Made by a program: the position numbers and the translations under genes
From: Escherichia coli
GTDB lineage: Bacteria; Pseudomonadota; Gammaproteobacteria; Enterobacterales; Enterobacteriaceae
Reading direction: 5' to 3' (one strand)
Length of the DNA stretch: 64,000 bases
Assembly: GCF_044324875.1 (NCBI RefSeq)
Contig: NZ_CP172185.1
The notes under the pieces: generated by a model
The model's input: the letters and a program-made list of their open reading frames with translations, nothing else
Database searches by the model: none
Told to the model about the DNA's origin: nothing
Shown here: piece after piece, positions 1-64,000 of the stretch
Layout: each line of letters opens with the position of its first letter
How positions within the stretch are numbered: position 1 is the stretch's first letter

Positions 1-522
1 ACTGGCCATCGCCAGTAAAATAGAACCTAACGCGCCGACCCAGGTCAGCGGCGCGCTGCGCTGTTGATCTTCCATCGCTCGCGCCAGGTGACGTTGGGTG
101 ACGTGGGAGATTTCGTGCGCCATAACTGAAGCCAGTTGGCTTTCGTTATCGGAATAACGGAACAGGGCAGAGTGCAGTACCACGTTGCCGCCAAAGAAAG
201 CAAAGGCGTTAATTTCGTCGTTGTTGATCAGAAAAAAATGAAACGGTGTCTTAACCGAATTGGCATGCGAAACCAGACGCATTCCTAGTGAATTAATGTA
301 CTGCGTTAATAGTGGATCATTAATTAACGGCGCGCTGCCGCGTAGCTGGCGGACATAATAGTCGCCCATCTGCATTTCCTGACCAATGGAAAGCGTGCTT
401 CCTGCGGAGGTTCCCATATCCGGCAAGGTGTCTGCACTATCGGCAAACGCCGGGGCTACCTGACCAATGGTCATGGCAGCAATGAGGGTTGCAACCAGGT
501 TTTTTTTCAACTGCCTGAACAT
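1..522 (-). CDS. bepA: Periplasmic M48 metalloprotease/chaperone BepA (YfgC), N-terminal ~174 codons; 3' end lies beyond the window start
   Basis: Minus-strand frame from ATG at 522 reads [27 protein letters not shown] (signal peptide) and contains [10 protein letters not shown] (HExxH zinc motif); frame stays open to base 1, so it is absent from the ORF track. Confidence 0.85.
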
Positions 523-734
523 AACCTCTATCCTGTATTTCTGGAGATAGTCATTTGACCGATACTGTGAAATATCGTTCCCACCGCGCCGCCTTTGAGT
601 GTAACGGCGAAGATTAGTCCACTCAAATGACTTTTCAGTTTCCTGAATCCGTCATAAAAAGCGAAGTCTTTTTTGTGACATTTCGATACAATTGCGGATC
701 GCAATCCCGCTCTTGAGGTTCAGGGAAGGTCTTT

Positions 735-1796
735 ATGCTCGAAATGTTGATGCAATGGTATCGCCGCCGTTTTAGCGACCCGGAAGCGATTGCCTTGCTG
801 GTTATTTTAGTTGCCGGATTTGGCATTATCTTTTTCTTTAGTGGCCTGCTTGCTCCGCTGTTGGTGGCTATTGTGCTGGCCTATTTGCTGGAATGGCCAA
901 CCGTGCGCCTGCAATCTATTGGCTGCTCCCGCCGCTGGGCGACGTCGATTGTATTGGTGGTTTTCGTCGGTATATTGCTACTGATGGCGTTCGTGGTACT
1001 GCCTATCGCCTGGCAGCAGGGCATCTACTTAATCCGCGATATGCCGGGGATGCTCAATAAGCTTTCTGACTTTGCCGCCACGTTGCCGCGCCGCTATCCG
1101 GCGTTAATGGATGCGGGCATTATTGATGCAATGGCCGAAAATATGCGCAGTCGGATGCTGACCATGGGCGATTCGGTGGTGAAAATTTCCCTCGCCTCGC
1201 TGGTCGGTTTGCTGACCATAGCCGTCTATCTGGTGCTGGTGCCATTGATGGTCTTCTTCCTGCTGAAAGACAAAGAGCAGATGCTGAACGCCGTTCGTCG
1301 GGTGCTACCGCGTAACCGCGGACTGGCAGGACAGGTGTGGAAGGAGATGAATCAACAAATCACCAACTATATCCGCGGCAAAGTGCTGGAGATGATCGTG
1401 GTGGGGATCGCCACCTGGCTGGGATTCTTACTCTTCGGGCTGAACTATTCGCTGCTGCTGGCTGTGCTGGTCGGCTTCTCGGTACTTATTCCGTACATTG
1501 GCGCATTTGTGGTGACCATTCCGGTGGTTGGCGTGGCGCTATTCCAGTTTGGTGCTGGCACGGAATTCTGGAGCTGCTTCGCGGTGTATCTGATCATTCA
1601 GGCGCTGGACGGCAACCTGTTAGTACCTGTGTTGTTCTCCGAAGCGGTTAACCTGCATCCGCTGGTCATTATTTTATCAGTAGTGATCTTCGGTGGTTTG
1701 TGGGGATTCTGGGGCGTATTCTTCGCCATTCCATTGGCGACGCTGATCAAAGCCGTGATTCACGCCTGGCCCGATGGGCAAATCGTGCAAGAATAA
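735..1796 (+). CDS. perM: AI-2E family inner membrane permease PerM (YfgO)
   Basis: 353 aa ORF, hydrophobic multi-helix protein, ATG start, matches known PerM length and sequence. Confidence 0.93.
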   Translation: MLEMLMQWYRRRFSDPEAIALLVILVAGFGIIFFFSGLLAPLLVAIVLAYLLEWPTVRLQSIGCSRRWATSIVLVVFVGILLLMAFVVLPIAWQQGIYLIRDMPGMLNKLSDFAATLPRRYPALMDAGIIDAMAENMRSRMLTMGDSVVKISLASLVGLLTIAVYLVLVPLMVFFLLKDKEQMLNAVRRVLPRNRGLAGQVWKEMNQQITNYIRGKVLEMIVVGIATWLGFLLFGLNYSLLLAVLVGFSVLIPYIGAFVVTIPVVGVALFQFGAGTEFWSCFAVYLIIQALDGNLLVPVLFSEAVNLHPLVIILSVVIFGGLWGFWGVFFAIPLATLIKAVIHAWPDGQIVQE

Positions 1797-1800
1797 TCTT

Positions 1801-1834
1801 CAGCCCGACGAACTGTTTCGCCGGGCTGATTTTT
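1801..1834 (+). terminator. Rho-independent terminator after perM (shared 3' region with convergent focB)
   Basis: 12-bp stem cagcccgacgaa/ttcgccgggctg (one mismatch), 4-nt loop, followed by T-run. Confidence 0.6.
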
Positions 1835-2681
1835 AGGGTTCCTGACGTAAATAAATAGCCCGATAACAAATACTCACCAGCACTGCACCGCCGATAATAT
1901 TACCCAGCATCACCGGGAGCAGATTGGCGGTAATAAAATGGCTGACCGTCAGTGCCGGAAAATGGTCTGCGCTACTGTGCGCCAGTTGCCAGAAGGTGGT
2001 AGGGGCGAAATGGCGAATGGCAATGGCGAACGGAATCACAAACAAATTGGCGATACAGTGCTCAAAACCACTGGCGACAAACAGGGTGATGGGCAAAATC
2101 ATGGCGACGATTTTGTCGCATAACGAACGTCCGCAATAACTCATCCACAGCGCCAGACAAACCATCAGATTGCACATAATGCCGAGGCTGACTGATTCAG
2201 TAAATGTATGATGCATTTTGCCCTCGGCGCAGTGTAAAACCGCGACTCCCCACATCGCGTTTTCACTCATCACCAGCCCGGAAAACCAGGTTAACAAACT
2301 GAAACAGGCAATACCTGCCAGATTACCGCAGGCCACCAGAAGTGCATTAATCAGCCAAGTTCGCCAACTAATAACGCCCCGACTTTTTGCCATTACCGTC
2401 ATTACCGACGAGGTGAACAGGTTGGTGCCGCAAACCGCCAGCAAAATAAAGCCAAGTGTAAAGCAAAGGCCGCCCACCAGATGGGTTAATGCCTGTGAAG
2501 ACGGGGCATCGGCGATAACGGAAAGGTAAAAAGTAAATCCGATCGCCATAAACATGCCAGCGGACATCGCCATTAAAAAGACCGACACTTTACTGCGGGC
2601 AATTTTATGGGCGGCAATCCGTTCAGCGATTGCCGCTTTTCTGGCGCTCAACTGCAAGTCGAAAGAGAGTTTGTTTCTCAT
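1833..2681 (-). CDS. focB: Formate channel FocB (formate/nitrite transporter family)
   Basis: 282 aa membrane ORF immediately downstream of hyfR on the same strand; matches known FocB. Confidence 0.93.
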   Translation of the reverse strand: MRNKLSFDLQLSARKAAIAERIAAHKIARSKVSVFLMAMSAGMFMAIGFTFYLSVIADAPSSQALTHLVGGLCFTLGFILLAVCGTNLFTSSVMTVMAKSRGVISWRTWLINALLVACGNLAGIACFSLLTWFSGLVMSENAMWGVAVLHCAEGKMHHTFTESVSLGIMCNLMVCLALWMSYCGRSLCDKIVAMILPITLFVASGFEHCIANLFVIPFAIAIRHFAPTTFWQLAHSSADHFPALTVSHFITANLLPVMLGNIIGGAVLVSICYRAIYLRQEP

Positions 2682-2702
2682 GCATACTCCTGCAAAAACA
2701 GA

Positions 2703-4715
2703 TTACAACACCTCGCGAACCGAGATCCCCAGCCGCTGCATTCGTGACAGCAGCGTGGTGCGCTTCATCCCTAATCGCGTCGCCGCGCCACGGGGCCCGG
2801 CAACAATGCCATTGGTTTCTCGCAATACCTGAACAATGCGCTGACGTTCTTCTTCGTCATTCTCTGGCGTCGTCGGGTGCAGCAATTGCGCCATTGAACT
2901 GCGAAGCGCTGAATCTTCATTTAGCGTCGGCAGTAAACGGCTTTGTCGGACATTAAGATGTAAATTCAGACTGTTACCGCGAGTCAGTAGTACCGCTCGC
3001 TCAATCACGTTTTCCAGCTCGCGCACGTTGCCCGGCCAGTCCCACGACATCAACTGGCGTAGCGCCTCGGTCGGGATGGCGTCAATTGCGCGATTCATAT
3101 GGCGCGCCATTTTTTGCGTGAAATGCTTTGCTAAAAGAGGGATATCTTCCGGACGGTCGCGCAGCGGCGGCAATTCCAGTGGGAAGACATTCAGGCGATA
3201 AAAGAGATCGCTGCGAAACTGGCGATCTTCAACCATTTGCCACAAATCACGGTTGGTGGCGGCAATGACTCTGACATTTACCGGGATCGTTCTACTCCCG
3301 CCGAGACGCTCAATCTCCCGTTCCTGCAATACGCGCAGCAGTTTAGGCTGAAGTTCTAACGGCAGATCGCCAATTTCATCGAGAAACAACGTGCCGCCAT
3401 CGGCAATTTCAAAACGACCACGATGGGTATTAATCGCACCAGTAAACGCCCCTTTGTCATGACCGAATAACTCACTTTCCAGAAGACTGGCGGGGATGGC
3501 AGCGCAGTTGATTTTGACCAGTGGCTTGTCGCGTCGTGGGCTAAGTTGATGGATCGCTCTGGCGATCACCTCTTTGCCGGTTCCGGTTTCACCACAAATC
3601 AACACCGTACTGTCGCTCTTCGCCACAATATCTACCTGCTGGAGCAAATCTTCCATTGCCTGGCTTTGATAGATAATGTCACCGACGCCCAGATTCGAAA
3701 GGAGCTGCTCGCTAAGCTGGTGGTTTTCTTGCTGCAAGCTTTCCTGCAAATCGGTCATGCTGCGCCAGGCATCGGCATTGCCAACGGCAATAGCGATGCG
3801 ATCGGCAATATGTTGTAGTAGCTGGCAGTTTTCCTCACTAAAGAGAGTGGAAGAGGTATGCGCCAGCAACAATGCGCCCGGTGTATGGTTGCCAAAGGTG
3901 AGCGGTATAAGGAGCGCAGATTCGCAGCCGTTAGATGCAAGTAAGTGTAATAACGGGTCGCGTTGCCAGAGAAACAGATCGTCTGCACGGTGCGTCAAGG
4001 TCGGTTGTCGGGTTTGTAGCGTTTGTGTCAGCAATACACTTTCGCCAGGCATACAGCGTGGCAGACACGCACAATGTGAGGCAGAAAGATCGCTGCACCA
4101 CAGGCTGAACTTCTCGTTCTTTCGATGATCGCCCAGTACCATACTGACTGAAGCCAGACCGAAAAAATGATGGATCTCACGAGCGACGTCAGCGATCAGA
4201 TCGTCGAGATCAAGATGTGACAGCACTGCATTAGTGATATCCACCAGTACCCGATGATGATCGCGATCTTTCTCCAGCAAACGCAGCGCCACCTGTTGTT
4301 CTTCATCATTGAGCCATGATTGCAGAACCGGGGTGATAATGCGTGCCAGCCAGTTAAACAGTGTGCAATCCTGGGGAGTAAAACGCCTGCCGTGGGTACG
4401 AATAAAGCGTAGCTCCGCCATTCCACTACTGCCGAGAAGGACGGCGTGACGCGAATAATCGACCATCTCGCCCTGATACTCTGTTGTTGCCGTCACATCG
4501 CTGCCATCATCATGGTAGCGGTAATAGAAGTTGCTTTTGAGAACATGCAGTTCAATAAGTTGTACCGGGCTGAACGGCGGCGGCAGCGGGATGAAGGCGC
4601 GTAATAAAGACGCCTTGCCGTGTTTCTGCGCTAACCGCTCCGCGAGCATTCCGTTTACCGCTTCAATTGTTATTCCTTGCGGCGGGGCAAACATCGCCTC
4701 GTCTGACATAGCCAT
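2703..4715 (-). CDS. hyfR: Sigma-54-dependent transcriptional activator of the hyf operon (FhlA-like)
   Basis: Contains GETGTGKE Walker A and GAFTGA sigma-54 contact motif, C-terminal HTH; ATG at 4715 gives 670 aa (track ORF begins one codon earlier at a TTG). Confidence 0.93.
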
Positions 4716-4744
4716 CAACAGTCCTTATTAATGAGAAATCCTTC

Positions 4745-5158
4745 TCACGCAATTTTTCTGGCCATCAGATAGATGGCCGGTTCCTGCACAATTTCATCCA
4801 ACAGATGAATGAATTGAATGCTACGCGCCTGCCACGCCGACGTCGCGTCATCTGCCAGTGGCGCGAATGCCCGGGTCAACAGGGCGGTGTGGCTGGCGTC
4901 AATAACAATCTCACCAAAAGTCATCACCCCCAGCATCTTACGTCGGGCTTGCTCCTCTTCGACCAGTGCAAGCCAATCTTCGTATTCCGTCAGTGGGCAG
5001 CGGAAGGCGACATTCAGACAATCAATCACGCCAACGTGATGGCCGATAGCCAACGAGTAATACATTACCTGGGAGCTGTGTTCCGGCATCTCGTCGCTAC
5101 TGGCGATAAATTTTTTTCGCAGCGTCCAGAAAACAATTTCCCTGCACTCCTCAGCCAT
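4745..5158 (-). CDS. hyfJ: Hydrogenase-4 maturation/assembly protein (HycH-like)
   Basis: 137 aa ORF, last gene of hyf structural cluster before hyfR. Confidence 0.9.
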
Positions 5159-5909
5159 GTAACCCCCGGAGAACGCGAAAGAGTTGCTGAACGATACTAT
5201 TGAGACGCGGATCGTCGGCTTCGCGCAACCAGGTGTTAACCCGATTTCCTGTGGGATCGTCGCTTAAATGGCGCAGGAGTCGATCGCAAATTTCTCGCCC
5301 TTGACGATAGCCCGCCAGCCGCCTCGCTTCTCGCTCAATGGCGATACGCTGTGATGGCGGGATCTGCGGCCACAGCGGTTGCATGGTCACCCCGGTGGGA
5401 TCGCGATAATCCACCGCGTGAATCTTCTGTTGCAGCAAACCGAGCGCCACGGCGAAACCGTGAATGGTGGCGGCCGGTGTTGGCGGGCAGCCGGGGATCC
5501 AAACATCAATGGGGACAATGGTGTCGCTGCCGCCCCAGACGCTGTAGAGATCGTGGAAAATACCGCCGCCGACACCGCACGCGCCGTAGGAAACACAGAT
5601 TTTATGATCGGGGGCAGACTCATACGCCCGAAGTGCAGGCATACGCATCGCCCGGGTGACTGCGCCAGTAAATAACAAAATATCGGCGTGACGCGGTGAT
5701 GAAACAACCTTAATGCCAAAACGTTCTGCGTCGAATACTGGTGTGATGGCGGCAAAAATTTCGATTTCGCAGGCGTTGCAGCCGCCGCAATCGACGCGAT
5801 AAACGTAGGCCGAGCGACGGATATCCTGTAACAAATGCTGCTTCATCTTTTGCGTTTGCTCGTCCAGCGTGATGGGCTGGCTGACATGTTGCGTAAGCAC
5901 TGGACTCAT
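5151..5909 (-). CDS. hyfI: Hydrogenase-4 small subunit (NuoB-like, Fe-S)
   Basis: 252 aa ORF with conserved cysteine ligands (CGGCN, GCPP); overlaps hyfJ start by 8 nt. Confidence 0.93.
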
Positions 5910-6451
5910 AGCTGCTCCTTAGCCACCAGCGGTTCATCTGTGTCGTCGTTGATCAGCGTCGCGCGTTGTTTGCATTCCGGGCAGACGCTCGCTTGCGCCC
6001 GTAACATTTCGCGGTTTTGTGGCGCATTTTGTTGCTGTGCCAACAGTTCTGCAGCCAGTACGACGGTTTTTTGCGGGGCAAACGGGCGTTCGCAACGGCT
6101 GCAACGTTGTAGATGGAACGTCGCGCGGGTATAGAGATCGGCTTTATTGGTGACGGTCAGTTCAAAGTTATTGGTAAGCTGAATGGCTCTGGTCGGGCAC
6201 ACTTCTTCACAACGTCCGCAGTAAATACAACGCCCCAGATAGAGCTGCCAGGTGCGCGTATTTTGCTGGTCGTCGGTCTGGATAGTCAGCGCATTTGCCG
6301 GACAAGCACAGGCGCAGGCACCGCAGGCAATACATTGGCTGGGCATCAGGTCCGGTTTCCCGCGAAAGCCTGGGCTGACTTCCAGTGGTGCGAAGGGATA
6401 TTTCACCGTCGCGGTTCCGGCGCGCATAATAGTTTTCAGTAACTTCAGCAT
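5906..6451 (-). CDS. hyfH: Hydrogenase-4 ferredoxin-like subunit (2x 4Fe-4S)
   Basis: 181 aa; two CxxCxxCxxxCP motifs ([24 protein letters not shown]). Confidence 0.93.
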
Positions 6452-6460
6452 CTTCTGTCC

Positions 6461-8176
6461 TTACTTCAGCGGCGAACGGTTACGATCAATGCCGTAGCGT
6501 TCGATCTCTTTATACGGCACGGTTTTTGACTGGCGCTTGCGCACATCAACCAGCGTCACACGGTCGGTACAGGAGTAGCAGGGATCAAGGCTACCGATAA
6601 TCAGCGGTGCGTCAGAAACGGTATTGCCGCGCAGCATGTAACGCAGCACTGGCCAGTTGGCGTAGGTGGCGGCACGACAGCGCCAGCGGAACAATTTTTG
6701 GTTATCACCGAGCATGCTCCAGTGCACGTCTTCACCACGTGGCGCTTCAACAAAGCCCAGCGCGAATGCGTGAGGTTTATAGCTAAAGCCTTCGGTCAGC
6801 AGTGGGGTATCTGGCATGTTGTCGAGGGCAAATTCCAGCATTGCCAGCGAATCAAACGTCTCTTTGACACGGACCATCACGCGGGAGAAGACATCGCCGC
6901 CGGTAAAGGTAAACAGCGTTTTGGGAATATTGCCGTAGTCGGCGTAGGGGTGATCAAAGCGCAAATCACGGGCAAAACCACTGCCGCGGATCAGCGGCCC
7001 TACGGGGCTATAATCACGGGCGATTTGTCGGTCGAGAATGCCAATGCCCTGAGTGCGTTGTTCCATATTCGGCGTGGCAAGCAGCATCTCTACCAGCTCC
7101 GACACGTCAGCGCGCATCTCGCGCACTAGTTTCAGCGTTTGCAGACGTTGCTCTTTGAGAATATCGCGGCGAACACCACCAATCAGATTCAGACCGTAGG
7201 TTTTACGCGACCCGGTCAGCAATTCCGCCATCGTCATCGACTTTTCCCGCACGCGGAAAAATTGCATAAAGCCGGTATCAAATCCAACAAAATGGCAGGA
7301 GAGGCCAAGGTTGAGCAAATGACTATGCAGCCGTTCGACTTCCAGCAGAATCGAGCGAATAGTATGCGCTCGTTGCGGCACCTCAATCCCCAGTGCATTT
7401 TCAACCGAGTTGGTATAGGCCACACTGTGGGCAAAACCGCAAATCCCACACACGCGGTCGGATAAGAAGGTCACTTCGTTGTAGCCCATCCGCGTTTCTG
7501 CCAGTTTCTCCATGCCGCGATGGACATAAAACAGGCGGTAATCAGCATCGACAATTTGCTCGCCATCCACAAACAAGCGGAAGTGACCTGGTTCATCGGA
7601 GGTGATATGCAGCGGGCCGACAGGGATAACCCGCGCATCGCTGTTGCCCTCGTTGATAAACGGATACGTTTCGGTATCAGTCGTCGGTTCTGGGCGCAGT
7701 CGATAATCCATCGCGTCTTTGCGCAGCGGATGCATATCTTCCGGCCAGTCATCGGGCAACACCAGCCGACGCTGATCCGGCAGGCCAACCGGAATCAGCC
7801 CGTACATATCGCGAATTTCTCGCTCGCCCCAGACCGCGGCAGGGACGCGCGGTGTGACTGACGGAAACTCCCGACTGTCGGCATCGACCAGTGCCTTCAC
7901 CACGATCCAGCATTTTTCGGCCCCTTCCATAGAAAGGGCATAATAAACCGCGTAATGACCGTTAAGTGTCCGCTCGTCGTTGCCAAACAGGACTGGAAGC
8001 CAGCCATCATGTTGATAATAAAGATAATGCACAACGTCAGGCAGCAGATTGATTTTCACCGTAATGGTGACCTGTTCAGGCGTTTGTCGCTCTTCATCCA
8101 GCACCGCGCCGGGGAACTGCGTTTTCAGGGCGGCGAGAATCGCTTCGCCACGATTTGACGATGAATTAACGTTCAC
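6461..8176 (-). CDS. hyfG: Hydrogenase-4 [NiFe] large catalytic subunit
   Basis: N-terminal [11 protein letters not shown] and C-terminal DPCYSCTDR nickel-ligand motifs; chosen start is GTG at 8176 (MNVNSSS...) preceded by GGAG SD; the track ORF extends to an ATG at 8221 that lacks an SD. Confidence 0.88.
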
Positions 8177-9746
8177 TGTGTTTCTCCGAAACAGATGCGG
8201 TGCCTGAAGGCAAAAAATCATGCCAGGTGCTACGTTGTGCAGGCAGGTCGTGCGTCCCTGAGAGGACTATAGTGGAAGCGCCCGCCAGGATCCTGATGAC
8301 AGGTTGTGGAATATGCGTTCCCATCGCCAGCATCATGACCAGCAGAATCACCATTGGCGAGGTGGTCAACCAGCCAAGTTCACCCCGGTTAACGGCCTGC
8401 GGCGGTTTCGCCATTAACACCCGCGCAGCCATCCGTACCAGGCCCGCCAGCACCAGCGTTAACAGAAATAACAGCAGGACGATAAGCAGCAGATGATTAC
8501 GCGCCAGTCCGGCGGTAACGGTCATAAATTCGCTAAGAAAAATGTTGAAGGGCGGCATCCCGGCCAGCGCCAGCGCACCGCCGCCAAACAACACGGCGGT
8601 AAATGGCATGATTTTGAGCATCCCACAGACGACGTTGAGATCGCGCGTGCCGTACTTGAGCAGTACATTGCCGGAACCGCAGAACAACAGCGTTTTTGCC
8701 AGACTGTGGTTTAAGGTGTGCAGCAGCGCGGCAAAAATTCCCAGCGGCCCGCCAATGCCTAACGCCACCGCGACCAGTCCCATGTTCTCCACGCTGGAGT
8801 ACGCCAGCAGACGCTTAATGTCCCGCTGTACCAGAATGAAAAATGCCGCCACGGCAACCGACAACATGCCGAAGATGAGCAACAACCGGTTGGGGAAATC
8901 GCTGCCGATGGCCTGGCAAATAATGATGTAATAGCGAATCAGCACCAACAGCGCGCAGTTCAGCAATACGGCGGAGAGCAGGGCGCTGACCGGACTCGGC
9001 GCTTCACTGTGAGCATCTGGCAGCCAGGCGTGCATGGGGAATAGCCCGGTTTTAGTGCCAAAGCCAATTAGCACGAACACAAAGGCCAACAGCATTAATG
9101 TTGGGTCAAGCAAGGACGATTGCTTAAGAACCTCGCTCCAGAATATCGCCATTTCTGCCTGCGGCATAACGCTGGCGGCGTTGGCGTATACCAGCACGGT
9201 ACCGAACAGACCAAAAGCGACACCAACAGTACAAATAATGATGTACTTCCATGCAGCTTCCAGCGATGAACGCTGACCGTAAATGCCTACCAGAAACGCC
9301 GAGCTTAAGGTGGTGGCTTCGATCGCCGCCCACATCACAATAAGGTTATTGCTGGTGACAACCAGCAGCATGGTGAACAAAAACAGATGGAAGAAACCGT
9401 AGTAATCGCACAGCGTAACGGGTGAAAGCTCGCCGTGTGCCACTTCATGACGCATGTAGCCAATCGAGTAAACACCGGTGAGAAAGCCAATCACACCAAG
9501 AATGGCGAGGAACAAACCGCCCAGACCATCAATGTGAAGCCACAGTCCCGCAGCGAATATTTCTCCCGCATCAGCGGCAGTTTGGACCACCCACAGTGCC
9601 AGAATCAGCAGCAGTGTGATCCCTAAGCCATGTAGTACTGTCACCGTGCGAGTCGCAGAGTGTCCCCGTTTCCGGCAGGCAAAACAGAGCAGCGAAAAAA
9701 GCAGCGGCGTGAGCAGGAGTAAAGCGAACATCACAGAATAACTCAT
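8166..9746 (-). CDS. hyfF: Hydrogenase-4 membrane subunit, complex I antiporter-like (NuoL/M/N family)
   Basis: 526 aa polytopic membrane ORF, matches HyfF. Confidence 0.93.
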
Positions 9747-9750
9747 TTCA

Positions 9751-10401
9751 TTATCCCTTCAGCGCGGTCAAGTTGTTCACGTCCAGCGTGCCGTGGGTAC
9801 GCCATATTTTTCTTGCCAGTAACACCATTACAATGACGGCGAAGATGGCGTCGGTAGCGATACCAATTTCCACCAGTTCCGGTGCACGCCAGGCTAGAAG
9901 CGCCAGCACCAGATGGGAGCCGTTTTCCATCAGGCAGTAACCAAAAATTTGCCGCAGGATATTGCGCTGGCTGACAATGCACAGCAGGCCAAGCAGAAAA
10001 TGACCTAACGCCACCGCCAGCGCCGGTTTCAGCCCGGTAGCCATCGGTAGCTTCACGGGCTGAACGACAAATGCGCAAAGCAGGACAATTAACGCCGCGA
10101 GCAGTGTCATCATTGCCGGACCGAATAACGCTTTTTCCGGGATGTTCTGGGGAATATTTCGTGCAGCGTAAGTCATGATTAACGGTACCAGCAGCACTTT
10201 GGTGATAAAGGCGCTGGCGGACCAGATCAGCAGTTGCTCTGCGGCGAACAGGCACGAGAGGGTGGCGAAAATAGACACCAGCACCAGCGACTGGCAGGCG
10301 TAAAATCCGCATGACAGGCGATAGCTTTTGACGCTAATCACAAACAGCGATGTCAGCATCATCAGTCCCGCCAGATTATTTACGATCATAGAACCGGTCA
10401 T
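9751..10401 (-). CDS. hyfE: Hydrogenase-4 membrane subunit
   Basis: 216 aa hydrophobic ORF in conserved position. Confidence 0.9.
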
Positions 10402-10412
10402 TCATCATCTCC

Positions 10413-11852
10413 TTACTGCAACCAGGTCGCGGCGATTACGCTGGAAATCAGCGACATCACAATCAGTACAATCAACACCAGGCGCATTGATCCTGGCAGC
10501 GGTGCGGCATCGGCGACGGCCTCGCTCGGTTTGCCAGGCACGACGCGACCAAACCAGCGAATAAACCAGGCGAAACTGGCGACCGATTCAATCATCAGCA
10601 GAATTATGGCGGGCAGCAGGATCCAGTACTCCACTGACAACGCAAAACCGGCGGCAAACAGCGGGAATTTACTGAAGAAGCCGTTGAACGGCGGTACGCC
10701 GGTAATCGCCAGCGCTGCCACGCAGAACCCCACGCCTGGCAACGGCAGGGTGTGCAATACGCCACGCAGACGCGGCAACAGGCGCGTGCCGCAGCTGTAA
10801 CTCAGCGCACCTGCTACAAGGAAAAACAGGCTTTTAGCGAACGCGTGGTTGACGATGTAGGCGATGCTGCCCTCCAGTGCCAGCCGCGAGCCGAAGATGG
10901 AGAGCGACAAGCCGAAGAACATCCAGCCAAGTTGAGTGATGGTCGACCAGGCCAGCAACCGCTTCATATCCTGCTGTGGCAAATACATCAGGAAGCCATA
11001 AAGAATGGTGACCAGTGCCATGACCATGCCAACGCCGCCAATCACATGCGGGATATTGCCGCCGTCGATAATGGCGCGGGCAAAAATGTAAACGCCCACT
11101 TTCACCATCGATGCGGCGTGGAGATAGGCGCTGATCGGTGTTGGCGCTTCCATTGCATCCGGTAGCCACGCTTGCATCGGTAGCTGGGCCGATTTCCCCC
11201 ACGCGGCAAACAGGATGCCGCCATAAACCAGATAACGTGCGTCGCCGTGTAACTCGCTCATCGCGCTGAGCGCAAACGTTCCGGTCTGCAAAAACAGCGT
11301 GGCGGCGGCAAGATACAACCCCAGCGAACCGATATGAGTGATAAGCAACGCTTTTAGTGCTGAACGCTGCGCTTTATCGCTCTGGTAATAACTGATCAAC
11401 GCCCAGGAGCAGCCGCCCGTAATTTCAAAAAACAACAACTGACCGAGCAGCGTCGAGGAGAGTACCAGTCCCGCCATCGCGCCGATAAAAACCAGCAAAA
11501 ATGCGTAATAACGATTCGTGCCGTTATGCGGGTGTTCGCGATTTTTATCCGTCAGATAACCCGTGGAGTAGATCGTGACCAGCAAACCGAGGAACACCAC
11601 CACAAACAGAATCAGCGTACTCACGCGATCAATGACCAGGCCAAACAACGCCACATCCCCTACGTTGACCAACGTCAACGTGACGGCAACTTTATCGGCC
11701 TGATAAAACGCGGAGATCAGCGACAACATGCACAGCGTGGTCAGCGCGGCGAACAAAACCCCCCATTCGGCGGCCCGACGTTGTGGCGAAAACGAAACGA
11801 CCAGTGCGCCGATAAAAGGCAGCAATAACGTCGTCAGAGCAAGATTTTCCAT
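10413..11852 (-). CDS. hyfD: Hydrogenase-4 membrane subunit, antiporter-like (NuoM/N family)
   Basis: 479 aa polytopic ORF, matches HyfD. Confidence 0.93.
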   Translation of the reverse strand: MENLALTTLLLPFIGALVVSFSPQRRAAEWGVLFAALTTLCMLSLISAFYQADKVAVTLTLVNVGDVALFGLVIDRVSTLILFVVVFLGLLVTIYSTGYLTDKNREHPHNGTNRYYAFLLVFIGAMAGLVLSSTLLGQLLFFEITGGCSWALISYYQSDKAQRSALKALLITHIGSLGLYLAAATLFLQTGTFALSAMSELHGDARYLVYGGILFAAWGKSAQLPMQAWLPDAMEAPTPISAYLHAASMVKVGVYIFARAIIDGGNIPHVIGGVGMVMALVTILYGFLMYLPQQDMKRLLAWSTITQLGWMFFGLSLSIFGSRLALEGSIAYIVNHAFAKSLFFLVAGALSYSCGTRLLPRLRGVLHTLPLPGVGFCVAALAITGVPPFNGFFSKFPLFAAGFALSVEYWILLPAIILLMIESVASFAWFIRWFGRVVPGKPSEAVADAAPLPGSMRLVLIVLIVMSLISSVIAATWLQ

Positions 11853-11868
11853 ATTCCGTCAGTGCTCC

Positions 11869-12816
11869 TTACAGACCGGTTAACCAGAAGACCCATGCAA
11901 GCGCAGCAAGGCTGAAGCCAAGCCAGGTCACATGGTGAATGAGTAAAAAACGCCCGCGTGCCAGCGTGTTTTCTGCGATTGAGGCCAGTACAAAAATCAG
12001 CAAAACCTTGAGCAGCGTAACGACAAGAGAAGTCAGCAGGCAGGCGAGAGAAAGTTCTTGCGCGCGCCCAAAGGGCAGAAACAGGGCCACAAACAGTGAT
12101 GCCATCACGACCTGTTTCAGCCCCAGCCCGCATTTCGCCAGCGCCAGCCCGGCACCGGAATATTCGGTCAGCGGGCCTTCCTGTAATTCCTGTTCTGCTT
12201 CAGCAACATCAAAGGGAATTTTTCCCATCTCAATGAAGCAGGCAAAACCACAGGCCAGTAACGCCAGTACGGTGGTTAGCGGCGAGCTCCAGCGCGTTGC
12301 CAGCGTATTGCTGATCATCTCGATATGCGTGGAACCCGCTATCAGCGCCAATACCAGCAGTGAGAGAATGAGCATGGGTTCGACCAGAATGCCGAGCGTC
12401 AACTCGCGACTGGCACCGACTCCCGCAAAGGGGCTTCCGGTATCCAGCCCGGAAAGAGCAAAGAAAAAACGAAACAGGGCAAGAAGATAGATAAGGGTGA
12501 TCAGATCGCCGCCGCCCGCAAAAGGGGAAACAGTAATAAATAGTGGTAGAGCCATCGCCAGCACCAGCATGCTGCTGATTAATACCCACGGCATCAGGCG
12601 GAACATCAGACCTGAAGATGTCGGCGCAACTTCCTGGCGTTTAAACAGTTTGTGGATATCGCGATAATCCTGCCAGATCCCCGGTCCGCGACGGGAGTGC
12701 ATTCGCGCGCGTATCTGCCGGGAAATCCCCGTAAAAAGCGGGGTTAGCGCCAGCAGAATCACGGCCTGTGCTAACGCAAAAATGATCAGATATCCGTCGC
12801 AAAGAGTTTGTCTCAT
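11869..12816 (-). CDS. hyfC: Hydrogenase-4 membrane subunit (NuoH/HycD-like)
   Basis: ATG at 12816 (MRQTLCDGYL..., 315 aa) preceded by AAGGAA SD; track ORF is extended 7 codons upstream. Confidence 0.9.
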   Translation of the reverse strand: MRQTLCDGYLIIFALAQAVILLALTPLFTGISRQIRARMHSRRGPGIWQDYRDIHKLFKRQEVAPTSSGLMFRLMPWVLISSMLVLAMALPLFITVSPFAGGGDLITLIYLLALFRFFFALSGLDTGSPFAGVGASRELTLGILVEPMLILSLLVLALIAGSTHIEMISNTLATRWSSPLTTVLALLACGFACFIEMGKIPFDVAEAEQELQEGPLTEYSGAGLALAKCGLGLKQVVMASLFVALFLPFGRAQELSLACLLTSLVVTLLKVLLIFVLASIAENTLARGRFLLIHHVTWLGFSLAALAWVFWLTGL

Positions 12817-12826
12817 GGTGATTTCC

Positions 12827-14845
12827 TTAGACGGCAATAGCGATTAGCAGCACAACCAGTGCGGCGACCACATACAGGCAATAGAGACGAAAGTCGCCGC
12901 TTTGCAGATGCTGTATTTCTTTGGCCAGCCGTTGGGTGGCGCTCACGATGGGGCGGATCACCCGCTCATCCCAGAAGGGTTCTGTGCTCTGAGCCCTGGC
13001 GGTGACATGCGCAAGACCTTTGTTCAGCCTCAGCGTAGGGTCGAGCTGTTGTCGTAGACGAAATAGCGCACAAAAGACCACACGCAGCGGTTGCATCACG
13101 CCATTGCCTGACGGGGCCATCGCATTATCCCAGCCGTAGCCGCATGCCCAGGCATCTCCTGTGCGACGAAACGCTGCGCGGCGCGAACGACACCACAGCC
13201 AGTAAAGGCCAGGCAGCAAAGGCATCGCCAGTAGTAACAGCAACAGTAATGAGGGAGTGACCCGTGTATGAAACGTGCCTGGTACAAGTGCTATTCCGCT
13301 GGCGACAGTGACGGGAGGGGTATTGGTAAACGCATGGGCAATGTGCATTATCTTCGGTGCCAGCCAACTGGCACTAAGCGCAATGAATACGCAGAGTGCC
13401 GCGAGCAGTAGCATGGCGACGATCATCGTATTCGGCACTTCCTGTGCCTCTTCAGCGTGTGTACTGCGCGGCGCTCCACAGAAAGTAATACCGTACATTT
13501 TGACGAAGCACATTACTGCCAGCCCACCAGTGACTGCCAGCATCACCATAGCAATAGGACCCGCAAGTTGTAGCGCTACGGCTTCCACACGACTTAGTGA
13601 GAACAGCGACTGCCAGGTGTACCATTCGCTGATAAAACCATTCAGCGGAGGAATAGCAGATATCGCGAGGCAACCAATCAGGCATGCTGCGGCTGTCCAC
13701 GGCATACGTTTCGCCAGTGCCCCCATTTTTTCCATGTCGTGGGTATGCAAACGCGAAATAATCGCACCCGCGCCGAGAAACAGCAGCCCTTTGAACAGCG
13801 CATGGTTGAGCAGATGAAACAGTGCGCCGAGCAGTCCAACCACGGTGAGCAGCGGGTCGTGCAGTGACAGACCGACCATCGCCACACCGACTGCCAGCAA
13901 AATAATGCCGACGTTTTCGACGGTACTCCAGGCCAGCAGCCGTTTGATATCCTGTTCCGCCAGCGCATACAGCACGCCCAGGAGCGCGGAGATTGCGCCG
14001 ATCGCCATCACCAGAATGCCCCACCACAGCGGCAAACCCGTTTGCGCCAGCAGGTCCATCGCTACTTTCAGGATGCCGAAAATACCGATTTTGACCATTA
14101 CGCCAGACATCAACGCCGAAGCGTGCGATGGTGCGGCAGGGTGAGCGCGTGGCAACCAGCTGTGCAACGGCATCATCCCGGCTTTCGCGCCAAAACCGAA
14201 GAAGGCCAGCAGGAACACCGCCGACGCCAGCCCCGGAGAAAGTGAAAGCGTGCGGAAACTGACAAAATCGAGGCTGCCGCTTTCGCGCCACATCAGCAAG
14301 AAGGCGATCATAATCAGCACCGATCCGGCGTGGGCGATAAAAAAGTAGAGCATGCCAGCGTTGATTGACGTTTTATCCTGCCTGGCAATGACCAGAAACC
14401 AGGAAGACAGCGACATCATTTCAAACAGCACGATGAACCAAAAAGCGTTGTCCATCACCAGCAGGGCAACCATCGATGCGATGAAAAGATTCATAAAGAA
14501 GCCCATCGCCGCCGCGCCTTTGCCCTCGTATTCGCGCATATAAGTCAATGAATAGAGAGAACAAACCACCACCAGCAAGGAGATAACCAGCACCATAAAT
14601 GCCGAGAGGCTATCCATTCGCAGGGTTAAATCGGCAAAGTCAAAAGGCGTGGCAAAACGGGCGACTAAAGTTACGCCTGCATGTAATTGCGTAATTCCGC
14701 TGATGATGCCAATCACGCCACCCACCAGCGATGTGATGCCGGAAAGCTTAATAGCCAGTCTGTCCAGACCGAGTAAAAACAGCGAAGCCAGACTGGCAAA
14801 CAGATAGAGGATCAGCGACCAGGTTAATAATTGCAGGGCATCCAT
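12827..14845 (-). CDS. hyfB: Hydrogenase-4 membrane subunit, antiporter-like (NuoL family)
   Basis: 672 aa polytopic ORF; start overlaps hyfA stop (TAATG). Confidence 0.93.
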   Translation of the reverse strand: MDALQLLTWSLILYLFASLASLFLLGLDRLAIKLSGITSLVGGVIGIISGITQLHAGVTLVARFATPFDFADLTLRMDSLSAFMVLVISLLVVVCSLYSLTYMREYEGKGAAAMGFFMNLFIASMVALLVMDNAFWFIVLFEMMSLSSWFLVIARQDKTSINAGMLYFFIAHAGSVLIMIAFLLMWRESGSLDFVSFRTLSLSPGLASAVFLLAFFGFGAKAGMMPLHSWLPRAHPAAPSHASALMSGVMVKIGIFGILKVAMDLLAQTGLPLWWGILVMAIGAISALLGVLYALAEQDIKRLLAWSTVENVGIILLAVGVAMVGLSLHDPLLTVVGLLGALFHLLNHALFKGLLFLGAGAIISRLHTHDMEKMGALAKRMPWTAAACLIGCLAISAIPPLNGFISEWYTWQSLFSLSRVEAVALQLAGPIAMVMLAVTGGLAVMCFVKMYGITFCGAPRSTHAEEAQEVPNTMIVAMLLLAALCVFIALSASWLAPKIMHIAHAFTNTPPVTVASGIALVPGTFHTRVTPSLLLLLLLAMPLLPGLYWLWCRSRRAAFRRTGDAWACGYGWDNAMAPSGNGVMQPLRVVFCALFRLRQQLDPTLRLNKGLAHVTARAQSTEPFWDERVIRPIVSATQRLAKEIQHLQSGDFRLYCLYVVAALVVLLIAIAV

Positions 14846-15462
14846 TAGCGTTGCTCCTGAGTGAGGGAAAGGGGATCCTCCCCGCCATTGGCAAACCAGC
14901 TTGCGGCAAGGCGCTGTTTTTCTTTCATCTGACGTTGCAGGCTATCGCCGGTGATCAGCCGTAACGCCTGATTCGGGCAAGCGCGAACGCAGGCCGGACC
15001 TTCTGGCAAGAAATCACACAGGTCGCATTTCACCGCGACGGTCTGGACACCCGGTTCCCAGCGCAGCAAAGCATGTTGGGTTGGCGCGTTTTCTTCGCCG
15101 TCTTTGAGTGAGCCCTCAGCCTGAAAAACATATTGCGCAGGGGCATTCACCGGACGGCTTCCTGAAGCGCTGATTGCGCCAAATGGGCAGACCACGGCAC
15201 AAAGCTTGCAGCCAATACAGAGGCTTTCGTTGAGTTGGATCGCATCATCCCTCTGGGAGATGGCATTGACCGGGCAGACCTGCAGGCAAGGGGCTTCCTC
15301 ACAGTGATGACACACGACAGGGGCAGTGAGTGTTGACGTCTTCGCCAGGGCCAGGCGCGGGTGTTGCTGTAAACCTTGCGTTTTATGCACGTCCGAACAG
15401 GCAGCGAGACAGGTATTACATCCTGTACACCACAGTGGTTCGGCCACCACAAAGCGGTTCAT
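14845..15462 (-). CDS. hyfA: Hydrogenase-4 ferredoxin-type electron transfer subunit (4x Fe-S cluster motifs)
   Basis: ATG at 15462 (MNRFVVAEPLWCTGCNTC..., 205 aa) with AGGAG SD; four Cys-cluster motifs; track ORF is extended 13 codons. Confidence 0.92.
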   Translation of the reverse strand: MNRFVVAEPLWCTGCNTCLAACSDVHKTQGLQQHPRLALAKTSTLTAPVVCHHCEEAPCLQVCPVNAISQRDDAIQLNESLCIGCKLCAVVCPFGAISASGSRPVNAPAQYVFQAEGSLKDGEENAPTQHALLRWEPGVQTVAVKCDLCDFLPEGPACVRACPNQALRLITGDSLQRQMKEKQRLAASWFANGGEDPLSLTQEQR

Positions 15463-15503
15463 GTCGGCTCCTTGAAAATGATATGAAACATTGCATTTCA
15501 TAT

Positions 15504-15520
15504 TGCATAAAGGATGCCAG
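15504..15520 (-). promoter_or_regulatory. Candidate sigma-54 (-24/-12) promoter of the hyf operon
   Basis: Minus strand reads cTGGCATcctttaTGCA (GG-N10-GC spacing of the sigma-54 consensus TGGCAC-N5-TTGCA), about 40 nt upstream of hyfA ATG; the operon ends with the sigma-54 activator hyfR. Confidence 0.55.
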
Positions 15521-15714
15521 TCTGATTAATTTAATATATTCAATAAGTTATGTGTTAACTGGATTCTGAACGGTACAAAAATGATGGTCATTAACGTTCA
15601 GCAAAAAATGAATTCGACACCCGTGTCGCAGGGGAAAGCGAGAATGTGATCTTGATCACGAGAAGTGAGGTGTGCTGACCGCAAGCGCAGCCAGCACGGA
15701 ATGGAGCAAAGTAA

Positions 15715-16185
15715 TCAGGCGTGTTCTTTCAGCCAGTTCAGCACAACGTCGTGGTGATTGCTGGTTTTGAAATCGTCAAAGACATGTTCGATTTTGCCAT
15801 CAGCGTCAATCAGGAAGCTGATGCGATGAATACCATCGTAGGTTTTGCCCATGAAGGACTTTTCACCCCAGACGCCGAATTGTTCGCACACCTGGTGGTC
15901 CTCATCAGACAGGAGCGTAAAGTTAAGCAGCTCTTTTTCCGCAAAACGGGAGAGTTTTTCGGGTTTATCGGTGCTGATACCCAGCACATCAACGCCCGCT
16001 TTTTTCAACTCATCCATGTTATCGCGTAAGCCGCAGGCCTGTACGGTACAGCCGGGGGTCATGGCTTTCGGGTAGAAATAAACCAGAACACGCTGTCCCT
16101 GGAAGTCGGTCAAATTAACTTGTTCTCCGTCTTGATCCGGCAAGCTAAATTTCGGTGCGATATCACCGGCTTTCAGTGGATTCAT
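15715..16185 (-). CDS. bcp: Thiol peroxidase / peroxiredoxin Bcp
   Basis: 156 aa; peroxidatic Cys motif KAMTPGCTVQACG. Confidence 0.95.
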   Translation of the reverse strand: MNPLKAGDIAPKFSLPDQDGEQVNLTDFQGQRVLVYFYPKAMTPGCTVQACGLRDNMDELKKAGVDVLGISTDKPEKLSRFAEKELLNFTLLSDEDHQVCEQFGVWGEKSFMGKTYDGIHRISFLIDADGKIEHVFDDFKTSNHHDVVLNWLKEHA

Positions 16186-16757
16186 TACTTAACTCCATCC
16201 TGTTCATCATGTTGGGAATAATTGACGACGTTAATACTGCCTTGTGCATTGAGTTCTGTACATAGGGCTTTGAACGCTTGCTCAATATTTGCTGCGTCCG
16301 CAGATGCGGGGCTGTGGGCGGTTATCTGAATATGCAACTGCGCAGCCCGTTCATTTTCAGCAGGTTGCGTGCGTGACACCAGCTCCGCAATGTTCATATG
16401 ATGCGCGTCGAAAAGTGCTGTGAAGCGTTCAATTAAATGCGGGGAGTCTGCCACATCGACCTGAACCCAGACAGATGCTGGCATTGGCGGACGCGGACGC
16501 GCCGTCGTGCGCTTCATCACGATTAAAAGATCCAGTTCTGCACCTTTCAACGGTAACGTTGATTCAATCAGAGTAATGGCATTCCATGAACCGGAAAGCA
16601 GCATGATAAACGTGAACTCTTCTCCCAGCATCGCCAGGCGACTGTCTTCAATATTACAGCCGCAACTACTGACATGACGGGTGATGGTGTTCACAATTCC
16701 AGGGCGATCGGCACCCAACGCAGTGATCACCAGATAATGTTGCGATGACAGTGTCAA
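16185..16757 (-). CDS. gcvR: Glycine cleavage system transcriptional repressor GcvR
   Basis: 190 aa from TTG start at 16757 (MTLSSQHYLVITALGADRPGIV...); track ORF is extended 22 codons; stop overlaps bcp start by 1 nt. Confidence 0.85.
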   Translation of the reverse strand: MTLSSQHYLVITALGADRPGIVNTITRHVSSCGCNIEDSRLAMLGEEFTFIMLLSGSWNAITLIESTLPLKGAELDLLIVMKRTTARPRPPMPASVWVQVDVADSPHLIERFTALFDAHHMNIAELVSRTQPAENERAAQLHIQITAHSPASADAANIEQAFKALCTELNAQGSINVVNYSQHDEQDGVK

Positions 16758-16902
16758 ACTGGTTATTCCTTTAAGGGGTGAGTTGTTCTTAAGGAAAGCA
16801 TAAAAAAAACATGCATACAACAATCAGAACGGTTCTGTCTGCTTGCTTTTAATGCCATACCAAACGTACCATTGAGACACTTGTTTGCACAGAGGATGGC
16901 CC

Positions 16903-17781
16903 ATGTTCACGGGAAGTATTGTCGCGATTGTTACTCCGATGGATGAAAAAGGTAATGTCTGTCGGGCTAGCTTGAAAAAACTGATTGATTATCATGTCGC
17001 CAGCGGTACTTCGGCGATCGTTTCTGTTGGCACCACTGGCGAGTCCGCTACCTTAAATCATGACGAACATGCTGATGTGGTGATGATGACGCTGGAGCTG
17101 GCTGACGGGCGCATTCCGGTGATTGCCGGGACCGGCGCTAACGCTACTGCGGAAGCCATTAGCCTGACGCAGCGCTTCAATGACAGTGGTATCGTCGGCT
17201 GCCTGACGGTAACCCCTTACTACAATCGTCCGTCGCAAGAAGGTTTGTATCAGCATTTCAAAGCCATCGCTGAGCATACTGACCTGCCGCAAATTCTGTA
17301 TAATGTGCCGTCCCGTACTGGCTGCGATCTGCTCCCGGAAACGGTGGGCCGTCTGGCGAAAGTAAAAAATATTATCGGAATCAAAGAGGCAACAGGGAAC
17401 TTAACGCGTGTAAACCAGATCAAAGAGCTGGTTTCAGATGATTTTGTTCTGCTGAGCGGCGATGATGCGAGCGCGCTGGACTTCATGCAATTAGGCGGTC
17501 ATGGGGTTATTTCCGTTACGGCTAACGTCGCAGCGCGTGATATGGCCCAGATGTGCAAACTGGCAGCAGAAGGGCATTTTGCCGAGGCACGCGTTATTAA
17601 TCAGCGTCTGATGCCATTACACAACAAACTATTTGTCGAACCCAATCCAATCCCGGTGAAATGGGCATGTAAGGAACTGGGTCTTGTGGCGACCGATACG
17701 CTGCGCCTGCCAATGACACCTATCACCGACAGTGGTCGTGAGACGGTCAGAGCGGCGCTTAAGCATGCCGGTTTGCTGTAA
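16903..17781 (+). CDS. dapA: 4-hydroxy-tetrahydrodipicolinate synthase (dihydrodipicolinate synthase)
   Basis: 292 aa from ATG 16903 ([17 protein letters not shown]...); GTTGES motif; matches DapA. Confidence 0.96.
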
Positions 17782-17797
17782 AGTTTAGGGAGATTTG

Positions 17798-18832
17798 ATG
17801 GCTTACTCTGTTCAAAAGTCGCGCCTGGCAAAGGTTGCGGGTGTTTCGCTTGTTTTATTACTCGCTGCCTGTAGTTCTGACTCACGCTATAAGCGTCAGG
17901 TCAGTGGTGATGAAGCCTACCTGGAAGCGGCACCGCTTGCGGAGCTTCATGCCCCGGCTGGAATGATTTTGCCGGTGACCTCCGGTGATTATGCAATCCC
18001 GGTGACCAACGGTAGTGGTGCTGTCGGTAAGGCGCTGGACATTCGTCCACCAGCCCAGCCGCTGGCACTGGTTTCTGGCGCGCGTACCCAGTTCACGGGC
18101 GATACCGCTTCATTGCTGGTGGAAAATGGTCGTGGCAATACTCTGTGGCCGCAGGTGGTTAGCGTGCTGCAGGCGAAAAACTACACCATCACCCAACGTG
18201 ATGATGCTGGTCAGACACTGACCACCGATTGGGTACAATGGAACCGTCTGGACGAAGACGAGCAGTATCGTGGTCGTTATCAAATCTCTGTTAAGCCGCA
18301 GGGTTATCAGCAGGCGGTTACGGTTAAACTGCTGAACCTGGAACAGGCGGGCAAACCGGTTGCAGACGCGGCTTCCATGCAGCGTTACAGCACGGAGATG
18401 ATGAACGTTATTTCCGCCGGTCTGGATAAATCTGCCACTGACGCCGCGAACGCTGCGCAAAATCGTGCCTCCACCACTATGGACGTACAAAGTGCAGCTG
18501 ATGACACCGGTTTACCGATGCTGGTCGTACGCGGGCCGTTCAATGTGGTTTGGCAACGTCTGCCAGCGGCGCTGGAAAAAGTGGGCATGAAAGTGACCGA
18601 CAGCACCCGTTCGCAGGGCAACATGGCCGTAACTTATAAGCCGCTGTCTGACAGCGACTGGCAGGAACTGGGCGCGAGCGATCCAGGCCTGGCATCCGGT
18701 GACTATAAACTGCAGGTTGGCGATTTAGATAACCGCAGCAGCCTACAGTTCATCGATCCGAAAGGTCATACTCTGACTCAGAGTCAGAACGACGCGCTGG
18801 TAGCTGTCTTCCAGGCTGCGTTTAGCAAGTAA
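17798..18832 (+). CDS. bamC: Outer membrane protein assembly factor BamC (NlpB) lipoprotein
   Basis: 344 aa; lipobox LLAACSS after signal peptide; AGGGAG SD upstream of ATG 17798. Confidence 0.95.
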
Positions 18833-18840
18833 AAATACAG

Positions 18841-18865
18841 GGCTGGAGTCATCCGGCCCTTTTTT
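18841..18865 (+). terminator. Rho-independent terminator after bamC
   Basis: 7-bp stem ggctgga/tccggcc (one G-U pair), 4-nt loop, then TTTTTT. Confidence 0.6.
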
Positions 18866-18875
18866 CTGATATGAT

Positions 18876-18891
18876 ACGCAAACGTGTGCGT
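18876..18891 (+). promoter_or_regulatory. Candidate PurR operator (pur box) upstream of purC
   Basis: ACGCAAACGTGTGCGT, one mismatch to the palindromic pur box ACGCAAACGTTTGCGT. Confidence 0.5.
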
Positions 18892-19044
18892 CGGCAGGAA
18901 AACGCGATTTTAGCGGTAATTCGCACGAAATTTGTTTGTCGGACGTCGTTCGGATAAAGCGTTCTTGCCGCATCTGACAAAACATCCGGCACACCAGACA
19001 GCAAAAGATTTTAAAACGTTAATTCACACCCAGGAGTGATAAAG

Positions 19045-19758
19045 ATGCAAAAGCAAGCTGAGTTGTATCGTGGTAAAGCGAAAACCGTATACAGCACGGA
19101 AAACCCGGACCTGTTGGTGCTCGAATTCCGCAATGATACGTCAGCAGGGGATGGCGCGCGCATTGAGCAGTTTGATCGCAAAGGTATGGTGAACAACAAG
19201 TTCAACTACTTCATTATGAGCAAACTGGCTGAAGCGGGTATCCCGACTCAAATGGAGCGTCTGCTCTCCGATACCGAATGTCTGGTGAAAAAGCTGGATA
19301 TGGTGCCGGTTGAGTGTGTCGTGCGTAACCGTGCTGCTGGCTCTCTGGTAAAACGTCTTGGAATCGAAGAAGGTATTGAGCTGAACCCACCGCTGTTCGA
19401 TCTGTTCCTGAAAAACGACGCCATGCACGATCCGATGGTCAACGAATCTTACTGCGAAACCTTTGGCTGGGTGAGCAAAGAGAATCTGGCGCGTATGAAA
19501 GAGCTGACCTACAAAGCGAACGACGTGCTGAAAAAACTGTTCGATGATGCTGGTCTGATTTTGGTCGACTTTAAACTGGAGTTTGGCCTGTACAAAGGTG
19601 AAGTGGTACTGGGCGATGAGTTCTCCCCGGACGGCAGCCGCCTGTGGGACAAAGAAACGCTGGAGAAAATGGACAAAGACCGTTTCCGCCAGAGCCTCGG
19701 TGGCCTGATCGAAGCCTATGAAGCCGTCGCCCGCCGCCTGGGTGTACAGCTGGACTGA
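19045..19758 (+). CDS. purC: Phosphoribosylaminoimidazole-succinocarboxamide (SAICAR) synthase
   Basis: 237 aa from ATG 19045 ([22 protein letters not shown]...); CAGGAG SD. Confidence 0.96.
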
Positions 19759-19925
19759 TTTTTCTGTTCATCATCTTGCCGTGCAGCTGGCACGGCAAGA
19801 CAACCGCTCTCGGCAGATGTGCATTGAACGCTCATTCCTCCGCCATTTCATCCCGCTTTCCTGTGGTAATCTTCCTCTGAACCACCTACGATCATTTCTA
19901 TAATGAATATATTGTTGAGGTATCT

Positions 19926-20789
19926 ATGCGTTGGCAAGGGCGACGTGAAAGTGACAATGTTGAAGACAGGCGCAACAGCTCTGGTGGTCCGTCAATGGGC
20001 GGTCCAGGTTTTCGCCTGCCAAGCGGTAAAGGCGGGCTGATTTTACTGATAGTCGTGCTGGTTGCAGGCTACTATGGCGTTGATTTAACCGGGTTGATGA
20101 CCGGACAGCCGGTTTCCCAACAGCAATCAACACGGTCAATTAGTCCTAATGAAGACGAAGCCGCAAAATTCACTTCGGTGATTCTGGCAACCACGGAAGA
20201 CACCTGGGGACAGCAATTCGAGAAGATGGGTAAAACCTATCAGCAACCGAAGCTGGTCATGTACCGTGGAATGACGCGCACCGGCTGCGGGGCGGGCCAG
20301 TCCATTATGGGGCCGTTCTATTGCCCGGCGGATGGCACGGTTTATATCGATCTCTCTTTCTATGATGACATGAAAGACAAACTTGGCGCGGATGGCGATT
20401 TTGCCCAGGGGTACGTTATCGCCCATGAAGTCGGTCATCATGTGCAGAAACTGTTAGGCATCGAGCCGAAAGTTCGTCAACTGCAACAAAACGCGACGCA
20501 GGCGGAAGTGAACCGCTTATCTGTGCGTATGGAACTCCAGGCCGACTGTTTTGCCGGTGTCTGGGGGCATAGTATGCAGCAGCAAGGTGTTCTGGAAACC
20601 GGCGATCTGGAAGAGGCGCTGAACGCGGCGCAGGCCATCGGCGATGACCGTTTACAACAGCAAAGTCAGGGGCGAGTAGTACCAGACAGTTTCACTCATG
20701 GTACTTCTCAGCAACGCTACAGCTGGTTTAAACGTGGTTTCGACAGCGGCGATCCGGCACAATGCAATACTTTTGGTAAAAGCATTTAA
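19926..20789 (+). CDS. ypfJ: Putative zinc metalloprotease-like protein YpfJ
   Basis: 287 aa; N-terminal TM segment; HEVGHH zinc-binding motif. Confidence 0.9.
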
Positions 20790-20803
20790 CTTCCGGGGCA
20801 GGG

Positions 20804-22819
20804 ATGGCTGAACTGACTGCGCTTCACACATTAACAGCGCAAATGAAACGTGAAGGGATCCGCCGCTTGCTGGTGTTGAGCGGGGAAGAGGGTTGGTGTT
20901 TTGATCATGCGCTTAAGTTGCGTGATGCTTTACCTGGCGACTGGCTGTGGATTTCGCCGCAGCCAGATGCTGAAAACCACTGTTTTCCCTCGGCGCTACA
21001 AACTTTACTTGGGCGCGAGTTCCGGCATGCGGTATTCGACGCCCGTCACGGCTTTGATGCCGCTTCCTTTGCCGCACTTAGCGGAACGTTGAAAGCGGGA
21101 AGCTGGCTGGTGTTGTTACTCCCTGTATGGGAAGAGTGGGAAAACCAACCTGATGCCGACTCGCTGCGTTGGAGTGATTGCCCTGACCCTATTGCGACGC
21201 CGCATTTTGTCCAGCATCTCAAACGTGTACTTACGGCGAATAACGACGCCATCCTCTGGCGGCAAAACCAGCCGTTCTCGCTGGCGCATTTTACTCCCCG
21301 TACTGACTGGCACCCCGCGACCGGCACACCACAACCAGAACAACAGCAACTCTTACAGCAGTTACTGACCATGCCGCCGGGCGTGGCAGCGGTAACGGCT
21401 GCGCGTGGGCGCGGTAAATCGGCGTTGACAGGGCAACTCATTTCTCGTATTGCGGGCAGTGCGATTGTCACCGCGCCCGCAAAAGCGGCAACGGATGTAC
21501 TGGCACAATTTGCGGGCGAGAAGTTTCGCTTTATTGCGCCGGATGCCTTGTTAGCCAGCGATGAGCAAGCCGACTGGCTGGTGGTCGATGAAGCCGCAGC
21601 TATACCTGCGCCGTTGTTGCATCAACTGGTATCGCGTTTTCCTCGAACGTTGTTAACCACTACGGTGCAGGGCTACGAAGGCACCGGACGTGGTTTTTTG
21701 CTGAAATTTTGCGCTCGCTTTCCGCATTTACACCGTTTTGAACTACAACAGCCGATCCGCTGGGCGCAGGGATGCCCGCTGGAAAAAATGGTTAGTGAGG
21801 CACTGGTGTTTGACGATGAAAACTTCACCCATACACCACAAGGCAATATCGTCATTGCCGCATTTGAACAGACGTTATGGCGAAGTGAGCCAGAAACGCC
21901 GTTAAAGGTTTATCAATTATTGTCTGGTGCGCACTACCGGACCTCGCCGCTGGATTTACGCCGCATGATGGATGCACCAGGTCAACATTTTTTACAGGCG
22001 GCTGGCGAAAACGAGATTGCCGGAGCGCTGTGGCTGGTGGATGAGGGCGGATTATCTCAAGAACTCAGTCAGGCGGTATGGGCGGGTTTTCGTCGCCCGC
22101 GGGGTAATCTGGTGGCCCAGTCGCTGGCGGCGCACGGCAGCAATCCACTGGCGGCGACATTGCGCGGACGGCGGGTTAGCCGGATAGCAGTTCATCCGGC
22201 GCGTCAGCGGGAAGGCACAGGGCGGCAACTTATTGCTGGTGCTTTGCAATATACGCAGGACCTCGACTATCTTTCGGTGAGTTTTGGTTACACCGGGGAA
22301 TTATGGCGTTTCTGGCAACGCTGCGGTTTTGTGCTGGTGCGAATGGGTAATCATCGTGAAGCCAGCAGCGGTTGCTATACGGCGATGGCACTGTTACCGA
22401 TGAGTGATGCGGGTAAACAGCTGGCTGAACGTGAGCATTACCGTTTACGTCGCGATGCGCAAGCTCTCGCGCAGTGGAATGGCGAAATGCTTCCTGTTGA
22501 TCCACTAAACGATGCCGTCCTTTCTGACGACGACTGGCTTGAACTGGCCGGTTTTGCTTTCGCTCATCGTCCGCTATTAACGTCGTTAGGTTGCTTAATG
22601 CGTCTGTTACAAACCAGCGAACTGGCATTACCGGCTCTGCGTGGACGTTTACAGAAAAACGCCAGTGACGCGCAGTTATGTACCACACTTAAACTTTCAG
22701 GCCGTAAGCTGTTACTGGTTCGCCAGCGGGAAGAGGCCGCGCAGGCGCTGTTCGCACTTGATGATGTTCGCACTGAGCGTCTGCGCGATCGCATAACGCA
22801 ATGGCAATTTTTTCACTGA
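20804..22819 (+). CDS. tmcA: tRNA(Met) cytidine acetyltransferase TmcA (YpfI)
   Basis: 671 aa; P-loop GRGKSA plus C-terminal GNAT-like region; matches TmcA length. Confidence 0.92.
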   Translation: MAELTALHTLTAQMKREGIRRLLVLSGEEGWCFDHALKLRDALPGDWLWISPQPDAENHCFPSALQTLLGREFRHAVFDARHGFDAASFAALSGTLKAGSWLVLLLPVWEEWENQPDADSLRWSDCPDPIATPHFVQHLKRVLTANNDAILWRQNQPFSLAHFTPRTDWHPATGTPQPEQQQLLQQLLTMPPGVAAVTAARGRGKSALTGQLISRIAGSAIVTAPAKAATDVLAQFAGEKFRFIAPDALLASDEQADWLVVDEAAAIPAPLLHQLVSRFPRTLLTTTVQGYEGTGRGFLLKFCARFPHLHRFELQQPIRWAQGCPLEKMVSEALVFDDENFTHTPQGNIVIAAFEQTLWRSEPETPLKVYQLLSGAHYRTSPLDLRRMMDAPGQHFLQAAGENEIAGALWLVDEGGLSQELSQAVWAGFRRPRGNLVAQSLAAHGSNPLAATLRGRRVSRIAVHPARQREGTGRQLIAGALQYTQDLDYLSVSFGYTGELWRFWQRCGFVLVRMGNHREASSGCYTAMALLPMSDAGKQLAEREHYRLRRDAQALAQWNGEMLPVDPLNDAVLSDDDWLELAGFAFAHRPLLTSLGCLMRLLQTSELALPALRGRLQKNASDAQLCTTLKLSGRKLLLVRQREEAAQALFALDDVRTERLRDRITQWQFFH

Positions 22820-22892
22820 CTCCTTCAATTTTCTCCCATGGTCATTGTGAGTCAGCGGCGTAAAATTAATGACATCAGTTAAGGAGTTCGCC

Positions 22893-23591
22893 ATGAAACA
22901 TGACCATTTTGTTGTTCAAAGCCCGGATAAACCTGCGCAACAGTTGTTACTGCTTTTCCACGGTGTCGGGGATAACCCGGTGGCAATGGGGGAAATAGGC
23001 AGCTGGTTTGCGCCGCTGTTTCCTGATGCGCTGGTGGTGAGTGTCGGTGGCGCGGAGCCGAGCGGTAATCCGGCGGGGCGTCAGTGGTTTTCGGTGCAGG
23101 GTATTACGGAAGATAATCGCCAGGCGCGTGTGGATGCCATCATGCCGACGTTTATTGAAACGGTGCGCTACTGGCAGAAACAGAGCGGAGTAGGGGCTAA
23201 CGCCACGGCGCTAATCGGTTTCTCTCAAGGCGCGATTATGGCGCTGGAGAGCATTAAAGCCGAACCGGGCCTTGCTTCGCGCGTCATTGCCTTTAACGGA
23301 CGGTATGCGAGCCTGCCGGAAACCGCGTCTACAGCCACGACAATTCACTTGATTCATGGTGGTGAAGATCCGGTTATCGATCTGGCGTATGCGGTTGCGG
23401 CGCAGGAAGCGTTAATCAGTGCCGGTGGTGACGTGACGCTGGATATCGTGGAGGATTTAGGCCATGCGATCGACAATCGCAGTATGCAATTTGCCCTGGA
23501 TCACTTGCGTTATACCATTCCGAAACATTATTTCGACGAAGCGCTAAGCGGCGGTAAGCCTGGCGATGATGATGTGATTGAAATGATGTAA
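22893..23591 (+). CDS. ypfH: Esterase YpfH (alpha/beta hydrolase)
   Basis: 232 aa from ATG 22893 (MKHDHFVVQSP...) with AAGGAG SD; GFSQGA (GxSxG) nucleophile motif. Confidence 0.92.
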   Translation: MKHDHFVVQSPDKPAQQLLLLFHGVGDNPVAMGEIGSWFAPLFPDALVVSVGGAEPSGNPAGRQWFSVQGITEDNRQARVDAIMPTFIETVRYWQKQSGVGANATALIGFSQGAIMALESIKAEPGLASRVIAFNGRYASLPETASTATTIHLIHGGEDPVIDLAYAVAAQEALISAGGDVTLDIVEDLGHAIDNRSMQFALDHLRYTIPKHYFDEALSGGKPGDDDVIEMM

Positions 23592-23604
23592 TAATAGCCG
23601 GGTA

Positions 23605-23682
23605 GGCCTGATAAGACGCGTGATGCGTCGTATCAGGCATCGTTCACCATTGCCGGATGCGGCGTTAACGCCTTATCCGGCC
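23605..23682. repeat. REP/BIME element (two REP palindromic units) between ypfH and ypfN
   Basis: gtaggcctgataagacgcg...gcgtcgtatcaggcat and tgccggatgcggcgttaacgccttatccggcc, the classic E. coli REP (PU) signatures. Confidence 0.75.
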
Positions 23683-23689
23683 ACTCAGC

Positions 23690-23890
23690 TCACTTCTTCG
23701 GTTGATCCTTTTTCGGCCAGTCGTCGTCATCGTCCCACTTATCGTTGAAATCACGATGCGGGGGAAGCTCCGGCTTGTTGGCGAGAAATTTCTTATGGTC
23801 GACGCGCTTGAGATCTTTAATCACGTTCAGCAGGACGCCTACCAAAAAGACAATCACCAGAATCCACCAATATTTAGCCAGCCAGTCCAT
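23690..23890 (-). CDS. ypfN: Small membrane protein YpfN (UPF0370)
   Basis: 66 aa from ATG 23890 ([23 protein letters not shown]...); one TM helix, acidic C-terminus. Confidence 0.8.
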
Positions 23891-23917
23891 GCTTATTTCC
23901 TCTTGCAGAACCACCCA

Positions 23918-25045
23918 TCAGGCGACGAGCTGTTCCATGATACGTTGATACATACGGGCAAGTAGCTGCAGGTCGGCAGCGTTCACACATTCATTAATTT
24001 TATGAATAGTGGCATTGACCGGCCCGAGTTCCACCACCTGCGCCCCCATGCGGGCAATAAAGCGCCCGTCGGACGTTCCGCCTGTGGTCAGTAGCTGCGG
24101 TTTAATTTCATTATAGTGCTCAACCGCGTTAACGACCGCATCCACCAGTTTACCGCGCGCGGTCAAAAATGGCTGCCCGGAAAGCCACCAATCCACCGTA
24201 TAGCGCAGTTGATGTTTTTCAAGCAGGGCAAGTACCTGCGCTTTGATCATCTCATCAGTCAGTTCGGTGCTGAAGCGGAAGTTAAACTGCACAAACAGTT
24301 CACCCGGAATAACGTTGTTACTGCCCGTTCCCGCCTGAATATTGGCAATCTGCATACTGGTCGCCGGGAAGAATTCATTGCCCTGATCCCACTCAATAGC
24401 CACTAATTCATTAAGGAAAGGTGCTGCGCGATGTACCGGATTGTCAGCCAGATGTGGGTAGGCAACATGCCCCTGCACGCCATGAATGGTGAGGTTGCAG
24501 GTTAACGATCCGCGACGACCATTTTTCACCACATCACCAACCACTTCGATACTCGACGGTTCGCCGACCAGGCAGTAATCGAGACGCTCATTACGCGCCA
24601 TTAACGCTTCGACGACTTTTACCGTACCGTTGTGGGCACTGGCTTCTTCATCAGAGGTGATCAGAAATGCCAGTCGTCCCGTATGGTTGGGATGTTGTGC
24701 GACAAAGCGTTCTGCAGCTACCACCATCGCCGCCAGCGAGCCTTTCATATCTGCCGCACCGCGCCCGAATAACATGCCATCACGAATGGTGGGTTCAAAC
24801 GGCGGATTGATCCAACGATCGGCGTCGCCAGGCGGCACCACATCGGTATGCCCGGCAAAGGCCAACGTTTCACCTTGCCCACGCCATGCCCAAAAATTCT
24901 GCGTATCGGCAAAATCCATGCGTTCAACGGTAAAACCGATCGCCTGCAAACGTTCAATCAACAAAGCCTGGCATCCTGCGTCATCAGGACTCAGGGAAGG
25001 GCGGCGAATAAGCTGTTGTGTCAGCTCAATAACCGGGCACGACAT
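23918..25045 (-). CDS. dapE: Succinyl-diaminopimelate desuccinylase (M20 peptidase family)
   Basis: 375 aa; matches DapE. Confidence 0.96.
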
Positions 25046-25048
25046 AGA

Positions 25049-25423
<375 letters not shown>

Positions 25424-25731
25424 TTATGAGAATAAATACTCATTTAAGAGTGAAAACATTTTGCCTGCAAATGATTATCAGGAAATATAACATTATCGAA
25501 GTATTCAAATTAACAACTATTAAATAATATTAAACATTTTTAACGTAAACATTAAGAATATTCATCTTGTTATCTGTCTGTATTTTAACCAGAATTAAAT
25601 CAGTATTAGATGCCGTATGAATATCTCGAAATGTTGCTGTGTATCACATACAAATCATCACCGCAGGACCATAGTATTTACATAAGGTTTGTCCCCCGGA
25701 GGTAGTCATCGCAGCAATCGAGTAAATTAGC

Positions 25732-25760
25732 TTCACCACGGTATATTGTTTCCGTAGAAT
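25732..25760 (+). promoter_or_regulatory. Candidate sigma-70 promoter for ypfM
   Basis: TTCACC-N17-TAGAAT ending 26 nt upstream of ypfM ATG. Confidence 0.35.
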
Positions 25761-25785
25761 ACCCATAATTATAAGAGAGGTTGTT

Positions 25786-25845
25786 ATGATTGAACGTGAA
25801 CTGGGGAACTGGAAAGACTTTATCGAAGTTATGCTTCGTAAGTAA
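25786..25845 (+). CDS. ypfM: Small protein YpfM (19 aa)
   Basis: ATG 25786 reads MIERELGNWKDFIEVMLRK then stop; AGAGAGG SD 6 nt upstream; two hairpins with a T-run follow; too short for the ORF track. Confidence 0.7.
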   Translation: MIERELGNWKDFIEVMLRK

Positions 25846-25910
25846 TTCCTGAGACAAAGTACAAACAACAAGAACCTGCTGAGCAGGTTCTTAATCGGAA
25901 AGTTGAAAAG

Positions 25911-25938
25911 GGCGACACATTGGCATGTCGCCTTTTTT
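25911..25938. terminator. Rho-independent terminator between ypfM and the 3' end of acrD
   Basis: 7-bp stem ggcgaca/tgtcgcc, 8-nt loop, TTTTTT; preceded by a second hairpin agaacctgc/gcaggttct. Confidence 0.6.
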
Positions 25939-25943
25939 ATTGC

Positions 25944-28900
25944 TTATTCCGGGCGCGGCTTCAGCGGGAAGCGGCGGCGCACCAGCACAAAGAACAGCGG
26001 CACGAAGTAAATAGCCAGAATAGTGGCCGAAATCATCCCGCCCATTACGCCAGTACCCACCGCATGCTGACCACCGGAACCGGCACCCGTGCTGGTTGCC
26101 ATTGGCAATACGCCGAAGATAAATGCCAGCGAGGTCATCAGAATCGGGCGTAAACGCTGACGGCAGGCGTGGAGCGTCGCTTCAAACAGGTCGTGGCCTT
26201 TTTGGTTCATCTCGTTAGCAAATTCGACGATCAGGATGGCGTTTTTCGCCGATAAACCAATGACCGTTAACAGCCCCACCTGGAAGTAAACGTCGTTTTC
26301 CAGCCCGCGCATCCAGGTTGCCAGCAGCGCGCCGATAACCCCCAGCGGCACGACCAGCATTACCGAGAACGGCACCGACCAGCTTTCATACAACGCAGCC
26401 AGACACAGGAATACCACCAGCAAGGAAATGGCGTACAGCGCCGGAGCCTGCGCGCCGGAAAGTCGCTCCTGATACGACATCGCCGTCCACTCCAGACCAA
26501 AGCCGTTTGGCAACTGCTTCACTAACGATTCCATAATATCCATCGCCGTACCGGTACTGACCCCCGGTGCGGCTTCTCCGACAATCTCTACTGCAGAATA
26601 ACCGTTATAGCGTTCCAGACGCGGCGAGCCTGTCTCCCAGCGTGATGTCGCGAAAGCAGAGAAGGGCACCATGCCGCCATCTTTATTTCGGACATACCAG
26701 AGATTGATGTCATCTGGCAGCATGCGATATGGCGCAGCTGCCTGCACATAGACTTTCTTCACGCGACCGCGATCCATAAAGTCATTCACATAGCTCGAAC
26801 CCCAGGCGGTTTGCAGTGTGTCGTTAATATCGTCGATAGCAACGCCCAGCGCCTGAGCTTTACGCTGGTCGATATCAATCTGCAACTGCGGACTGTCGTC
26901 GAGGCCGTTATGGCGCACACGGGTTAGCTCCGGGTTTTCCGCTGCCAGCGCCAGCAACTGGTTTCGTGCTGCCATCAGCGCATCGTGACCCGCTCCAGCG
27001 TGGTCCTGCAACTCCATATCAAAACCCGCAGAACTGCCAAGACCGCTAATTGCTGGCGGGCTGCTGGCGATAACGCGAGCTTCTTTAATCTTGTTAAACG
27101 CCTTCGTTGCACGTTCGATAATGGCAAACGAGGTGCCGGTCTTACTGTCGCGTTCGCTCCAGTCTTTCAGGCGGATAAACATTCGCGCCACGTTTTGCCC
27201 GTTACCCCCAGGGCCAGAACCAACGGTGGCAAACACCGACATGATGTTGTCTTTTTCATGGGTGAAGTAGTATTTCTCGATTTGCTCAACGACTTTCAGG
27301 GTCTGTTGTTGGGTTGAACCGCTGGGCAACTGTACCGAGGTAGTAAACATGCCCCGGTCTTCCAGTGGCAAGAACGACGTCGGCAAACGCAGGAACAGGA
27401 ACACCATGCCGCCAAGCAGCAGGACATAAATCACAATCCAGCGCAGGCTACGGTGGAGAATTTTCGCCACCCCTTTTTCGTAGCGTTCGGCGTTGCGGTT
27501 AAACATCTGGTTAAACCAGGCAAAAAAGCCTTTTTGCCCGTGATGCTCACCCTTTTTCAGTGGCTTAAGTAGCGTGGCACACAGAGCCGGAGTGAGGATC
27601 ATCGCTACCAGTACTGACAGCACCATCGCCGCAACAATGGTAATAGAGAACTGGCGATAGATGGCACCGGTGGTGCCGCCGAAGAAGGCCATTGGTACAA
27701 ATACCGCCGAAAGCACCATCGCAATCCCGACCAGTGCCCCCTGGATCTGCCCCATCGATTTACGTGTGGCTTCGCGAGGAGTGAGTCCTTCCTCACTCAT
27801 AATACGTTCGACGTTTTCCACCACCACGATGGCATCATCCACCAGCAGACCGATCGCCAGCACCATCGCGAACATGGTTAAGGTGTTGACGCTGTAACCG
27901 AAGGCATAAAGTACGGAGAAGGTTCCCATCAACACCACCGGCACGGCGATAGTGGGTATCAGCGTGGCGCGGAAGTTTTGCAGGAACAGATACATAACGA
28001 GGAAAACCAGAGCGATAGCTTCCAGCAGCGTTTTCACCACGTCTTCAATGGAGGCTTTAACAAACGAGGTGGTTTCATACGCCACCTTGTATTCCAGTCC
28101 ATGCGGGAAATACTGCGCCAGCTCGTCAAGACGATTGAGCACCAGCTCCGCTGTCGCCATTTCGTTCGCGCCGGAGGCCAGTTTTACCCCCAACCCGGAG
28201 GCTGGCTTACCATTGAAGCGGCTAAGATAATCGTATTTCTCCGCCCCCATTTCGACGGTGGCGACATCGCCCAGCCTTACCTCTGAGCCGTCCTGATTCA
28301 CCCGCAAGGTGATATCGCGGAACTGTTCTGGTGTTTGCAGCAGTGACTGGGCGTTAATGGTGGCGTTGAGCGCCTGCTTATCGACGGAAGGCGTACCACC
28401 AAGTTGCCCAACCGCAATCTGCGCGTTCTGTGACTCAATGGCATCAGTGACATCTTTAGCCGTCATCTGGAAACTGTTGAGTTTCGCCGGGTCCAGCCAG
28501 ATACGCATGGAATATTGCGAACCATAGGCATCGATATCCCCAACGCCATTCACGCGGCTTAACGGATCCTGAATATTACTGGCAACGTAATCGGCAATAT
28601 CCTGTTTATCCATCGAACCATCGGTAGAGACGAAGGCAATGGTCAGAATGTTGGTATCGCCGGTTTTACGCACCGTCACGCCCTGATTTTGCACTGCCTG
28701 CGGTAACTTTCGCATGGCAGATTGCAGCTGGTTTTGTACTTGCTGCACGGCTTCGTCCGGATCGGTGCCTGCTTTAAAACTTAAAGTGACAGATGCCTGA
28801 CCGGTGCCACTGCTCTGAGATGACATATACATCAGATTATCGAGACCGGTCATATTTTGCTCGATAACCTGGGTCACGGTGTTTTCCAGCGTCTGGGCCG

Positions 28901-29057
28901 ATGCGCCGGGATAGTTAGCGGTCACTCGCACATTCGGTGGCGCGAGATCGGGGTATTGTTCAACGGGCAATGAAAAAATCGCCAGGGTACCTGTCAGACA
29001 CAACAGGATTGCCAGCACCCAGGCAAAAATGGGGCGATCAATAAAGAAATTCGCCAT
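25944..29057 (-). CDS. acrD: RND-family aminoglycoside/multidrug efflux pump AcrD
   Basis: 1037 aa, 12-TM RND transporter with two large periplasmic loops. Confidence 0.96.
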
Positions 29058-29127
29058 TAAAAGAGGACCTCGTGTTTCTGCGTATCGTTGTAGGCTTGAC
29101 TTGCTTCACTGTAGCGGCAAGGTACGA

Positions 29128-29145
29128 GCCAATCGTGGAGAAAAA
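29128..29145 (-). promoter_or_regulatory. Candidate BaeR binding box in the acrD promoter
   Basis: Minus strand reads TTTTTCTCCACGATTGGC, one mismatch to the BaeR box TTTTTCTCCATDATTGGC; 71-88 bp upstream of acrD ATG. Confidence 0.55.
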
Positions 29146-29220
29146 AAGGAGTTAATGTAAATTATCATGCCCTTTTATACTGAACTTTAAGGGCCAGTAT
29201 TCTTTGGTCAGTCGGAGGCA

Positions 29221-30921
29221 TTACATCAGCTGACTTTCCTCACCCTCCGCGGAGCGAAAGCTAATACTCACTAACGTGCCGCCGCCGGAAGGTTGTGAAA
29301 AAGTCAGCGTCCCACCCAGCCGTTCCGCGCGCTCGCGCATGATATTCAGACCATAATGACCTTCGGGTTCTTTCGGTTCACCGATGCCAATCCCGTTATC
29401 ACGGATATAAACCGTGTGATTGCCGTCCGGCGCAGTGACGCAGCTAACGGCGATTTCGCTGGCGTTGGCGTGCTTCATCGCATTCAGCACCGCTTCGCGA
29501 ATAATTTGCAACAAATGCACCTGCATTTGCGCATCCAGCGCCAGGGTTGGCAGACGGCAGTCGAGGGTCAGTTTAGCGCTGGTTTGATTTTGTAACGTAT
29601 CCAGCATTTCACGTAGCGCAGAGGGGAGATCTGCCTGCTGCAGCGTCAGGCGGAAAGTAGTTAACAGCTCGCGTAACTGCCGATAAGCATCATTCAACGC
29701 TTGGGAAAAATCGGCCATGATACTTTGTGCGGTGGCGTTATCTTCCGGTATCGAACGCTTCAGTAACGTCAACTGGATACGTAAGTAAGAAAGTACCTGA
29801 GCCAGCGAGTCGTGCAATTCGCGGGCGATGGTCGCACGTTCTTCCATCAACAATAACTGCTGAAAATGCTTCTGCGCCTGATTAAAGTACAAACCGCGTC
29901 CCAGCATCGACGAAACACTGTTAAGCAGCGGTTCTGATGATGAAACGTGACTATTTTGCCAGTGCAGTTCGCCGTAAACCGTCTCTTGCATTGTCACCGG
30001 TAAAATCTGCATCGGCAATTCCGGGTTTGGTTGCCCTTCGCTAATCCGCCAGTTTTCACCGACATTTAACTCCAGATATTCAGCCGCTTCGTTGTCGCGC
30101 ACAATCTGCAAAATATGGCGGAAACAATGCACATCAATCTGGCTGGTGTTCAGCGCCTGCGAACACTGATACAACACCTCCAGGCGACGCTTGGCCTCGT
30201 GGAGATCGCGGGTCTTTTCTTCTACTGACGCCTCCAGCGAACGGTACAATTTATGCAGCTCGCTCGACATCTGGTTAAAGGTTTTGGCAAGCAGGCCAAG
30301 CTCATTCGGCAGGCTGGTATCCAGCGGTGGCGAGTCGAACTGCCCGTGTTCAATACGCTGACTGGCGGTAACCAGCTGATTCAGCGGGGCAACCACCTGA
30401 TGGCGTATGCGGCGCAAAGTAAAAAAGACCAGCGTGAAAATACCGATGCCGCCAGCCAGGGAAATTGCCACCACCAGCAGCATTTTGCGTTCAGCGTAGT
30501 GCTGTAAAGCCAGCACGAACAGGTCTATCTGATTAACATAATTATTAATATTGGCCTGATACCACGGCAAGTCGCCCTTGCTGAGCCGATTATTCATCTC
30601 CAGCCAGTTGGCATTCAGATGCGCATAGCGGGTTTTTACTGCCTCTGGCACATACCAGACGTTGAGATTGGTTAATACCGGTGAATGCAGTGCCTGCTGA
30701 AATAACTGGCGATGTGCATTGAGTTGTGGACTGCCACTTTGCAAGTCGTAGCCCAGGCGGTAACTCTGCATACGCAGCGATCCGGCAATATTGATAGCCT
30801 CAGCATCGCGCAAACTGCTCGCCAGAGTTAGCAGAGCGATACCCGTGGAAAGAATCGACAGCAGGACAATGTAAAAAAAGGCCCGGGCCAGACTGGCCGA
30901 GACGGGTCGTTTAACAATCAC
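29221..30921 (-). CDS. narQ: Nitrate/nitrite sensor histidine kinase NarQ
   Basis: 566 aa from GTG at 30921 (MIVKRPVSASLARAF...); H-box ELHDSLAQ; HAMP and HATPase regions. Confidence 0.93.
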   Translation of the reverse strand: MIVKRPVSASLARAFFYIVLLSILSTGIALLTLASSLRDAEAINIAGSLRMQSYRLGYDLQSGSPQLNAHRQLFQQALHSPVLTNLNVWYVPEAVKTRYAHLNANWLEMNNRLSKGDLPWYQANINNYVNQIDLFVLALQHYAERKMLLVVAISLAGGIGIFTLVFFTLRRIRHQVVAPLNQLVTASQRIEHGQFDSPPLDTSLPNELGLLAKTFNQMSSELHKLYRSLEASVEEKTRDLHEAKRRLEVLYQCSQALNTSQIDVHCFRHILQIVRDNEAAEYLELNVGENWRISEGQPNPELPMQILPVTMQETVYGELHWQNSHVSSSEPLLNSVSSMLGRGLYFNQAQKHFQQLLLMEERATIARELHDSLAQVLSYLRIQLTLLKRSIPEDNATAQSIMADFSQALNDAYRQLRELLTTFRLTLQQADLPSALREMLDTLQNQTSAKLTLDCRLPTLALDAQMQVHLLQIIREAVLNAMKHANASEIAVSCVTAPDGNHTVYIRDNGIGIGEPKEPEGHYGLNIMRERAERLGGTLTFSQPSGGGTLVSISFRSAEGEESQLM

Positions 30922-31126
30922 ACGCGTCTTCTCCACAAAAAATCATTAATGTTCCAGTTCGCTGAAACGCAATTTAGTCAGTGATGGGATTATTTGATCT
31001 GCCACAGTTTATAGCGAAATAGTTACTTATTCTGGGCACATGAACATTGCCGATTCCCCTGTAAGTCGGGTAATAACAACACTCATATAAAGAATAAGGT
31101 TTTTACAACCAAAAAAGAAGGTCGTT

Positions 31127-33106
31127 ATGAATCGTTTTATTATGGCCAACAGTCAGCAATGTCTGGGTTGTCATGCTTGTGAAATCGCCTGTGTCATGGC
31201 TCACAATGATGAACAACATGTCTTGAGCCAACACCATTTTCATCCCCGAATTACGGTTATCAAACATCAGCAGCAACGTAGTGCAGTGACCTGTCACCAT
31301 TGCGAAGATGCGCCCTGCGCCCGTAGCTGCCCTAATGGCGCAATCAGCCACGTTGATGACAGCATTCAGGTCAATCAGCAAAAGTGTATTGGCTGTAAAT
31401 CCTGCGTGGTGGCCTGTCCATTTGGTACGATGCAAATCGTCCTGACACCCGTCGCGGCGGGCAAAGTAAAAGCCACGGCGCATAAATGCGACCTTTGTGC
31501 AGGGCGCGAAAACGGTCCTGCCTGTGTCGAGAATTGCCCGGCGGACGCGCTGCAACTGGTCACTGACGCCGCACTCTCTGGCATGGCGAAATCCCGCCGC
31601 CTGCGCACCGCACGTCAGGAACATCAACCGTGGCATGCCAGTACCGCGGCACAAGAAATGCCGGTAATGAGTAAAGTGGAGCAAATGCAGGCAACGCCCG
31701 CGCGCGGTGAGCCGGATAAACTGGCGATTGAAGCGCGCAAAACCGGTTTTGATGAAATTTATCTGCCATACCGTGCCGATCAGGCACAACGGGAAGCCTC
31801 GCGCTGCCTTAAGTGCGGCGAGCACAGCGTTTGTGAATGGACCTGCCCGCTGCATAACCATATTCCGCAGTGGATTGAACTGGTGAAAGCCGGAAACATC
31901 GACGCCGCCGTCGAGCTTTCTCACCAGACCAACACCCTGCCGGAAATTACCGGACGCGTTTGTCCGCAAGACCGTTTGTGTGAAGGTGCCTGTACTATTC
32001 GCGATGAGCACGGCGCAGTAACTATCGGCAACATTGAACGCTACATTTCAGATCAGGCGTTGGCGAAAGGTTGGCGTCCTGACTTAAGCCATGTCACCAA
32101 AGTGGACAAGCGGGTGGCGATTATCGGTGCAGGTCCGGCAGGGCTGGCCTGTGCGGATGTTCTGACCCGCAATGGCGTGGTGGTGACGGTGTACGATCGC
32201 CATCCAGAAATCGGTGGCTTGCTCACTTTCGGCATTCCTTCTTTCAAACTGGATAAATCCCTGCTGGCACGCCGTCGGGAAATCTTCAGCGCGATGGGGA
32301 TTCACTTCGAACTCAATTGTGAAGTGGGTAAAGATGTCTCTTTGGATTCGCTTTTGGAACAATACGACGCGGTCTTCGTTGGCGTAGGCACTTACCGTTC
32401 CATGAAAGCGGGTTTACCCAATGAAGATGCGCCGGGCGTTTATGACGCCCTGCCGTTCCTCATCGCCAACACTAAACAGGTGATGGGACTCGAAGAGCTA
32501 CCGGAAGAGCCGTTTATCAATACCGCCGGACTCAACGTCGTGGTACTGGGCGGCGGCGACACCGCGATGGACTGTGTGCGTACCGCGCTGCGCCACGGCG
32601 CGAGTAACGTCACCTGCGCTTATCGTCGTGATGAAGCTAACATGCCAGGCTCGAAGAAAGAGGTGAAGAACGCCCGCGAAGAGGGGGCCAACTTTGAATT
32701 TAACGTCCAGCCGGTGGCGCTTGAGCTGAATGAGCAAGGTCACGTTTGCGGGATTCGTTTCCTGCGTACGCGTCTTGGCGAGCCGGATGCCCAGGGGCGT
32801 CGGCGTCCAGTACCGGTGGAAGGCAGTGAATTTGTCATGCCAGCCGACGCGGTGATTATGACGTTTGGCTTCAATCCGCACGGGATGCCGTGGCTGGAGT
32901 CGCACGGTGTAACGGTAGACAAATGGGGCCGCATCATCGCGGATGTGGAAAGCCAGTACCGTTACCAGACCACGAATCCGAAAATCTTCGCCGGTGGTGA
33001 CGCCGTGCGTGGTGCGGATCTGGTGGTTACCGCAATGGCAGAAGGACGTCATGCGGCACAGGGGATTATTGACTGGCTGGGGGTAAAATCAGTCAAATCT
33101 CACTGA
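31127..33106 (+). CDS. aegA: Putative Fe-S/FAD oxidoreductase AegA (anaerobically expressed)
   Basis: 659 aa; N-terminal multiple 4Fe-4S Cys motifs, C-terminal GltD-like Rossmann folds (IGAGPAGL, GGGDTAMDC). Confidence 0.93.
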   Translation: MNRFIMANSQQCLGCHACEIACVMAHNDEQHVLSQHHFHPRITVIKHQQQRSAVTCHHCEDAPCARSCPNGAISHVDDSIQVNQQKCIGCKSCVVACPFGTMQIVLTPVAAGKVKATAHKCDLCAGRENGPACVENCPADALQLVTDAALSGMAKSRRLRTARQEHQPWHASTAAQEMPVMSKVEQMQATPARGEPDKLAIEARKTGFDEIYLPYRADQAQREASRCLKCGEHSVCEWTCPLHNHIPQWIELVKAGNIDAAVELSHQTNTLPEITGRVCPQDRLCEGACTIRDEHGAVTIGNIERYISDQALAKGWRPDLSHVTKVDKRVAIIGAGPAGLACADVLTRNGVVVTVYDRHPEIGGLLTFGIPSFKLDKSLLARRREIFSAMGIHFELNCEVGKDVSLDSLLEQYDAVFVGVGTYRSMKAGLPNEDAPGVYDALPFLIANTKQVMGLEELPEEPFINTAGLNVVVLGGGDTAMDCVRTALRHGASNVTCAYRRDEANMPGSKKEVKNAREEGANFEFNVQPVALELNEQGHVCGIRFLRTRLGEPDAQGRRRPVPVEGSEFVMPADAVIMTFGFNPHGMPWLESHGVTVDKWGRIIADVESQYRYQTTNPKIFAGGDAVRGADLVVTAMAEGRHAAQGIIDWLGVKSVKSH

Positions 33107-33173
33107 TAGCCTGCGCAGACAAACCCGACTTCACAGCGTAAGATAATTGTTCATTTCGCGCTGTGGAGTCGGT

Positions 33174-33749
33174 ATGACGCAACAAATCACCCTCATTAAA
33201 GACAAAATTCTCTCCGATAACTATTTCACCCTGCACAACATTACTTACGATCTCACGCGCAAAGATGGCGAAGTTATCCGCCATAAACGTGAAGTTTACG
33301 ATCGCGGTAATGGTGCAACGATCCTCCTGTACAACGCGAAGAAAAAGACCGTGGTTCTGATTCGTCAGTTCCGCGTCGCTACCTGGGTTAATGGCAATGA
33401 AAGCGGGCAGCTGATCGAAACCTGCGCCGGGCTGCTGGATAACGACGAACCGGAAGTGTGCATTCGCAAAGAAGCGATTGAAGAGACGGGTTATGAAGTT
33501 GGCGAAGTGCGCAAATTATTTGAACTGTATATGTCGCCAGGCGGTGTGACTGAGCTAATCCACTTCTTTATCGCCGAATACAGTGACAGCCAGCGCGCTA
33601 ACGCCGGTGGTGGTGTCGAAGATGAAGATATTGAAGTGCTCGAGCTGCCGTTCAGCCAGGCGCTGGAGATGATCAAAACCGGCGAGATACGTGACGGTAA
33701 GACGGTGTTATTGCTTAACTATTTGCAAACGTCACATTTAATGGACTGA
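33174..33749 (+). CDS. nudK: GDP-mannose pyrophosphatase NudK (YffH), Nudix hydrolase
   Basis: 191 aa from ATG 33174 ([13 protein letters not shown]...); Nudix box [21 protein letters not shown]. Confidence 0.93.
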
Positions 33750-33874
33750 AAAATAACAATAATATTTCGTTGTTTATTATTGGCTCAATCCGACAAATCC
33801 GATTGAGCCGCGCTACCTGCGCAACGAAGATACGACTTGTGCTGTTTGTTTGAACTTCTGGGGTCGTACCGTCC

Positions 33875-34918
33875 ATGCGCTATCGCATTTTCCTTCTCTT
33901 TTTTTTCGCTTTGTTGCCGACGTCTTTGGTGTGGGCGGCACCAGCGCAACGGGCGTTTTCCGACTGGCAGGTCACCTGTAATAATCAAAATTTTTGTGTG
34001 GCGCGCAATACGGGCGATCATAATGGACTGGTGATGACCCTGAGCCGCAGCGCTGGGGCGCATACCGATGCCGTTTTACGTATTGAGCGCGGCGGGTTGA
34101 AGTCGCCGGATGCGTCGGAAGGGGAGATAGCGCCACGGCTGCTGTTAGATGGTGAGCCGTTGGCATTAAGTGGTGACAAGTGGCGGATTTCACCATGGTT
34201 ATTAGTAACCGATGATACGGCAACCCTCACCGCGTTTTTGCAGATGATTCAGGAAGGGAAGGCAATCACCTTACGCGATGGCAATCAGACCATTTCTCTG
34301 AATGGCTTAAAAGCGGCGTTGTTGTTTATTGATGCTCAGCAAAAGCGCGTTGGCAGTGAAACCGCGTGGATAAAGAAAGGGGACGAACCGCCGCTCAGCG
34401 TACCGCCCGCGCCTGCGCTGAAAGAGGTCGCGGTGGTTAACCCAACGCCGACGCCACTCTCACTCGAAGAACGCAACGATTTGCTGGATTATGGAAACTG
34501 GCGGATGAATGGTCTGCGCTGCTCGCTTGATCCGTTACGTCGTGAGGTGAATGTCACTGCGCTGACCGATGATAAAGCACTGATGATGATTAGCTGTGAG
34601 GCAGGGGCCTATAACACCATTGATTTGGCATGGATTGTGTCGCGTAAAAAGCCGCTAGCCTCGCGCCCGGTACGGTTGCGTTTGCCGTTCAACAACGGTC
34701 AGGAGACGAATGAACTGGAACTGATGAACGCAACATTTGATGAGAAATCGCGTGAACTGGTGACCTTAGCGAAAGGGCGCGGATTAAGCGATTGTGGCAT
34801 TCAGGCGCGCTGGCGCTTTGACGGTCAGCGTTTTCGCCTGGTGCGTTACGCCGCAGAACCCACCTGCGATAACTGGCATGGGCCAGACGCCTGGCCCACG
34901 TTGTGGATCACCCGTTAA
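33875..34918 (+). CDS. ypfG: DUF1176 family protein YpfG (secreted, function unknown)
   Basis: 347 aa with N-terminal signal peptide MRYRIFLLFFFALLPTSLVWA. Confidence 0.9.
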   Translation: MRYRIFLLFFFALLPTSLVWAAPAQRAFSDWQVTCNNQNFCVARNTGDHNGLVMTLSRSAGAHTDAVLRIERGGLKSPDASEGEIAPRLLLDGEPLALSGDKWRISPWLLVTDDTATLTAFLQMIQEGKAITLRDGNQTISLNGLKAALLFIDAQQKRVGSETAWIKKGDEPPLSVPPAPALKEVAVVNPTPTPLSLEERNDLLDYGNWRMNGLRCSLDPLRREVNVTALTDDKALMMISCEAGAYNTIDLAWIVSRKKPLASRPVRLRLPFNNGQETNELELMNATFDEKSRELVTLAKGRGLSDCGIQARWRFDGQRFRLVRYAAEPTCDNWHGPDAWPTLWITR

Positions 34919-34947
34919 ACAAAATCGCAGATGAGGCCCTAAAAAGC

Positions 34948-34998
34948 GCACGGACCGTCCCCTCGCCCCTCTGGGAGAGGGTTAGGGTGAGGGGAACA
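34948..34998. repeat. GC-rich extragenic repeat, copy 1 (ypfG/tktB convergent gap)
   Basis: gcacggaccgtcccctcgcccctctgggagagggttagggtgaggggaaca; about 92% identical to the copy at 48326-48377. Confidence 0.7.
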
Positions 34999-35005
34999 TA
35001 CAGCA

Positions 35006-37009
35006 TCAGGCACCTTTCACTCCCAGCACCTTATGCGCTTTTGCCACAATATTCTCGGCGGTAAAGCCAAAGAACGGGAACAGCTTATCTGCCGGAGCAG
35101 ATTCCCCATAACCTGTCATCCCAACAATCGCCCCTTTCAAACCAACATACTTGTACCAGTAATCGGCGATGCCTGCTTCCACCGCCACGCGAGCCGCAAC
35201 GTTAGAAGGCAACACCGACTCCCGATATTCCTCATCCTGGGCGTCGAAAATATCGGTCGAAGGTAGGGAAACTACGCGTACATTACGACCTTCTCCCGCT
35301 AATTTCTCCGCCGCTTGCAGGGTGATTTCCATCTCTGAACCGGTGGCAATCAAAATAATATCTGGCTTGCCGCCGCTGTCTTTCAGCACATAACCACCAC
35401 GAGCAATCTCTTTAACCTGATCCGGCGTACGTTCCACCTGGGCCAGATTCTGCCTTGAGAGGATCAGTGCCGTCGGTCCGTTGTGGCGCTCAACCGCCAG
35501 CTTCCAGCCTACCGCTGCTTCCACCTGATCGCACGGTCGCCAGGTGCTGAAATTTGGCGTTAAGCGCAAACTGGCCAGTTGCTCAACAGCCTGGTGGGTC
35601 GGACCATCTTCCCCTAAGCCAATTGAGTCGTGGGTATAAACCATAATCTGCCGCGCTTTCATCAGTGCCGCCATCCGCGCGGCGTTACGGGCGTATTCAA
35701 CAAACATCAGGAACGTCGCGGTATACGGCACAAAGCCGCCGTGGTGCGCAATGCCGTTGGCGATAGCGGTCATGCCAAATTCACGCACCCCGTAGTGAAT
35801 GTAGTTGCCCGCCGGATCTTCCTTCAGCGAAACAGAACCTTTCCAGATGGTCAGGTTGCTGGGAGCCAGATCCGCCGAACCGCCGAGCAACTCCGGTAGC
35901 ATAGGCCCGTAAGCGTTAAGCGTATTTTGCGAAGCCTTACGGGTAGCGATTTTCGCCGGATTCGCCTGCAATTCATTGATATATTTCTGAGTCGTTTTCT
36001 CCCAGTCCTTCGGCAAACCGCCGCTCATCCGACGGGTAAACTCTTCTGCCAGTTGCGGATGGGCCTTTTTATAGGCGGCAAACTTCTCATTCCAGCTCTG
36101 CTGCGCTTTTTCGCCTTTTTCGCGGGCATCCCAGGCGTGATAAATCTCTTTAGGGATCTCAAATGGCGGATGGTGCCAGCCCAGTTTTTGCCGTGCCAGC
36201 GCCACTTCTTCTTCCCCCAGCGGTGCGCCGTGCGCCTCTTCCTTACCTGCTTTATTCGGCGAACCAAAGCCAATTACTGTGCGGCAGATAATCAGCGACG
36301 GCTTATCTTTCACGCTTTGCGCTTCAAGGATCGCTTTCTTCACCGCCTGCGGATCGTGACCGTCGATTTCATGGATCACATGCCAGTGATAGGCTTCAAA
36401 ACGTTTTGCTGTATCGTCGGTAAACCAGCCTTCGGTTTCACCGTCGATGGAAATACCGTTGTGATCGTAAAAACCAATCAGCTTGCCCAGTCCCAGCGTG
36501 CCCGCCAGCGAACAGACTTCGTGGGAAATACCTTCCATCAGGCAACCGTCGCCCATAAACACATAGGTGAAGTGATCGACAATTTCATGATCCGGCTGGT
36601 TAAACTGCGCCGCCAGTGTACGCTCTGCTATCGCCAGTCCGACGGCGTTCGCCAAACCTTGTCCAAGTGGACCGGTGGTGGTTTCAACACCTGGCGTATA
36701 GCCAATCTCCGGGTGACCTGGGGTTTTTGAATGCAACTGACGGAAGTTCTTCAGCTCTTCCAGCGGCAGGTCGTAACCGGTCAGATGTAGCAAACTGTAG
36801 AGCAGCATCGACGCGTGGCCGTTGGAAAGAATAAAGCGGTCGCGATCATACCAGGTTGGGTCGGTGGGGTTATGTTTAAGAAAATCGTTCCACAGCACTT
36901 CGGCAATATCAGCCATGCCCATCGGCGCGCCGGGATGACCAGAATTGGCTTTTTGTACCGCATCCATACTGAGTGCGCGAATCGCATTGGCAAGGTCTTT
37001 TCGGGACAT
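35006..37009 (-). CDS. tktB: Transketolase 2
   Basis: 667 aa from ATG 37009 ([27 protein letters not shown]...) with GGAG SD; track ORF is extended 21 codons. Confidence 0.96.
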
Positions 37010-37028
37010 ATAACACTCCGTGGCTGGT

Positions 37029-37979
37029 TTATAGTTTGGCGGCAAGAAGATCTTCCAGTTTGCGTTGATCAACGGCGAACAGACGAATGCCTTCAGACAG
37101 TTTTTCTACCGCCATCGCATCCTGATTGTGCTCCCAACGGAACTCCGCTTCGCTCATGGGAGCGGGGCGTGGGAACGTCTGAGAAGGTGGGATTAATTTA
37201 CGTACCACTGGCGAAACTTTTTCCTGCAGCTCCTTCAGCAAATTCGGTGCGATAGTCAGTCGATCGCAGCCGGTTAAGGCGAGGATTTGTTCGGTGCGAC
37301 GGAAGCTCGCGCCCATCACAATGGTTTCATAGCGGTGTTGCTTATAGTAGTCGTAGATATTGCGCACCGATTTAACGCCCGGATCTTCTTCCACCACATA
37401 CGGGTCCATCGGCTTGCGTGCCTGATACCAGTCATAAATACGCCCGACAAACGGCGAAATCAGAAAAACGCCTGCTTCTGCACAGGCCCGCGCCTGGGCA
37501 AAAGAAAACAGCAGCGTCAGGTTGCAGTTAATACCTTCTTTTTCCAGCTCTTCTGCCGCGCGAATTCCTTCCCAGGTCGAAGCCAGTTTGATCAGAATGC
37601 GTGATTTCTCAACGCCTTGTTGCTGATACAAGTCCACCAGATGGCGCGCCTTCTCAATACTCTTTTCTTTATCAAAAGAGAGGCGTGCATCAACTTCTGT
37701 TGACACGCGACCGGGTACGATTTTGAGAATTTCAGCACCGAAATTGACCGCCAGTTTGTCACACGCTGCGACCACCTGTTGTTCCTGGGTCTTGCCATTT
37801 TTTTTACCCCAGGCGATAGCATCGTCTATTAAATGCTCATATTGTGATAATCCGGCAGCCTTGAGTAACAGCGAAGGATTGGTGGTGGCATCCTGGGGAT
37901 GATAATGGCGAATGGACTCAATATCGCCGCTGTCTGCCACGACAGTGGTGAACTGTTTGATGCCGTCTAACTCGTTCAT
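37029..37979 (-). CDS. talA: Transaldolase A
   Basis: 316 aa; immediately upstream of tktB on the same strand (talA-tktB operon). Confidence 0.96.
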
Positions 37980-38267
37980 AGGAAATACTCCTTGAAAAGT
38001 AAAGTGTTAGATGAGTGCGTTAATTCACACTTCTGAGAAATTTCGCTAAACGCATCAAAAAAGCATAGCAGACAGGCATGGTATTGCTGGATTAAGCAGG
38101 TAACATCAGTGTTATAGGATTATTACCAAAACATTATATTAATGGTGAGAGTTTGGACTTGCTCAAAGTCTGTAGACTCCGGCAGGGTAATAATGTGCGC
38201 CACGTTGTGGGCAGGGGCTGTTGCCCACACACTTTATTTGTGAACGTTACGTGAAAGGAACAACCAA

Positions 38268-40547
38268 ATGGATGACCAGTTAAAACAAAGTGCACTTGAT
38301 TTCCATGAATTTCCAGTTCCAGGGAAAATCCAGGTTTCTCCAACCAAGCCTCTGGCAACGCAGCGCGATCTGGCGCTGGCCTACTCACCAGGCGTTGCCG
38401 CACCTTGTCTTGAAATCGAAAAAGACCCGTTAAAAGCCTACAAATATACCGCGCGCGGTAACCTGGTGGCGGTGATCTCTAACGGTACGGCGGTGCTGGG
38501 GTTAGGCAACATTGGCGCGCTGGCGGGCAAACCGGTGATGGAAGGCAAGGGCGTTCTGTTTAAGAAATTCGCCGGGATTGATGTATTTGACATTGAAGTT
38601 GATGAACTCGACCCGGACAAATTTATTGAAGTCGTCGCCGCGCTTGAACCGACCTTCGGCGGCATCAACCTCGAAGACATTAAAGCGCCAGAATGTTTCT
38701 ATATTGAACAGAAACTGCGCGAGCGGATGAATATTCCGGTATTCCACGACGATCAGCACGGCACGGCAATCATCAGCACTGCCGCCATCCTCAACGGTTT
38801 GCGCGTGGTGGAGAAAAACATCTCCGACGTGCGGATGGTGGTTTCCGGCGCGGGTGCCGCAGCAATCGCCTGTATGAACCTGCTGGTAGCGCTGGGTCTG
38901 CAAAAACATAACATCGTGGTTTGCGACTCAAAAGGCGTTATCTATCAGGGCCGTGAGCCAAACATGGCGGAAACCAAAGCCGCATATGCGGTGGTGGATG
39001 ACGGCAAACGTACCCTCGATGATGTGATTGAAGGCGCGGATATTTTCCTGGGATGTTCCGGCCCGAAAGTGCTGACCCAGGAAATGGTGAAGAAAATGGC
39101 CCGTGCGCCAATGATCCTGGCGCTGGCGAACCCGGAACCGGAAATTCTGCCGCCGCTGGCGAAAGAAGTGCGTCCGGATGCCATCATCTGTACCGGCCGT
39201 TCCGACTACCCGAACCAGGTGAACAACGTTCTTTGCTTCCCGTTCATCTTCCGTGGCGCGCTGGACGTTGGCGCAACCGCCATCAACGAAGAGATGAAAC
39301 TGGCGGCGGTACGCGCGATTGCAGAACTGGCCCATGCGGAACAGAGCGAAGTGGTGGCTTCAGCGTATGGCGATCAGGATCTGAGCTTTGGTCCGGAATA
39401 CATCATTCCAAAACCGTTTGATCCGCGCTTGATCGTCAAGATCGCTCCTGCGGTGGCGAAAGCGGCGATGGAGTCGGGCGTGGCGACGCGTCCGATTGCT
39501 GATTTCGACGTCTACATCGACAAGCTGACGGAGTTCGTTTACAAAACCAACCTGTTTATGAAGCCGATTTTTTCCCAGGCTCGCAAAGCGCCGAAGCGCG
39601 TCGTTCTGCCGGAAGGTGAAGAGGCGCGCGTTCTGCATGCCACTCAGGAACTGGTAACGCTGGGGCTGGCGAAACCGATCCTTATCGGTCGTCCGAACGT
39701 GATCGAAATGCGCATTCAGAAACTGGGCTTGCAGATCAAAGCGGGTGTTGATTTTGAGATCGTCAATAACGAATCCGATCCGCGCTTTAAAGAGTACTGG
39801 ACTGAATACTTCCAGATCATGAAGCGTCGCGGTGTCACTCAGGAACAGGCGCAGCGTGCATTGATCAGTAACCCGACAGTGATCGGCGCAATCATGGTTC
39901 AGCGTGGCGAAGCCGATGCAATGATCTGCGGTACGGTGGGCGATTATCATGAACATTTTAGCGTGGTGAAAAATGTCTTTGGTTATCGCGATGGCGTTCA
40001 CACCGCAGGTGCCATGAACGCGCTGCTGCTGCCGAGTGGTAACACCTTTATTGCCGATACATACGTCAATGACGAACCAGACGCAGAAGAGCTGGCGGAG
40101 ATCACCTTGATGGCGGCAGAAACTGTTCGTCGTTTTGGTATTGAGCCGCGTGTGGCTCTGTTGTCGCACTCCAACTTTGGTTCTTCTGACTGCCCGTCGT
40201 CGAGCAAAATGCGTCAGGCGCTGGAACTGGTCAGGGAACGTGCACCAGAACTGATGATTGATGGTGAAATGCACGGCGATGCAGCGCTGGTGGAAGCGAT
40301 TCGCAATGACCGTATGCCGGACAGCCCTTTGAAAGGTTCCGCTAATATTCTGGTGATGCCGAACATGGAAGCTGCCCGCATTAGTTACAACTTATTGCGC
40401 GTTTCCAGCTCGGAAGGTGTGACTGTCGGCCCGGTGCTGATGGGTGTGGCGAAACCGGTTCACGTGTTAACGCCGATCGCATCGGTACGTCGTATCGTCA
40501 ACATGGTGGCGCTGGCTGTGGTTGAAGCGCAAACCCAACCGCTGTAA
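38268..40547 (+). CDS. maeB: NADP-dependent malic enzyme (malic enzyme domain fused to PTA-like domain)
   Basis: 759 aa, two-domain architecture. Confidence 0.96.
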
Positions 40548-40564
40548 TTCATTCTTAACTCTCA

Positions 40565-40597
40565 CGCTTACCCTGAATATTCAGGGTAAGCGGTTTT
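40565..40597 (+). terminator. Rho-independent terminator after maeB
   Basis: Perfect 12-bp stem cgcttaccctga/tcagggtaagcg, 4-nt loop, then GTTTTCC. Confidence 0.75.
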
Positions 40598-40839
40598 CCT
40601 GAAATATATTAGTAAAGCTTATTACTGAGTTTACGAATAATAAAAAAAGCAGTATATGAAATATCTCGATATTATTTTATTTATATTCATGCGTCGCATA
40701 TGAAAGTTTATTCATAACAGTAAATATCTCTCCATTCTTAGTGATCTACCTCACCTTTTAAACGCGCTTGCCGAATTTTGTTATTTACTCTGACGAAAAA
40801 TTGTCACGATACACGAAAGTTTTTCACAGGCGGCGACTC

Positions 40840-41175
40840 ATGGATAAAGAACGCATCATTCAGGAATTTGTGCCCGGCAAACAGGTCACGCTGGCGCATC
40901 TCATCGCGCATCCCGGCGAGGAACTGGCGAAGAAAATCGGCGTTCCTGATGCGGGCGCAATCGGCATTATGACGCTAACTCCTGGCGAAACGGCGATGAT
41001 CGCCGGTGATTTAGCATTGAAAGCCGCTGATGTGCATATCGGTTTTCTCGACCGCTTCAGCGGTGCATTGGTGATTTATGGCTCGGTGGGCGCAGTAGAA
41101 GAAGCATTATCACAAACCGTCAGCGGTTTAGGTCGCTTATTAAATTATACGCTTTGTGAAATGACCAAAAGTTAA
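40840..41175 (+). CDS. eutS: Ethanolamine utilisation microcompartment shell protein EutS (BMC domain)
   Basis: 111 aa from ATG 40840 ([23 protein letters not shown]...); track ORF is extended 24 codons into the promoter. Confidence 0.9.
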
Positions 41176-41187
41176 TACGAGGCATTC

Positions 41188-41667
41188 ATGAAACGAATTG
41201 CGTTTGTGGGTACCGTCGGGGCAGGAAAAACAACGTTATTTAATGCGTTGCAGGGGAATTATACCCTCGCCAGAAAAACACAGACCGTGGAATTTAATGA
41301 TAAGGGCGATATTGATACGCCGGGTGAATATTTTAGCCATCCCCGCTGGTATCACGCCTTAATTACCACGCTACAGGATGTGGACATGCTGATCTATGTC
41401 CATGGCGCAAATGACCCGGAAAGCCGATTGCCTGCCGGGTTGCTGGATATTGGCGTCAGCAAACGGCAAATCGCCATCATCAGTAAAACGGACATGCCGG
41501 ATGCTGACGTCGCCGCAACGCGAAAGTTATTGCTTGAGACGGGCTTCGAGGAGCCGATTTTCGAGCTAAACAGCCACGACCCGCAAAGCGTGCAGCAACT
41601 GGTGGATTATCTGGCATCTCTCACCAAACAGGAGGAAGCAGGTGAAAAAACTCATCACAGCGAATGA
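41188..41667 (+). CDS. eutP: Ethanolamine utilisation GTPase/acetate-kinase-like protein EutP
   Basis: 159 aa; Walker A GTVGAGKTT. Confidence 0.92.
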   Translation: MKRIAFVGTVGAGKTTLFNALQGNYTLARKTQTVEFNDKGDIDTPGEYFSHPRWYHALITTLQDVDMLIYVHGANDPESRLPAGLLDIGVSKRQIAIISKTDMPDADVAATRKLLLETGFEEPIFELNSHDPQSVQQLVDYLASLTKQEEAGEKTHHSE

Positions 41668-42343
41668 TATTCGTGAAGCACACGCGCGCGGCGAACAGGC
41701 AATGTCCGTGGTTCTGCGCGCCAGCATTATTACCCCGGAAGCCCGTGAAGTGGCAGATCTACTGGGTTTTACCATCACTGAATGTGATGAATCGACCCCG
41801 GTAACGGCGTCCGTTCCCGCCAGCGTGCCAGCCGATAAAACCGAAAGCCAGCGCATCCGCGAAACCATCATCGCCCAGCTACCGGAAGGCCAGTTTACCG
41901 AAAGCCTGGTCGCGCAGCTGATGGAAAAAGTGATGAAGGAAAAACAGTCACTGGAGCAGGGTGCAATGCAGCCGAGTTTCAAATCGGTTACCGGCAAAGG
42001 CGGCATCAAAGTTATTGATGGCAGCAGCGTCAAGTTTGGTCGTTTTGACGGCGCACAGCCACACTGCGTCGGATTAACGGATCTGGTCACCGGAGACGAC
42101 GGCAGCAGCATGGCCGCTGGTTTTATGCAGTGGGAGAACGCCTTCTTCCCGTGGACCCTGAACTATGACGAAATCGACATGGTACTGGAAGGGGAACTGC
42201 ACGTTCGCCACGAAGGCGAAACCATGATCGCCAAAGCAGGCGACGTGATGTTTATCCCGAAAGGCTCCAGCATCGAATTTGGTACGACATCCAGCGTGAA
42301 ATTCCTGTATGTCGCCTGGCCGGCTAACTGGCAATCCCTATGA
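41642..42343 (+). CDS. eutQ: Ethanolamine utilisation cupin-fold protein EutQ
   Basis: 233 aa; GTG start overlapping the eutP 3' end by 26 nt. Confidence 0.9.
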   Translation: MKKLITANDIREAHARGEQAMSVVLRASIITPEAREVADLLGFTITECDESTPVTASVPASVPADKTESQRIRETIIAQLPEGQFTESLVAQLMEKVMKEKQSLEQGAMQPSFKSVTGKGGIKVIDGSSVKFGRFDGAQPHCVGLTDLVTGDDGSSMAAGFMQWENAFFPWTLNYDEIDMVLEGELHVRHEGETMIAKAGDVMFIPKGSSIEFGTTSSVKFLYVAWPANWQSL

Positions 42344-43143
42344 AAGATTTCATCACCGAAGCATGGCTAAGAGCGAACCATACGCTCAGCGAAGGCGCAG
42401 AGATCCATCTCCCTGCGGACAGTCGCCTGACGCCCTCTGCCCGGGAGTTGCTGGAAAGCCGCCATCTGCGCATCAAGTTTATTGACGAGCAGGGCCGCCT
42501 GTTTGTTGACGATGAACAGCAGCAGCCGCAGCCCGTTCATGGGCTGACCAGTAGCGATGAACATCCGCAGGCGTGCTGCGAACTGTGCCGCCAGCCGGTA
42601 GCAAAAAAGCCGGATACGCTGACTCACCTGTCGGCGGAAAAAATGGTCGCCAAAAGCGATCCGCGCCTGGGTTTTCGCGCTGTTCTCGACAGCACCATTG
42701 CGCTGGCAGTGTGGCTGCAAATTGAACTGGCAGAACCGTGGCAGCCATGGCTGGCGGACATCCGCTCGCGTCTTGGCAACATTATGCGCGCCGATGCGCT
42801 CGGGGAACCGCTGGCCTACCAGGCGATTGTCGGGCTTTCTGACGAAGATCTGCATCGGCTTTCTCATCAGCCGCTGCGCTATCTCGACCACGATCATCTG
42901 GTGCCGGAAGCCAGCCACGGGCGCGATGCTGCGTTGCTCAATCTGCTACGCACCAAAGTGCGGGAAACCGAAACCGTAGCGGCGCAGGTGTTTATAACCC
43001 GCAGTTTTGAAGTATTACGCCCGGACATCTTGCAGGCGCTGAACCGCCTTTCGAGCACGGTCTACGTGATGATGATCCTGAGCGTAACGAAGCAGCCTCT
43101 AACGGTGAAGCAGATCCAACAACGACTGGGGGAAACGCAATGA
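42340..43143 (+). CDS. eutT: Ethanolamine utilisation cob(I)alamin adenosyltransferase EutT
   Basis: 267 aa; 4-nt overlap with eutQ stop. Confidence 0.92.
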
Positions 43144-44156
43144 TTATTGAACGTTGTCGTGAACTGGCGTTGCGAGCGCCCGCCAGAGTGGTTTTTCCGG
43201 ATGCGTTAGATCAACGTGTGCTGAAAGCCGCGCAATATTTACATCAACAAGGTCTGGCAACGCCCATTCTGGTCGCCAATCCGTTTGAACTTCGTCAGTT
43301 TGCGCTCAGTCACGGCGTGGCGATGGACGGGCTACAGGTGATAGATCCGCATGGCAACCTCGCAATGCGGGAAGAATTTGCTCTCCGCTGGCTGGCCCGT
43401 GCGGGCGAAAAAACGCCGCCGGATGCGTTGGAAAAACTCACCGATCCGCTGATGTTCGCTGCCGCAATGGTCAGCGCCGGGACAGCGGATGTCTGTATCG
43501 CGGGCAATCTCTCTTCCACGGCGAATGTGCTGCGTGCCGGATTACGCATTATTGGCTTACAGCCAGGCTGTAAAACGCTCTCCTCCATTTTCCTGATGCT
43601 GCCACAGTACAGCGGTCCGGCGTTGGGTTTTGCCGATTGCAGCGTGGTACCACAGCCGACGGCGGCACAACTGGCGGATATCGCGCTTGCCAGCGCCGAA
43701 ACCTGGCGCGCCATCACCGGAGAAGAGCCGCGCGTGGCGATGTTGTCGTTTTCCAGTAACGGCAGCGCCCGTCACCCCTGCGTTGCCAATGTCCAGCAGG
43801 CGACAGAAATCGTCCGTGAGCGCGCGCCGCAGTTGGTAGTCGATGGCGAGTTGCAGTTTGACGCCGCCTTCGTGCCGGAAGTGGCGGCGCAAAAAGCGCC
43901 TGCCAGCCCGCTACAAGGCAAGGCCAATGTGATGGTTTTTCCGTCGCTGGAAGCCGGAAATATTGGCTACAAAATCGCACAACGACTCGGCGGATATCGT
44001 GCCGTCGGGCCATTGATACAAGGACTTGCCGCGCCGATGCACGATCTCTCTCGTGGTTGTAGCGTGCAGGAAATTATCGAGCTGGCGCTGGTGGCAGCTG
44101 TGCCGCGTCAGACAGAAGTAAACCGTGAAAGCAGTTTACAAACACTGGTTGAATGA
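43140..44156 (+). CDS. eutD: Phosphotransacetylase EutD (EutI)
   Basis: 338 aa PTA-family protein; 4-nt overlap with eutT. Confidence 0.93.
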
Positions 44157-44194
44157 ACGGTCCCGTTCTGGACCCTGATAAAGAGGAAAGCACA

Positions 44195-44488
44195 ATGGAA
44201 GCATTAGGAATGATCGAAACCCGGGGCCTGGTTGCACTGATTGAGGCTTCTGACGCGATGGTGAAAGCTGCGCGCGTCAAGCTGGTTGGTGTTAAGCAGA
44301 TTGGCGGCGGCCTGTGTACTGCCATGGTTCGTGGTGATGTTGCAGCCTGTAAAGCCGCGACCGACGCAGGTGCTGCAGCGGCACAGCGTATCGGCGAGCT
44401 GGTATCTGTACACGTTATCCCGCGTCCGCACGGCGACCTGGAAGAAGTCTTCCCGATCGGCCTGAAAGGCGATAGCAGCAACCTGTAA
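44195..44488 (+). CDS. eutM: Major microcompartment shell protein EutM (BMC domain hexamer)
   Basis: 97 aa from ATG 44195 ([28 protein letters not shown]...); AAGAGGAAAG SD; track ORF is extended 14 codons. Confidence 0.93.
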
Positions 44489-44497
44489 TCACCCTGT

Positions 44498-44556
44498 GTG
44501 ACGTCGATTCGGGCGTCACGCTCTCTCCTTTTTCAGTTTACCTTCCGCGGAAGGTA
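44498..44556 (+). promoter_or_regulatory. Two stem-loops in the eutM-eutN spacer (candidate intra-operon attenuator or mRNA processing/stability element)
   Basis: Hairpin gtgacg/cgtcac followed by T-run, then 18-bp perfect palindrome taccttccgcggaaggta. Confidence 0.45.
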
Positions 44557-44594
44557 GGGGGAGCTTTTACCTGAAATACGCCACGGAGGCGGGT

Positions 44595-44882
44595 ATGAAA
44601 CTGGCAGTCGTCACTGGACAAATTGTTTGTACCGTACGCCATCACGGACTGGCGCATGACAAATTGCTGATGGTGGAAATGATTGATCCACAAGGTAATC
44701 CTGACGGGCAATGCGCCGTCGCCATCGACAATATTGGCGCGGGAACCGGGGAGTGGGTGTTGCTGGTGAGTGGCAGTTCTGCCCGCCAGGCGCATAAAAG
44801 CGAAACGTCACCGGTCGATCTGTGCGTGATTGGCATCGTCGATGAGGTGGTGACTGGCGGTCAGGTAATTTTCCACAAATAA
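44595..44882 (+). CDS. eutN: Microcompartment vertex protein EutN (EutN/CcmL pentamer family)
   Basis: 95 aa; GGAGG SD upstream. Confidence 0.92.
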   Translation: MKLAVVTGQIVCTVRHHGLAHDKLLMVEMIDPQGNPDGQCAVAIDNIGAGTGEWVLLVSGSSARQAHKSETSPVDLCVIGIVDEVVTGGQVIFHK

Positions 44883-44893
44883 GGCAGAACATC

Positions 44894-46297
44894 ATGAATC
44901 AACAGGATATTGAACAGGTGGTGAAAGCGGTACTGCTGAAAATGCAAAGCAGTGATACGCCGCCCGCCGCCGTTCATGAGATGGGCGTTTTCGCGTCCCT
45001 GGATGACGCCGTTGCGGCAGCCAAAATTGCCCAGCAAGGGTTAAAAAGCGTGGCAATGCGCCAGTTAGCCATTGCTGCCATTCGTGAGGCAGGCGAAAAA
45101 CACGCCAGAGATTTAGCGGAACTTGCCGTCAGTGAAACCGGCATGGGCCGCGTTGAAGATAAATTTGCCAAAAACGTCGCTCAGGCGCGCGGCACGCCAG
45201 GCGTTGAGTGTCTCTCTCCGCAGGTGCTGACCGGCGACAACGGCCTGACCTTAATTGAAAACGCGCCCTGGGGCGTAGTGGCTTCGGTGACGCCTTCCAC
45301 TAACCCGGCGGCAACCGTAATTAACAATGCCATCAGCCTGATTGCGGCGGGCAACAGCGTCATTTTTGCCCCGCATCCGGCGGCGAAAAAAGTCTCCCAG
45401 CGGGCGATCACGCTGCTCAACCAGGCGATTGTTGCCGCAGGCGGGCCGGAAAACTTACTGGTTACTGTGGCAAATCCGGATATCGAAACCGCGCAACGCT
45501 TGTTCAAGTTTCCGGGTATCGGCCTGCTGGTGGTGACCGGCGGCGAAGCGGTAGTAGAAGCGGCACGTAAACACACCAATAAACGTCTGATTGCCGCAGG
45601 CGCTGGCAACCCGCCGGTAGTGGTGGATGAAACCGCTGACCTCGCCCGTGCTGCTCAGTCCATCGTCAAAGGCGCGTCTTTCGATAACAACATCATTTGT
45701 GCCGACGAAAAGGTACTGATTGTTGTGGATAGCGTAGCCGATGAACTGATGCGTCTGATGGAAGGCCAGCACGCGGTGAAACTGACCGCAGAGCAGGCGC
45801 AGCAGCTGCAACCGGTGTTGCTGAAAAATATCGACGAGCGCGGAAAAGGCACCGTCAGCCGTGACTGGGTTGGTCGCGATGCGGCGAAAATCGCGGCGGC
45901 AATCGGCCTTAAAGTTCCGGAACAAACGCGACTGCTGTTTGTAGAAACCACCGCAGAACATCCGTTTGCTGTGACTGAACTGATGATGCCGGTGCTGCCC
46001 GTCGTGCGCGTCGCCAACGTGGCGGATGCCATTGCGCTGGCGGTGAAACTGGAAGGCGGTTGCCATCACACGGCGGCAATGCACTCGCGCAACATCGAGA
46101 ACATGAACCAGATGGCGAACGCCATTGATACCAGCATTTTCGTTAAGAACGGACCGTGCATTGCCGGGCTGGGGCTGGGCGGGGAAGGCTGGACCACCAT
46201 GACCATCACCACGCCAACCGGTGAAGGGGTAACCAGCGCGCGTACGTTTGTCCGTCTGCGTCGCTGTGTATTAGTTGATGCGTTTCGCATTGTTTAA
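44894..46297 (+). CDS. eutE: CoA-acylating acetaldehyde dehydrogenase EutE
   Basis: 467 aa aldehyde dehydrogenase-family protein. Confidence 0.93.
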   Translation: MNQQDIEQVVKAVLLKMQSSDTPPAAVHEMGVFASLDDAVAAAKIAQQGLKSVAMRQLAIAAIREAGEKHARDLAELAVSETGMGRVEDKFAKNVAQARGTPGVECLSPQVLTGDNGLTLIENAPWGVVASVTPSTNPAATVINNAISLIAAGNSVIFAPHPAAKKVSQRAITLLNQAIVAAGGPENLLVTVANPDIETAQRLFKFPGIGLLVVTGGEAVVEAARKHTNKRLIAAGAGNPPVVVDETADLARAAQSIVKGASFDNNIICADEKVLIVVDSVADELMRLMEGQHAVKLTAEQAQQLQPVLLKNIDERGKGTVSRDWVGRDAAKIAAAIGLKVPEQTRLLFVETTAEHPFAVTELMMPVLPVVRVANVADAIALAVKLEGGCHHTAAMHSRNIENMNQMANAIDTSIFVKNGPCIAGLGLGGEGWTTMTITTPTGEGVTSARTFVRLRRCVLVDAFRIV

Positions 46298-46307
46298 GGA
46301 GTAACCG

Positions 46308-47144
46308 ATGGCGCACGACGAACAATGGCTCATCCCGCGTCTGCAAACGGCGGCAACGCTGTGTAACCAGACGCCTGCCGCAACGGAATCTCCGCTGTGG
46401 CTGGGGGTGGATCTGGGCACCTGCGATGTGGTGTCGATGGTTGTCGACCGCGACGGTCAGCCGGTGGCGGTATGCCTCGACTGGGCTGATGTGGTCCGCG
46501 ACGGCATCGTCTGGGATTTCTTCGGTGCGGTCACCATTGTTCGTCGCCATCTTGACACCCTCGAGCAGCAATTCGGTCGCCGTTTTAGCCATGCGGCGAC
46601 CTCTTTTCCTCCAGGTACGGACCCGCGTATTTCCATCAACGTGCTGGAGTCTGCCGGGCTGGAAGTGAGCCATGTGCTGGATGAGCCAACCGCAGTCGCG
46701 GATCTGCTGCAACTGGACAACGCCGGTGTAGTGGATATCGGCGGCGGCACCACCGGCATTGCCATCGTGAAAAAGGGCAAGGTGACTTACTCGGCAGATG
46801 AAGCCACCGGCGGACATCACATCTCTCTGACTCTCGCCGGAAATCGTCGTATTTCGCTGGAGGAGGCAGAGCAGTACAAGCGCGGTCACGGTGAAGAGAT
46901 TTGGCCCGCGGTGAAACCGGTGTACGAAAAAATGGCGGACATTGTCGCCCGGCATATTGAAGGGCAGGGCATTACTGATTTATGGCTGGCGGGCGGCTCT
47001 TGTATGCAACCGGGCGTGGCGGAACTGTTTCGCAAACAATTCCCGGCGTTACAGGTGCATTTACCGCAGCACAGTTTGTTTATGACCCCGCTGGCGATCG
47101 CCAGTAGCGGGCGAGAGAAAGCGGAGGGGATCTATGCAAAATGA
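46308..47144 (+). CDS. eutJ: Ethanolamine utilisation chaperone-like protein EutJ (actin/Hsp70 fold)
   Basis: 278 aa; VDIGGGTTGIA phosphate-binding loop. Confidence 0.92.
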   Translation: MAHDEQWLIPRLQTAATLCNQTPAATESPLWLGVDLGTCDVVSMVVDRDGQPVAVCLDWADVVRDGIVWDFFGAVTIVRRHLDTLEQQFGRRFSHAATSFPPGTDPRISINVLESAGLEVSHVLDEPTAVADLLQLDNAGVVDIGGGTTGIAIVKKGKVTYSADEATGGHHISLTLAGNRRISLEEAEQYKRGHGEEIWPAVKPVYEKMADIVARHIEGQGITDLWLAGGSCMQPGVAELFRKQFPALQVHLPQHSLFMTPLAIASSGREKAEGIYAK

Positions 47145-48321
47145 ATTGCAGACCGCGCTCTTTCAGGCGTTCGATACCCTGAATCTGCAACGGGTAAAAA
47201 CATTTAGCGTTCCACCGGTGACGCTTTGCGGTCCGGGCGCGGTGAGCAGTTGTGGGCAGCAAGCGCAAACGCGTGGGCTGAAACATCTGTTCGTGATGGC
47301 AGACAGCTTTTTGCATCAGGCAGGGATGACCGCCGGGCTGACGCGTAGCCTGGCCGTTAAAGGTATCGCCATGACGCTCTGGCCATGTCCGGTGGGCGAA
47401 CCATGCATCACCGACGTGTGTGCAGCCGTGGCGCAGTTGCGTGAATCAGGCTGTGACGGGGTGATTGCGTTTGGCGGCGGCTCGGTGCTGGATGCAGCAA
47501 AAGCCGTGGCGTTGCTGGTGACGAACCCGGATAGCACGCTGGCAGAGATGTCAGAAACCAGCGTTCTGCAACCGCGCCTGCCGTTGATTGCCATTCCAAC
47601 GACCGCCGGAACCGGCTCTGAAACCACCAACGTAACGGTGATTATCGACGCGGTGAGCGGGCGCAAGCAGGTGTTAGCCCATGCCTCGCTGATGCCGGAT
47701 GTGGCGATTCTCGACGCTGCGCTGACCGAAGGCGTGCCGTCGCATGTCACGGCGATGACCGGTATCGACGCGTTAACCCATGCTATTGAAGCGTACAGCG
47801 CGCTGAACGCCACACCGTTTACCGACAGCCTGGCGATTGGTGCCATTGCGATGATTGGCAAATCGCTGCCGAAAGCGGTGGGCTACGGTCACGACCTTGC
47901 CGCCCGCGAGAGCATGTTGCTGGCTTCATGTATGGCGGGAATGGCGTTTTCCAGTGCGGGGCTTGGGTTGTGCCACGCGATGGCGCATCAGCCAGGGGCG
48001 GCGCTGCATATTCCGCACGGTCTGGCGAACGCCATGCTACTGCCAACGGTGATGGAGTTTAACCGGATGGTCTGTCGTGAACGCTTTAGTCAGATTGGTC
48101 GGGCGCTGCGAACTAAAAAATCCGACGATCGTGACGCTATTAACGCGGTAAGTGAGCTGATTGCGGAAGTCGGGATTGGTAAACGACTGGGCGATATTGG
48201 TGCGACATCTGCGCATTACGGCGCATGGGCGCAGGCCGCGCTGGAAGATATTTGTCTGCGCAGCAACCCGCGTACCGCCAGCCTGGAGCAGATTATTGGT
48301 CTGTATGCTGCGGCGCAATAA
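47134..48321 (+). CDS. eutG: Iron-containing alcohol dehydrogenase EutG
   Basis: 395 aa; GGGSVLD motif; overlaps eutJ 3' end by 11 nt. Confidence 0.93.
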   Translation: MQNELQTALFQAFDTLNLQRVKTFSVPPVTLCGPGAVSSCGQQAQTRGLKHLFVMADSFLHQAGMTAGLTRSLAVKGIAMTLWPCPVGEPCITDVCAAVAQLRESGCDGVIAFGGGSVLDAAKAVALLVTNPDSTLAEMSETSVLQPRLPLIAIPTTAGTGSETTNVTVIIDAVSGRKQVLAHASLMPDVAILDAALTEGVPSHVTAMTGIDALTHAIEAYSALNATPFTDSLAIGAIAMIGKSLPKAVGYGHDLAARESMLLASCMAGMAFSSAGLGLCHAMAHQPGAALHIPHGLANAMLLPTVMEFNRMVCRERFSQIGRALRTKKSDDRDAINAVSELIAEVGIGKRLGDIGATSAHYGAWAQAALEDICLRSNPRTASLEQIIGLYAAAQ

Positions 48322-48325
48322 AAGT

Positions 48326-48440
48326 GTACGGACAGTCCCCTCGCCCCTTTGGGGAGAGGGTTAGGGTGAGGGGAACAGAGTCGCGCCGGTGCAAATAATT
48401 ACCCTCACCCCGACCCCTCGGCTTCCAGAGTGAGGGAAAA
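48326..48440. repeat. GC-rich extragenic repeat, copy 2 plus partial inverted copy (eutG-eutH gap)
   Basis: gtacggacagtcccctcgcccctttggggagagggttagggtgaggggaaca, then ccctcaccc 28 nt downstream as an inverted partner of gggtgaggg. Confidence 0.7.
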
Positions 48441-48490
48441 ACCCACTTTCAGCATTGGCAATAAATAACAACTAACAGGGAGTAAAGGCG

Positions 48491-49717
48491 ATGGGAATTA
48501 ACGAAATCATCATGTACATCATGATGTTCTTTATGCTGATAGCTGCCGTAGACAGGATCCTGTCGCAGTTCGGCGGTTCTGCTCGTTTCCTCGGTAAGTT
48601 CGGTAAAAGTATCGAAGGATCAGGCGGTCAGTTCGAAGAAGGCTTTATGGCAATGGGCGCACTGGGCCTGGCGATGGTCGGTATGACCGCGCTGGCACCG
48701 GTACTGGCTCACGTACTCGGGCCGGTGATTATCCCGGTTTACGAAATGCTCGGCGCAAACCCATCGATGTTCGCCGGAACACTGCTGGCGTGCGATATGG
48801 GCGGCTTCTTCCTCGCCAAAGAGCTGGCGGGCGGCGACGTAGCAGCGTGGCTATACTCTGGGTTAATTCTCGGGTCGATGATGGGGCCAACGATTGTGTT
48901 TTCCATTCCGGTGGCGCTCGGCATTATCGAACCTTCTGACCGTCGTTATCTGGCGCTCGGCGTGCTGGCGGGCATTGTGACCATTCCGATTGGCTGTATT
49001 GCCGGTGGTCTGGTGGCTATGTATTCCGGTGTGCAGATCAACGGTCAGCCAGTGGAATTCACCTTTGCCCTGATCCTGATGAACATGATCCCGGTACTTA
49101 TCGTCGCGGTACTGGTGGCGCTGGGGCTGAAATTCATCCCGGAAAAAATGATCAACGGCTTCCAGATCTTCGCCAAATTCCTCGTTGCATTGATCACCCT
49201 CGGTCTTGCCGCTGCGGTAGTGAAATTCCTGCTCGGTTGGGAACTGATCCCCGGTCTGGATCCGATCTTCATGGCTCCAGGCGATAAACCCGGTGAAGTG
49301 ATGCGCGCCATTGAAGTTATCGGTTCTATCTCCTGCGTGCTGTTAGGGGCGTACCCGATGGTACTGCTGCTGACCCGCTGGTTTGAAAAACCGCTGATGA
49401 GCGTCGGTAAGGTGCTGAATATGAACAACATCGCGGCAGCTGGCATGGTGGCAACGCTTGCCAACAACATCCCAATGTTTGGCATGATGAAGCAGATGGA
49501 TACCCGCGGCAAAGTCATCAACTGCGCCTTCGCCGTTTCCGCTGCTTTCGCCCTGGGTGACCACTTAGGCTTCGCCGCTGCCAACATGAACGCCATGATT
49601 TTCCCGATGATTGTCGGCAAGTTGATCGGCGGCGTAACGGCGATTGGCGTGGCGATGATGCTGGTGCCAAAAGAAGACGCGACCGCGGCCAAAACCGAAG
49701 CGGAGGCACAATCGTGA
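48491..49717 (+). CDS. eutH: Ethanolamine permease EutH
   Basis: 408 aa polytopic membrane protein. Confidence 0.93.
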   Translation: MGINEIIMYIMMFFMLIAAVDRILSQFGGSARFLGKFGKSIEGSGGQFEEGFMAMGALGLAMVGMTALAPVLAHVLGPVIIPVYEMLGANPSMFAGTLLACDMGGFFLAKELAGGDVAAWLYSGLILGSMMGPTIVFSIPVALGIIEPSDRRYLALGVLAGIVTIPIGCIAGGLVAMYSGVQINGQPVEFTFALILMNMIPVLIVAVLVALGLKFIPEKMINGFQIFAKFLVALITLGLAAAVVKFLLGWELIPGLDPIFMAPGDKPGEVMRAIEVIGSISCVLLGAYPMVLLLTRWFEKPLMSVGKVLNMNNIAAAGMVATLANNIPMFGMMKQMDTRGKVINCAFAVSAAFALGDHLGFAAANMNAMIFPMIVGKLIGGVTAIGVAMMLVPKEDATAAKTEAEAQS

Positions 49718-51117
49718 ACACTCGCCAGCTACTGAGCGTCGGTATCGATATCGGCACCACCACCACCCAGGTGATCTTCTCCCACCTGGAGCTGGTTAAC
49801 CGTGCGGCGGTGTCGCAGGTGCCGCGCTACGAATTCATCAAACGCGAAATTAGCTGGCAAAGCCCGGTGTTCTTTACCCCTGTCGATAAACAGGGTGGTT
49901 TAAAAGAAGCGGAACTGAAATCGCTGATTTTAGAGCAATATCAGGCTGCGGGCATTGCGCCGGAAAGCGTTGATTCTGGTGCCATCATCATCACCGGTGA
50001 AAGCGCGAAAACCCGCAACGCTCGCCCGGCGGTGATGACGCTCTCCCAGTCGCTGGGCGATTTTGTCGTCGCCAGCGCCGGGCCGCATCTCGAATCCGTG
50101 ATCGCCGGTCACGGTGCCGGGGCGCAAACCCTTTCTGAACAACGGCTGTGTCGGGTACTGAATATCGACATCGGCGGTGGCACCGCGAACTACGCCCTGT
50201 TCGATGCCGGAAAAATCAGCGGCACTGCCTGCCTCAACGTCGGTGGTCGCCTGCTGGAAACCGACAGCCAGGGGCGCGTGGTTTACGCTCATAAACCGGG
50301 GCAGATGATTGTGGATGAGTGCTTCGGTGCAGGCAGTGACGCCCGTTCGCTGACCGGCGCGCAGCTGGTGCAGGTTACCCGCCGGATGGCAGAGCTGATT
50401 GTCGAAGTGATTGACGGAACGCTCTCGCCGCTCGCGCAGGCATTAATGCAAACCGGTTTGCTGCCCGCAGGTGTTACGCCCGAAATCATTACGCTTTCTG
50501 GCGGCGTGGGCGAATGTTATCGCCACCAGCCCGCCGCCCCGTTCTGTTTTGCCGATATCGGCCCGCTGCTGGCAACGGCGCTGTATGACCATCCGCGCCT
50601 GCGTGAGATGAACGTGCAGTTTCCGGCGCAAACCGTGCGCGCCACGGTGATTGGCGCGGGTGCACATACCCTTTCGCTCTCTGGCAGCACAATCTGGCTG
50701 GAGGGCGTCCAACTGCCGCTGCGCAATTTGCCGGTGGCGATCCCGATTGATGAAACGGATCTGGTGAGTGCCTGGCAACAGGCGCTGATTCAGCTGGATC
50801 TTGATCCCAAAACTGACGCGTACGTGCTGGCGCTTCCCGCCTCGCTGCCTGTGCGTTACGCCGCGGTACTGACGGTCATCAACGCGCTGGTCGATTTCGT
50901 CGCGCGTTTTCCGAATCCGCATCCCCTGTTGGTGGTGGCCGGGCAGGACTTTGGTAAAGCTCTGGGCATGTTGTTGCGCCCACAGCTACAACAACTCCCG
51001 TTGGCAGTCATTGACGAAGTGATTGTCCGCGCGGGGGACTATATCGACATTGGTACGCCTCTTTTTGGCGGATCGGTTGTGCCGGTGACGGTGAAATCAC
51101 TCGCATTTCCTTCCTGA
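49714..51117 (+). CDS. eutA: Ethanolamine ammonia-lyase reactivating factor EutA
   Basis: 467 aa; 4-nt overlap with eutH stop. Confidence 0.93.
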   Translation: MNTRQLLSVGIDIGTTTTQVIFSHLELVNRAAVSQVPRYEFIKREISWQSPVFFTPVDKQGGLKEAELKSLILEQYQAAGIAPESVDSGAIIITGESAKTRNARPAVMTLSQSLGDFVVASAGPHLESVIAGHGAGAQTLSEQRLCRVLNIDIGGGTANYALFDAGKISGTACLNVGGRLLETDSQGRVVYAHKPGQMIVDECFGAGSDARSLTGAQLVQVTRRMAELIVEVIDGTLSPLAQALMQTGLLPAGVTPEIITLSGGVGECYRHQPAAPFCFADIGPLLATALYDHPRLREMNVQFPAQTVRATVIGAGAHTLSLSGSTIWLEGVQLPLRNLPVAIPIDETDLVSAWQQALIQLDLDPKTDAYVLALPASLPVRYAAVLTVINALVDFVARFPNPHPLLVVAGQDFGKALGMLLRPQLQQLPLAVIDEVIVRAGDYIDIGTPLFGGSVVPVTVKSLAFPS

Positions 51118-51128
51118 GGGAACGACTT

Positions 51129-52496
51129 ATGAAACTAAAGACCACATTGTTCGGCAATGTATATCAGTTTAAGGATGTAAAAGAGGTGCTGGCTAAAGCC
51201 AACGAACTGCGTTCGGGGGATGTGCTGGCGGGCGTCGCAGCGGCAAGCTCACAGGAGCGCGTGGCGGCAAAGCAGGTGTTGTCGGAAATGACCGTAGCGG
51301 ACATCCGCAATAATCCGGTGATTGCTTATGAAGATGACTGCGTGACGCGGCTGATTCAGGACGACGTTAACGAAACGGCCTACAACCAGATTAAAAACTG
51401 GAGCATCAGCGAACTGCGTGAATACGTCCTGAGCGACGAAACCAGCGTTGACGACATTGCCTTTACCCGCAAAGGGTTGACCTCGGAAGTGGTCGCGGCG
51501 GTAGCGAAGATTTGCTCCAACGCGGACCTGATCTACGGCGCGAAGAAAATGCCGGTGATCAAAAAGGCCAATACCACCATCGGTATTCCGGGCACCTTCA
51601 GCGCCCGCTTGCAGCCAAACGACACCCGTGACGACGTGCAAAGTATCGCCGCGCAAATCTACGAAGGGCTTTCTTTCGGGGTGGGCGATGCGGTGATCGG
51701 CGTTAACCCGGTGACTGACGACGTGGAAAACTTAAGCCGCGTGTTGGACACCATCTATGGCGTGATCGACAAATACAACATTCCGACCCAGGGCTGCGTG
51801 CTGGCGCACGTCACCACCCAGATTGAAGCAATTCGTCGCGGCGCGCCTGGCGGACTGATTTTCCAGAGTATCTGCGGCAGCGAAAAAGGGCTGAAAGAGT
51901 TTGGCGTGGAACTGGCGATGCTCGACGAAGCGCGCGCAGTGGGCGCGGAGTTCAACCGTATCGCCGGGGAAAACTGCCTCTACTTCGAAACCGGACAAGG
52001 CTCTGCGCTATCCGCTGGCGCTAACTTCGGCGCAGACCAGGTGACGATGGAAGCGCGTAACTACGGGCTGGCGCGTCATTACGATCCGTTTATCGTCAAC
52101 ACCGTGGTCGGCTTTATTGGGCCGGAGTATCTCTACAACGACCGCCAGATTATCCGTGCGGGCTTAGAAGATCACTTTATGGGCAAGCTGAGCGGCATCT
52201 CTATGGGCTGTGACTGCTGCTACACCAACCACGCTGACGCTGACGCTGACCAGAACCTCAACGAAAACCTCATGATCCTGCTCGCCACCGCAGGCTGCAA
52301 CTACATCATGGGGATGCCGCTGGGCGATGACATCATGCTCAACTATCAGACCACCGCATTCCACGACACTGCCACTGTGCGTCAGTTACTCAACCTGCGC
52401 CCGTCACCGGAGTTTGAACGCTGGCTGGAAAGCATGGGCATTATGGCAAACGGTCGCCTGACCAAACGGGCGGGCGATCCGTCACTGTTCTTCTGA
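51129..52496 (+). CDS. eutB: Ethanolamine ammonia-lyase large (heavy) subunit
   Basis: 455 aa from ATG 51129 (MKLKTTLFGNVYQFKDVKEV...); contains in-frame (GCTGAC)3 repeat encoding ADADAD. Confidence 0.95.
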   Translation: MKLKTTLFGNVYQFKDVKEVLAKANELRSGDVLAGVAAASSQERVAAKQVLSEMTVADIRNNPVIAYEDDCVTRLIQDDVNETAYNQIKNWSISELREYVLSDETSVDDIAFTRKGLTSEVVAAVAKICSNADLIYGAKKMPVIKKANTTIGIPGTFSARLQPNDTRDDVQSIAAQIYEGLSFGVGDAVIGVNPVTDDVENLSRVLDTIYGVIDKYNIPTQGCVLAHVTTQIEAIRRGAPGGLIFQSICGSEKGLKEFGVELAMLDEARAVGAEFNRIAGENCLYFETGQGSALSAGANFGADQVTMEARNYGLARHYDPFIVNTVVGFIGPEYLYNDRQIIRAGLEDHFMGKLSGISMGCDCCYTNHADADADQNLNENLMILLATAGCNYIMGMPLGDDIMLNYQTTAFHDTATVRQLLNLRPSPEFERWLESMGIMANGRLTKRAGDPSLFF

Positions 52497-52516
52497 TGAC
52501 GCGGAGATAACACATC

Positions 52517-53404
52517 ATGGATCAAAAACAGATTGAAGAAATTGTACGCAGCGTGATGGCGTCAATGGGACAAGCGGCCCCCGCGCCGTCAGAAGCAAAG
52601 TGCGCCACCACCACCTGTGCGGCACCGGTGACCTCGGAAAGCTGCGCGCTGGACTTAGGCTCTGCGGAAGCAAAAGTGTGGATTGGTGTTGAAAACCCGC
52701 ATCGCGCAGACGTATTAACAGAACTGCGTCGCAGCACCGTGGCCCGCGTTTGTACCGGTCGTGCCGGTCCGCGTCCGCGTACCCAGGCGTTGCTGCGTTT
52801 CCTGGCCGATCACTCTCGTTCGAAAGATACCGTACTGAAAGAAGTGCCGGAAGAGTGGGTGAAAGCGCAGGGCTTGCTGGAAGTCCGCTCTGAAATTAGC
52901 GACAAAAATCTCTACCTGACTCGTCCGGATATGGGCCGCCGCCTGTGTGCAGAAGCTGTTGAAGCCCTGAAAGCACAGTGTGTTGCTAATCCGGACGTGC
53001 AGGTCGTTATTTCTGATGGCCTGTCAACTGATGCGATCACCGTGAACTACGAAGAGATCCTGCCGCCGCTGATGGCGGGCCTGAAACAGGCCGGGCTGAA
53101 AGTCGGTACGCCATTCTTTGTTCGTTATGGTCGCGTGAAGATTGAAGATCAGATCGGTGAGATCCTCGGCGCGAAAGTAGTGATCCTGCTGGTGGGGGAA
53201 CGCCCGGGATTAGGGCAGTCAGAAAGCCTCTCCTGCTACGCCGTTTACTCGCCGCGTATGGCGACCACCGTTGAGGCCGATCGCACCTGTATTTCTAACA
53301 TTCACCAGGGCGGCACGCCGCCGGTTGAAGCCGCAGCCGTCATTGTGGATTTGGCGAAACGTATGCTGGAGCAGAAAGCATCCGGCATCAACATGACCCG
53401 ATAA
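52517..53404 (+). CDS. eutC: Ethanolamine ammonia-lyase small (light) subunit
   Basis: 295 aa. Confidence 0.95.
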
Positions 53405-53413
53405 GGAGGCATC

Positions 53414-54073
53414 ATGCCAGCTTTAGATTTGATTCGACCGTCGGTCACCGCCATGCGGGTGATTGCCTCCGTTAACGCCGAATTTGCGCGTGAACTGAAA
53501 TTGCCGCCGCATATTCGTAGCCTCGGGCTGATTTCTGCTGATTCCGATGACGTCACCTACATTGCGGCTGACGAAGCGACCAAGCAGGCGATGGTCGAAG
53601 TGGTGTATGGCCGCTCGCTGTATGCGGGCGCTGCACACGGACCGTCACCGACTGCCGGTGAAGTGCTGATTATGCTCGGTGGGCCAAACCCGGCGGAAGT
53701 GCGTGCTGGTCTGGATGCGATGGTTGCGCATATTGAAAATGGCGCGGCTTTCCAGTGGGCTAATGATGCGCAAGATACGGCATTCCTGGCACATGTAGTT
53801 TCGCGTACCGGTTCTTATCTCTCATCAACCGCCGGGATCACGCTTGGCGATCCGATGGCGTATCTGGTGGCACCGCCGCTGGAAGCGACCTACGGCATTG
53901 ATGCAGCGTTGAAATCTGCCGACGTACAGCTGGTGACCTATGTCCCGCCACCGTCTGAAACCAACTACTCGGCAGCATTTTTAACCGGTAGCCAGGCCGC
54001 GTGTAAAGCAGCCTGTAACGCCTTTACCGATGCAGTGCTGGAAATCGCGCGTAATCCAATCCAGCGTGCGTAA
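53414..54073 (+). CDS. eutL: Microcompartment shell protein EutL (tandem BMC domain trimer)
   Basis: 219 aa. Confidence 0.93.
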
Positions 54074-54085
54074 CGGAGGTTGCCG

Positions 54086-54586
54086 ATGATCAATGCACTG
54101 GGATTGCTGGAAGTGGACGGCATGGTCGCCGCGATAGATGCAGCTGATGCCATGCTCAAAGCAGCTAACGTTCGTCTGCTCAGTCACGAAGTGCTTGACC
54201 CTGGTCGCCTAACGCTGGTGGTGGAAGGCGATCTGGCGGCGTGTCGTGCGGCGCTGGACGCAGGTTGTGCTGCCGCGATGCGTACCGGGCGTGTCATCAG
54301 CCGTAAGGAGATCGGTCGGCCAGACGATGACACCCAGTGGCTGGTTACTGGCTTTAACCGCCAGCCGAAGCAACCCGTAAAGGAACCCGACGCGCCAGTT
54401 ATCGTCGCGGAATCTGCTGACGAGTTGTTGGCGCTGTTAACATCAGTACGTCAGGGAATGACGGCAGGAGAAGTGGCAGCCCACTTTGGCTGGCCGCTGG
54501 AAAAAGCCAGAAATGCGCTCGAACAGCTCTTTTCTGCCGGGACGTTACGTAAACGCAGTAGTCGTTACCGTCTCAAGCCCCATTAA
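54086..54586 (+). CDS. eutK: Microcompartment shell protein EutK (BMC domain plus C-terminal nucleic-acid-binding-like domain)
   Basis: 166 aa from ATG 54086 (MINALGLLEVDGMVAAIDAADAMLKAANV...). Confidence 0.9.
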   Translation: MINALGLLEVDGMVAAIDAADAMLKAANVRLLSHEVLDPGRLTLVVEGDLAACRAALDAGCAAAMRTGRVISRKEIGRPDDDTQWLVTGFNRQPKQPVKEPDAPVIVAESADELLALLTSVRQGMTAGEVAAHFGWPLEKARNALEQLFSAGTLRKRSSRYRLKPH

Positions 54587-54598
54587 CCTGTCGGAGGT

Positions 54599-54622
54599 GC
54601 CGGGTGTCCTACAACACCCGGC
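54599..54622 (+). promoter_or_regulatory. Stem-loop in the eutK-eutR spacer
   Basis: Perfect 9-bp stem gccgggtgt/acacccggc with 6-nt loop, ending 10 nt before eutR ATG; flanked by direct cattaac repeats. Confidence 0.45.
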
Positions 54623-54631
54623 ATTAACATC

Positions 54632-55684
54632 ATGAAAAAGACCCGTACAGCCAATTTGCACCATCTTTATCATGAACCCTTACCCGAAAACCTGAAGCTC
54701 ACGCCGAAGGTCGAAGTGGATAATGTTCATCAACGACAGACAACGGACGTCTATGAACATGCTTTGACAATTACCGCCTGGCAGCAGATTTACGATCAGC
54801 TGCATCCGGGCAAGTTTCATGGTGAATTTACGGAAATTCTACTCGATGATATTCAGGTTTTTCGTGAATACACTGGTCTGGCGCTGCGTCAGTCGTGCCT
54901 GGTCTGGCCGAACTCGTTCTGGTTTGGCATTCCGGCGACGCGCGGTGAGCTGGGATTTATCGGTTCGCAATGTCTGGGAAGCGCAGAAATTGCGACGCGC
55001 CCGGGTGGAACTGAGTTTGAATTAAGTACGCCGGACGATTACACGATCCTTGGCGTAGTGCTTTCTGAAGATGTCATCACTCGTCAGGCTAACTTTTTGC
55101 ATAATCCGGATCGGGTATTACATATGCTGCGTAGCCAGTCGGCGCTGGAAGTGAAAGAGCAGCATAAAGCCGCGCTGTGGGGCTTTGTCCAACAGGCGCT
55201 GGCGACGTTTTGCGAGAACCCGGAAAATCTCCATCAGCCTGCAGTGCGAAAAGTGCTGGGGGATAATTTGCTCATGGCGATGGGGGCGATGCTGGAAGAA
55301 GCGCAGCCGATGATGACGGCGGAAAGCATCAGTCATCAGAGTTACCGTCGATTGCTTTCCCGCGCCCGTGAATATGTGCTGGAAAACATGTCCGAACCGG
55401 TGACGGTGCTGGACTTGTGTAATCAACTGCATGTCAGCCGCCGCACGCTACAAAACGCGTTTCACGCCATTTTGGGCATTGGTCCGAACGCGTGGCTGAA
55501 ACGTATTCGCCTGAACGCCGTGCGCCGCGAACTCATAAGTCCGTGGTCACAAAGCACAACGGTAAAAGACGCCGCCATGCAGTGGGGATTCTGGCATCTT
55601 GGGCAATTTGCCACGGATTATCAGCAACTGTTTGCCGAGAAGCCGTCACTGACGCTGCATCAGCGGATGCGAGAGTGGGGGTGA
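54632..55684 (+). CDS. eutR: AraC-family transcriptional activator of the eut operon
   Basis: 350 aa; C-terminal AraC-type HTH. Confidence 0.93.
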
Positions 55685-55689
55685 GGGAG

Positions 55690-56592
<903 letters not shown>

Positions 56593-57462
56593 TTACCGCT
56601 TTCTCGAGTGTGCTTTCTGGTTGTCAAACCAGTGGAAATAACTGATCACGCCTTCGGCAATCGCTGTGGCGATTTTCTGGCGAAACGCCGCAGTGCCTAA
56701 CAGCCGCTCTTCTTCTGGGTTGGTGATAAACGAGGTTTCCACCAGCACCGAAGGAACCGACGGCGATTTCAACACCACAAACGCGGCTTGTTCGGTGTTG
56801 CGGCTGTGCAGTTTATGCACCGGCTTAATCTTTTTCAGAATATGCGAGCCGAGCGTCAGGCTGTTTTTAATAGTATCGGTTTGCACCAGATCAAACAGCA
56901 CTTGCTGCAATAGGTGATCCTTGTCAGTCGCCTTTTTACCGGCAACTTCATCGGCGCGGTTTTCGCGTTCAGACAGGTATTTCGCCATTGCGCTACTTGC
57001 CCCACGGTTAGAGAGGGCAAATACCGAAGCACCGGCAGCTTTCGGGTTGGTAAAGCCGTCGGCATGAATTGACATAAACAGATCTGCGCCATGTTTATGG
57101 GCGATTTCAACGCGATCGTATAGTGGGATAAACGTATCGCCAGAACGCGTTAAACGCGCATCAATGCCATGATTACGCAAAATGGAACGGACGTTTTTAG
57201 CAATCGCCAGCACCACATGTTTTTCTTTCGAACCGTTGCGCCCGATCGCTCCGGTATCAATCCCGCCGTGGCCTGGATCGAGAACAACGACACGTTTGCC
57301 GCCAGATTTTTTGGCTTTCGGCTTGCTGTGTCCGTTGCTGGTTTTTAAAGGTTCGTCTTTGGCGATGGCTTGCGACATTCCTGACAACGTCAGGGCAGCC
57401 AAACCGGCTTTCAGCACCTGGCGGCGCGAAGTGAGTGTTTTTAGTGGTTTAAAAGTGCTCAT
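56593..57462 (-). CDS. amiA: N-acetylmuramoyl-L-alanine amidase AmiA
   Basis: 289 aa; twin-arginine signal (TSRRQVLKAGLAAL); amidase_3 domain. Confidence 0.95.
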   Translation of the reverse strand: MSTFKPLKTLTSRRQVLKAGLAALTLSGMSQAIAKDEPLKTSNGHSKPKAKKSGGKRVVVLDPGHGGIDTGAIGRNGSKEKHVVLAIAKNVRSILRNHGIDARLTRSGDTFIPLYDRVEIAHKHGADLFMSIHADGFTNPKAAGASVFALSNRGASSAMAKYLSERENRADEVAGKKATDKDHLLQQVLFDLVQTDTIKNSLTLGSHILKKIKPVHKLHSRNTEQAAFVVLKSPSVPSVLVETSFITNPEEERLLGTAAFRQKIATAIAEGVISYFHWFDNQKAHSRKR

Positions 57463-57675
57463 ACGGCCTGAGTTGTAATAATAAAGTTCCAGATGTTATA
57501 TCGTATCGCGTAATCCGTTACGACCGTTTGCTGTTGAGAATTGTTTTACTTTTCATTTCAATAGTTGACAACTCCCCATTATGCCACTTTTTCAACCGAT
57601 TTTCGTCAGATATTGGCTAATTCGACCGTTCACGCCATAATCAGCCTTTTAACCCGCAAAAAGGTAACGAATACC

Positions 57676-58101
57676 ATGGAGATACGCGTATTTCGCCAGG
57701 AAGATTTCGAAGAGGTCATCACCCTTTGGGAGCGTTGCGACTTGCTGCGTCCGTGGAACGATCCGGAAATGGACATCGAGCGTAAGATGAACCATGACGT
57801 CAGTTTGTTTCTGGTCGCTGAGGTAAACGGTGAAGTGGTCGGAACGGTGATGGGCGGTTATGACGGGCATCGCGGGTCTGCTTATTATCTTGGCGTGCAT
57901 CCAGAGTTTCGTGGGCGTGGGATTGCTAATGCGTTGCTTAATCGGTTGGAGAAAAAGCTGATTGCTCGCGGCTGCCCGAAAATTCAGATCAACGTGCCGG
58001 AAGATAACGACATGGTGCTCGGAATGTATGAACGCCTGGGATATGAACACGCCGACGTGCTGAGTCTGGGTAAGCGTTTGATTGAAGATGAAGAGTACTG
58101 A
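57676..58101 (+). CDS. ypeA: GNAT-family N-acetyltransferase YpeA
   Basis: 141 aa from ATG 57676 ([19 protein letters not shown]...); track ORF is extended 37 codons. Confidence 0.9.
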
Positions 58102-58537
58102 GTTTCATCCTGTCCATTATGATGCACACGGTCGCCTGCGTTTACCCTTGCTCTTCTGGCTTGTGCTATTGCTTCAGGCGCGAACCTGGGTGCTGTTTGT
58201 CATTGCCGGTGCGTCGCGCGAGCAGGGTACTGCGCTGCTAAATCTGTTTTATCCCGATCACGATAATTTCTGGCTGGGGTTGATTCTCGGCATTCCGGCG
58301 GTGCTGGCGTTTTTGCTGAGTGGTCGGCGGGCTTCATTTCCCCGTATCTGGCATGTGCTCTATTTTCTGTTGCTGTTGGCGCAGGTGGTTTTACTTTGCT
58401 GGCAACCGTGGCTGTGGCTGAACGGTGAATCCGTTAGCGGTATCGGGCTGGCGCTGGTAGTGGCGGATATTGTGGCGTTAATCTGGCTGCTGACCAATCG
58501 ACGTTTACGCGCTTGTTTTAATGAAGAAAAAGAATAA
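58088..58537 (+). CDS. yfeZ: Inner membrane protein YfeZ
   Basis: 149 aa hydrophobic ORF; start overlaps ypeA 3' end by 14 nt. Confidence 0.85.
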
Positions 58538-58538
58538 C

Positions 58539-58566
58539 GGCACTTTTTGGTGAATTTGCACTCCAA
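58539..58566 (+). promoter_or_regulatory. Candidate sigma-E promoter for yfeY
   Basis: GGCACTT-N16-TCCAA against sigma-E consensus GGAACTT-N16-TCNAA; about 32 nt upstream of yfeY ATG. Confidence 0.45.
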
Positions 58567-58597
58567 GCAACGTTATTGAATAACCAAAGGAAGTGAC

Positions 58598-59173
58598 ATG
58601 AAATCGCTGCGTTTAATGTTATGCGCTATGCCGTTGATGCTGACCGGCTGTTCCACGATGTCGTCAGTTAACTGGTCTGCCGCTAACCCGTGGAACTGGT
58701 TTGGGTCGTCCACCAAAGTGAGCGAGCAGGGCGTTGGTGAATTAACGGCGTCCACACCACTGCAAGAACAAGCCATTGCTGATGCGCTTGATGGCGATTA
58801 TCGCCTGCGCAGCGGAATGAAAACCGCGAACGGCAACGTGGTGCGCTTTTTTGAAGTGATGAAAGGCGACAACGTGGCGATGGTGATTAACGGTGATCAA
58901 GGCACGATCAGCCGCATTGATGTGCTGGATAGCGATATTCCTGCTGACACCGGTGTTAAAATCGGTACACCGTTTAGCGACCTTTACAGCAAAGCATTTG
59001 GCAATTGCCAAAAAGCTGATGGTGATGATAATCGTGCCGTCGAATGTAAAGCCGAAGGCAGTCAACATATTAGCTACCAGTTCAGCGGGGAATGGAGTGG
59101 TCCTGAAGGGTTAATGCCTTCGGACGATACCCTGAAAAACTGGAAAGTCAGTAAAATTATCTGGCGGCGTTAA
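58598..59173 (+). CDS. yfeY: Lipoprotein YfeY (sigma-E regulon member)
   Basis: 191 aa; signal peptide with lipobox LTGCS. Confidence 0.9.
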   Translation: MKSLRLMLCAMPLMLTGCSTMSSVNWSAANPWNWFGSSTKVSEQGVGELTASTPLQEQAIADALDGDYRLRSGMKTANGNVVRFFEVMKGDNVAMVINGDQGTISRIDVLDSDIPADTGVKIGTPFSDLYSKAFGNCQKADGDDNRAVECKAEGSQHISYQFSGEWSGPEGLMPSDDTLKNWKVSKIIWRR

Positions 59174-59184
59174 TTTGCGTCTGA

Positions 59185-60168
<984 letters not shown>

Positions 60169-60190
60169 TCGTTTCTGATTCGATGATTAA

Positions 60191-60225
60191 AGGCCAGCCA
60201 GTATCACAACTGACTGGCCTTTTTA
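60191..60225. terminator. Bidirectional terminator between convergent yfeX and yfeW
   Basis: Stem aggccag/ctggcct with T-run on the plus strand and A-run/T-run on the minus strand. Confidence 0.6.
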
Positions 60226-61527
60226 TTACTGCTTTAACGCCGCATACACCTGATCAACCACCCAACCATAAGTTGCAATCGGCAACTGACCGCTTTCGAA
60301 CATATTGGGATTCTTTTGTGGATCGGCAACTGGCGAATGTGGCTTGTTGCTTAACATCACAATCGCCATATGATTCACCGGATCGATAACGGTCACCGTC
60401 CCGGTCCAGCCAGTGTGACCGTAGGTTTGCGGGCTTGCCAGCGTGCCAAACGTCGGCGTCATGGTGGCATTACCATTCACGCGCCAGCCAAGGCCAAAAG
60501 TGGCATCTTCCTTAGAGCTGGTGGTGAACATCTTCACCGTTTCTGCATTGAACAGCTGCACATCGCCATAGCCGCCGCCGTTCAGCATCGTTTGCATTAA
60601 CACCGCAATATCGCCGGTATTGGAAAACAAACCTGCGTGCCCGGAAACGCCGCCCATCGAATAAAAGGCTTTTTCATCGTGCACCTGACCCCAGAGAGTG
60701 GAGGTGCGGATATTCGGGAAATGGATCACGCCATCGCGGGTATTGCCGTTGAGTTCCGTGGCGGCAATTTGTTGCGGTTTAAAGCCTTTCAGCAGCGGAT
60801 TAAATACCGTGTGCGTCAGGCCGAGCGGGCGATAAATCGACTCTTCAACATAGCGGTCAAGTGGCTGACCGGTAACCGACTCGACGATAAATCCAAGCAG
60901 CATATAATCGACATCGCTGTAGATATGCTTGCTGCCGGGCTGATACTCCAGCGGCGTGCGCTTGATCATCTCCAGCGTCTGGCCTTTATCCTGGGAATAT
61001 AACGCGCCCGCGACCGCTTTATTCGGGTATTGCGGATCTGCCGGGAAACCGCCGCTGTGATGCAGCAGGTCAGAAATCCGCAGCGTGTTTTTGCCTTTGA
61101 TGGTGTCATTTGGACTATCGGCAAATCCCGGAATATATTTCGCAATCCGATCGTCAGGATGCAGCTTGCCTTCGCTCATCAGCTTTTGCAGCGCGAAGTT
61201 AGTGGCGTACATCTTGGTGTTTGAGGCCAGATCATACAGCGTCCCGGTGGTGGCTTTTACAGGCTGCGCCATTAACGCGCTGCCATCGTACTTTTTCGCC
61301 GCGCCCCAGGCTTTGCGATAAACAATCTGATTATCTTTTATAATCAGCAGGTTTACTCCCGGATAACCGGCATCCACCTGCTGGCTTATCCAGCGATCCA
61401 TCTGGTTAAGCCGTTCGACGTTAAACCCTGCTTTCTCTGGCGAACTTTCTGTCAGAACAGGGTATTTTGCGGCGCTGACGCTACAGCTAATAGCCAGCAG
61501 AGAAAGATAGAGCATTGTCCGTTTCAT
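60226..61527 (-). CDS. yfeW: Penicillin-binding protein 4B / putative D,D-carboxypeptidase YfeW (class C beta-lactamase fold)
   Basis: 433 aa; signal peptide and active-site SNTK (SxxK) motif. Confidence 0.92.
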   Translation of the reverse strand: MKRTMLYLSLLAISCSVSAAKYPVLTESSPEKAGFNVERLNQMDRWISQQVDAGYPGVNLLIIKDNQIVYRKAWGAAKKYDGSALMAQPVKATTGTLYDLASNTKMYATNFALQKLMSEGKLHPDDRIAKYIPGFADSPNDTIKGKNTLRISDLLHHSGGFPADPQYPNKAVAGALYSQDKGQTLEMIKRTPLEYQPGSKHIYSDVDYMLLGFIVESVTGQPLDRYVEESIYRPLGLTHTVFNPLLKGFKPQQIAATELNGNTRDGVIHFPNIRTSTLWGQVHDEKAFYSMGGVSGHAGLFSNTGDIAVLMQTMLNGGGYGDVQLFNAETVKMFTTSSKEDATFGLGWRVNGNATMTPTFGTLASPQTYGHTGWTGTVTVIDPVNHMAIVMLSNKPHSPVADPQKNPNMFESGQLPIATYGWVVDQVYAALKQ

Positions 61528-61529
61528 AA

Positions 61530-62954
<1,425 letters not shown>

Positions 62955-62957
62955 GGG

Positions 62958-63854
62958 TTATTCCTTTTCCAGAGCTTTGCGAATAAAGCCGCCGTGTTGA
63001 TCCAGGCGTTTTTTAGCTTCTGCGGCATCGAGATTTTTCAGCACCATCACAATGGCCGTTTTACAGTTGCGCTCGCAGGCAACCAATGCCGCTTCCGCTT
63101 GCTCTGCGCTACATCCGGTAGCGTTTTTGACGATATTGACCTGGCGCACATGCAGTTTTTCGTTGGTGGCGACCACATCGACCATCAGGTTGCCGAACAC
63201 TTTGCCGGATTTAATCATCAGCCCGGTGGAAAGCATATTGAGCACCAGTTTCTGCGCCGTGCCTGCTTTCATTCGCGAAGAACCGGTGACTACTTCGGCA
63301 CCTACAATCGGTGTAATGGCAAACTCTGCGGTGGTTGAAACGGCGCTCCCCGGATTACAGGAAATTCCCACTGTGCGGCAGCCGAGCTGGCGCGCGTATT
63401 CCAGTCCGGCAATCACATACGGCGTGCGTCCGCTGGCCGCAATCCCAACCACCACATCCTGTGCCGTTAAATTAATATTTTTTAGATCGTTAACACCACC
63501 TTCCCGGCTATCTTCCGCGCCTTCCACCGCGTGCTGAATGGCATATTCGCCGCCAGCAATCAAACCAACTACCAGGCCCGGTTTCACGCCGTAGGTCGGC
63601 GGACATTCACTGGCATCAAGAATACCCAGACGACCAGAGGTCCCCGCACCGATGTAAATCAGACGGCCGCCGCCGCTCACCTGGGCGTGAATAACATCGA
63701 TCGCCGCTGCAATATCCGGCAGTACGCGCTCAACGGCGAGTGGTACGGTTTTATCTTCATCGTTGATAATCCGGCACATTTCCAGCGTCGAAACGCGGTC
63801 AATTTCAGCCGAGGCGGCATTCGAGCCTTCGGTAATCATCTTTTCAAGTTGCAT
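62958..63854 (-). CDS. murQ: N-acetylmuramic acid 6-phosphate etherase (SIS domain)
   Basis: 298 aa; 3-bp gap to murP (murQP operon). Confidence 0.95.
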
Positions 63855-63957
63855 CGGTGGTGACCTTACTATTTACGATCAAATAATTGCAGATGTATGG
63901 AATCATATATCCCGAATTGACAGACTTAAAGGAATCATTGAGTCTACACTCGCAGAG

Positions 63958-63973
63958 TGTGAAGAGCGTCATA
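63958..63973 (-). promoter_or_regulatory. Candidate CRP site upstream of murQP
   Basis: TGTGAagagcgTCATA, one mismatch to the CRP consensus TGTGA-N6-TCACA, about 105-120 bp upstream of murQ ATG in the murQ-murR divergent region. Confidence 0.4.
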
Positions 63974-64000
63974 AGAACTTAAGCGGAATTTTTGCTGCCA

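Follow-up and report, generated by a model that had tools for sequence, protein, structure and literature searches.

The intercistronic region between eutK and eutR in Escherichia coli is probably a split (noncontiguous) ribosome-binding site for eutR, a reading to which we assign a likelihood of roughly 60% on the basis of sequence comparison, predicted folds and analogy to known sites in phage T4. In the operon mRNA, the eutK stop codon would be followed after 6 nt by a strong GGAGG, then by a stable hairpin of 24-26 nt, an A/U-rich spacer of 8 nt and the eutR AUG. Unfolded, the GGAGG would lie 34 nt from the AUG, beyond reach for placing a 30S subunit. Folding would loop out the hairpin and shrink the gap between this Shine-Dalgarno (SD) sequence and the AUG to 8-10 nt in E. 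coli, and a 30S subunit paired with the GGAGG would then set the eutR AUG in the P site. We infer that eutR initiation uses this remote SD and that the hairpin probably raises, rather than lowers, eutR translation. All of the sequence-level hallmarks of a split site of the T4 gene 38/25 type are found at this junction.

Anatomy of the eutK-eutR junction

The window, that is, the whole stretch of 64,000 nucleotides that was analysed, is a segment of the E. coli chromosome with an intact eut operon, and hemF and amiA lie 3' of eutR on the opposite strand. From the eutK stop to the eutR start, across the 45-nt gap between the two genes, the sequence reads TAA-CCTGTC-GGAGG-TGCCGGGTGT-CCTACA-ACACCCGGCA-TTAACATC-ATG, and the features of this region are as follows.

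54080-54586, + strand: eutK, an open reading frame named by the annotation of an identical E. coli record
54581-54587 and 54622-54628, + strand: CATTAAC direct repeat, located with a repeat finder, probably incidental
54584-54586, + strand: eutK stop codon TAA, 6 nt 5' of the GGAGG
54593-54597, + strand: candidate remote SD, GGAGG, 34 nt (linear) 5' of the eutR ATG and abutting the 5' base of the stem
54598-54607, + strand: 5' arm of the hairpin, TGCCGGGTGT, from the inverted repeat, the MFE structure and covariation
54604-54627, + strand: seven-codon mini-ORF, GUG...UAA, in the hairpin, specific to Escherichia and probably incidental
54608-54613, + strand: hairpin loop, CCTACA, free in length and sequence across orthologues
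54614-54623, + strand: 3' arm of the hairpin, ACACCCGGCA, from the inverted repeat, the MFE structure and covariation
54624-54631, + strand: A/U-rich unstructured spacer, TTAACATC, from the hairpin base to the AUG, with no SD (best anti-SD duplex -1.7 kcal/mol)
54632-55684, + strand: eutR, encoding an AraC-family activator of 350 aa, from the open reading frame and the annotation of an identical E. coli record

The ATG at 54632 is the earliest in-frame eutR start past the eutK stop, and both the EutR N-terminus and its ATCATGAAA context are kept at all loci that we compared. A preliminary description of this DNA had drawn attention to the CATTAAC repeats that flank the hairpin. These repeats are present, but their significance is doubtful: CATTAAC is not kept outside Escherichia, and six repeat families of 7-15 nt occur within the same 600 nt, so the repeat is probably incidental. 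On the same two grounds, lack of conservation beyond Escherichia and a size class that is common locally, we rejected a target-site duplication left by an insertion.

Several other observations concern the genes around the junction. In E. coli, eutK and eutR share a reading frame, and the eutK TAA is the sole in-frame stop between them (54584-54634). Read-through of this stop would give an EutK-EutR fusion with a linker of 15 residues; in Citrobacter, an in-frame TAA past the hairpin precludes such a fusion. The last eutK codons (KRSSRYR; 54550-54575), which contain a small palindrome, TGCGTAAACGCA, look well conserved between genera at the nucleotide level. Across the last 30 eutK codons, third positions are invariant in 2 of 30, i.e., conservation overall is not unusual, and these ordinary third positions give no sign of a promoter embedded there. 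Further upstream, eutC is an uninterrupted 295-codon open reading frame in the window (52517-53404). It is annotated as a pseudogene with an internal stop in E. coli GN25 (L064:15138-16025), where the eutK-eutR segment is 100% identical to that of the window; coordinates 5' of eutS are shifted by ~340 nt, so the window derives from a different strain.

Fold and stability of the hairpin

With the repeat finder, the stem was located as an inverted repeat of 10 bp without mismatches (54598-54607 / 54614-54623) that encloses a loop of 6 nt. The preliminary description had reported a perfect 9-bp stem, gccgggtgt-cctaca-acacccggc, upstream of eutR. That stem is indeed there (54599-54607 / 54614-54622), and an outer T-A pair extends it to 10 bp. 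Its statement that the hairpin ends 10 nt before the ATG holds for the 9-bp stem, whose last base is 54622. The hairpin dominates the predicted fold of a 91-nt segment (MFE -26.3 kcal/mol, z = -2.85), and 2 of 200 shuffled sequences were as stable.

The window has 4 sites at which a perfect stem of 10 bp or more encloses a loop of 3-8 nt, against 0.57 expected per shuffled 64-kb window, and the chance of finding one within one given 45-nt intergenic gap is about 4e-4. Given the expectation of 0.57 per window, a lone hairpin is unremarkable and the structure as such is merely suggestive, so it is the position of the hairpin and its evolution that decide. The window also contains five further perfect hairpins with stems of 9 bp or more (2611-2645, 19774-19808, 25870-25900, 40565-40595 and 59227-59260), all of which lie at gene ends. 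One of these sits just past the open reading frame at 38268-40547 (maeB in the matching E. coli record), and directly 3' of the hairpin at 59227 lies the AGGAGGAACAATG of the next gene. Most of the five are followed by T-runs and resemble ordinary intrinsic terminators.

Ribosome-binding sequence and spacing

The preliminary description overlooked the GGAGG at the 5' base of the stem. The duplex of this sequence with the 3' end of 16S rRNA is predicted at -10.8 kcal/mol in E. coli, and the remote SDs of hairpin-bearing junctions range from -10 to -10.8 kcal/mol. The same description had noted that no SD lies between the hairpin and the ATG, and our calculations agree: the best anti-SD duplex at positions -20 to -1 reaches only -1.7 kcal/mol in E. 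coli, and -1.7 to -2.4 kcal/mol when five other hairpin-bearing junctions are considered along with it. In relatives without the hairpin, the best duplex at these positions is -6.4 to -10.6 kcal/mol.

Across hairpin-bearing junctions the linear distance from SD to AUG is 34-38 nt, with 86 nt in Intestinirhabdus alba. In the predicted folds of the orthologues, whose hairpin energies are -16.7 to -23.6 kcal/mol, the spacing becomes 8-13 nt, mostly 10-11 nt. Although hairpin length and sequence vary, there are 0-2 nt between SD and stem and 8-11 nt between stem and AUG in all hairpin-bearing orthologues.

Neither the SD nor the start codon lies inside the perfect stem, and we therefore rejected a hairpin that sequesters the ribosome-binding site. 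The eutR AUG is 8-9 nt outside the stem with a probability of being unpaired of 0.67-0.84, and two weak G-U pairs reach the SD in some species only. In E. coli and Citrobacter, the folds predict weak G-U pairing between the final two Gs of GGAGG and the UU 3' of the stem, and with it low accessibility of these Gs; this pairing is absent from Salmonella arizonae. The hairpin is thus predicted to leave the AUG free and to sequester the SD core marginally at most. Another pairing, a long-range one between CUGUCGG (including the first two SD Gs) and eutR codons 5-7, is predicted in E. coli, and we discarded it as it is lost, by eye, in Citrobacter and Klebsiella.

The size of the downstream footprint of the ribosome and the position of its helicase are established. 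The stem starts 12 nt past the eutK stop codon and, given that footprint, ribosomes terminating on eutK should leave the stem folded, so that eutR would be translated from the long transcript of the main promoter P1 in fixed proportion to the operon. A spacing of 8-13 nt, to which the width of the helix end is added, comes close to the longest that is usable, and output could therefore be low; a split arrangement may give less output than a contiguous site.

Conservation of the junction across species

We searched for homologs of the EutR protein in one genome per species, which yielded 63 loci, and compared 26 distinct junctions from Escherichia, Citrobacter, Klebsiella, Salmonella, Pseudocitrobacter and Pluralibacter. 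A common layout, TAA-CCTGTC-GGAGG-(0-2 nt)-hairpin-(8-11 nt, A-rich)-ATG, was found in Escherichia, Citrobacter, Klebsiella, Salmonella arizonae, Pseudocitrobacter and a Pluralibacter metagenome-assembled genome (MAG). Within this layout the stem itself is built from at least six types of sequence (GGGUGU/ACACCC, GGGCGUU/AACGCCC, GGGGGCUUC/GAAGCUUCC, GGGAGCGU/ACGCUCCC, GGGCGUCC/GGGCGUCC and GGAAGUGC/GCGCUUCC), and the loops, of 3-8 nt, are unrelated in sequence.

Because hairpin length varies and unguided MAFFT mis-registers the inner stem, we aligned the 26 junctions in register from the stem base with N padding. In this alignment, which leans towards the structure, 98.2% of the stem cells are paired, compensatory changes on both sides occur at 5 of the 12 pairs (35 cells) and none of 500 shuffles reaches the covariation score. 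When the partners are slid by 1-3 columns, only 38-51% of cells pair, and the outer seven pairs are also found by the unguided alignment. G-U pairs are frequent in the stem across the junctions, as would be expected if the + (sense) strand folds as RNA.

The sequence outside the inner stem is far less free. All 26 distinct junctions share CGGAGG and TC-ATG, and the CCGG/CCGG stem base and the short A-rich spacer vary little or not at all; for comparison, only 4 of the 35 fourfold-degenerate sites in eutR codons 2-110 show no variation across these 26 sequences. One and the same 75-nt junction is found in 5357 of 5390 E. coli records, MG1655 and O157:H7 among them, and the most divergent record carries five changes, of which two fall in the loop, with SD, stem and spacer all unchanged. 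At least 12 true metagenome junctions among the 120 matches listed add a few new stem variants with the geometry unchanged. The hairpin upstream of eutR is real and evolutionarily maintained, and these comparisons indicate that the SD, the stem pairing and the flush geometry are under selection, although the flush geometry could in part reflect phylogenetic inertia within a short intergenic region.

Some of the assemblies in our search call for separate comment. Fragments of EutR that are 94-97% identical to that of E. coli were found on ~400-nt contigs (L057, L058 and L059) of Bacillus hominis and Prolixibacteraceae assemblies and are most likely enterobacterial contamination. The MAG 'Citrobacter sp.' HRGM_Genome_0066 (L001, L032) contains an E. 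coli-type eutK-eutR junction (99% EutR identity) along with a Citrobacter-type eutR fragment, which suggests a mixed bin.

The comparative data bear on two other accounts of the junction. One of these, which would apply to E. coli only, is translational coupling through the mini-ORF: the GGAGG would direct initiation at the GUG at 54604, translation of the seven codons would melt the hairpin, and ribosomes that stop at the UAA (54625-54627) would reinitiate at the eutR AUG. The distance from SD to GUG, 6 nt, is ideal, the stop is 4 nt ahead of the eutR AUG and comparable short ORFs occur in several Citrobacter and Klebsiella junctions. However, the GUG is buried inside a 10-bp G+C-rich stem, the mini-ORF (MSYNTRH) is lost in E. 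whittamii through a compensatory stem change, and a start codon near the SD is lacking in 9 of the 26 taxa, S. arizonae, C. sedlakii, K. michiganensis and I. alba among them. Wherever such an ORF is present its start, frame and length vary, as expected by chance for G/T-rich stems that are followed by UAA-rich spacers. We consider this coupling very improbable, and we rejected leader-peptide or uORF coupling in general as the 26 taxa have no conserved short ORF with a conserved start and stop.

The other account takes the palindrome to be bound, in the DNA or in the folded RNA, by a regulator that controls eutR, for which the C-terminal nucleic-acid-binding domain of EutK would be the candidate. 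In favour of this account, the GCCGG...CCGGC stem base does not vary, and the C-terminal helix-turn-helix domain of EutK has no assigned function (PMC5821096). Yet the half-sites are separated by 24-27 nt and up to 77 nt, which is unlike a fixed DNA operator, and G-U pairs would be mismatches in DNA. Further, the inner stem and loop vary freely, and Buttiauxella has an equal EutK tail without such a hairpin. A protein-binding palindrome is thus extremely improbable. The invariance of the stem base and the adjacency of eutK also gave rise to a more specific idea, that the hairpin is a regulated switch bound by the EutK helix-turn-helix domain, by which EutK outside microcompartment shells would tune eutR translation; we regard its odds as just as slim.

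Natural variants and hairpin-free relatives

Two species in which the junction has changed are informative for the split-site reading. Intestinirhabdus alba, in which eutK and eutR are both intact, has a 77-nt hairpin (-50.3 kcal/mol) that lies 0 nt from the GGAGG and 9 nt from the AUG. This hairpin (L028:1404-1500) has apparently grown via an insertion into the ancestral stem. Yokenella regensburgei retains the ancestral GGAGG past the eutK stop, but the sequence that follows has lost its fold (z = 0.05) and a second, new GGAGG is found 5 nt 5' of the ATG.

Beyond this clade, the hairpin is absent and the SD is at a canonical distance in Buttiauxella, Hafnia, Morganella, Pectobacterium, Brenneria, Dickeya and Lonsdalea. 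The SD lies 5-10 nt before the ATG in Yokenella, Buttiauxella, Hafnia, Pectobacterium, Brenneria and Lonsdalea. Brenneria and Lonsdalea have GGAGG, 9 nt and the ATG, and Pectobacterium has GGGAGG with equal spacing; this spacing of ~9 nt is the one that the hairpin-bearing clade attains by folding. Together, the variants suggest that the target of selection is a closed helix that would draw the GGAGG near the AUG, rather than the sequence or size of the hairpin.

These variants also bear on the opposite reading, in which the hairpin is a negative element that keeps EutR low by impeding ribosomes or RNA polymerase arriving on the long transcript, with the GGAGG too distant to serve and eutR poorly translated as an SD-less gene. 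Consistent with such an element are the lack of an SD within 20 nt of the ATG, the stability of the hairpin (-19 to -24 kcal/mol), the predicted partial pairing of the 3' Gs of the SD in E. coli and the fact that few copies of a regulator suffice. On the other hand, both a U-tract and a terminator call are absent, the AUG and spacer are predicted to be open, and eutR is expressed from P1 with autoinduction thought to be needed (PMC5821096). A negative element would also leave unexplained the invariant perfect GGAGG at the stem base, the canonical GGAGG that Yokenella gained upon decay of its hairpin and the flush geometry kept by I. alba with a 77-nt hairpin. We therefore consider a negative element unlikely. 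The invariant flush GGAGG, the new SD of Yokenella and the geometry of I. alba instead point to SD-driven initiation across a folded hairpin, and so to an enabling role. The preliminary description had proposed that the hairpin may limit translation of eutR: we agree that it is part of the translation-initiation region, but these same three observations argue against a brake.

Comparison with known systems

In phage T4, a hairpin between the SD and the AUG shortens a spacing of 22 nt to 5 nt in gene 38 and one of 27 nt to 11 nt in gene 25 (PMC3014915). Translation of both genes drops with mutations that destabilise the hairpin (PMC3014915; PMC7297116), and such sites have been termed noncontiguous or split (PMC7297116). 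Close T-even phages retain the split arrangement, in place of which distant ones have an ordinary site (PMC3014915). As controls, we folded both T4 sites with the same tool that we used for eutR. Gene 38 gave UAAGGAG-[8 bp, UUCG loop]-AAAU-AUG, in which the UAA is the stop codon of gene 37 and the folded spacing is 4 nt, and gene 25 gave GAGG-C-[7 bp]-UUACUAUA-AUG, with 8 nt from stem to AUG and a folded spacing of 9 nt.

Gene 38 and eutR have the same order of parts, namely an upstream stop, a strong SD, a flush G+C-rich hairpin, a short A/U spacer and the AUG. In both, the whole arrangement lies inside a non-coding intercistronic gap and folding is predicted to turn a non-functional linear distance into a usable one. 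They differ in that gene 38 is phage-borne while the eutR element is chromosomal and bacterial, and in that the gene 38 site is backed by experiment while that of eutR is known from sequence and predicted folds. The eutR hairpin is also longer (24-27 nt, and 77 nt in I. alba, versus 20 nt), its folded spacing is 8-13 nt versus 4-5 nt, and its SD is flush with and outside the stem, whereas the gene 38 SD overlaps the first pairs of the stem.

Gene 25 is the closer match in spacing: its hairpin is separated from the SD by 1 nt and from the AUG by 8 nt, and its folded spacing of about 9-11 nt is nearly that of eutR. The phylogenetic pattern is also shared, in that close relatives have the hairpin and distant ones an ordinary site. 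However, the SD and hairpin of gene 25 lie inside the gene 26 coding sequence, whose stop overlaps the gene 25 start, whereas both elements are past the eutK stop at eutR, and the gene 25 hairpin (7 bp, A/U-rich) is far weaker than that of eutR. Based on these comparisons, the eutR junction would best be filed as a new chromosomal case of a known but rarely documented arrangement.

Like an intrinsic terminator or a stabilising intercistronic hairpin, the eutR element is a perfect G+C-rich hairpin at the end of a gene. It differs from a terminator in that no U-tract follows the stem (AUUAACAUC) and in that the sole SD of eutR lies at the 5' base of the stem. A consensus scan of 53900-55000 found no terminator-like site, and we rejected an intrinsic (Rho-independent) terminator since the stem is followed by ATTAACATC, with no U run and no match in the scan. 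A dispersed palindrome of the REP/BIME type was likewise rejected, as the 75-nt junction occurs at a median of 1 place per genome (5389 E. coli genomes) and has no Rfam match with E < 1. An Rfam scan of 54000-55200 at E <= 10 returned chance-level matches only (CRISPR repeats and nhaA-I; E = 2.8-5.2). We found no description of the eutR hairpin in the searchable literature, the coverage of which does not extend to Roof & Roth 1992 and Kofoid et al. 1999.

A hairpin of this kind might also act on the mRNA itself, either as a barrier to 3' exonucleases that protects the upstream eut mRNA once the transcript is cut within or ahead of eutR, or as a 5' stabiliser of a processed eutR mRNA, and would thereby set the ratio of eutR message to that of the structural genes. 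The hairpin is stable and conserved with pairing rather than sequence under selection, a single-stranded A/U-rich stretch (GC|AUUAAC) lies 3' of it, and eutR mRNA is an RNase E substrate (PMC8565329). The published effects of RNase E and MavR, however, concern the 3' portion of the eutR coding region (PMC8565329). Further, a processing or stability element would not explain the invariant GGAGG, the constant distances to the SD (0-2 nt) and to the AUG (8-11 nt) or the compensating canonical SD of Yokenella. As the explanation of the junction it is distinctly unlikely, but it would be compatible with a split site and is plausible as a second role of the hairpin.

Expression of eutR and implications

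EutR controls ethanolamine use as well as virulence genes in EHEC, Salmonella and Citrobacter rodentium, and its dosage relative to the enzymes of the operon is thought to decide whether induction persists. The gene is expressed from the inducible main promoter P1 and from a weak constitutive promoter, P2, just upstream of eutR (PMC5821096). Our scan of the eutK-eutR region for promoter consensus sequences found none and P2 was not placed; if P2 transcripts start 3' of the GGAGG, they would bypass the split site. Autoinduction has been thought to let EutR keep pace with EutBC in the competition for AdoCbl (PMC5821096). Given expression from P1 and this idea of autoinduction, a device that secures eutR translation fits better than one that suppresses it. 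The preliminary description had suggested that the hairpin may limit read-through into eutR and that the autoregulatory loop must be kept weak. The first suggestion is contradicted by the missing U-tract, the empty terminator scan and the expression of eutR from P1, and the second conflicts with the idea that autoinduction helps EutR to match EutBC (PMC5821096).

If the split-site reading is correct, there are practical consequences for work on this regulator. Gene finders and calculators of ribosome-binding-site strength that are limited to 5-15 nt upstream of the start would score eutR as SD-less, and constructs that begin at the ATG or cut through the hairpin would misreport EutR levels. 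The 77-nt hairpin of I. alba and the decayed hairpin and new SD of Yokenella provide ready-made test cases. Split ribosome-binding sites, familiar for the most part from two genes of phage T4, are a textbook curiosity. If true, the eutR junction would be a conserved chromosomal case in E. coli, Citrobacter, Klebsiella and Salmonella, and would mean that bacteria use a phage device in their own operons.

Follow-up and report, generated by a model that had tools for sequence, protein, structure and literature searches.

The genes ypeA and yfeZ of Escherichia coli share 14 nt, and this overlap is an already known, ordinary feature of a two-gene operon. We consider it probable that the two genes are expressed from one sigma-70-driven mRNA, that translation of yfeZ depends in part on ribosomes that re-initiate after having read ypeA, and that the overlap is ancestral and has since been frozen. 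It lies at positions 58088-58101 (+ strand) of the 64-kb stretch of E. coli DNA that we analyzed, hereafter the window. At this locus, hemF and amiA on the minus strand diverge from ypeA, yfeZ, yfeY and yfeX on the plus strand. The RefSeq-annotated ypeA coding sequence (57676-58101, +; 141 aa) runs from an ATG at 57676 to a TGA at 58099-58101, and the yfeZ coding sequence (58088-58537, +; 149 aa) runs from an ATG at 58088 to a TAA at 58535-58537. It is followed 60 nt downstream by yfeY (58598-59173, +), which encodes a DUF1131 lipoprotein whose RefSeq name is 'RpoE-regulated lipoprotein'. As read from the sequence and its translation, the shared segment, ATGAAGAGTACTGA, encodes the YpeA C-terminus D-E-E-Y-stop in one frame and the YfeZ N-terminus M-K-S-T-E in the +1 frame. 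The yfeZ ATG straddles ypeA codons D138 and E139, and the segment takes in the last four sense codons of ypeA plus the stop. An earlier note on this DNA had described the 14-nt overlap at these positions, which both translation and the RefSeq annotation bear out, and had placed the yfeZ ATG within the last five codons of ypeA, which is right if the stop is counted; its gene names and coordinates likewise agree with the Pfam and NCBIfam matches and with translation.

Both products were assigned to families by curated models. YpeA matched the GNAT model PF00583 of Pfam (1.9e-21, 77 bits; cutoff 20.7) and the NCBIfam equivalog NF002959 (259.8 bits; cutoff 124), and over residues 1-141 it is near-identical to PDB entries 2PDO, 4QUS and 4QVT ('Acetyltransferase YpeA'; E ~1e-94), in agreement with its earlier identification as a GNAT acetyltransferase. 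YfeZ, a DUF2919 protein, matched Pfam PF11143 (2.1e-49, 168.1 bits; cutoff 27.2) across model positions 1-145 of 146, corresponding to YfeZ residues 6-145. Four hydrophobic segments (19-residue Kyte-Doolittle windows scoring at least 1.6) predict a polytopic inner-membrane protein, and hydropathy thus supports the earlier description of YfeZ as a membrane protein. In the literature searched, we found no reported acetylation substrate for YpeA and no functional work on either YpeA or YfeZ.

A long overlap between same-strand genes often betrays a mis-called start codon, and the yfeZ open reading frame is in fact opened by a TTG at 58082-58084 (+), use of which would extend the overlap to 20 nt. 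It is nonetheless extremely improbable that the overlap is an annotation artifact, with yfeZ really beginning at this TTG or 3' of the ypeA stop. A TGA at 58079-58081 (+) closes the yfeZ frame upstream and makes any start before 58082 impossible, leaving the TTG at 58082 and the ATG at 58088 as the only upstream candidates; the next in-frame start is a TTG at 58148. Initiation at 58148 would delete the motif YD..G.LKPP..FW, which almost every DUF2919 protein in our alignment (38 diverse representatives, identity down to 21%) carries ~10 residues downstream of its N-terminal Met. The Pfam alignment moreover begins as early as YfeZ residue 6, and enterobacterial YfeZ homologs are almost uniformly 149 aa long. 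Whereas the ATG is kept in every related locus that carries the overlap (74/74), only some half of them have the TTG (53% of sequences show a T at 58083), and we rejected it as the yfeZ start for want of conservation. Because the frame boundary, the N-terminal motif, homolog length and ATG conservation all agree, these comparisons indicate that yfeZ starts at the ATG at 58088 and that the overlap is genuine rather than a start-codon error.

The overlap is also on record. RefSeq annotates the same 14 nt in MG1655 (yfeZ, b2433, 2551277-2551726; ypeA, b2434, 2551713-2552138) and in strain ETEC1738, and Supplementary Table 2 of Huber et al. 2023 (PMC10666635) carries the entry 'NGHB#2374 -14, CMPLX not, b2434 ypeA, b2433 yfeZ'. 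With reference annotation and a published distance table already holding it, the overlap matters little in itself. Among prokaryotic genes, as many as one in three overlap a neighbor, mostly by less than 30 bp (PMC12548453). Within the annotated part of the window, 6 of 29 adjacent same-strand pairs overlap, three of them by 4 nt and three by more: eutJ/eutG (11 nt, 47134-47144, +), ypeA/yfeZ (14 nt) and eutP/eutQ (26 nt, 41642-41667, +). The two eut pairs resemble ypeA/yfeZ in being same-strand overlaps of more than 4 nt inside an operon, and they show that overlaps of this type are commonplace; they differ in that they sit in a long, functionally coherent operon, whereas no common function is known for ypeA and yfeZ.

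Several other features of the window and of ETEC1738, the closest genome at the ypeA locus, were recorded alongside. The start codon of eutQ is a GTG located inside its 26-nt overlap with eutP. In ETEC1738, two copies of the IS4-family element ISVsa5 (L003 44171-45379 and L004 623-1831) have landed in eutJ and eutB; neither insertion exists in the window (equivalent positions ~46730 and ~51935), whose eut operon is intact. Rfam and tRNA scans found nothing at the ypeA-yfeZ locus, and the only Rfam hit in the window was the REP/BIME-derived naRNA4 (23605-23682, -; 85.7 bits), which sits where colinearity with ETEC1738 begins (window position 23667). An IS1397-family transposase gene of ETEC1738 (L003 19600-20948) ends 34 bp before this breakpoint, past which the gene content differs. 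IS1397 targets palindromic units of the REP/BIME kind.

The overlap is conserved throughout E. coli and across most of its family. Of 5426 complete E. coli genomes, 5425 carry the 1.3-kb locus, and a 60-nt probe spanning the junction found a full-length, ungapped match in 5425/5426 as well (100% identity in 3811 records, at least 95% in the rest). For the Enterobacteriaceae, one genome per species was scanned with a 10-sequence DUF2919 alignment, which returned Enterobacteriaceae only and from which 80 loci were kept (YfeZ 61-99% identical); more distant DUF2919 contexts came from individual look-ups. In 74 of these 80 loci, ypeA lies directly 5' of yfeZ and the overlap is exactly 14 nt, always with an ATG start. 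Positions 58084-58094 (GAAGATGAAGA) and the TGA stop are invariant across 75 aligned sequences, and this invariance includes the ypeA wobble positions 58086, 58092 and 58089, the last being the T of the yfeZ ATG (75/75). The fifteen ypeA wobble positions just upstream are mostly 40-68% conserved, with one at 91%. The sites that vary within the overlap, 58095 (G/A) and 58098 (C/T), are synonymous in ypeA and exchange S/N and T/I, respectively, in YfeZ. Judged from the alignment, this base pattern is the signature expected of dual coding plus a conserved start codon.

The loci that depart from this arrangement are informative. In Pseudocitrobacter vendiensis (L030, 2498-2974) and in a gut isolate of the Enterobacteriaceae (L042, 1353-1829), at the place corresponding to just past window position 58088, a divergent yfeZ paralog stands in tandem with yfeZ: its 158-aa ORF from a TTG (156 aa from the ATG, MKSTKPLLF...) retains the 14-nt overlap with ypeA, where the stop is TAA and Lys replaces Glu. 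Downstream in these two loci, the yfeZ ortholog itself has a new N-terminus (MYFPSDYD), along with a TGTATAAT promoter-like element of its own. A further locus, L068, has the appearance of one that shared this arrangement and then lost the paralog. An inserted minus-strand gene, encoding a lipoprotein of ~331 aa, separates ypeA from yfeZ in Phytobacter massiliensis (L074) and Atlantibacter (L079); nothing overlaps ypeA in Atlantibacter, where the Asp codon is GAC instead of GAT and the ATG is consequently lost. In L081, yfeZ comes after arnT, arnE and arnF instead of ypeA.

Transcription signals at the locus point to a single unit. A consensus scan identified a sigma-70 promoter upstream of ypeA (TTGGCT-17-CATAAT; 57613-57641, +), and the same hexamers are reported by Shimada et al. 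2014 (PMC3946193) as an RpoD-holoenzyme site for the operon 'ypeA-yfeZ'. An element of the form TTGNNN-17-NATAAT precedes ypeA in all 73 of the Enterobacteriaceae loci compared (73/73). As is usual for an operon, the two genes are on the same strand, share the upstream promoter and leave no intergenic space for a terminator or a further promoter. The earlier note had proposed co-transcription and had named an independent yfeZ promoter as the finding that would speak against it; such a promoter was not borne out. The sole promoter-like site inside ypeA, a sigma-70-like sequence at 57860-57888, occurs in only 10 of 74 loci, its variation tracks synonymous TAT/TAC and ATG/ACG changes, and it was rejected as a conserved promoter; no conserved internal promoter for yfeZ was found among the 74 related loci. 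Where yfeZ has parted from ypeA in other genera, it has a TGTATAAT element of its own. A conserved upstream promoter, no conserved internal one and no space for a terminator together strongly imply that ypeA and yfeZ are co-transcribed, and with the published operon listing we regard co-transcription as well supported, if indirectly. Neither gene is mentioned in the supplements of the SMRT-Cappable-seq and kasugamycin papers.

The conserved promoter would thus give rise to a single ypeA-yfeZ mRNA, which may run on into yfeY. Such read-through is possible because no terminator separates the two genes, none being predicted in the 60-nt yfeZ-yfeY gap, and because, going downstream from ypeA, no terminator-like hairpin occurs outside coding sequence before the one at 59227-59249 (+; 9-bp stem with 5 GC pairs, followed by a T-run with the tail CTTATTTTCA). 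Read-through transcripts likely end at this hairpin. Directly 3' of the yfeZ stop, a regular-expression match revealed a sigmaE-type promoter-like element (GGCACTT-16-TCCAA; 58539-58566, +), and 64 of the 74 related loci carry this motif. With no terminator in between, yfeY may owe its expression to read-through as well as to a stress promoter of its own, in line with the RefSeq name of its product; the main texts of Rhodius 2006 and Shimada 2017 do not name yfeY. As a separate observation, in E. whittamii, E. albertii and other Escherichia (L007-L010, ~3450-3650) a REP-like palindromic insertion, GCCGGATGCGGCGTGAACGCCTTATCCGGCCTACA, lengthens the yfeZ-yfeY spacer (window equivalent 58538-58597) from 60 nt to ~200-470 nt.

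How yfeZ is translated from the shared message is less directly indicated. We found no conserved Shine-Dalgarno (SD) sequence for yfeZ in the 75-sequence alignment, where the SD-like bases vary, and the calculated anti-SD complementarity is weak (-3.3 kcal/mol, compared with -6.3 kcal/mol for yfeY and -3.9 kcal/mol for ypeA). This lack fits a dependence of yfeZ on ypeA ribosomes. Since there is no conserved SD, translation of yfeZ most likely depends, at least partly, on ribosomes that ypeA delivers. Such ribosomes would halt at the ypeA UGA (58099-58101), which lies 11 nt past the yfeZ AUG, and would re-initiate at this nearby upstream AUG (58088) in the +1 frame. SD-independent initiation on an unstructured, purine-rich stretch probably adds to re-initiation. 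On these sequence features, translational coupling of ypeA and yfeZ, which the earlier note had raised, is plausible.

Other considerations bear against a simple reading of the overlap as a coupling device. The dual coding constraint by itself, with no selection for coupling, would be expected to keep the 14 nt strictly conserved, and RNA folding argues against a model in which ypeA translation unmasks the yfeZ start. The 101-nt region at the yfeZ start has a predicted MFE of -18.8 kcal/mol, and 199 of 200 shuffled sequences fold at least as well (z = +1.81), while local accessibility is similar to that of the ypeA and yfeY starts. With the start region less structured than its shuffles, there would be no hairpin for ypeA translation to open, and coupling by 'unfolding' of a masked yfeZ start was unsupported. 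An unstructured start of this kind would, in turn, allow independent initiation. Published spacing data, reporter work among them, point in the same direction: enriched overlap spacings are -4, -1 and -8, coupling is most efficient from -4 to +3, a larger overlap lowers coupling more than a larger spacing does, and at -25 no coupling was seen (PMC12548453). The ypeA/yfeZ spacing of -14 falls outside both the efficient window and the enriched motifs, and re-initiation at this distance may be inefficient.

These considerations give some weight to the possibility, which we hold to be rather unlikely, that the genes are co-transcribed but uncoupled, with free 30S subunits initiating yfeZ de novo at its unstructured, SD-less start and the overlap being a neutral, frozen by-product of a spacer deletion. 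Besides the folding result and the inefficient spacing, the weak ypeA SD is in keeping with this account, as few ribosomes may pass over the yfeZ AUG, and so is the tolerance of spacings of +3, +13 and +136 nt in related taxa. Against it stand the absence of a conserved SD or any other recruiting element at yfeZ, and the published general association, in E. coli, of coupling with overlap or very short spacing. This account also leaves position 58086 to be explained, a ypeA wobble base outside the yfeZ frame whose invariance hints at selection on the initiation context. We favor a contribution of re-initiation, because nothing else that is conserved would recruit ribosomes to yfeZ and because 58086 is invariant outside its frame.

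A stronger version of coupling is very improbable in our estimation. Here the -14 overlap would itself be a selected device, in which an SD-less AUG and inefficient backward re-initiation fix a low, constant YfeZ:YpeA ratio, position 58086 forms part of the re-initiation context, and YpeA and YfeZ act in an envelope or porphyrin-related process. The identity of the neighboring genes amiA, hemF, yfeY and yfeX might suggest a process of this kind.

The preferred reading, a co-transcribed pair with partial re-initiation and an ancestral overlap, can be set against gene arrangements outside the family. Pantoea sp. A4, whose YfeZ is 51% identical, retains the order amiA<>ypeA-yfeZ-yfeY with no overlap: ypeA ends in ...GAAGATCGTGAATATTAA, yfeZ starts 3-6 nt later (+3/+6), and the ypeA tail holds no ATG. 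Two metagenome contigs (L091 and L090; YfeZ ~40% identical) keep the gene order with spacers of 13 and 136 nt, respectively, and in L086 other genes are inserted between ypeA and yfeZ. From this survey of spacing inside and outside the family, we conclude that the ypeA-yfeZ adjacency is a feature of the Enterobacterales and the overlap a feature of the Enterobacteriaceae. The overlap probably arose in the enterobacteriaceal ancestor, when a short spacer of the sort still present in Pantoea was lost and an ATG contained in the ypeA codons GAT-GAA was adopted as the yfeZ start. It would have been frozen since then, because most changes would harm YpeA, YfeZ or the yfeZ ATG. [quoted passage not shown]

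Outside the Enterobacterales, no GNAT gene neighbors DUF2919 in any of the five contexts inspected (Aliivibrio, L093; Ferrimonas, L098; and three metagenome contigs). In two of the five, Aliivibrio and a relative (L093 3001-4840 and L092 2628-4072), a minus-strand DUF2956 gene diverges from the DUF2919 gene, which is followed by a Dyp peroxidase of the YfeX family. In L093 only, a secreted protein of ~130 aa is encoded between DUF2919 and the peroxidase; it has a homolog directly 3' of DUF2919 in L087 (40% identity) and no detectable similarity to YfeY. This DUF2919-Dyp peroxidase module echoes yfeZ-yfeY-yfeX of E. coli and suggests that YfeZ is functionally tied to YfeX rather than to YpeA. 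On the evidence of gene order, the older genomic partner of YfeZ appears to be the Dyp peroxidase YfeX and not YpeA.

These contexts bear directly on the co-conservation of ypeA and yfeZ, which the earlier note had proposed as a check, and on the functional pairing of a GNAT enzyme with a membrane protein that it had implied. Co-conservation holds through the Enterobacteriaceae and into the Erwiniaceae, but not in the five contexts sampled outside the Enterobacterales, and beyond that order the pairing is left unsupported. That the overlap marks a dedicated partnership, with YpeA acetylating a substrate handled by YfeZ or the two proteins forming a complex whose stoichiometry is set by coupled translation, is thus quite improbable. 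The adjacency is admittedly kept over this whole range, subunits of complexes are enriched for short overlaps according to published work, and the tandem yfeZ paralog likewise retains its overlap with ypeA. Against this, the orthologous yfeZ has parted from ypeA in several Enterobacteriaceae (L074, L079, L081 and L086), the pair is marked as a non-complex in the table of Huber 2023 (PMC10666635), and our search turned up no functional study of either protein. Moreover, in the same genomes (L005-L084) YpeA is 90-100% identical while the overlapping YfeZ is 61-99% identical, and this gap in conservation suggests different selective regimes despite the shared transcript.

A distant DUF2919 paralog (171 aa) was also encountered in an accessory adhesin island of Salmonella enterica (L095-L097, 999-3516). 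There it overlaps the upstream gene for an HMW1C-like glycosyltransferase by 17 nt and a downstream gene of 150 aa by 4 nt; DUF2919 genes therefore begin inside their upstream neighbor in an unrelated context too.

The arrangement has a practical consequence for genetic work on either gene. Deletion of ypeA, or a C-terminal tag that touches its last 14 nt, would remove or alter the yfeZ start, and manipulation of the yfeZ N-terminus would conversely change the C-terminus of YpeA. Since the last 14 nt of ypeA are shared, phenotypes ascribed to single-gene mutants of ypeA or yfeZ need to be checked for polarity.

The nearest known counterparts are the short overlaps of -4 (ATGA), -1 (TGATG/TAATG) and -8 nt, which couple translation by termination-reinitiation and have been studied in E. 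coli (Huber et al. 2019/2023; Brown & Wade 2025 review). Like ypeA/yfeZ, these join co-directional genes of one operon; the second gene starts before the first one ends, which leaves separate transcription signals no space. The ypeA/yfeZ pair differs from them in its spacing, -14 as opposed to the enriched -4, -1 and -8, which places it in the range of reduced coupling in reporter studies, and in that it is not known as a complex ('CMPLX not', PMC10666635). Inefficient re-initiation at such a distance would be consistent with the partial dependence of yfeZ on ypeA ribosomes that we favor.

A second comparison is offered by the coat and lysis genes of phage MS2. Under the scanning model of Adhin and van Duin, the lysis start, which is situated within the coat gene, is reportedly reached by ribosomes that have terminated nearby. 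The MS2 pair is a phage regulatory device with experimental proof, whereas ypeA/yfeZ is known here from its sequence. In both, the start lies 5' of the relevant stop, and a terminating ribosome would move back over a short distance to reach it.

Follow-up and report, generated by a model that had tools for sequence, protein, structure and literature searches.

Results and Discussion

The 60-bp gap between yfeZ and yfeY of Escherichia coli contains the sequence GGCACTT-N16-TCCAA, which is very probably the sigma-E (RpoE, sigma-24) dependent promoter of yfeY. Control of this gene by sigma-E is already known, having been published years ago and being present in the name of its product, so that the value of the result as a discovery is low: a known promoter has been read correctly from sequence alone. 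What is added here is the footprint of the promoter across genera, in which the blocks are invariant, the spacer keeps its length of 16 nt while its sequence is free, and the non-consensus bases are conserved.

A sigma-E-type motif in the yfeZ-yfeY gap

The window, that is, the whole stretch of 64,000 nucleotides that was analyzed, belongs to the E. coli chromosome, and the 2 kb around the yfeY promoter are matched in 5,425 of 5,426 complete E. coli genomes. According to the annotation, the genes are arranged in the order hemF, amiA (- strand), ypeA, yfeZ, yfeY, yfeX (+ strand) and yfeW (- strand). The stop codon of yfeZ ends at 58537 and the ATG of yfeY is at 58598, which delimits the gap to positions 58538-58597. 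The yfeY coding sequence (58598-59173, + strand) specifies a lipoprotein of 191 aa, with the lipobox LTGC at residues 15-18, as read from the translation. The protein matches the NCBIfam equivalog NF007990, 'RpoE-regulated lipoprotein', with 337.6 bits (cutoff 207), as well as Pfam DUF1131, and 'RpoE-regulated lipoprotein' is also the RefSeq/PGAP product name in the genome records listed.

Within the gap, on the + strand, the sigma-E-type -35 element GGCACTT (58539-58545) is followed by a T-tract (58546-58548, the two together covering 58539-58548). The 16-nt spacer extends from 58546 to 58561, its variable part (58549-58559) being free in sequence, and the sigma-E-type -10 element TCCAA (58562-58566) is preceded by a conserved AC (ACTCCAA, 58560-58566). 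Sigma-E promoters are characterized by GGAACTTTT at -35 and (T/C)GGTCAAAA at -10, separated by 15-19 nt with a strong preference for 16, and by a discriminator of 5 or 6 nt leading to a start that is usually a purine (Rhodius 2006, PMC1312014). With respect to this motif, the yfeY -35 element (GGCACTTTT) has 8 of 9 bases in common, the single mismatch lying inside the GAAC core, while 4 of the 5 bases of TCAAA are found in TCCAA and the spacer has exactly the preferred length. The departures from consensus are a C where the GAAC core has its first A (58541) and a C at the third position of the -10 element (58564), both of which suggest that the strength of the promoter is below that of the consensus. 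A T-tract after the -35 element has been described for one class of sigma-E promoters (Rhodius 2012), and the conserved T-tract of yfeY agrees with that description. The first-pass annotation of this DNA had pointed to this same motif, with a correctly spaced sigma-E pattern directly upstream of a lipoprotein gene, and its reading holds on each of these points.

Other kinds of signal were looked for in the same region. A promoter scan gave no sigma-70-like TTGACA-N16-18-TATAAT hexamers between 58538 and 58597, and a terminator scan gave no terminator-like site in the 60 bp; folding of the corresponding RNA was no better than that of shuffled sequences (z = 0.17), and Rfam returned no match for the gap.

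Evidence for sigma-E control of yfeY

Envelope-stress control of yfeY had been suggested in the first-pass annotation, which proposed to follow the response of the gene to rpoE overexpression and took a lack of induction as the outcome that would speak against it. That response was already in the literature and is positive, since expression of yfeY increases 3.3-fold when rpoE is overexpressed (Bury-Mone 2009, PMC2731931, Table 2). In the same table yfeY is marked as sigma-E-regulated in three earlier studies, which are cited here as listed there (Rezuchova 2003; Kabir 2005; Rhodius 2006). In addition, yfeY rises together with rpoE and rseABC during autotransporter secretion stress (PMC6850105).

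The site described here is presumably identical, base for base, to the published yfeY promoter, a correspondence that relies on position and motif, given that no other conserved motif of the sigma-E type lies upstream of yfeY. Its sequence gave no match in a full-text literature search, nor in the supplement of the ECF mix-and-match paper, and yfeY is absent from the Salmonella sigma-E ChIP-seq paper.

Predicted transcription start and proposed mechanism

Spacing rules place the predicted start of the yfeY transcript at G 58572 (58572-58573, + strand), which corresponds to position 2551242 of K-12 (NC_000913.3), minus strand. This G is kept in 65 of the 75 distinct sequences compared below, a purine candidate being available at the sixth or seventh base after TCCAA. 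In the proposed mechanism, RNA polymerase carrying sigma-E would contact GGCACTT with region 4 of the sigma factor and TCCAA with region 2, the preferred 16-nt spacer lying between them, and transcription would begin around 6 nt downstream of the -10 element, at the predicted G 58572. The product would be a yfeY mRNA with a short leader of approximately 26 nt. The Shine-Dalgarno sequence AAGGAAG (58587-58593, + strand) is located in this predicted 26-nt leader, its G at 58590 being invariant and AAGGA conserved across genera. Envelope stress, by freeing sigma-E from RseA, would thus lead to more of the outer-membrane lipoprotein YfeY.

The starts mapped in unstressed cells in M9 glucose do not include one at 58572 (Kim 2012, PMC3415461, Table S1). 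This says little about the predicted start, because rpoE, bamD and bamE are also missing from that list and bepA is represented by a distal start only. The sole start reported near yfeY is supported by 7 reads and lies at 58368 (+ strand), inside yfeZ and 230 nt upstream; it was assigned to yfeY in that work (Kim 2012, PMC3415461).

Conservation across Enterobacterales

A scan with the YfeY protein, in which one genome per species was used, yielded 79 loci from around 25 genera of Enterobacterales, including Escherichia, Citrobacter, Salmonella, Klebsiella, Raoultella, Enterobacter, Kosakonia, Pluralibacter, Buttiauxella, Yokenella, Trabulsiella, Pantoea, Chimaeribacter and Winslowiella, among others. 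The pattern NNNACTT-N16-TCNAN was found upstream of yfeY in 77 of them, and in all 77 the spacer was exactly 16 nt long. Sequences from 25 genera were then aligned with MAFFT, anchored by their position before the ATG only, so that no bias towards the motif was introduced. The invariant intergenic columns were ACTTTT (58542-58547), the bases A, C, T, C and A at 58560-58563 and 58565, and a single G of the Shine-Dalgarno sequence (58590). In a per-base analysis of the 75 distinct sequences, the two blocks reached a mean information of 1.8-1.9 bits and the spacer and flanks 0.5-0.7 bits, a contrast that is partly due to construction, since these sequences were anchored on the motif. The less strictly kept bases were also largely maintained: C 58541 in 63 of the 75 sequences, C 58564 in 71 and A 58566 in 72. 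Even within E. coli, the spacer of one locus (L002) differs from that of the window at 4 of 16 positions while both blocks are intact. A fixed distance, a free spacer and short invariant blocks are what would be expected of a two-block promoter; a coding region, an RNA structure or a single-site element would look otherwise.

The two loci in which the pattern was not found are L065, where the assembly has a gap, and L007 (Citrobacter amalonaticus S646), where the intergenic region has been swapped for unrelated sequence. In the latter, around 200 nt containing a strong hairpin (1295-1500 of the locus) occupy the yfeZ-yfeY gap and the sigma-E motif is absent, so that the promoter has been lost or replaced naturally in this locus; L019 and L021, which also come from C. 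amalonaticus, retain it.

Chance matches and alternative readings of the motif

How often such a motif would appear by chance was evaluated in two ways. When the whole window was searched for GGAACTT-N16-TCAAA with at most two mismatches, 7 matches were obtained against 4.7 expected. A rough weight matrix, which is our own reconstruction and not a published one, was built with the sites upstream of 10 other genes of the K-12 sigma-E regulon (rpoE, rpoH, degP, fkpA, bamD, bamE, yfeK, yhjJ, eptB and ygiM), leaving out yfeY and bepA. With this matrix the yfeY site had the top score of the window on both strands, 15.1-15.6 bits, which is within the range of established sigma-E sites (z = +0.27 with respect to the leave-one-out scores of the training set, mean 14.0, sd 3.9). 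Two matches of at least 15 bits were observed, compared with 0.44 expected per simulated window, both strands included, and both are directly upstream of genes reported to be induced by sigma-E (yfeY and bepA). Shuffled windows reached a maximum of 16.2 bits, so the yfeY score taken alone is within the reach of chance in a search of 128 kb; for one given stretch of 100 nt upstream of a gene, the probability of containing such a site is about 3e-4. From the number of consensus matches and the 0.44 high-scoring ones expected, the motif match alone is not significant over the whole window; as judged from the compared sequences, the combination of position and invariant blocks across 25 genera is far beyond chance.

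These results bear on two other readings of the site. It could be a chance look-alike, the induction of yfeY by sigma-E being indirect or due to a promoter located elsewhere, inside yfeZ or upstream of ypeA. The excess of consensus matches over expectation is small, shuffled windows attain similar matrix scores, and the weak start mapped inside yfeZ, together with the lack of one at the predicted sigma-E start, would fit such an explanation. However, invariant blocks at a fixed distance of 16 nt, with a free spacer between them, in around 25 genera would not be expected of a chance match, and the sigma-E-like site at 57583, upstream of ypeA, lacks conservation as a motif. The two-plasmid system used by Rezuchova and coworkers in 2003 is said to recover sigma-E-dependent promoter fragments, so that the flag given to yfeY in that study also argues against a look-alike, which we regard as very unlikely. 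The conserved blocks could, on the other hand, serve another purpose, as an RNA element, a terminator of ypeA-yfeZ, the site of a different regulator or a sigma-70 promoter, considering that conservation by itself does not name the factor that reads them. Against this, the scans gave neither a terminator-like nor a sigma-70-like site in the gap, the fold is indistinguishable from that of shuffled sequences and there is no Rfam match, whereas two short invariant blocks at a fixed distance, with free sequence between them, are what characterizes a two-block promoter, and the sequences of the blocks are those of sigma-E promoters. A different purpose for the blocks thus seems highly improbable.

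The probable 3' end of the yfeY transcript

Downstream of yfeY, the terminator scan identified a terminator-like hairpin, AATGCCACG-GATTG-CGTGGCATT followed by a T-run (59227-59258, + strand), with a 9-bp stem containing 5 G-C pairs. Hairpin and T-run are conserved in around 20 genera. It is probably here that most of the yfeY transcripts originated by sigma-E end, and a role of the hairpin as terminator of yfeY would fit with yfeX not being significantly induced by rpoE overexpression (Bury-Mone 2009, PMC2731931). The yfeX gene has its own mapped start at 59224, and a second 5' end is located 10 nt before its ATG (Kim 2012, PMC3415461). The hairpin therefore spans +4 to +26 of the yfeX mRNA and doubles as its 5' end, so it could terminate yfeY transcripts and, in addition, act on yfeX as a 5' stem-loop or attenuator.

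Two further observations concern this region. The yfeY-yfeX gap (59211-59258, + strand) includes a conserved -10-like TAAAAT (GGTAcAATAGC in other genera), and the hairpin abuts the Shine-Dalgarno sequence of yfeX. In another locus (L090, 2000-2458; E. coli HCP5S3_I2), yfeY and yfeX are split by the insertion of an IS200/IS605 transposase gene.

Relation to the upstream genes ypeA and yfeZ

The order ypeA-yfeZ-yfeY is kept in nearly all the loci compared, and ypeA has its own start, mapped at position 57512 of the window with 51 reads (Kim 2012, PMC3415461). In the gap between amiA, which starts divergently, and ypeA (57463-57675) there are several strongly conserved blocks (GTTATATCGTATCG, AATTGTTTTACTTTTCATTTCAATAC, ATTATGCCATTTTTT, ATATTGGCTAA...GCCATAATCA). 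A start at 57512 gives ypeA a 164-nt leader that holds most of them. The conserved sequence TTGGCT-N17-CATAAT (57613-57641) was considered as a ypeA promoter, although the mapped start of this gene is at 57512. A second candidate sigma-E site in this gap, GCCACTT-N16-TCAGA (57583-57610, 11.8 bits), was rejected, as most genera have CCATTTT at that point and the '-10' is variable.

Repetitive extragenic elements of the REP type (BIME) often end or stabilise upstream transcripts. A 146-bp element of this type is inserted between the yfeZ stop codon and the -35 element in two E. coli loci (L091, 139-285; L092, 1358-1504), and similar insertions occur in other species of the genus, E. albertii and E. 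whittamii among them (L003-L005 and L072), L005 having three copies in tandem. The elements are inserted 1-2 nt before GGCACTT and in every case leave everything between promoter and ATG intact, which fits with this stretch being a self-contained promoter unit.

It is plausible that the control of yfeY is independent of ypeA-yfeZ, as had been proposed in the initial reading of the sequence, its degree being deduced from the arrangement of the locus. The ypeA start and the REP-type insertions upstream of the -35 element favour this part of the proposal, and the lack of a terminator in the gap weakens it. The promoter could be real and yfeY still not independent, being transcribed mostly by read-through from ypeA-yfeZ, with sigma-E adding an increment induced by stress. 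A 60-bp gap with no terminator, the conserved gene order and the 51 reads of the ypeA start are consistent with read-through, but insertions of at least 146 bp between the yfeZ stop codon and the -35 element in several lineages are less so. We consider substantial read-through possible, although not probable. It is in any case compatible with GGCACTT-N16-TCCAA being the sigma-E promoter of yfeY, and would affect only the word 'independent'.

Conserved departures from the consensus

The two C residues that depart from the consensus (58541 and 58564) might not be the result of decay and could instead reflect selection for a set, sub-maximal strength, with each block compensating the other. This idea is tentative, and we find it rather doubtful. 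The hint comes from three loci of the C. amalonaticus type, where a consensus GGAACTT is paired with a weakened TCCAG, so that very few independent events are involved. Three other loci have GGCACTT with an improved TCAAA and no visible compensation, and Pantoea has TAAACTT with TCCAA. If the idea were correct, yfeY would illustrate in nature the tuning of strength and the co-evolution of the -35 and -10 elements in an ECF promoter. The yfeY footprint could in addition be useful in teaching, or as a case on which to test the tuning of ECF promoter strength.

Comparison with other sigma-E promoters

The closest counterpart of the site is the published yfeY promoter (Rezuchova 2003, FEMS Microbiol Lett 225:1; Rhodius 2006, PLoS Biol 4:e2), with which it shares gene, organism and regulatory claim, no difference being known. 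Within the window, the second highest matrix score (15.3 bits, as compared with 15.6 for yfeY) corresponds to GGAACGA-N16-TCAAA, from 581 to 554 on the - strand, which acts as an internal positive control. It is probably the known promoter of bepA (yfgC), a gene reported to be induced by sigma-E (Bury-Mone 2009, PMC2731931), whose only mapped start is 107 nt upstream (Kim 2012, PMC3415461). Both sites have the same geometry, with a 16-nt spacer and a -35 element that begins 59 nt upstream of the ATG (position 522 in the case of bepA), while the sequences differ, the elements of yfeY being GGCACTT, with its T-tract, and TCCAA.

The starts mapped by Kim 2012 (PMC3415461) allow the distance to the -10 element to be compared in other genes. 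In degP, GGAACTT-N16-TCTGA is followed by 5 nt and a start at A; in yfeK, GAAACTT-N16-TCAAA by 6 nt and a start at A; and in the dapA-internal start of bamC, GGAACTT-N17-TCAAA by 5 nt and a start at G. The mapped starts of degP, bamC and yfeK thus fall 6 or 7 nt after the -10 pentamer. The last of these motifs is a perfect GGAACTT-N17-TCAAA inside dapA (17396-17424, + strand), around 400 nt upstream of bamC, and is also present in K-12. A start with 24 reads was mapped at 17430, exactly 6 nt past its TCAAA and 368 nt upstream of bamC (Kim 2012, PMC3415461), and a sigma-E-type promoter internal to dapA would explain it.

A GGAACTT-like -35 element, a -10 element of the TC..A type and a 16-nt spacer are common to yfeY and to the promoters of degP, rpoE (P2), rpoH (P3) and yfeK, and the TC..A pattern is found in the degP, rpoE, yfeK and bamE sites (TCTGA, TCTAA, TCAAA, TCAGA). 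What distinguishes yfeY from degP, rpoE P2, rpoH P3 and yfeK is the C in the GAAC core and the C at the third position of the -10 element, both of which are conserved.

What the first reader, a model, noticed from the sequence alone, without database searches (positions are those of the whole stretch)
63855..64000. CRP-like site in the murQ-murR divergent control region at the window edge
TGTGAagagcgTCATA lies about 105-120 bp upstream of murQ, consistent with cAMP-CRP activation of the MurNAc catabolic operon murQP. The divergent repressor gene murR would start beyond the window end, so the control region is truncated here.
Basis: partly seen in the sequence, partly recalled or inferred. Interest (0 to 1): 0.25.

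Follow-up and report, generated by a model that had tools for sequence, protein, structure and literature searches.

The report
Known CRP site controlling murQ operon

Summary
TGTGAAGAGCGTCATA lies at 63958-63973, 104-119 bp upstream of the murQ start codon (63854, minus strand). It matches TGTGA-N6-TCACA at 9 of 10 positions. About 0.004 such matches are expected by chance in the 146-bp intergenic stretch.

The window is E. coli. This stretch differs from K-12 at 2 of 146 positions and is identical to O157:H7. murR starts 18 nt past the window end in relatives, so only 17 bp of the 163-bp control region are missing.

Comparison supports function. Between Escherichia and two Citrobacter genomes the intergenic region is about 50% identical, yet 9 of 10 half-site bases are kept, only 1-2 of 6 spacer bases are, and the distance to the conserved TATGAT -10 element changes by 1 bp. 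That places CRP near -70.5, a class I activator position.

CRP/CAP control of murQP is published (Jaeger & Mayer 2008). I could not read that paper here.

Verdict: already known, low interest.

In passing: 1047 of 5426 complete E. coli genomes (Nissle, LF82, ST131) and E. albertii carry an ~870-bp deletion removing this site and murR. A weaker CRP-like sequence sits at exactly the same position at the junction.

The parts
63958..63973 (.). cAMP-CRP (CAP) binding site. It reads TGTGAagagcgTCATA on the + strand and TATGAcgctctTCACA in murQ orientation. The perfect half-site faces the murQ promoter. Centre at 63965.5.
   Evidence: 9/10 match to consensus. Identical in K-12. 9/10 half-site columns are invariant across 7 murR-bearing Escherichia and Citrobacter sequences, against 1/6 spacer columns; it is the only register in the region with that property.
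63902..63907 (-). Inferred murQ promoter -10 hexamer TATGAT (5/6 to TATAAT). The transcription start is inferred at about 63895 (+/-1).
   Evidence: Read directly from the sequence. It lies inside the 13-nt block ATATATGATTCCA that is invariant in Escherichia and Citrobacter. The CRP centre lies 58.5 bp from its first T in Escherichia and 57.5 bp in Citrobacter. The start site was not verified here.
63925..63930 (-). Inferred weak -35 hexamer TTTAAG (3/6 to TTGACA), 17 bp upstream of TATGAT.
   Evidence: Read from the sequence. It is not conserved in Citrobacter. A poor -35 fits an activator-dependent promoter. This is inference.
63922..63945 (.). Candidate MurR operator 1: imperfect inverted repeat AGACTTAAAG-gaat-CATTGAGTCT (8/10), centre 63933.5. 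It overlaps the inferred -35.
   Evidence: Found. It contains GGAATCAT, one copy of the 32-bp-spaced direct repeat, and the invariant block AGACTCAATGATTC. The repeat alone is not significant against shuffles. The assignment to MurR is inferred.
63892..63911 (.). Candidate MurR operator 2: imperfect inverted repeat GATGTATG-gaat-CATATATC (7/8), centre 63901.5. It overlaps the inferred -10 and both inferred transcription starts.
   Evidence: Found. It holds the second GGAATCAT copy and the invariant block ATATATGATTCCA. The assignment to MurR is inferred.
63860..63887 (+). Candidate murR promoter (GTGACC, 16 bp, AATAAT). It faces the murQ promoter, with a start near 63894. The murR leader would then run through the CRP site.
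   Evidence: Consensus scan, 9/12. Conserved within Escherichia but not recognisable in Citrobacter. This is inference.
62958..63854 (-). murQ, MurNAc-6-phosphate etherase; first gene of the regulated operon.
   Evidence: 298-aa ORF. Annotated murQ under the match in RefSeq E. coli genomes.
61530..62954 (-). murP, MurNAc-specific PTS IIBC transporter; second gene of the operon.
   Evidence: 474-aa ORF. murP holds the same position in SC418 and K-12.
60226..61527 (-). yfeW / pbp4B; third gene of the operon.
   Evidence: 433-aa ORF. Annotated so. PMC5061867 describes a three-gene murQ operon.

Best explanation
The 16-bp sequence at 63958-63973 is the cAMP-CRP (CAP) binding site of the E. coli murQ-murR divergent control region. 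When glucose is scarce, cAMP-CRP binds here, about 70.5 bp upstream of the murQ transcription start. From that class I position it would recruit RNA polymerase to a weak promoter (TTTAAG, 17 bp, TATGAT), presumably through the polymerase alpha C-terminal domain. That promoter drives murQ-murP-yfeW. Activation only yields high expression once the repressor MurR leaves two operators that overlap the -35 and the -10/start regions, which happens when MurNAc-6-phosphate is present. These operators are centred 32 and 64 bp from the CRP centre. The murR promoter appears to face the murQ promoter, so the murR transcript must cross the CRP site. Bound CRP therefore probably also lowers murR expression. 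Shown here: the sequence match, its position, and its conservation pattern. Taken from the literature: CRP and MurR dependence of murQP. Inferred: the exact transcription starts, the operator assignment, and the effect on murR.
For: The site matches the CRP consensus at 9/10, with about 0.004 expected by chance in the intergenic stretch. The intergenic DNA is identical to K-12 at 144 of 146 positions, and the site itself is identical. In phylogenetic footprinting, K-12 and Citrobacter share only 79/160 and 83/160 intergenic positions, yet the half-sites are kept at 9/10 and the spacer at 1-2/6. This is the only one of 148 registers with 9/10 invariant half-site columns. The distance from the CRP centre to TATGAT is 58.5 bp in all Escherichia loci and 57.5 bp in Citrobacter. 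[quoted passage not shown] MurR binds repeats in the murR-murQ intergenic region and represses both murQP and murR (PMC9177960). CRP activation of murQP is shown experimentally in Vibrio cholerae, at a -41.5 site (PMC10328515). I found the corresponding TGTGATTATTATCACC upstream of murQ in the Vibrio and Grimontia loci and a related TGTGATTTTCATCACT in Enterovibrio. From my own memory of the Jaeger & Mayer abstract, not verifiable here: a class I CAP site, face-to-face promoters, and CAP acting as a roadblock for murR transcription. All three agree with the anatomy derived above.
Against: I could not read the primary paper. That this exact 16-mer is the published CAP site therefore rests on it being the only good match in the region and on geometry. 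The transcription start is inferred from a -10 match, not measured. A second promoter-like match exists (TTCACA, 18 bp, AATGAT), and PMC3141248 says murQ is reported to have multiple promoters. One half-site is imperfect (TATGA). The inverted repeats I assign to MurR are not significant on their own.
Confidence: 0.9

Rival explanations
1. The site is a chance match with no function.
For: About 1.8 matches of this quality are expected per 64 kb. Three of the five in the window lie inside ORFs that are probably genes.
Against: Only about 0.004 are expected in this 146-bp stretch. The half-sites are conserved while the spacer and flanks diverge, and the distance to the promoter is fixed. CRP control of this operon is published.
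Confidence: 0.02
2. The site is bound by FNR rather than, or as well as, CRP, and mediates anaerobic induction of murQP.
For: murQP showed FNR-dependent expression in Shigella flexneri RNA-seq (PMC4229854). FNR and CRP sites share the TGA-N6-TCA core. The alternative haplotype TTTGA...TCACA (L003, L004, L008, Citrobacter) has one FNR-type TTGA half.
Against: By my own count on the sequence, the window's site matches TTGAT-N4-ATCAA at only 6/10. The conserved promoter-proximal half is GTGA, the CRP-specific form, in every sequence. A position near -70.5 is unusual for FNR activation, which is typically at -41.5 (general knowledge). The Shigella effect may be indirect.
Confidence: 0.04
3. CRP bound here works on a different murQ promoter. 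The promoter-like TTCACA (63963-63958), 18 bp, AATGAT (63939-63934) uses the CRP half-site as its -35. CRP would then sit at about -38.5 and act as a class II-like activator or as a repressor of that promoter.
For: The scan finds this match at 9/12. Both hexamers fall in conserved blocks. murQ is said to have multiple reported promoters.
Against: Both hexamers are conserved for other reasons: one is the CRP half-site and the other lies in the operator block. A centre at -36.5 to -40.5 is off the canonical -41.5. An 18-bp spacer and an AATGAT -10 are weak. My recollection of the primary abstract says class I.
Confidence: 0.08
4. The main role of the site is to control murR rather than to activate murQ: CRP would block elongation through the murR leader, or activate a murR promoter.
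For: The site lies 45-60 bp upstream of the murR ATG. It lies downstream of the only promoter-like match on the + strand.
Against: This does not exclude murQ activation. The constant spacing to the murQ -10 across genera argues that the murQ promoter is the constrained partner. The literature lists CRP as a regulator of murQP.
Confidence: 0.1

Closest known systems
The cAMP-CAP site of the E. coli K-12 murQ promoter (Jaeger & Mayer 2008, J Bacteriol 190:6598)
   Same: Same locus, same gene order (murQ-murP-yfeW, with divergent murR in relatives), and an identical 16-bp sequence. The surrounding 146 bp differ at 2 positions.
   Different: Nothing of substance. The murQ coding sequence of this window is a divergent, mosaic allele (94.4% identical to K-12), but the control region is not.
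Class I CRP-dependent promoters such as lac P1 (-61.5) and malT (-70.5); positions from general knowledge
   Same: A single CRP site lies upstream of a promoter with a weak -35. It sits a roughly integral number of helical turns from the start (about -70.5 inferred).
   Different: The start site is inferred, not mapped here. The promoter is embedded in a face-to-face arrangement with the promoter of its own repressor gene.
Vibrio cholerae murQP promoter (PMC10328515)
   Same: The same operon is activated by CRP, as shown by EMSA, footprinting, and in vitro and in vivo transcription. A near-consensus site also lies upstream of murQ in the Vibrio, Grimontia and Enterovibrio loci.
   Different: In Vibrio the site is class II (-41.5) and overlaps a HapR site. 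In Escherichia it is about 29 bp further upstream, and the co-regulator is the repressor MurR.

Membership tests
CRP (CAP) binding site | Match to the palindromic consensus TGTGA-N6-TCACA with a 6-bp spacer | tested here: met
   9/10 at 63958-63973. The G of GTGA is kept in the promoter-proximal half in all murR-bearing relatives.
CRP (CAP) binding site | Conservation of the half-sites, but not the spacer, in orthologous control regions | tested here: met
   Half-site columns are 9/10 invariant and spacer columns 1/6, while overall Escherichia-Citrobacter identity is about 50%.
CRP (CAP) binding site | Physical binding of cAMP-CRP (EMSA, footprint or ChIP) | not testable with these tools
   Reported for this region by Jaeger & Mayer 2008 according to my memory. 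The paper is not held. It is cited as the source for 'CRP, MurR' regulation in PMC3141248.
Class I CRP-activated promoter | Site centred near -61.5, -71.5, -82.5 or -92.5 relative to a mapped transcription start | tested here: inconclusive
   The centre is 58.5 bp from the first T of the conserved TATGAT, which gives about -70.5 if that hexamer is the -10. The start was not mapped here.
Class I CRP-activated promoter | Transcription dependent on crp and cAMP | not testable with these tools
   From the literature only.
murQ-murR MurNAc divergon | murQ-murP(-yfeW) operon with a divergently transcribed RpiR-family murR | tested here: inconclusive
   The operon genes are present. murR itself lies outside the window. 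It is present 163 bp from murQ in K-12, SC418, L005 and L006, which share this intergenic haplotype. 1047 E. coli genomes lack it, but their intergenic DNA differs from the window's.
FNR binding site | Match to TTGAT-N4-ATCAA | tested here: not met
   6/10 by direct comparison with the sequence. The conserved half is GTGA, not TTGA.

The most novel reading that the evidence does not exclude
The window's own site holds nothing new. The most novel reading that my evidence allows concerns the locus across the species. About a fifth of complete E. coli genomes (1047 of 5426, including Nissle 1917, LF82 and O25b:H4-ST131) and the E. albertii type strain carry one shared ~870-bp deletion. It removes this CRP site together with almost all of murR. 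At the junction a new CRP-like sequence, TGTGATGTCACTGAAA (8/10), is centred at exactly the same 111.5 bp from murQ, although its TGTGA derives from murR coding DNA. This would be a natural rewiring from 'repressor plus CRP' to 'CRP only' control of cell-wall sugar catabolism, kept by selection.
Probability: 0.3. Interest if true: 0.4.

Novelty: already known. Interest (0 to 1): 0.1.

Why it matters
For this window it matters little. It confirms that a raw-sequence reader can recognise a textbook regulatory site, and it gives exact coordinates for the elements of a published control region. That region links catabolite control (cAMP-CRP) with substrate induction (MurR and MurNAc-6-phosphate) of peptidoglycan-sugar catabolism. 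The comparison adds independent support that the half-sites and their spacing to the promoter are under selection from Escherichia to Citrobacter. CRP control of murQP also recurs in Vibrio with a different architecture. The side observation would matter more if followed up: a widespread natural deletion of murR and this site in strains such as Nissle 1917, LF82 and ST131 predicts constitutive or CRP-only MurNAc utilisation in those lineages.

Tried and rejected
- Reading the primary paper. I tried by DOI, PMC id and PubMed id and it is not held. The class I and roadblock statements therefore rest on my memory of its abstract.
- Published coordinates of the site or the transcription starts. 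No supplements are held for PMC9177960 or PMC3141248. Five further full-text searches gave no positions.
- A search for 'murR' plus 'roadblock' returned only unrelated papers.
- Exact-seed inverted-repeat search found nothing. A relaxed script found the two imperfect repeats, but at a rate no higher than shuffles. I present them as candidates supported by conservation, not by symmetry.
- FNR reading: rejected on a 6/10 match and the conserved GTGA half.
- Chance match: rejected on the conservation pattern.
- Salmonella arizonae (L009) and Citrobacter Res13 (L018) could not be used for footprinting. In both, murQ follows another gene and there is no divergent murR next to it.
- Rahnella, Psychromonas and Gilliamella showed no comparable site and were not pursued.

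Full report
**What is in the sequence.** The last 146 bases of the window (63855-64000) lie upstream of a 298-aa ORF on the minus strand, 62958..63854. RefSeq E. coli genomes annotate the matching gene as murQ. It is followed by murP (61530..62954) and pbp4B/yfeW (60226..61527).

It spans 104-119 bp upstream of the murQ ATG, centred at 111.5 bp.

Sites of this quality occur 5 times in the window against 1.77 expected from shuffles. One such site somewhere in 64 kb would mean little. Only about 0.004 are expected in this 146-bp stretch, and no other match of 8/10 or better exists within 400 bp upstream of murQ in loci with this haplotype.

**Where the window comes from and what is cut off.** The window is E. 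coli. A 4-kb stretch elsewhere is 99.2% identical to E. coli genomes. The 146-bp intergenic stretch is 100% identical to O157:H7 and other strains, and 98.6% identical to K-12.

In K-12 and in isolate SC418, murR starts 163 bp from the murQ ATG, which corresponds to window coordinate 64018. Only 17 bp of the control region are lost, carrying the murR ribosome-binding region.

**Test by comparison.** One scan of GTDB species genomes with MurQ gave 32 loci. tblastn with K-12 MurR shows a divergent murR next to murQ in six Escherichia-type loci, in two Citrobacter loci, and at about 42% identity in Vibrio and Enterovibrio.

- **Escherichia and Citrobacter.** In every Escherichia and Citrobacter locus with murR, a 9/10 CRP match is centred exactly 111.5 bp from the ATG. 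The forms are TATGACGCTCTTCACA, TTTGACGCTCTTCACA and, in Citrobacter, TTTGATTG(T/C)CCTCACA.
- **Half-sites versus spacer.** K-12 and Citrobacter share only 79/160 and 83/160 intergenic positions. The half-sites are kept at 9/10 and the spacer at 1-2/6.
- **Uniqueness.** Of all 148 possible 16-mer registers, this is the only one with 9 of 10 half-site columns invariant across the seven sequences. Conserved half-sites around a free spacer are what a dimeric protein site should show.
- **Other invariant islands.** These are AGACTCAATGATTC, ATATATGATTCCA, the murQ Shine-Dalgarno TAAGG, and a short GCAGCA block near murR.

**Anatomy and mechanism.**
- **murQ promoter.** The island ATATATGATTCCA contains TATGAT (63907-63902, minus strand), a 5/6 match to the -10 consensus. 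A weak TTTAAG lies 17 bp upstream.
- **CRP position.** The CRP centre is 58.5 bp from the first T of TATGAT in all Escherichia loci and 57.5 bp in Citrobacter. If TATGAT is the -10, the start is near 63895 and CRP sits near -70.5, a class I position.
- **Candidate MurR operators.** The two islands each carry GGAATCAT, repeated 32 bp apart. Each sits in an imperfect inverted repeat with a 'gaat' centre: AGACTTAAAG-gaat-CATTGAGTCT (63922-63945) and GATGTATG-gaat-CATATATC (63892-63911). Their centres (63933.5 and 63901.5) and the CRP centre (63965.5) are evenly spaced by 32 bp, about three helical turns. I take them to be the two MurR operators, covering the -35 and the -10/start. PMC9177960 states that MurR binds two neighbouring repeats in this intergenic region and represses both murQP and murR. 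The repeats alone are not significant against shuffles, so this assignment is inferred.
- **murR promoter.** The only promoter-like match on the + strand is GTGACC, 16 bp, AATAAT at 63860-63887. That would start murR transcription near 63894, facing the murQ promoter, and send the murR leader through the CRP site.

**Literature.** Three held papers cite Jaeger & Mayer 2008, whose title names MurR and catabolite activator protein as the regulators of MurNAc catabolism. One of them lists murP as regulated by 'CRP, MurR'. I could not open that paper.

From memory, its abstract reports four things: a class I CAP site upstream of the murQ promoter, two adjacent inverted repeats as the MurR operator, face-to-face murQ and murR promoters, and CAP as a probable roadblock for murR transcription. 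The anatomy I derived independently agrees with all four. The match of coordinates is not verified.

In Vibrio cholerae, CRP activates murQP from a -41.5 site, as shown by EMSA, footprinting and transcription assays. I see the corresponding TGTGATTATTATCACC about 72.5-73.5 bp upstream of murQ in the Vibrio and Grimontia loci. A related TGTGATTTTCATCACT lies 79.5 bp upstream in Enterovibrio. CRP control of this operon therefore recurs with a different architecture.

**Rivals.**
- **Chance.** Excluded by the conservation pattern.
- **FNR.** murQP is FNR-dependent in Shigella RNA-seq, and one haplotype has a TTGA half. The window's site matches the FNR consensus at only 6/10, and the invariant half is GTGA.
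- **A second promoter.** TTCACA, 18 bp, AATGAT would place CRP near -38.5. Its hexamers are conserved for other reasons, but murQ is said to have multiple reported promoters, so I leave this some weight.

**Verdict.** Observation confirmed and interpretation supported. The feature is an already characterised regulatory site in a model organism. Interest is low.

**Noticed in passing.**
- **Frequency of the deletion.** murQ is present in 5425 of 5426 complete E. coli genomes, but murR in only 4378.
- **Extent of the deletion.** In Nissle 1917, murQ is followed directly by ucpA. blastn shows a deletion of about 870 bp. It runs from about 91 bp upstream of murQ to about 58 nt before the murR stop codon, so the CRP site is removed too.
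- **Who carries it.** The junction is found in 1047 genomes, including LF82 and O25b:H4-ST131. The same junction is present in the E. albertii type strain.
- **A new site at the junction.** TGTGATGTCACTGAAA (8/10) is centred again at 111.5 bp from the ATG. By my binomial estimate the chance of an 8/10 match at one fixed position is about 4e-4. No held paper combines murR, murQ and phylogroup.

Noticed in passing
Locus L035 (E. coli Nissle 1917) 1201-1479; L007 (E. albertii) upstream of 2001; corresponds to window ~63945 onward: 1047 of 5426 complete E. coli genomes (Nissle, LF82, O25b:H4-ST131 and others) and the E. albertii type strain share an ~870-bp deletion. It removes the K-12-type CRP site and almost all of murR, leaving murQ next to ucpA.
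   Followed up: partly
L035 1304-1319: At the deletion junction, TGTGATGTCACTGAAA (8/10 to the CRP consensus) is centred exactly 111.5 bp from the murQ ATG and 58.5 bp from TATGAT, as in intact strains. Its TGTGA derives from murR 3' coding sequence. E. albertii has TGTGGCGTCGCTGAAA (7/10).
   Followed up: partly
window 62958-63854 versus 63855-64000: The murQ coding sequence is a mosaic, divergent allele: 87-100% identity per 100 nt to other Escherichia, at best about 97-98% to any complete E. coli genome, and 94.4% to K-12. The adjacent intergenic region is 100% identical to many E. coli genomes. This suggests recombination within murQ and strong constraint on the control region.
   Followed up: partly
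window 63991-63998 (+ strand TTTGCTGC): A short block (GCAGCA in murQ orientation) 20-27 nt upstream of the murR start is invariant from Escherichia to Citrobacter, although its surroundings diverge. Its function is unknown.
   Followed up: no
L010 and L011 (Citrobacter), about 20-40 bp upstream of murR: Citrobacter has an extra perfect inverted repeat, GGAATCAAAAATTCC, next to murR. It carries the same GGAATC motif as the two candidate MurR operators and may be a third operator.
   Followed up: no
window 15645-15660: The second good CRP-like site in the window is TGTGATCTTGATCACG (9/10). It lies in the bcp-hyfA intergenic region, upstream of hyfA, with a sigma-54-like TGGCAT-N6-TGCA further downstream. 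It probably belongs to the hyf operon control region.
   Followed up: partly
window 63958-63973 versus L003, L004, L008, L010, L011: The distal half-site comes in two forms, TATGA and TTTGA. The latter has the TTGA core typical of FNR sites, and murQP is reported as FNR-dependent in Shigella flexneri.
   Followed up: no
L009 (Salmonella enterica subsp. arizonae), L018 (Citrobacter sp. Res13): Here murQ sits directly behind another gene in the same orientation, with no divergent murR next to it. The divergon architecture is therefore not universal in enterics.
   Followed up: no
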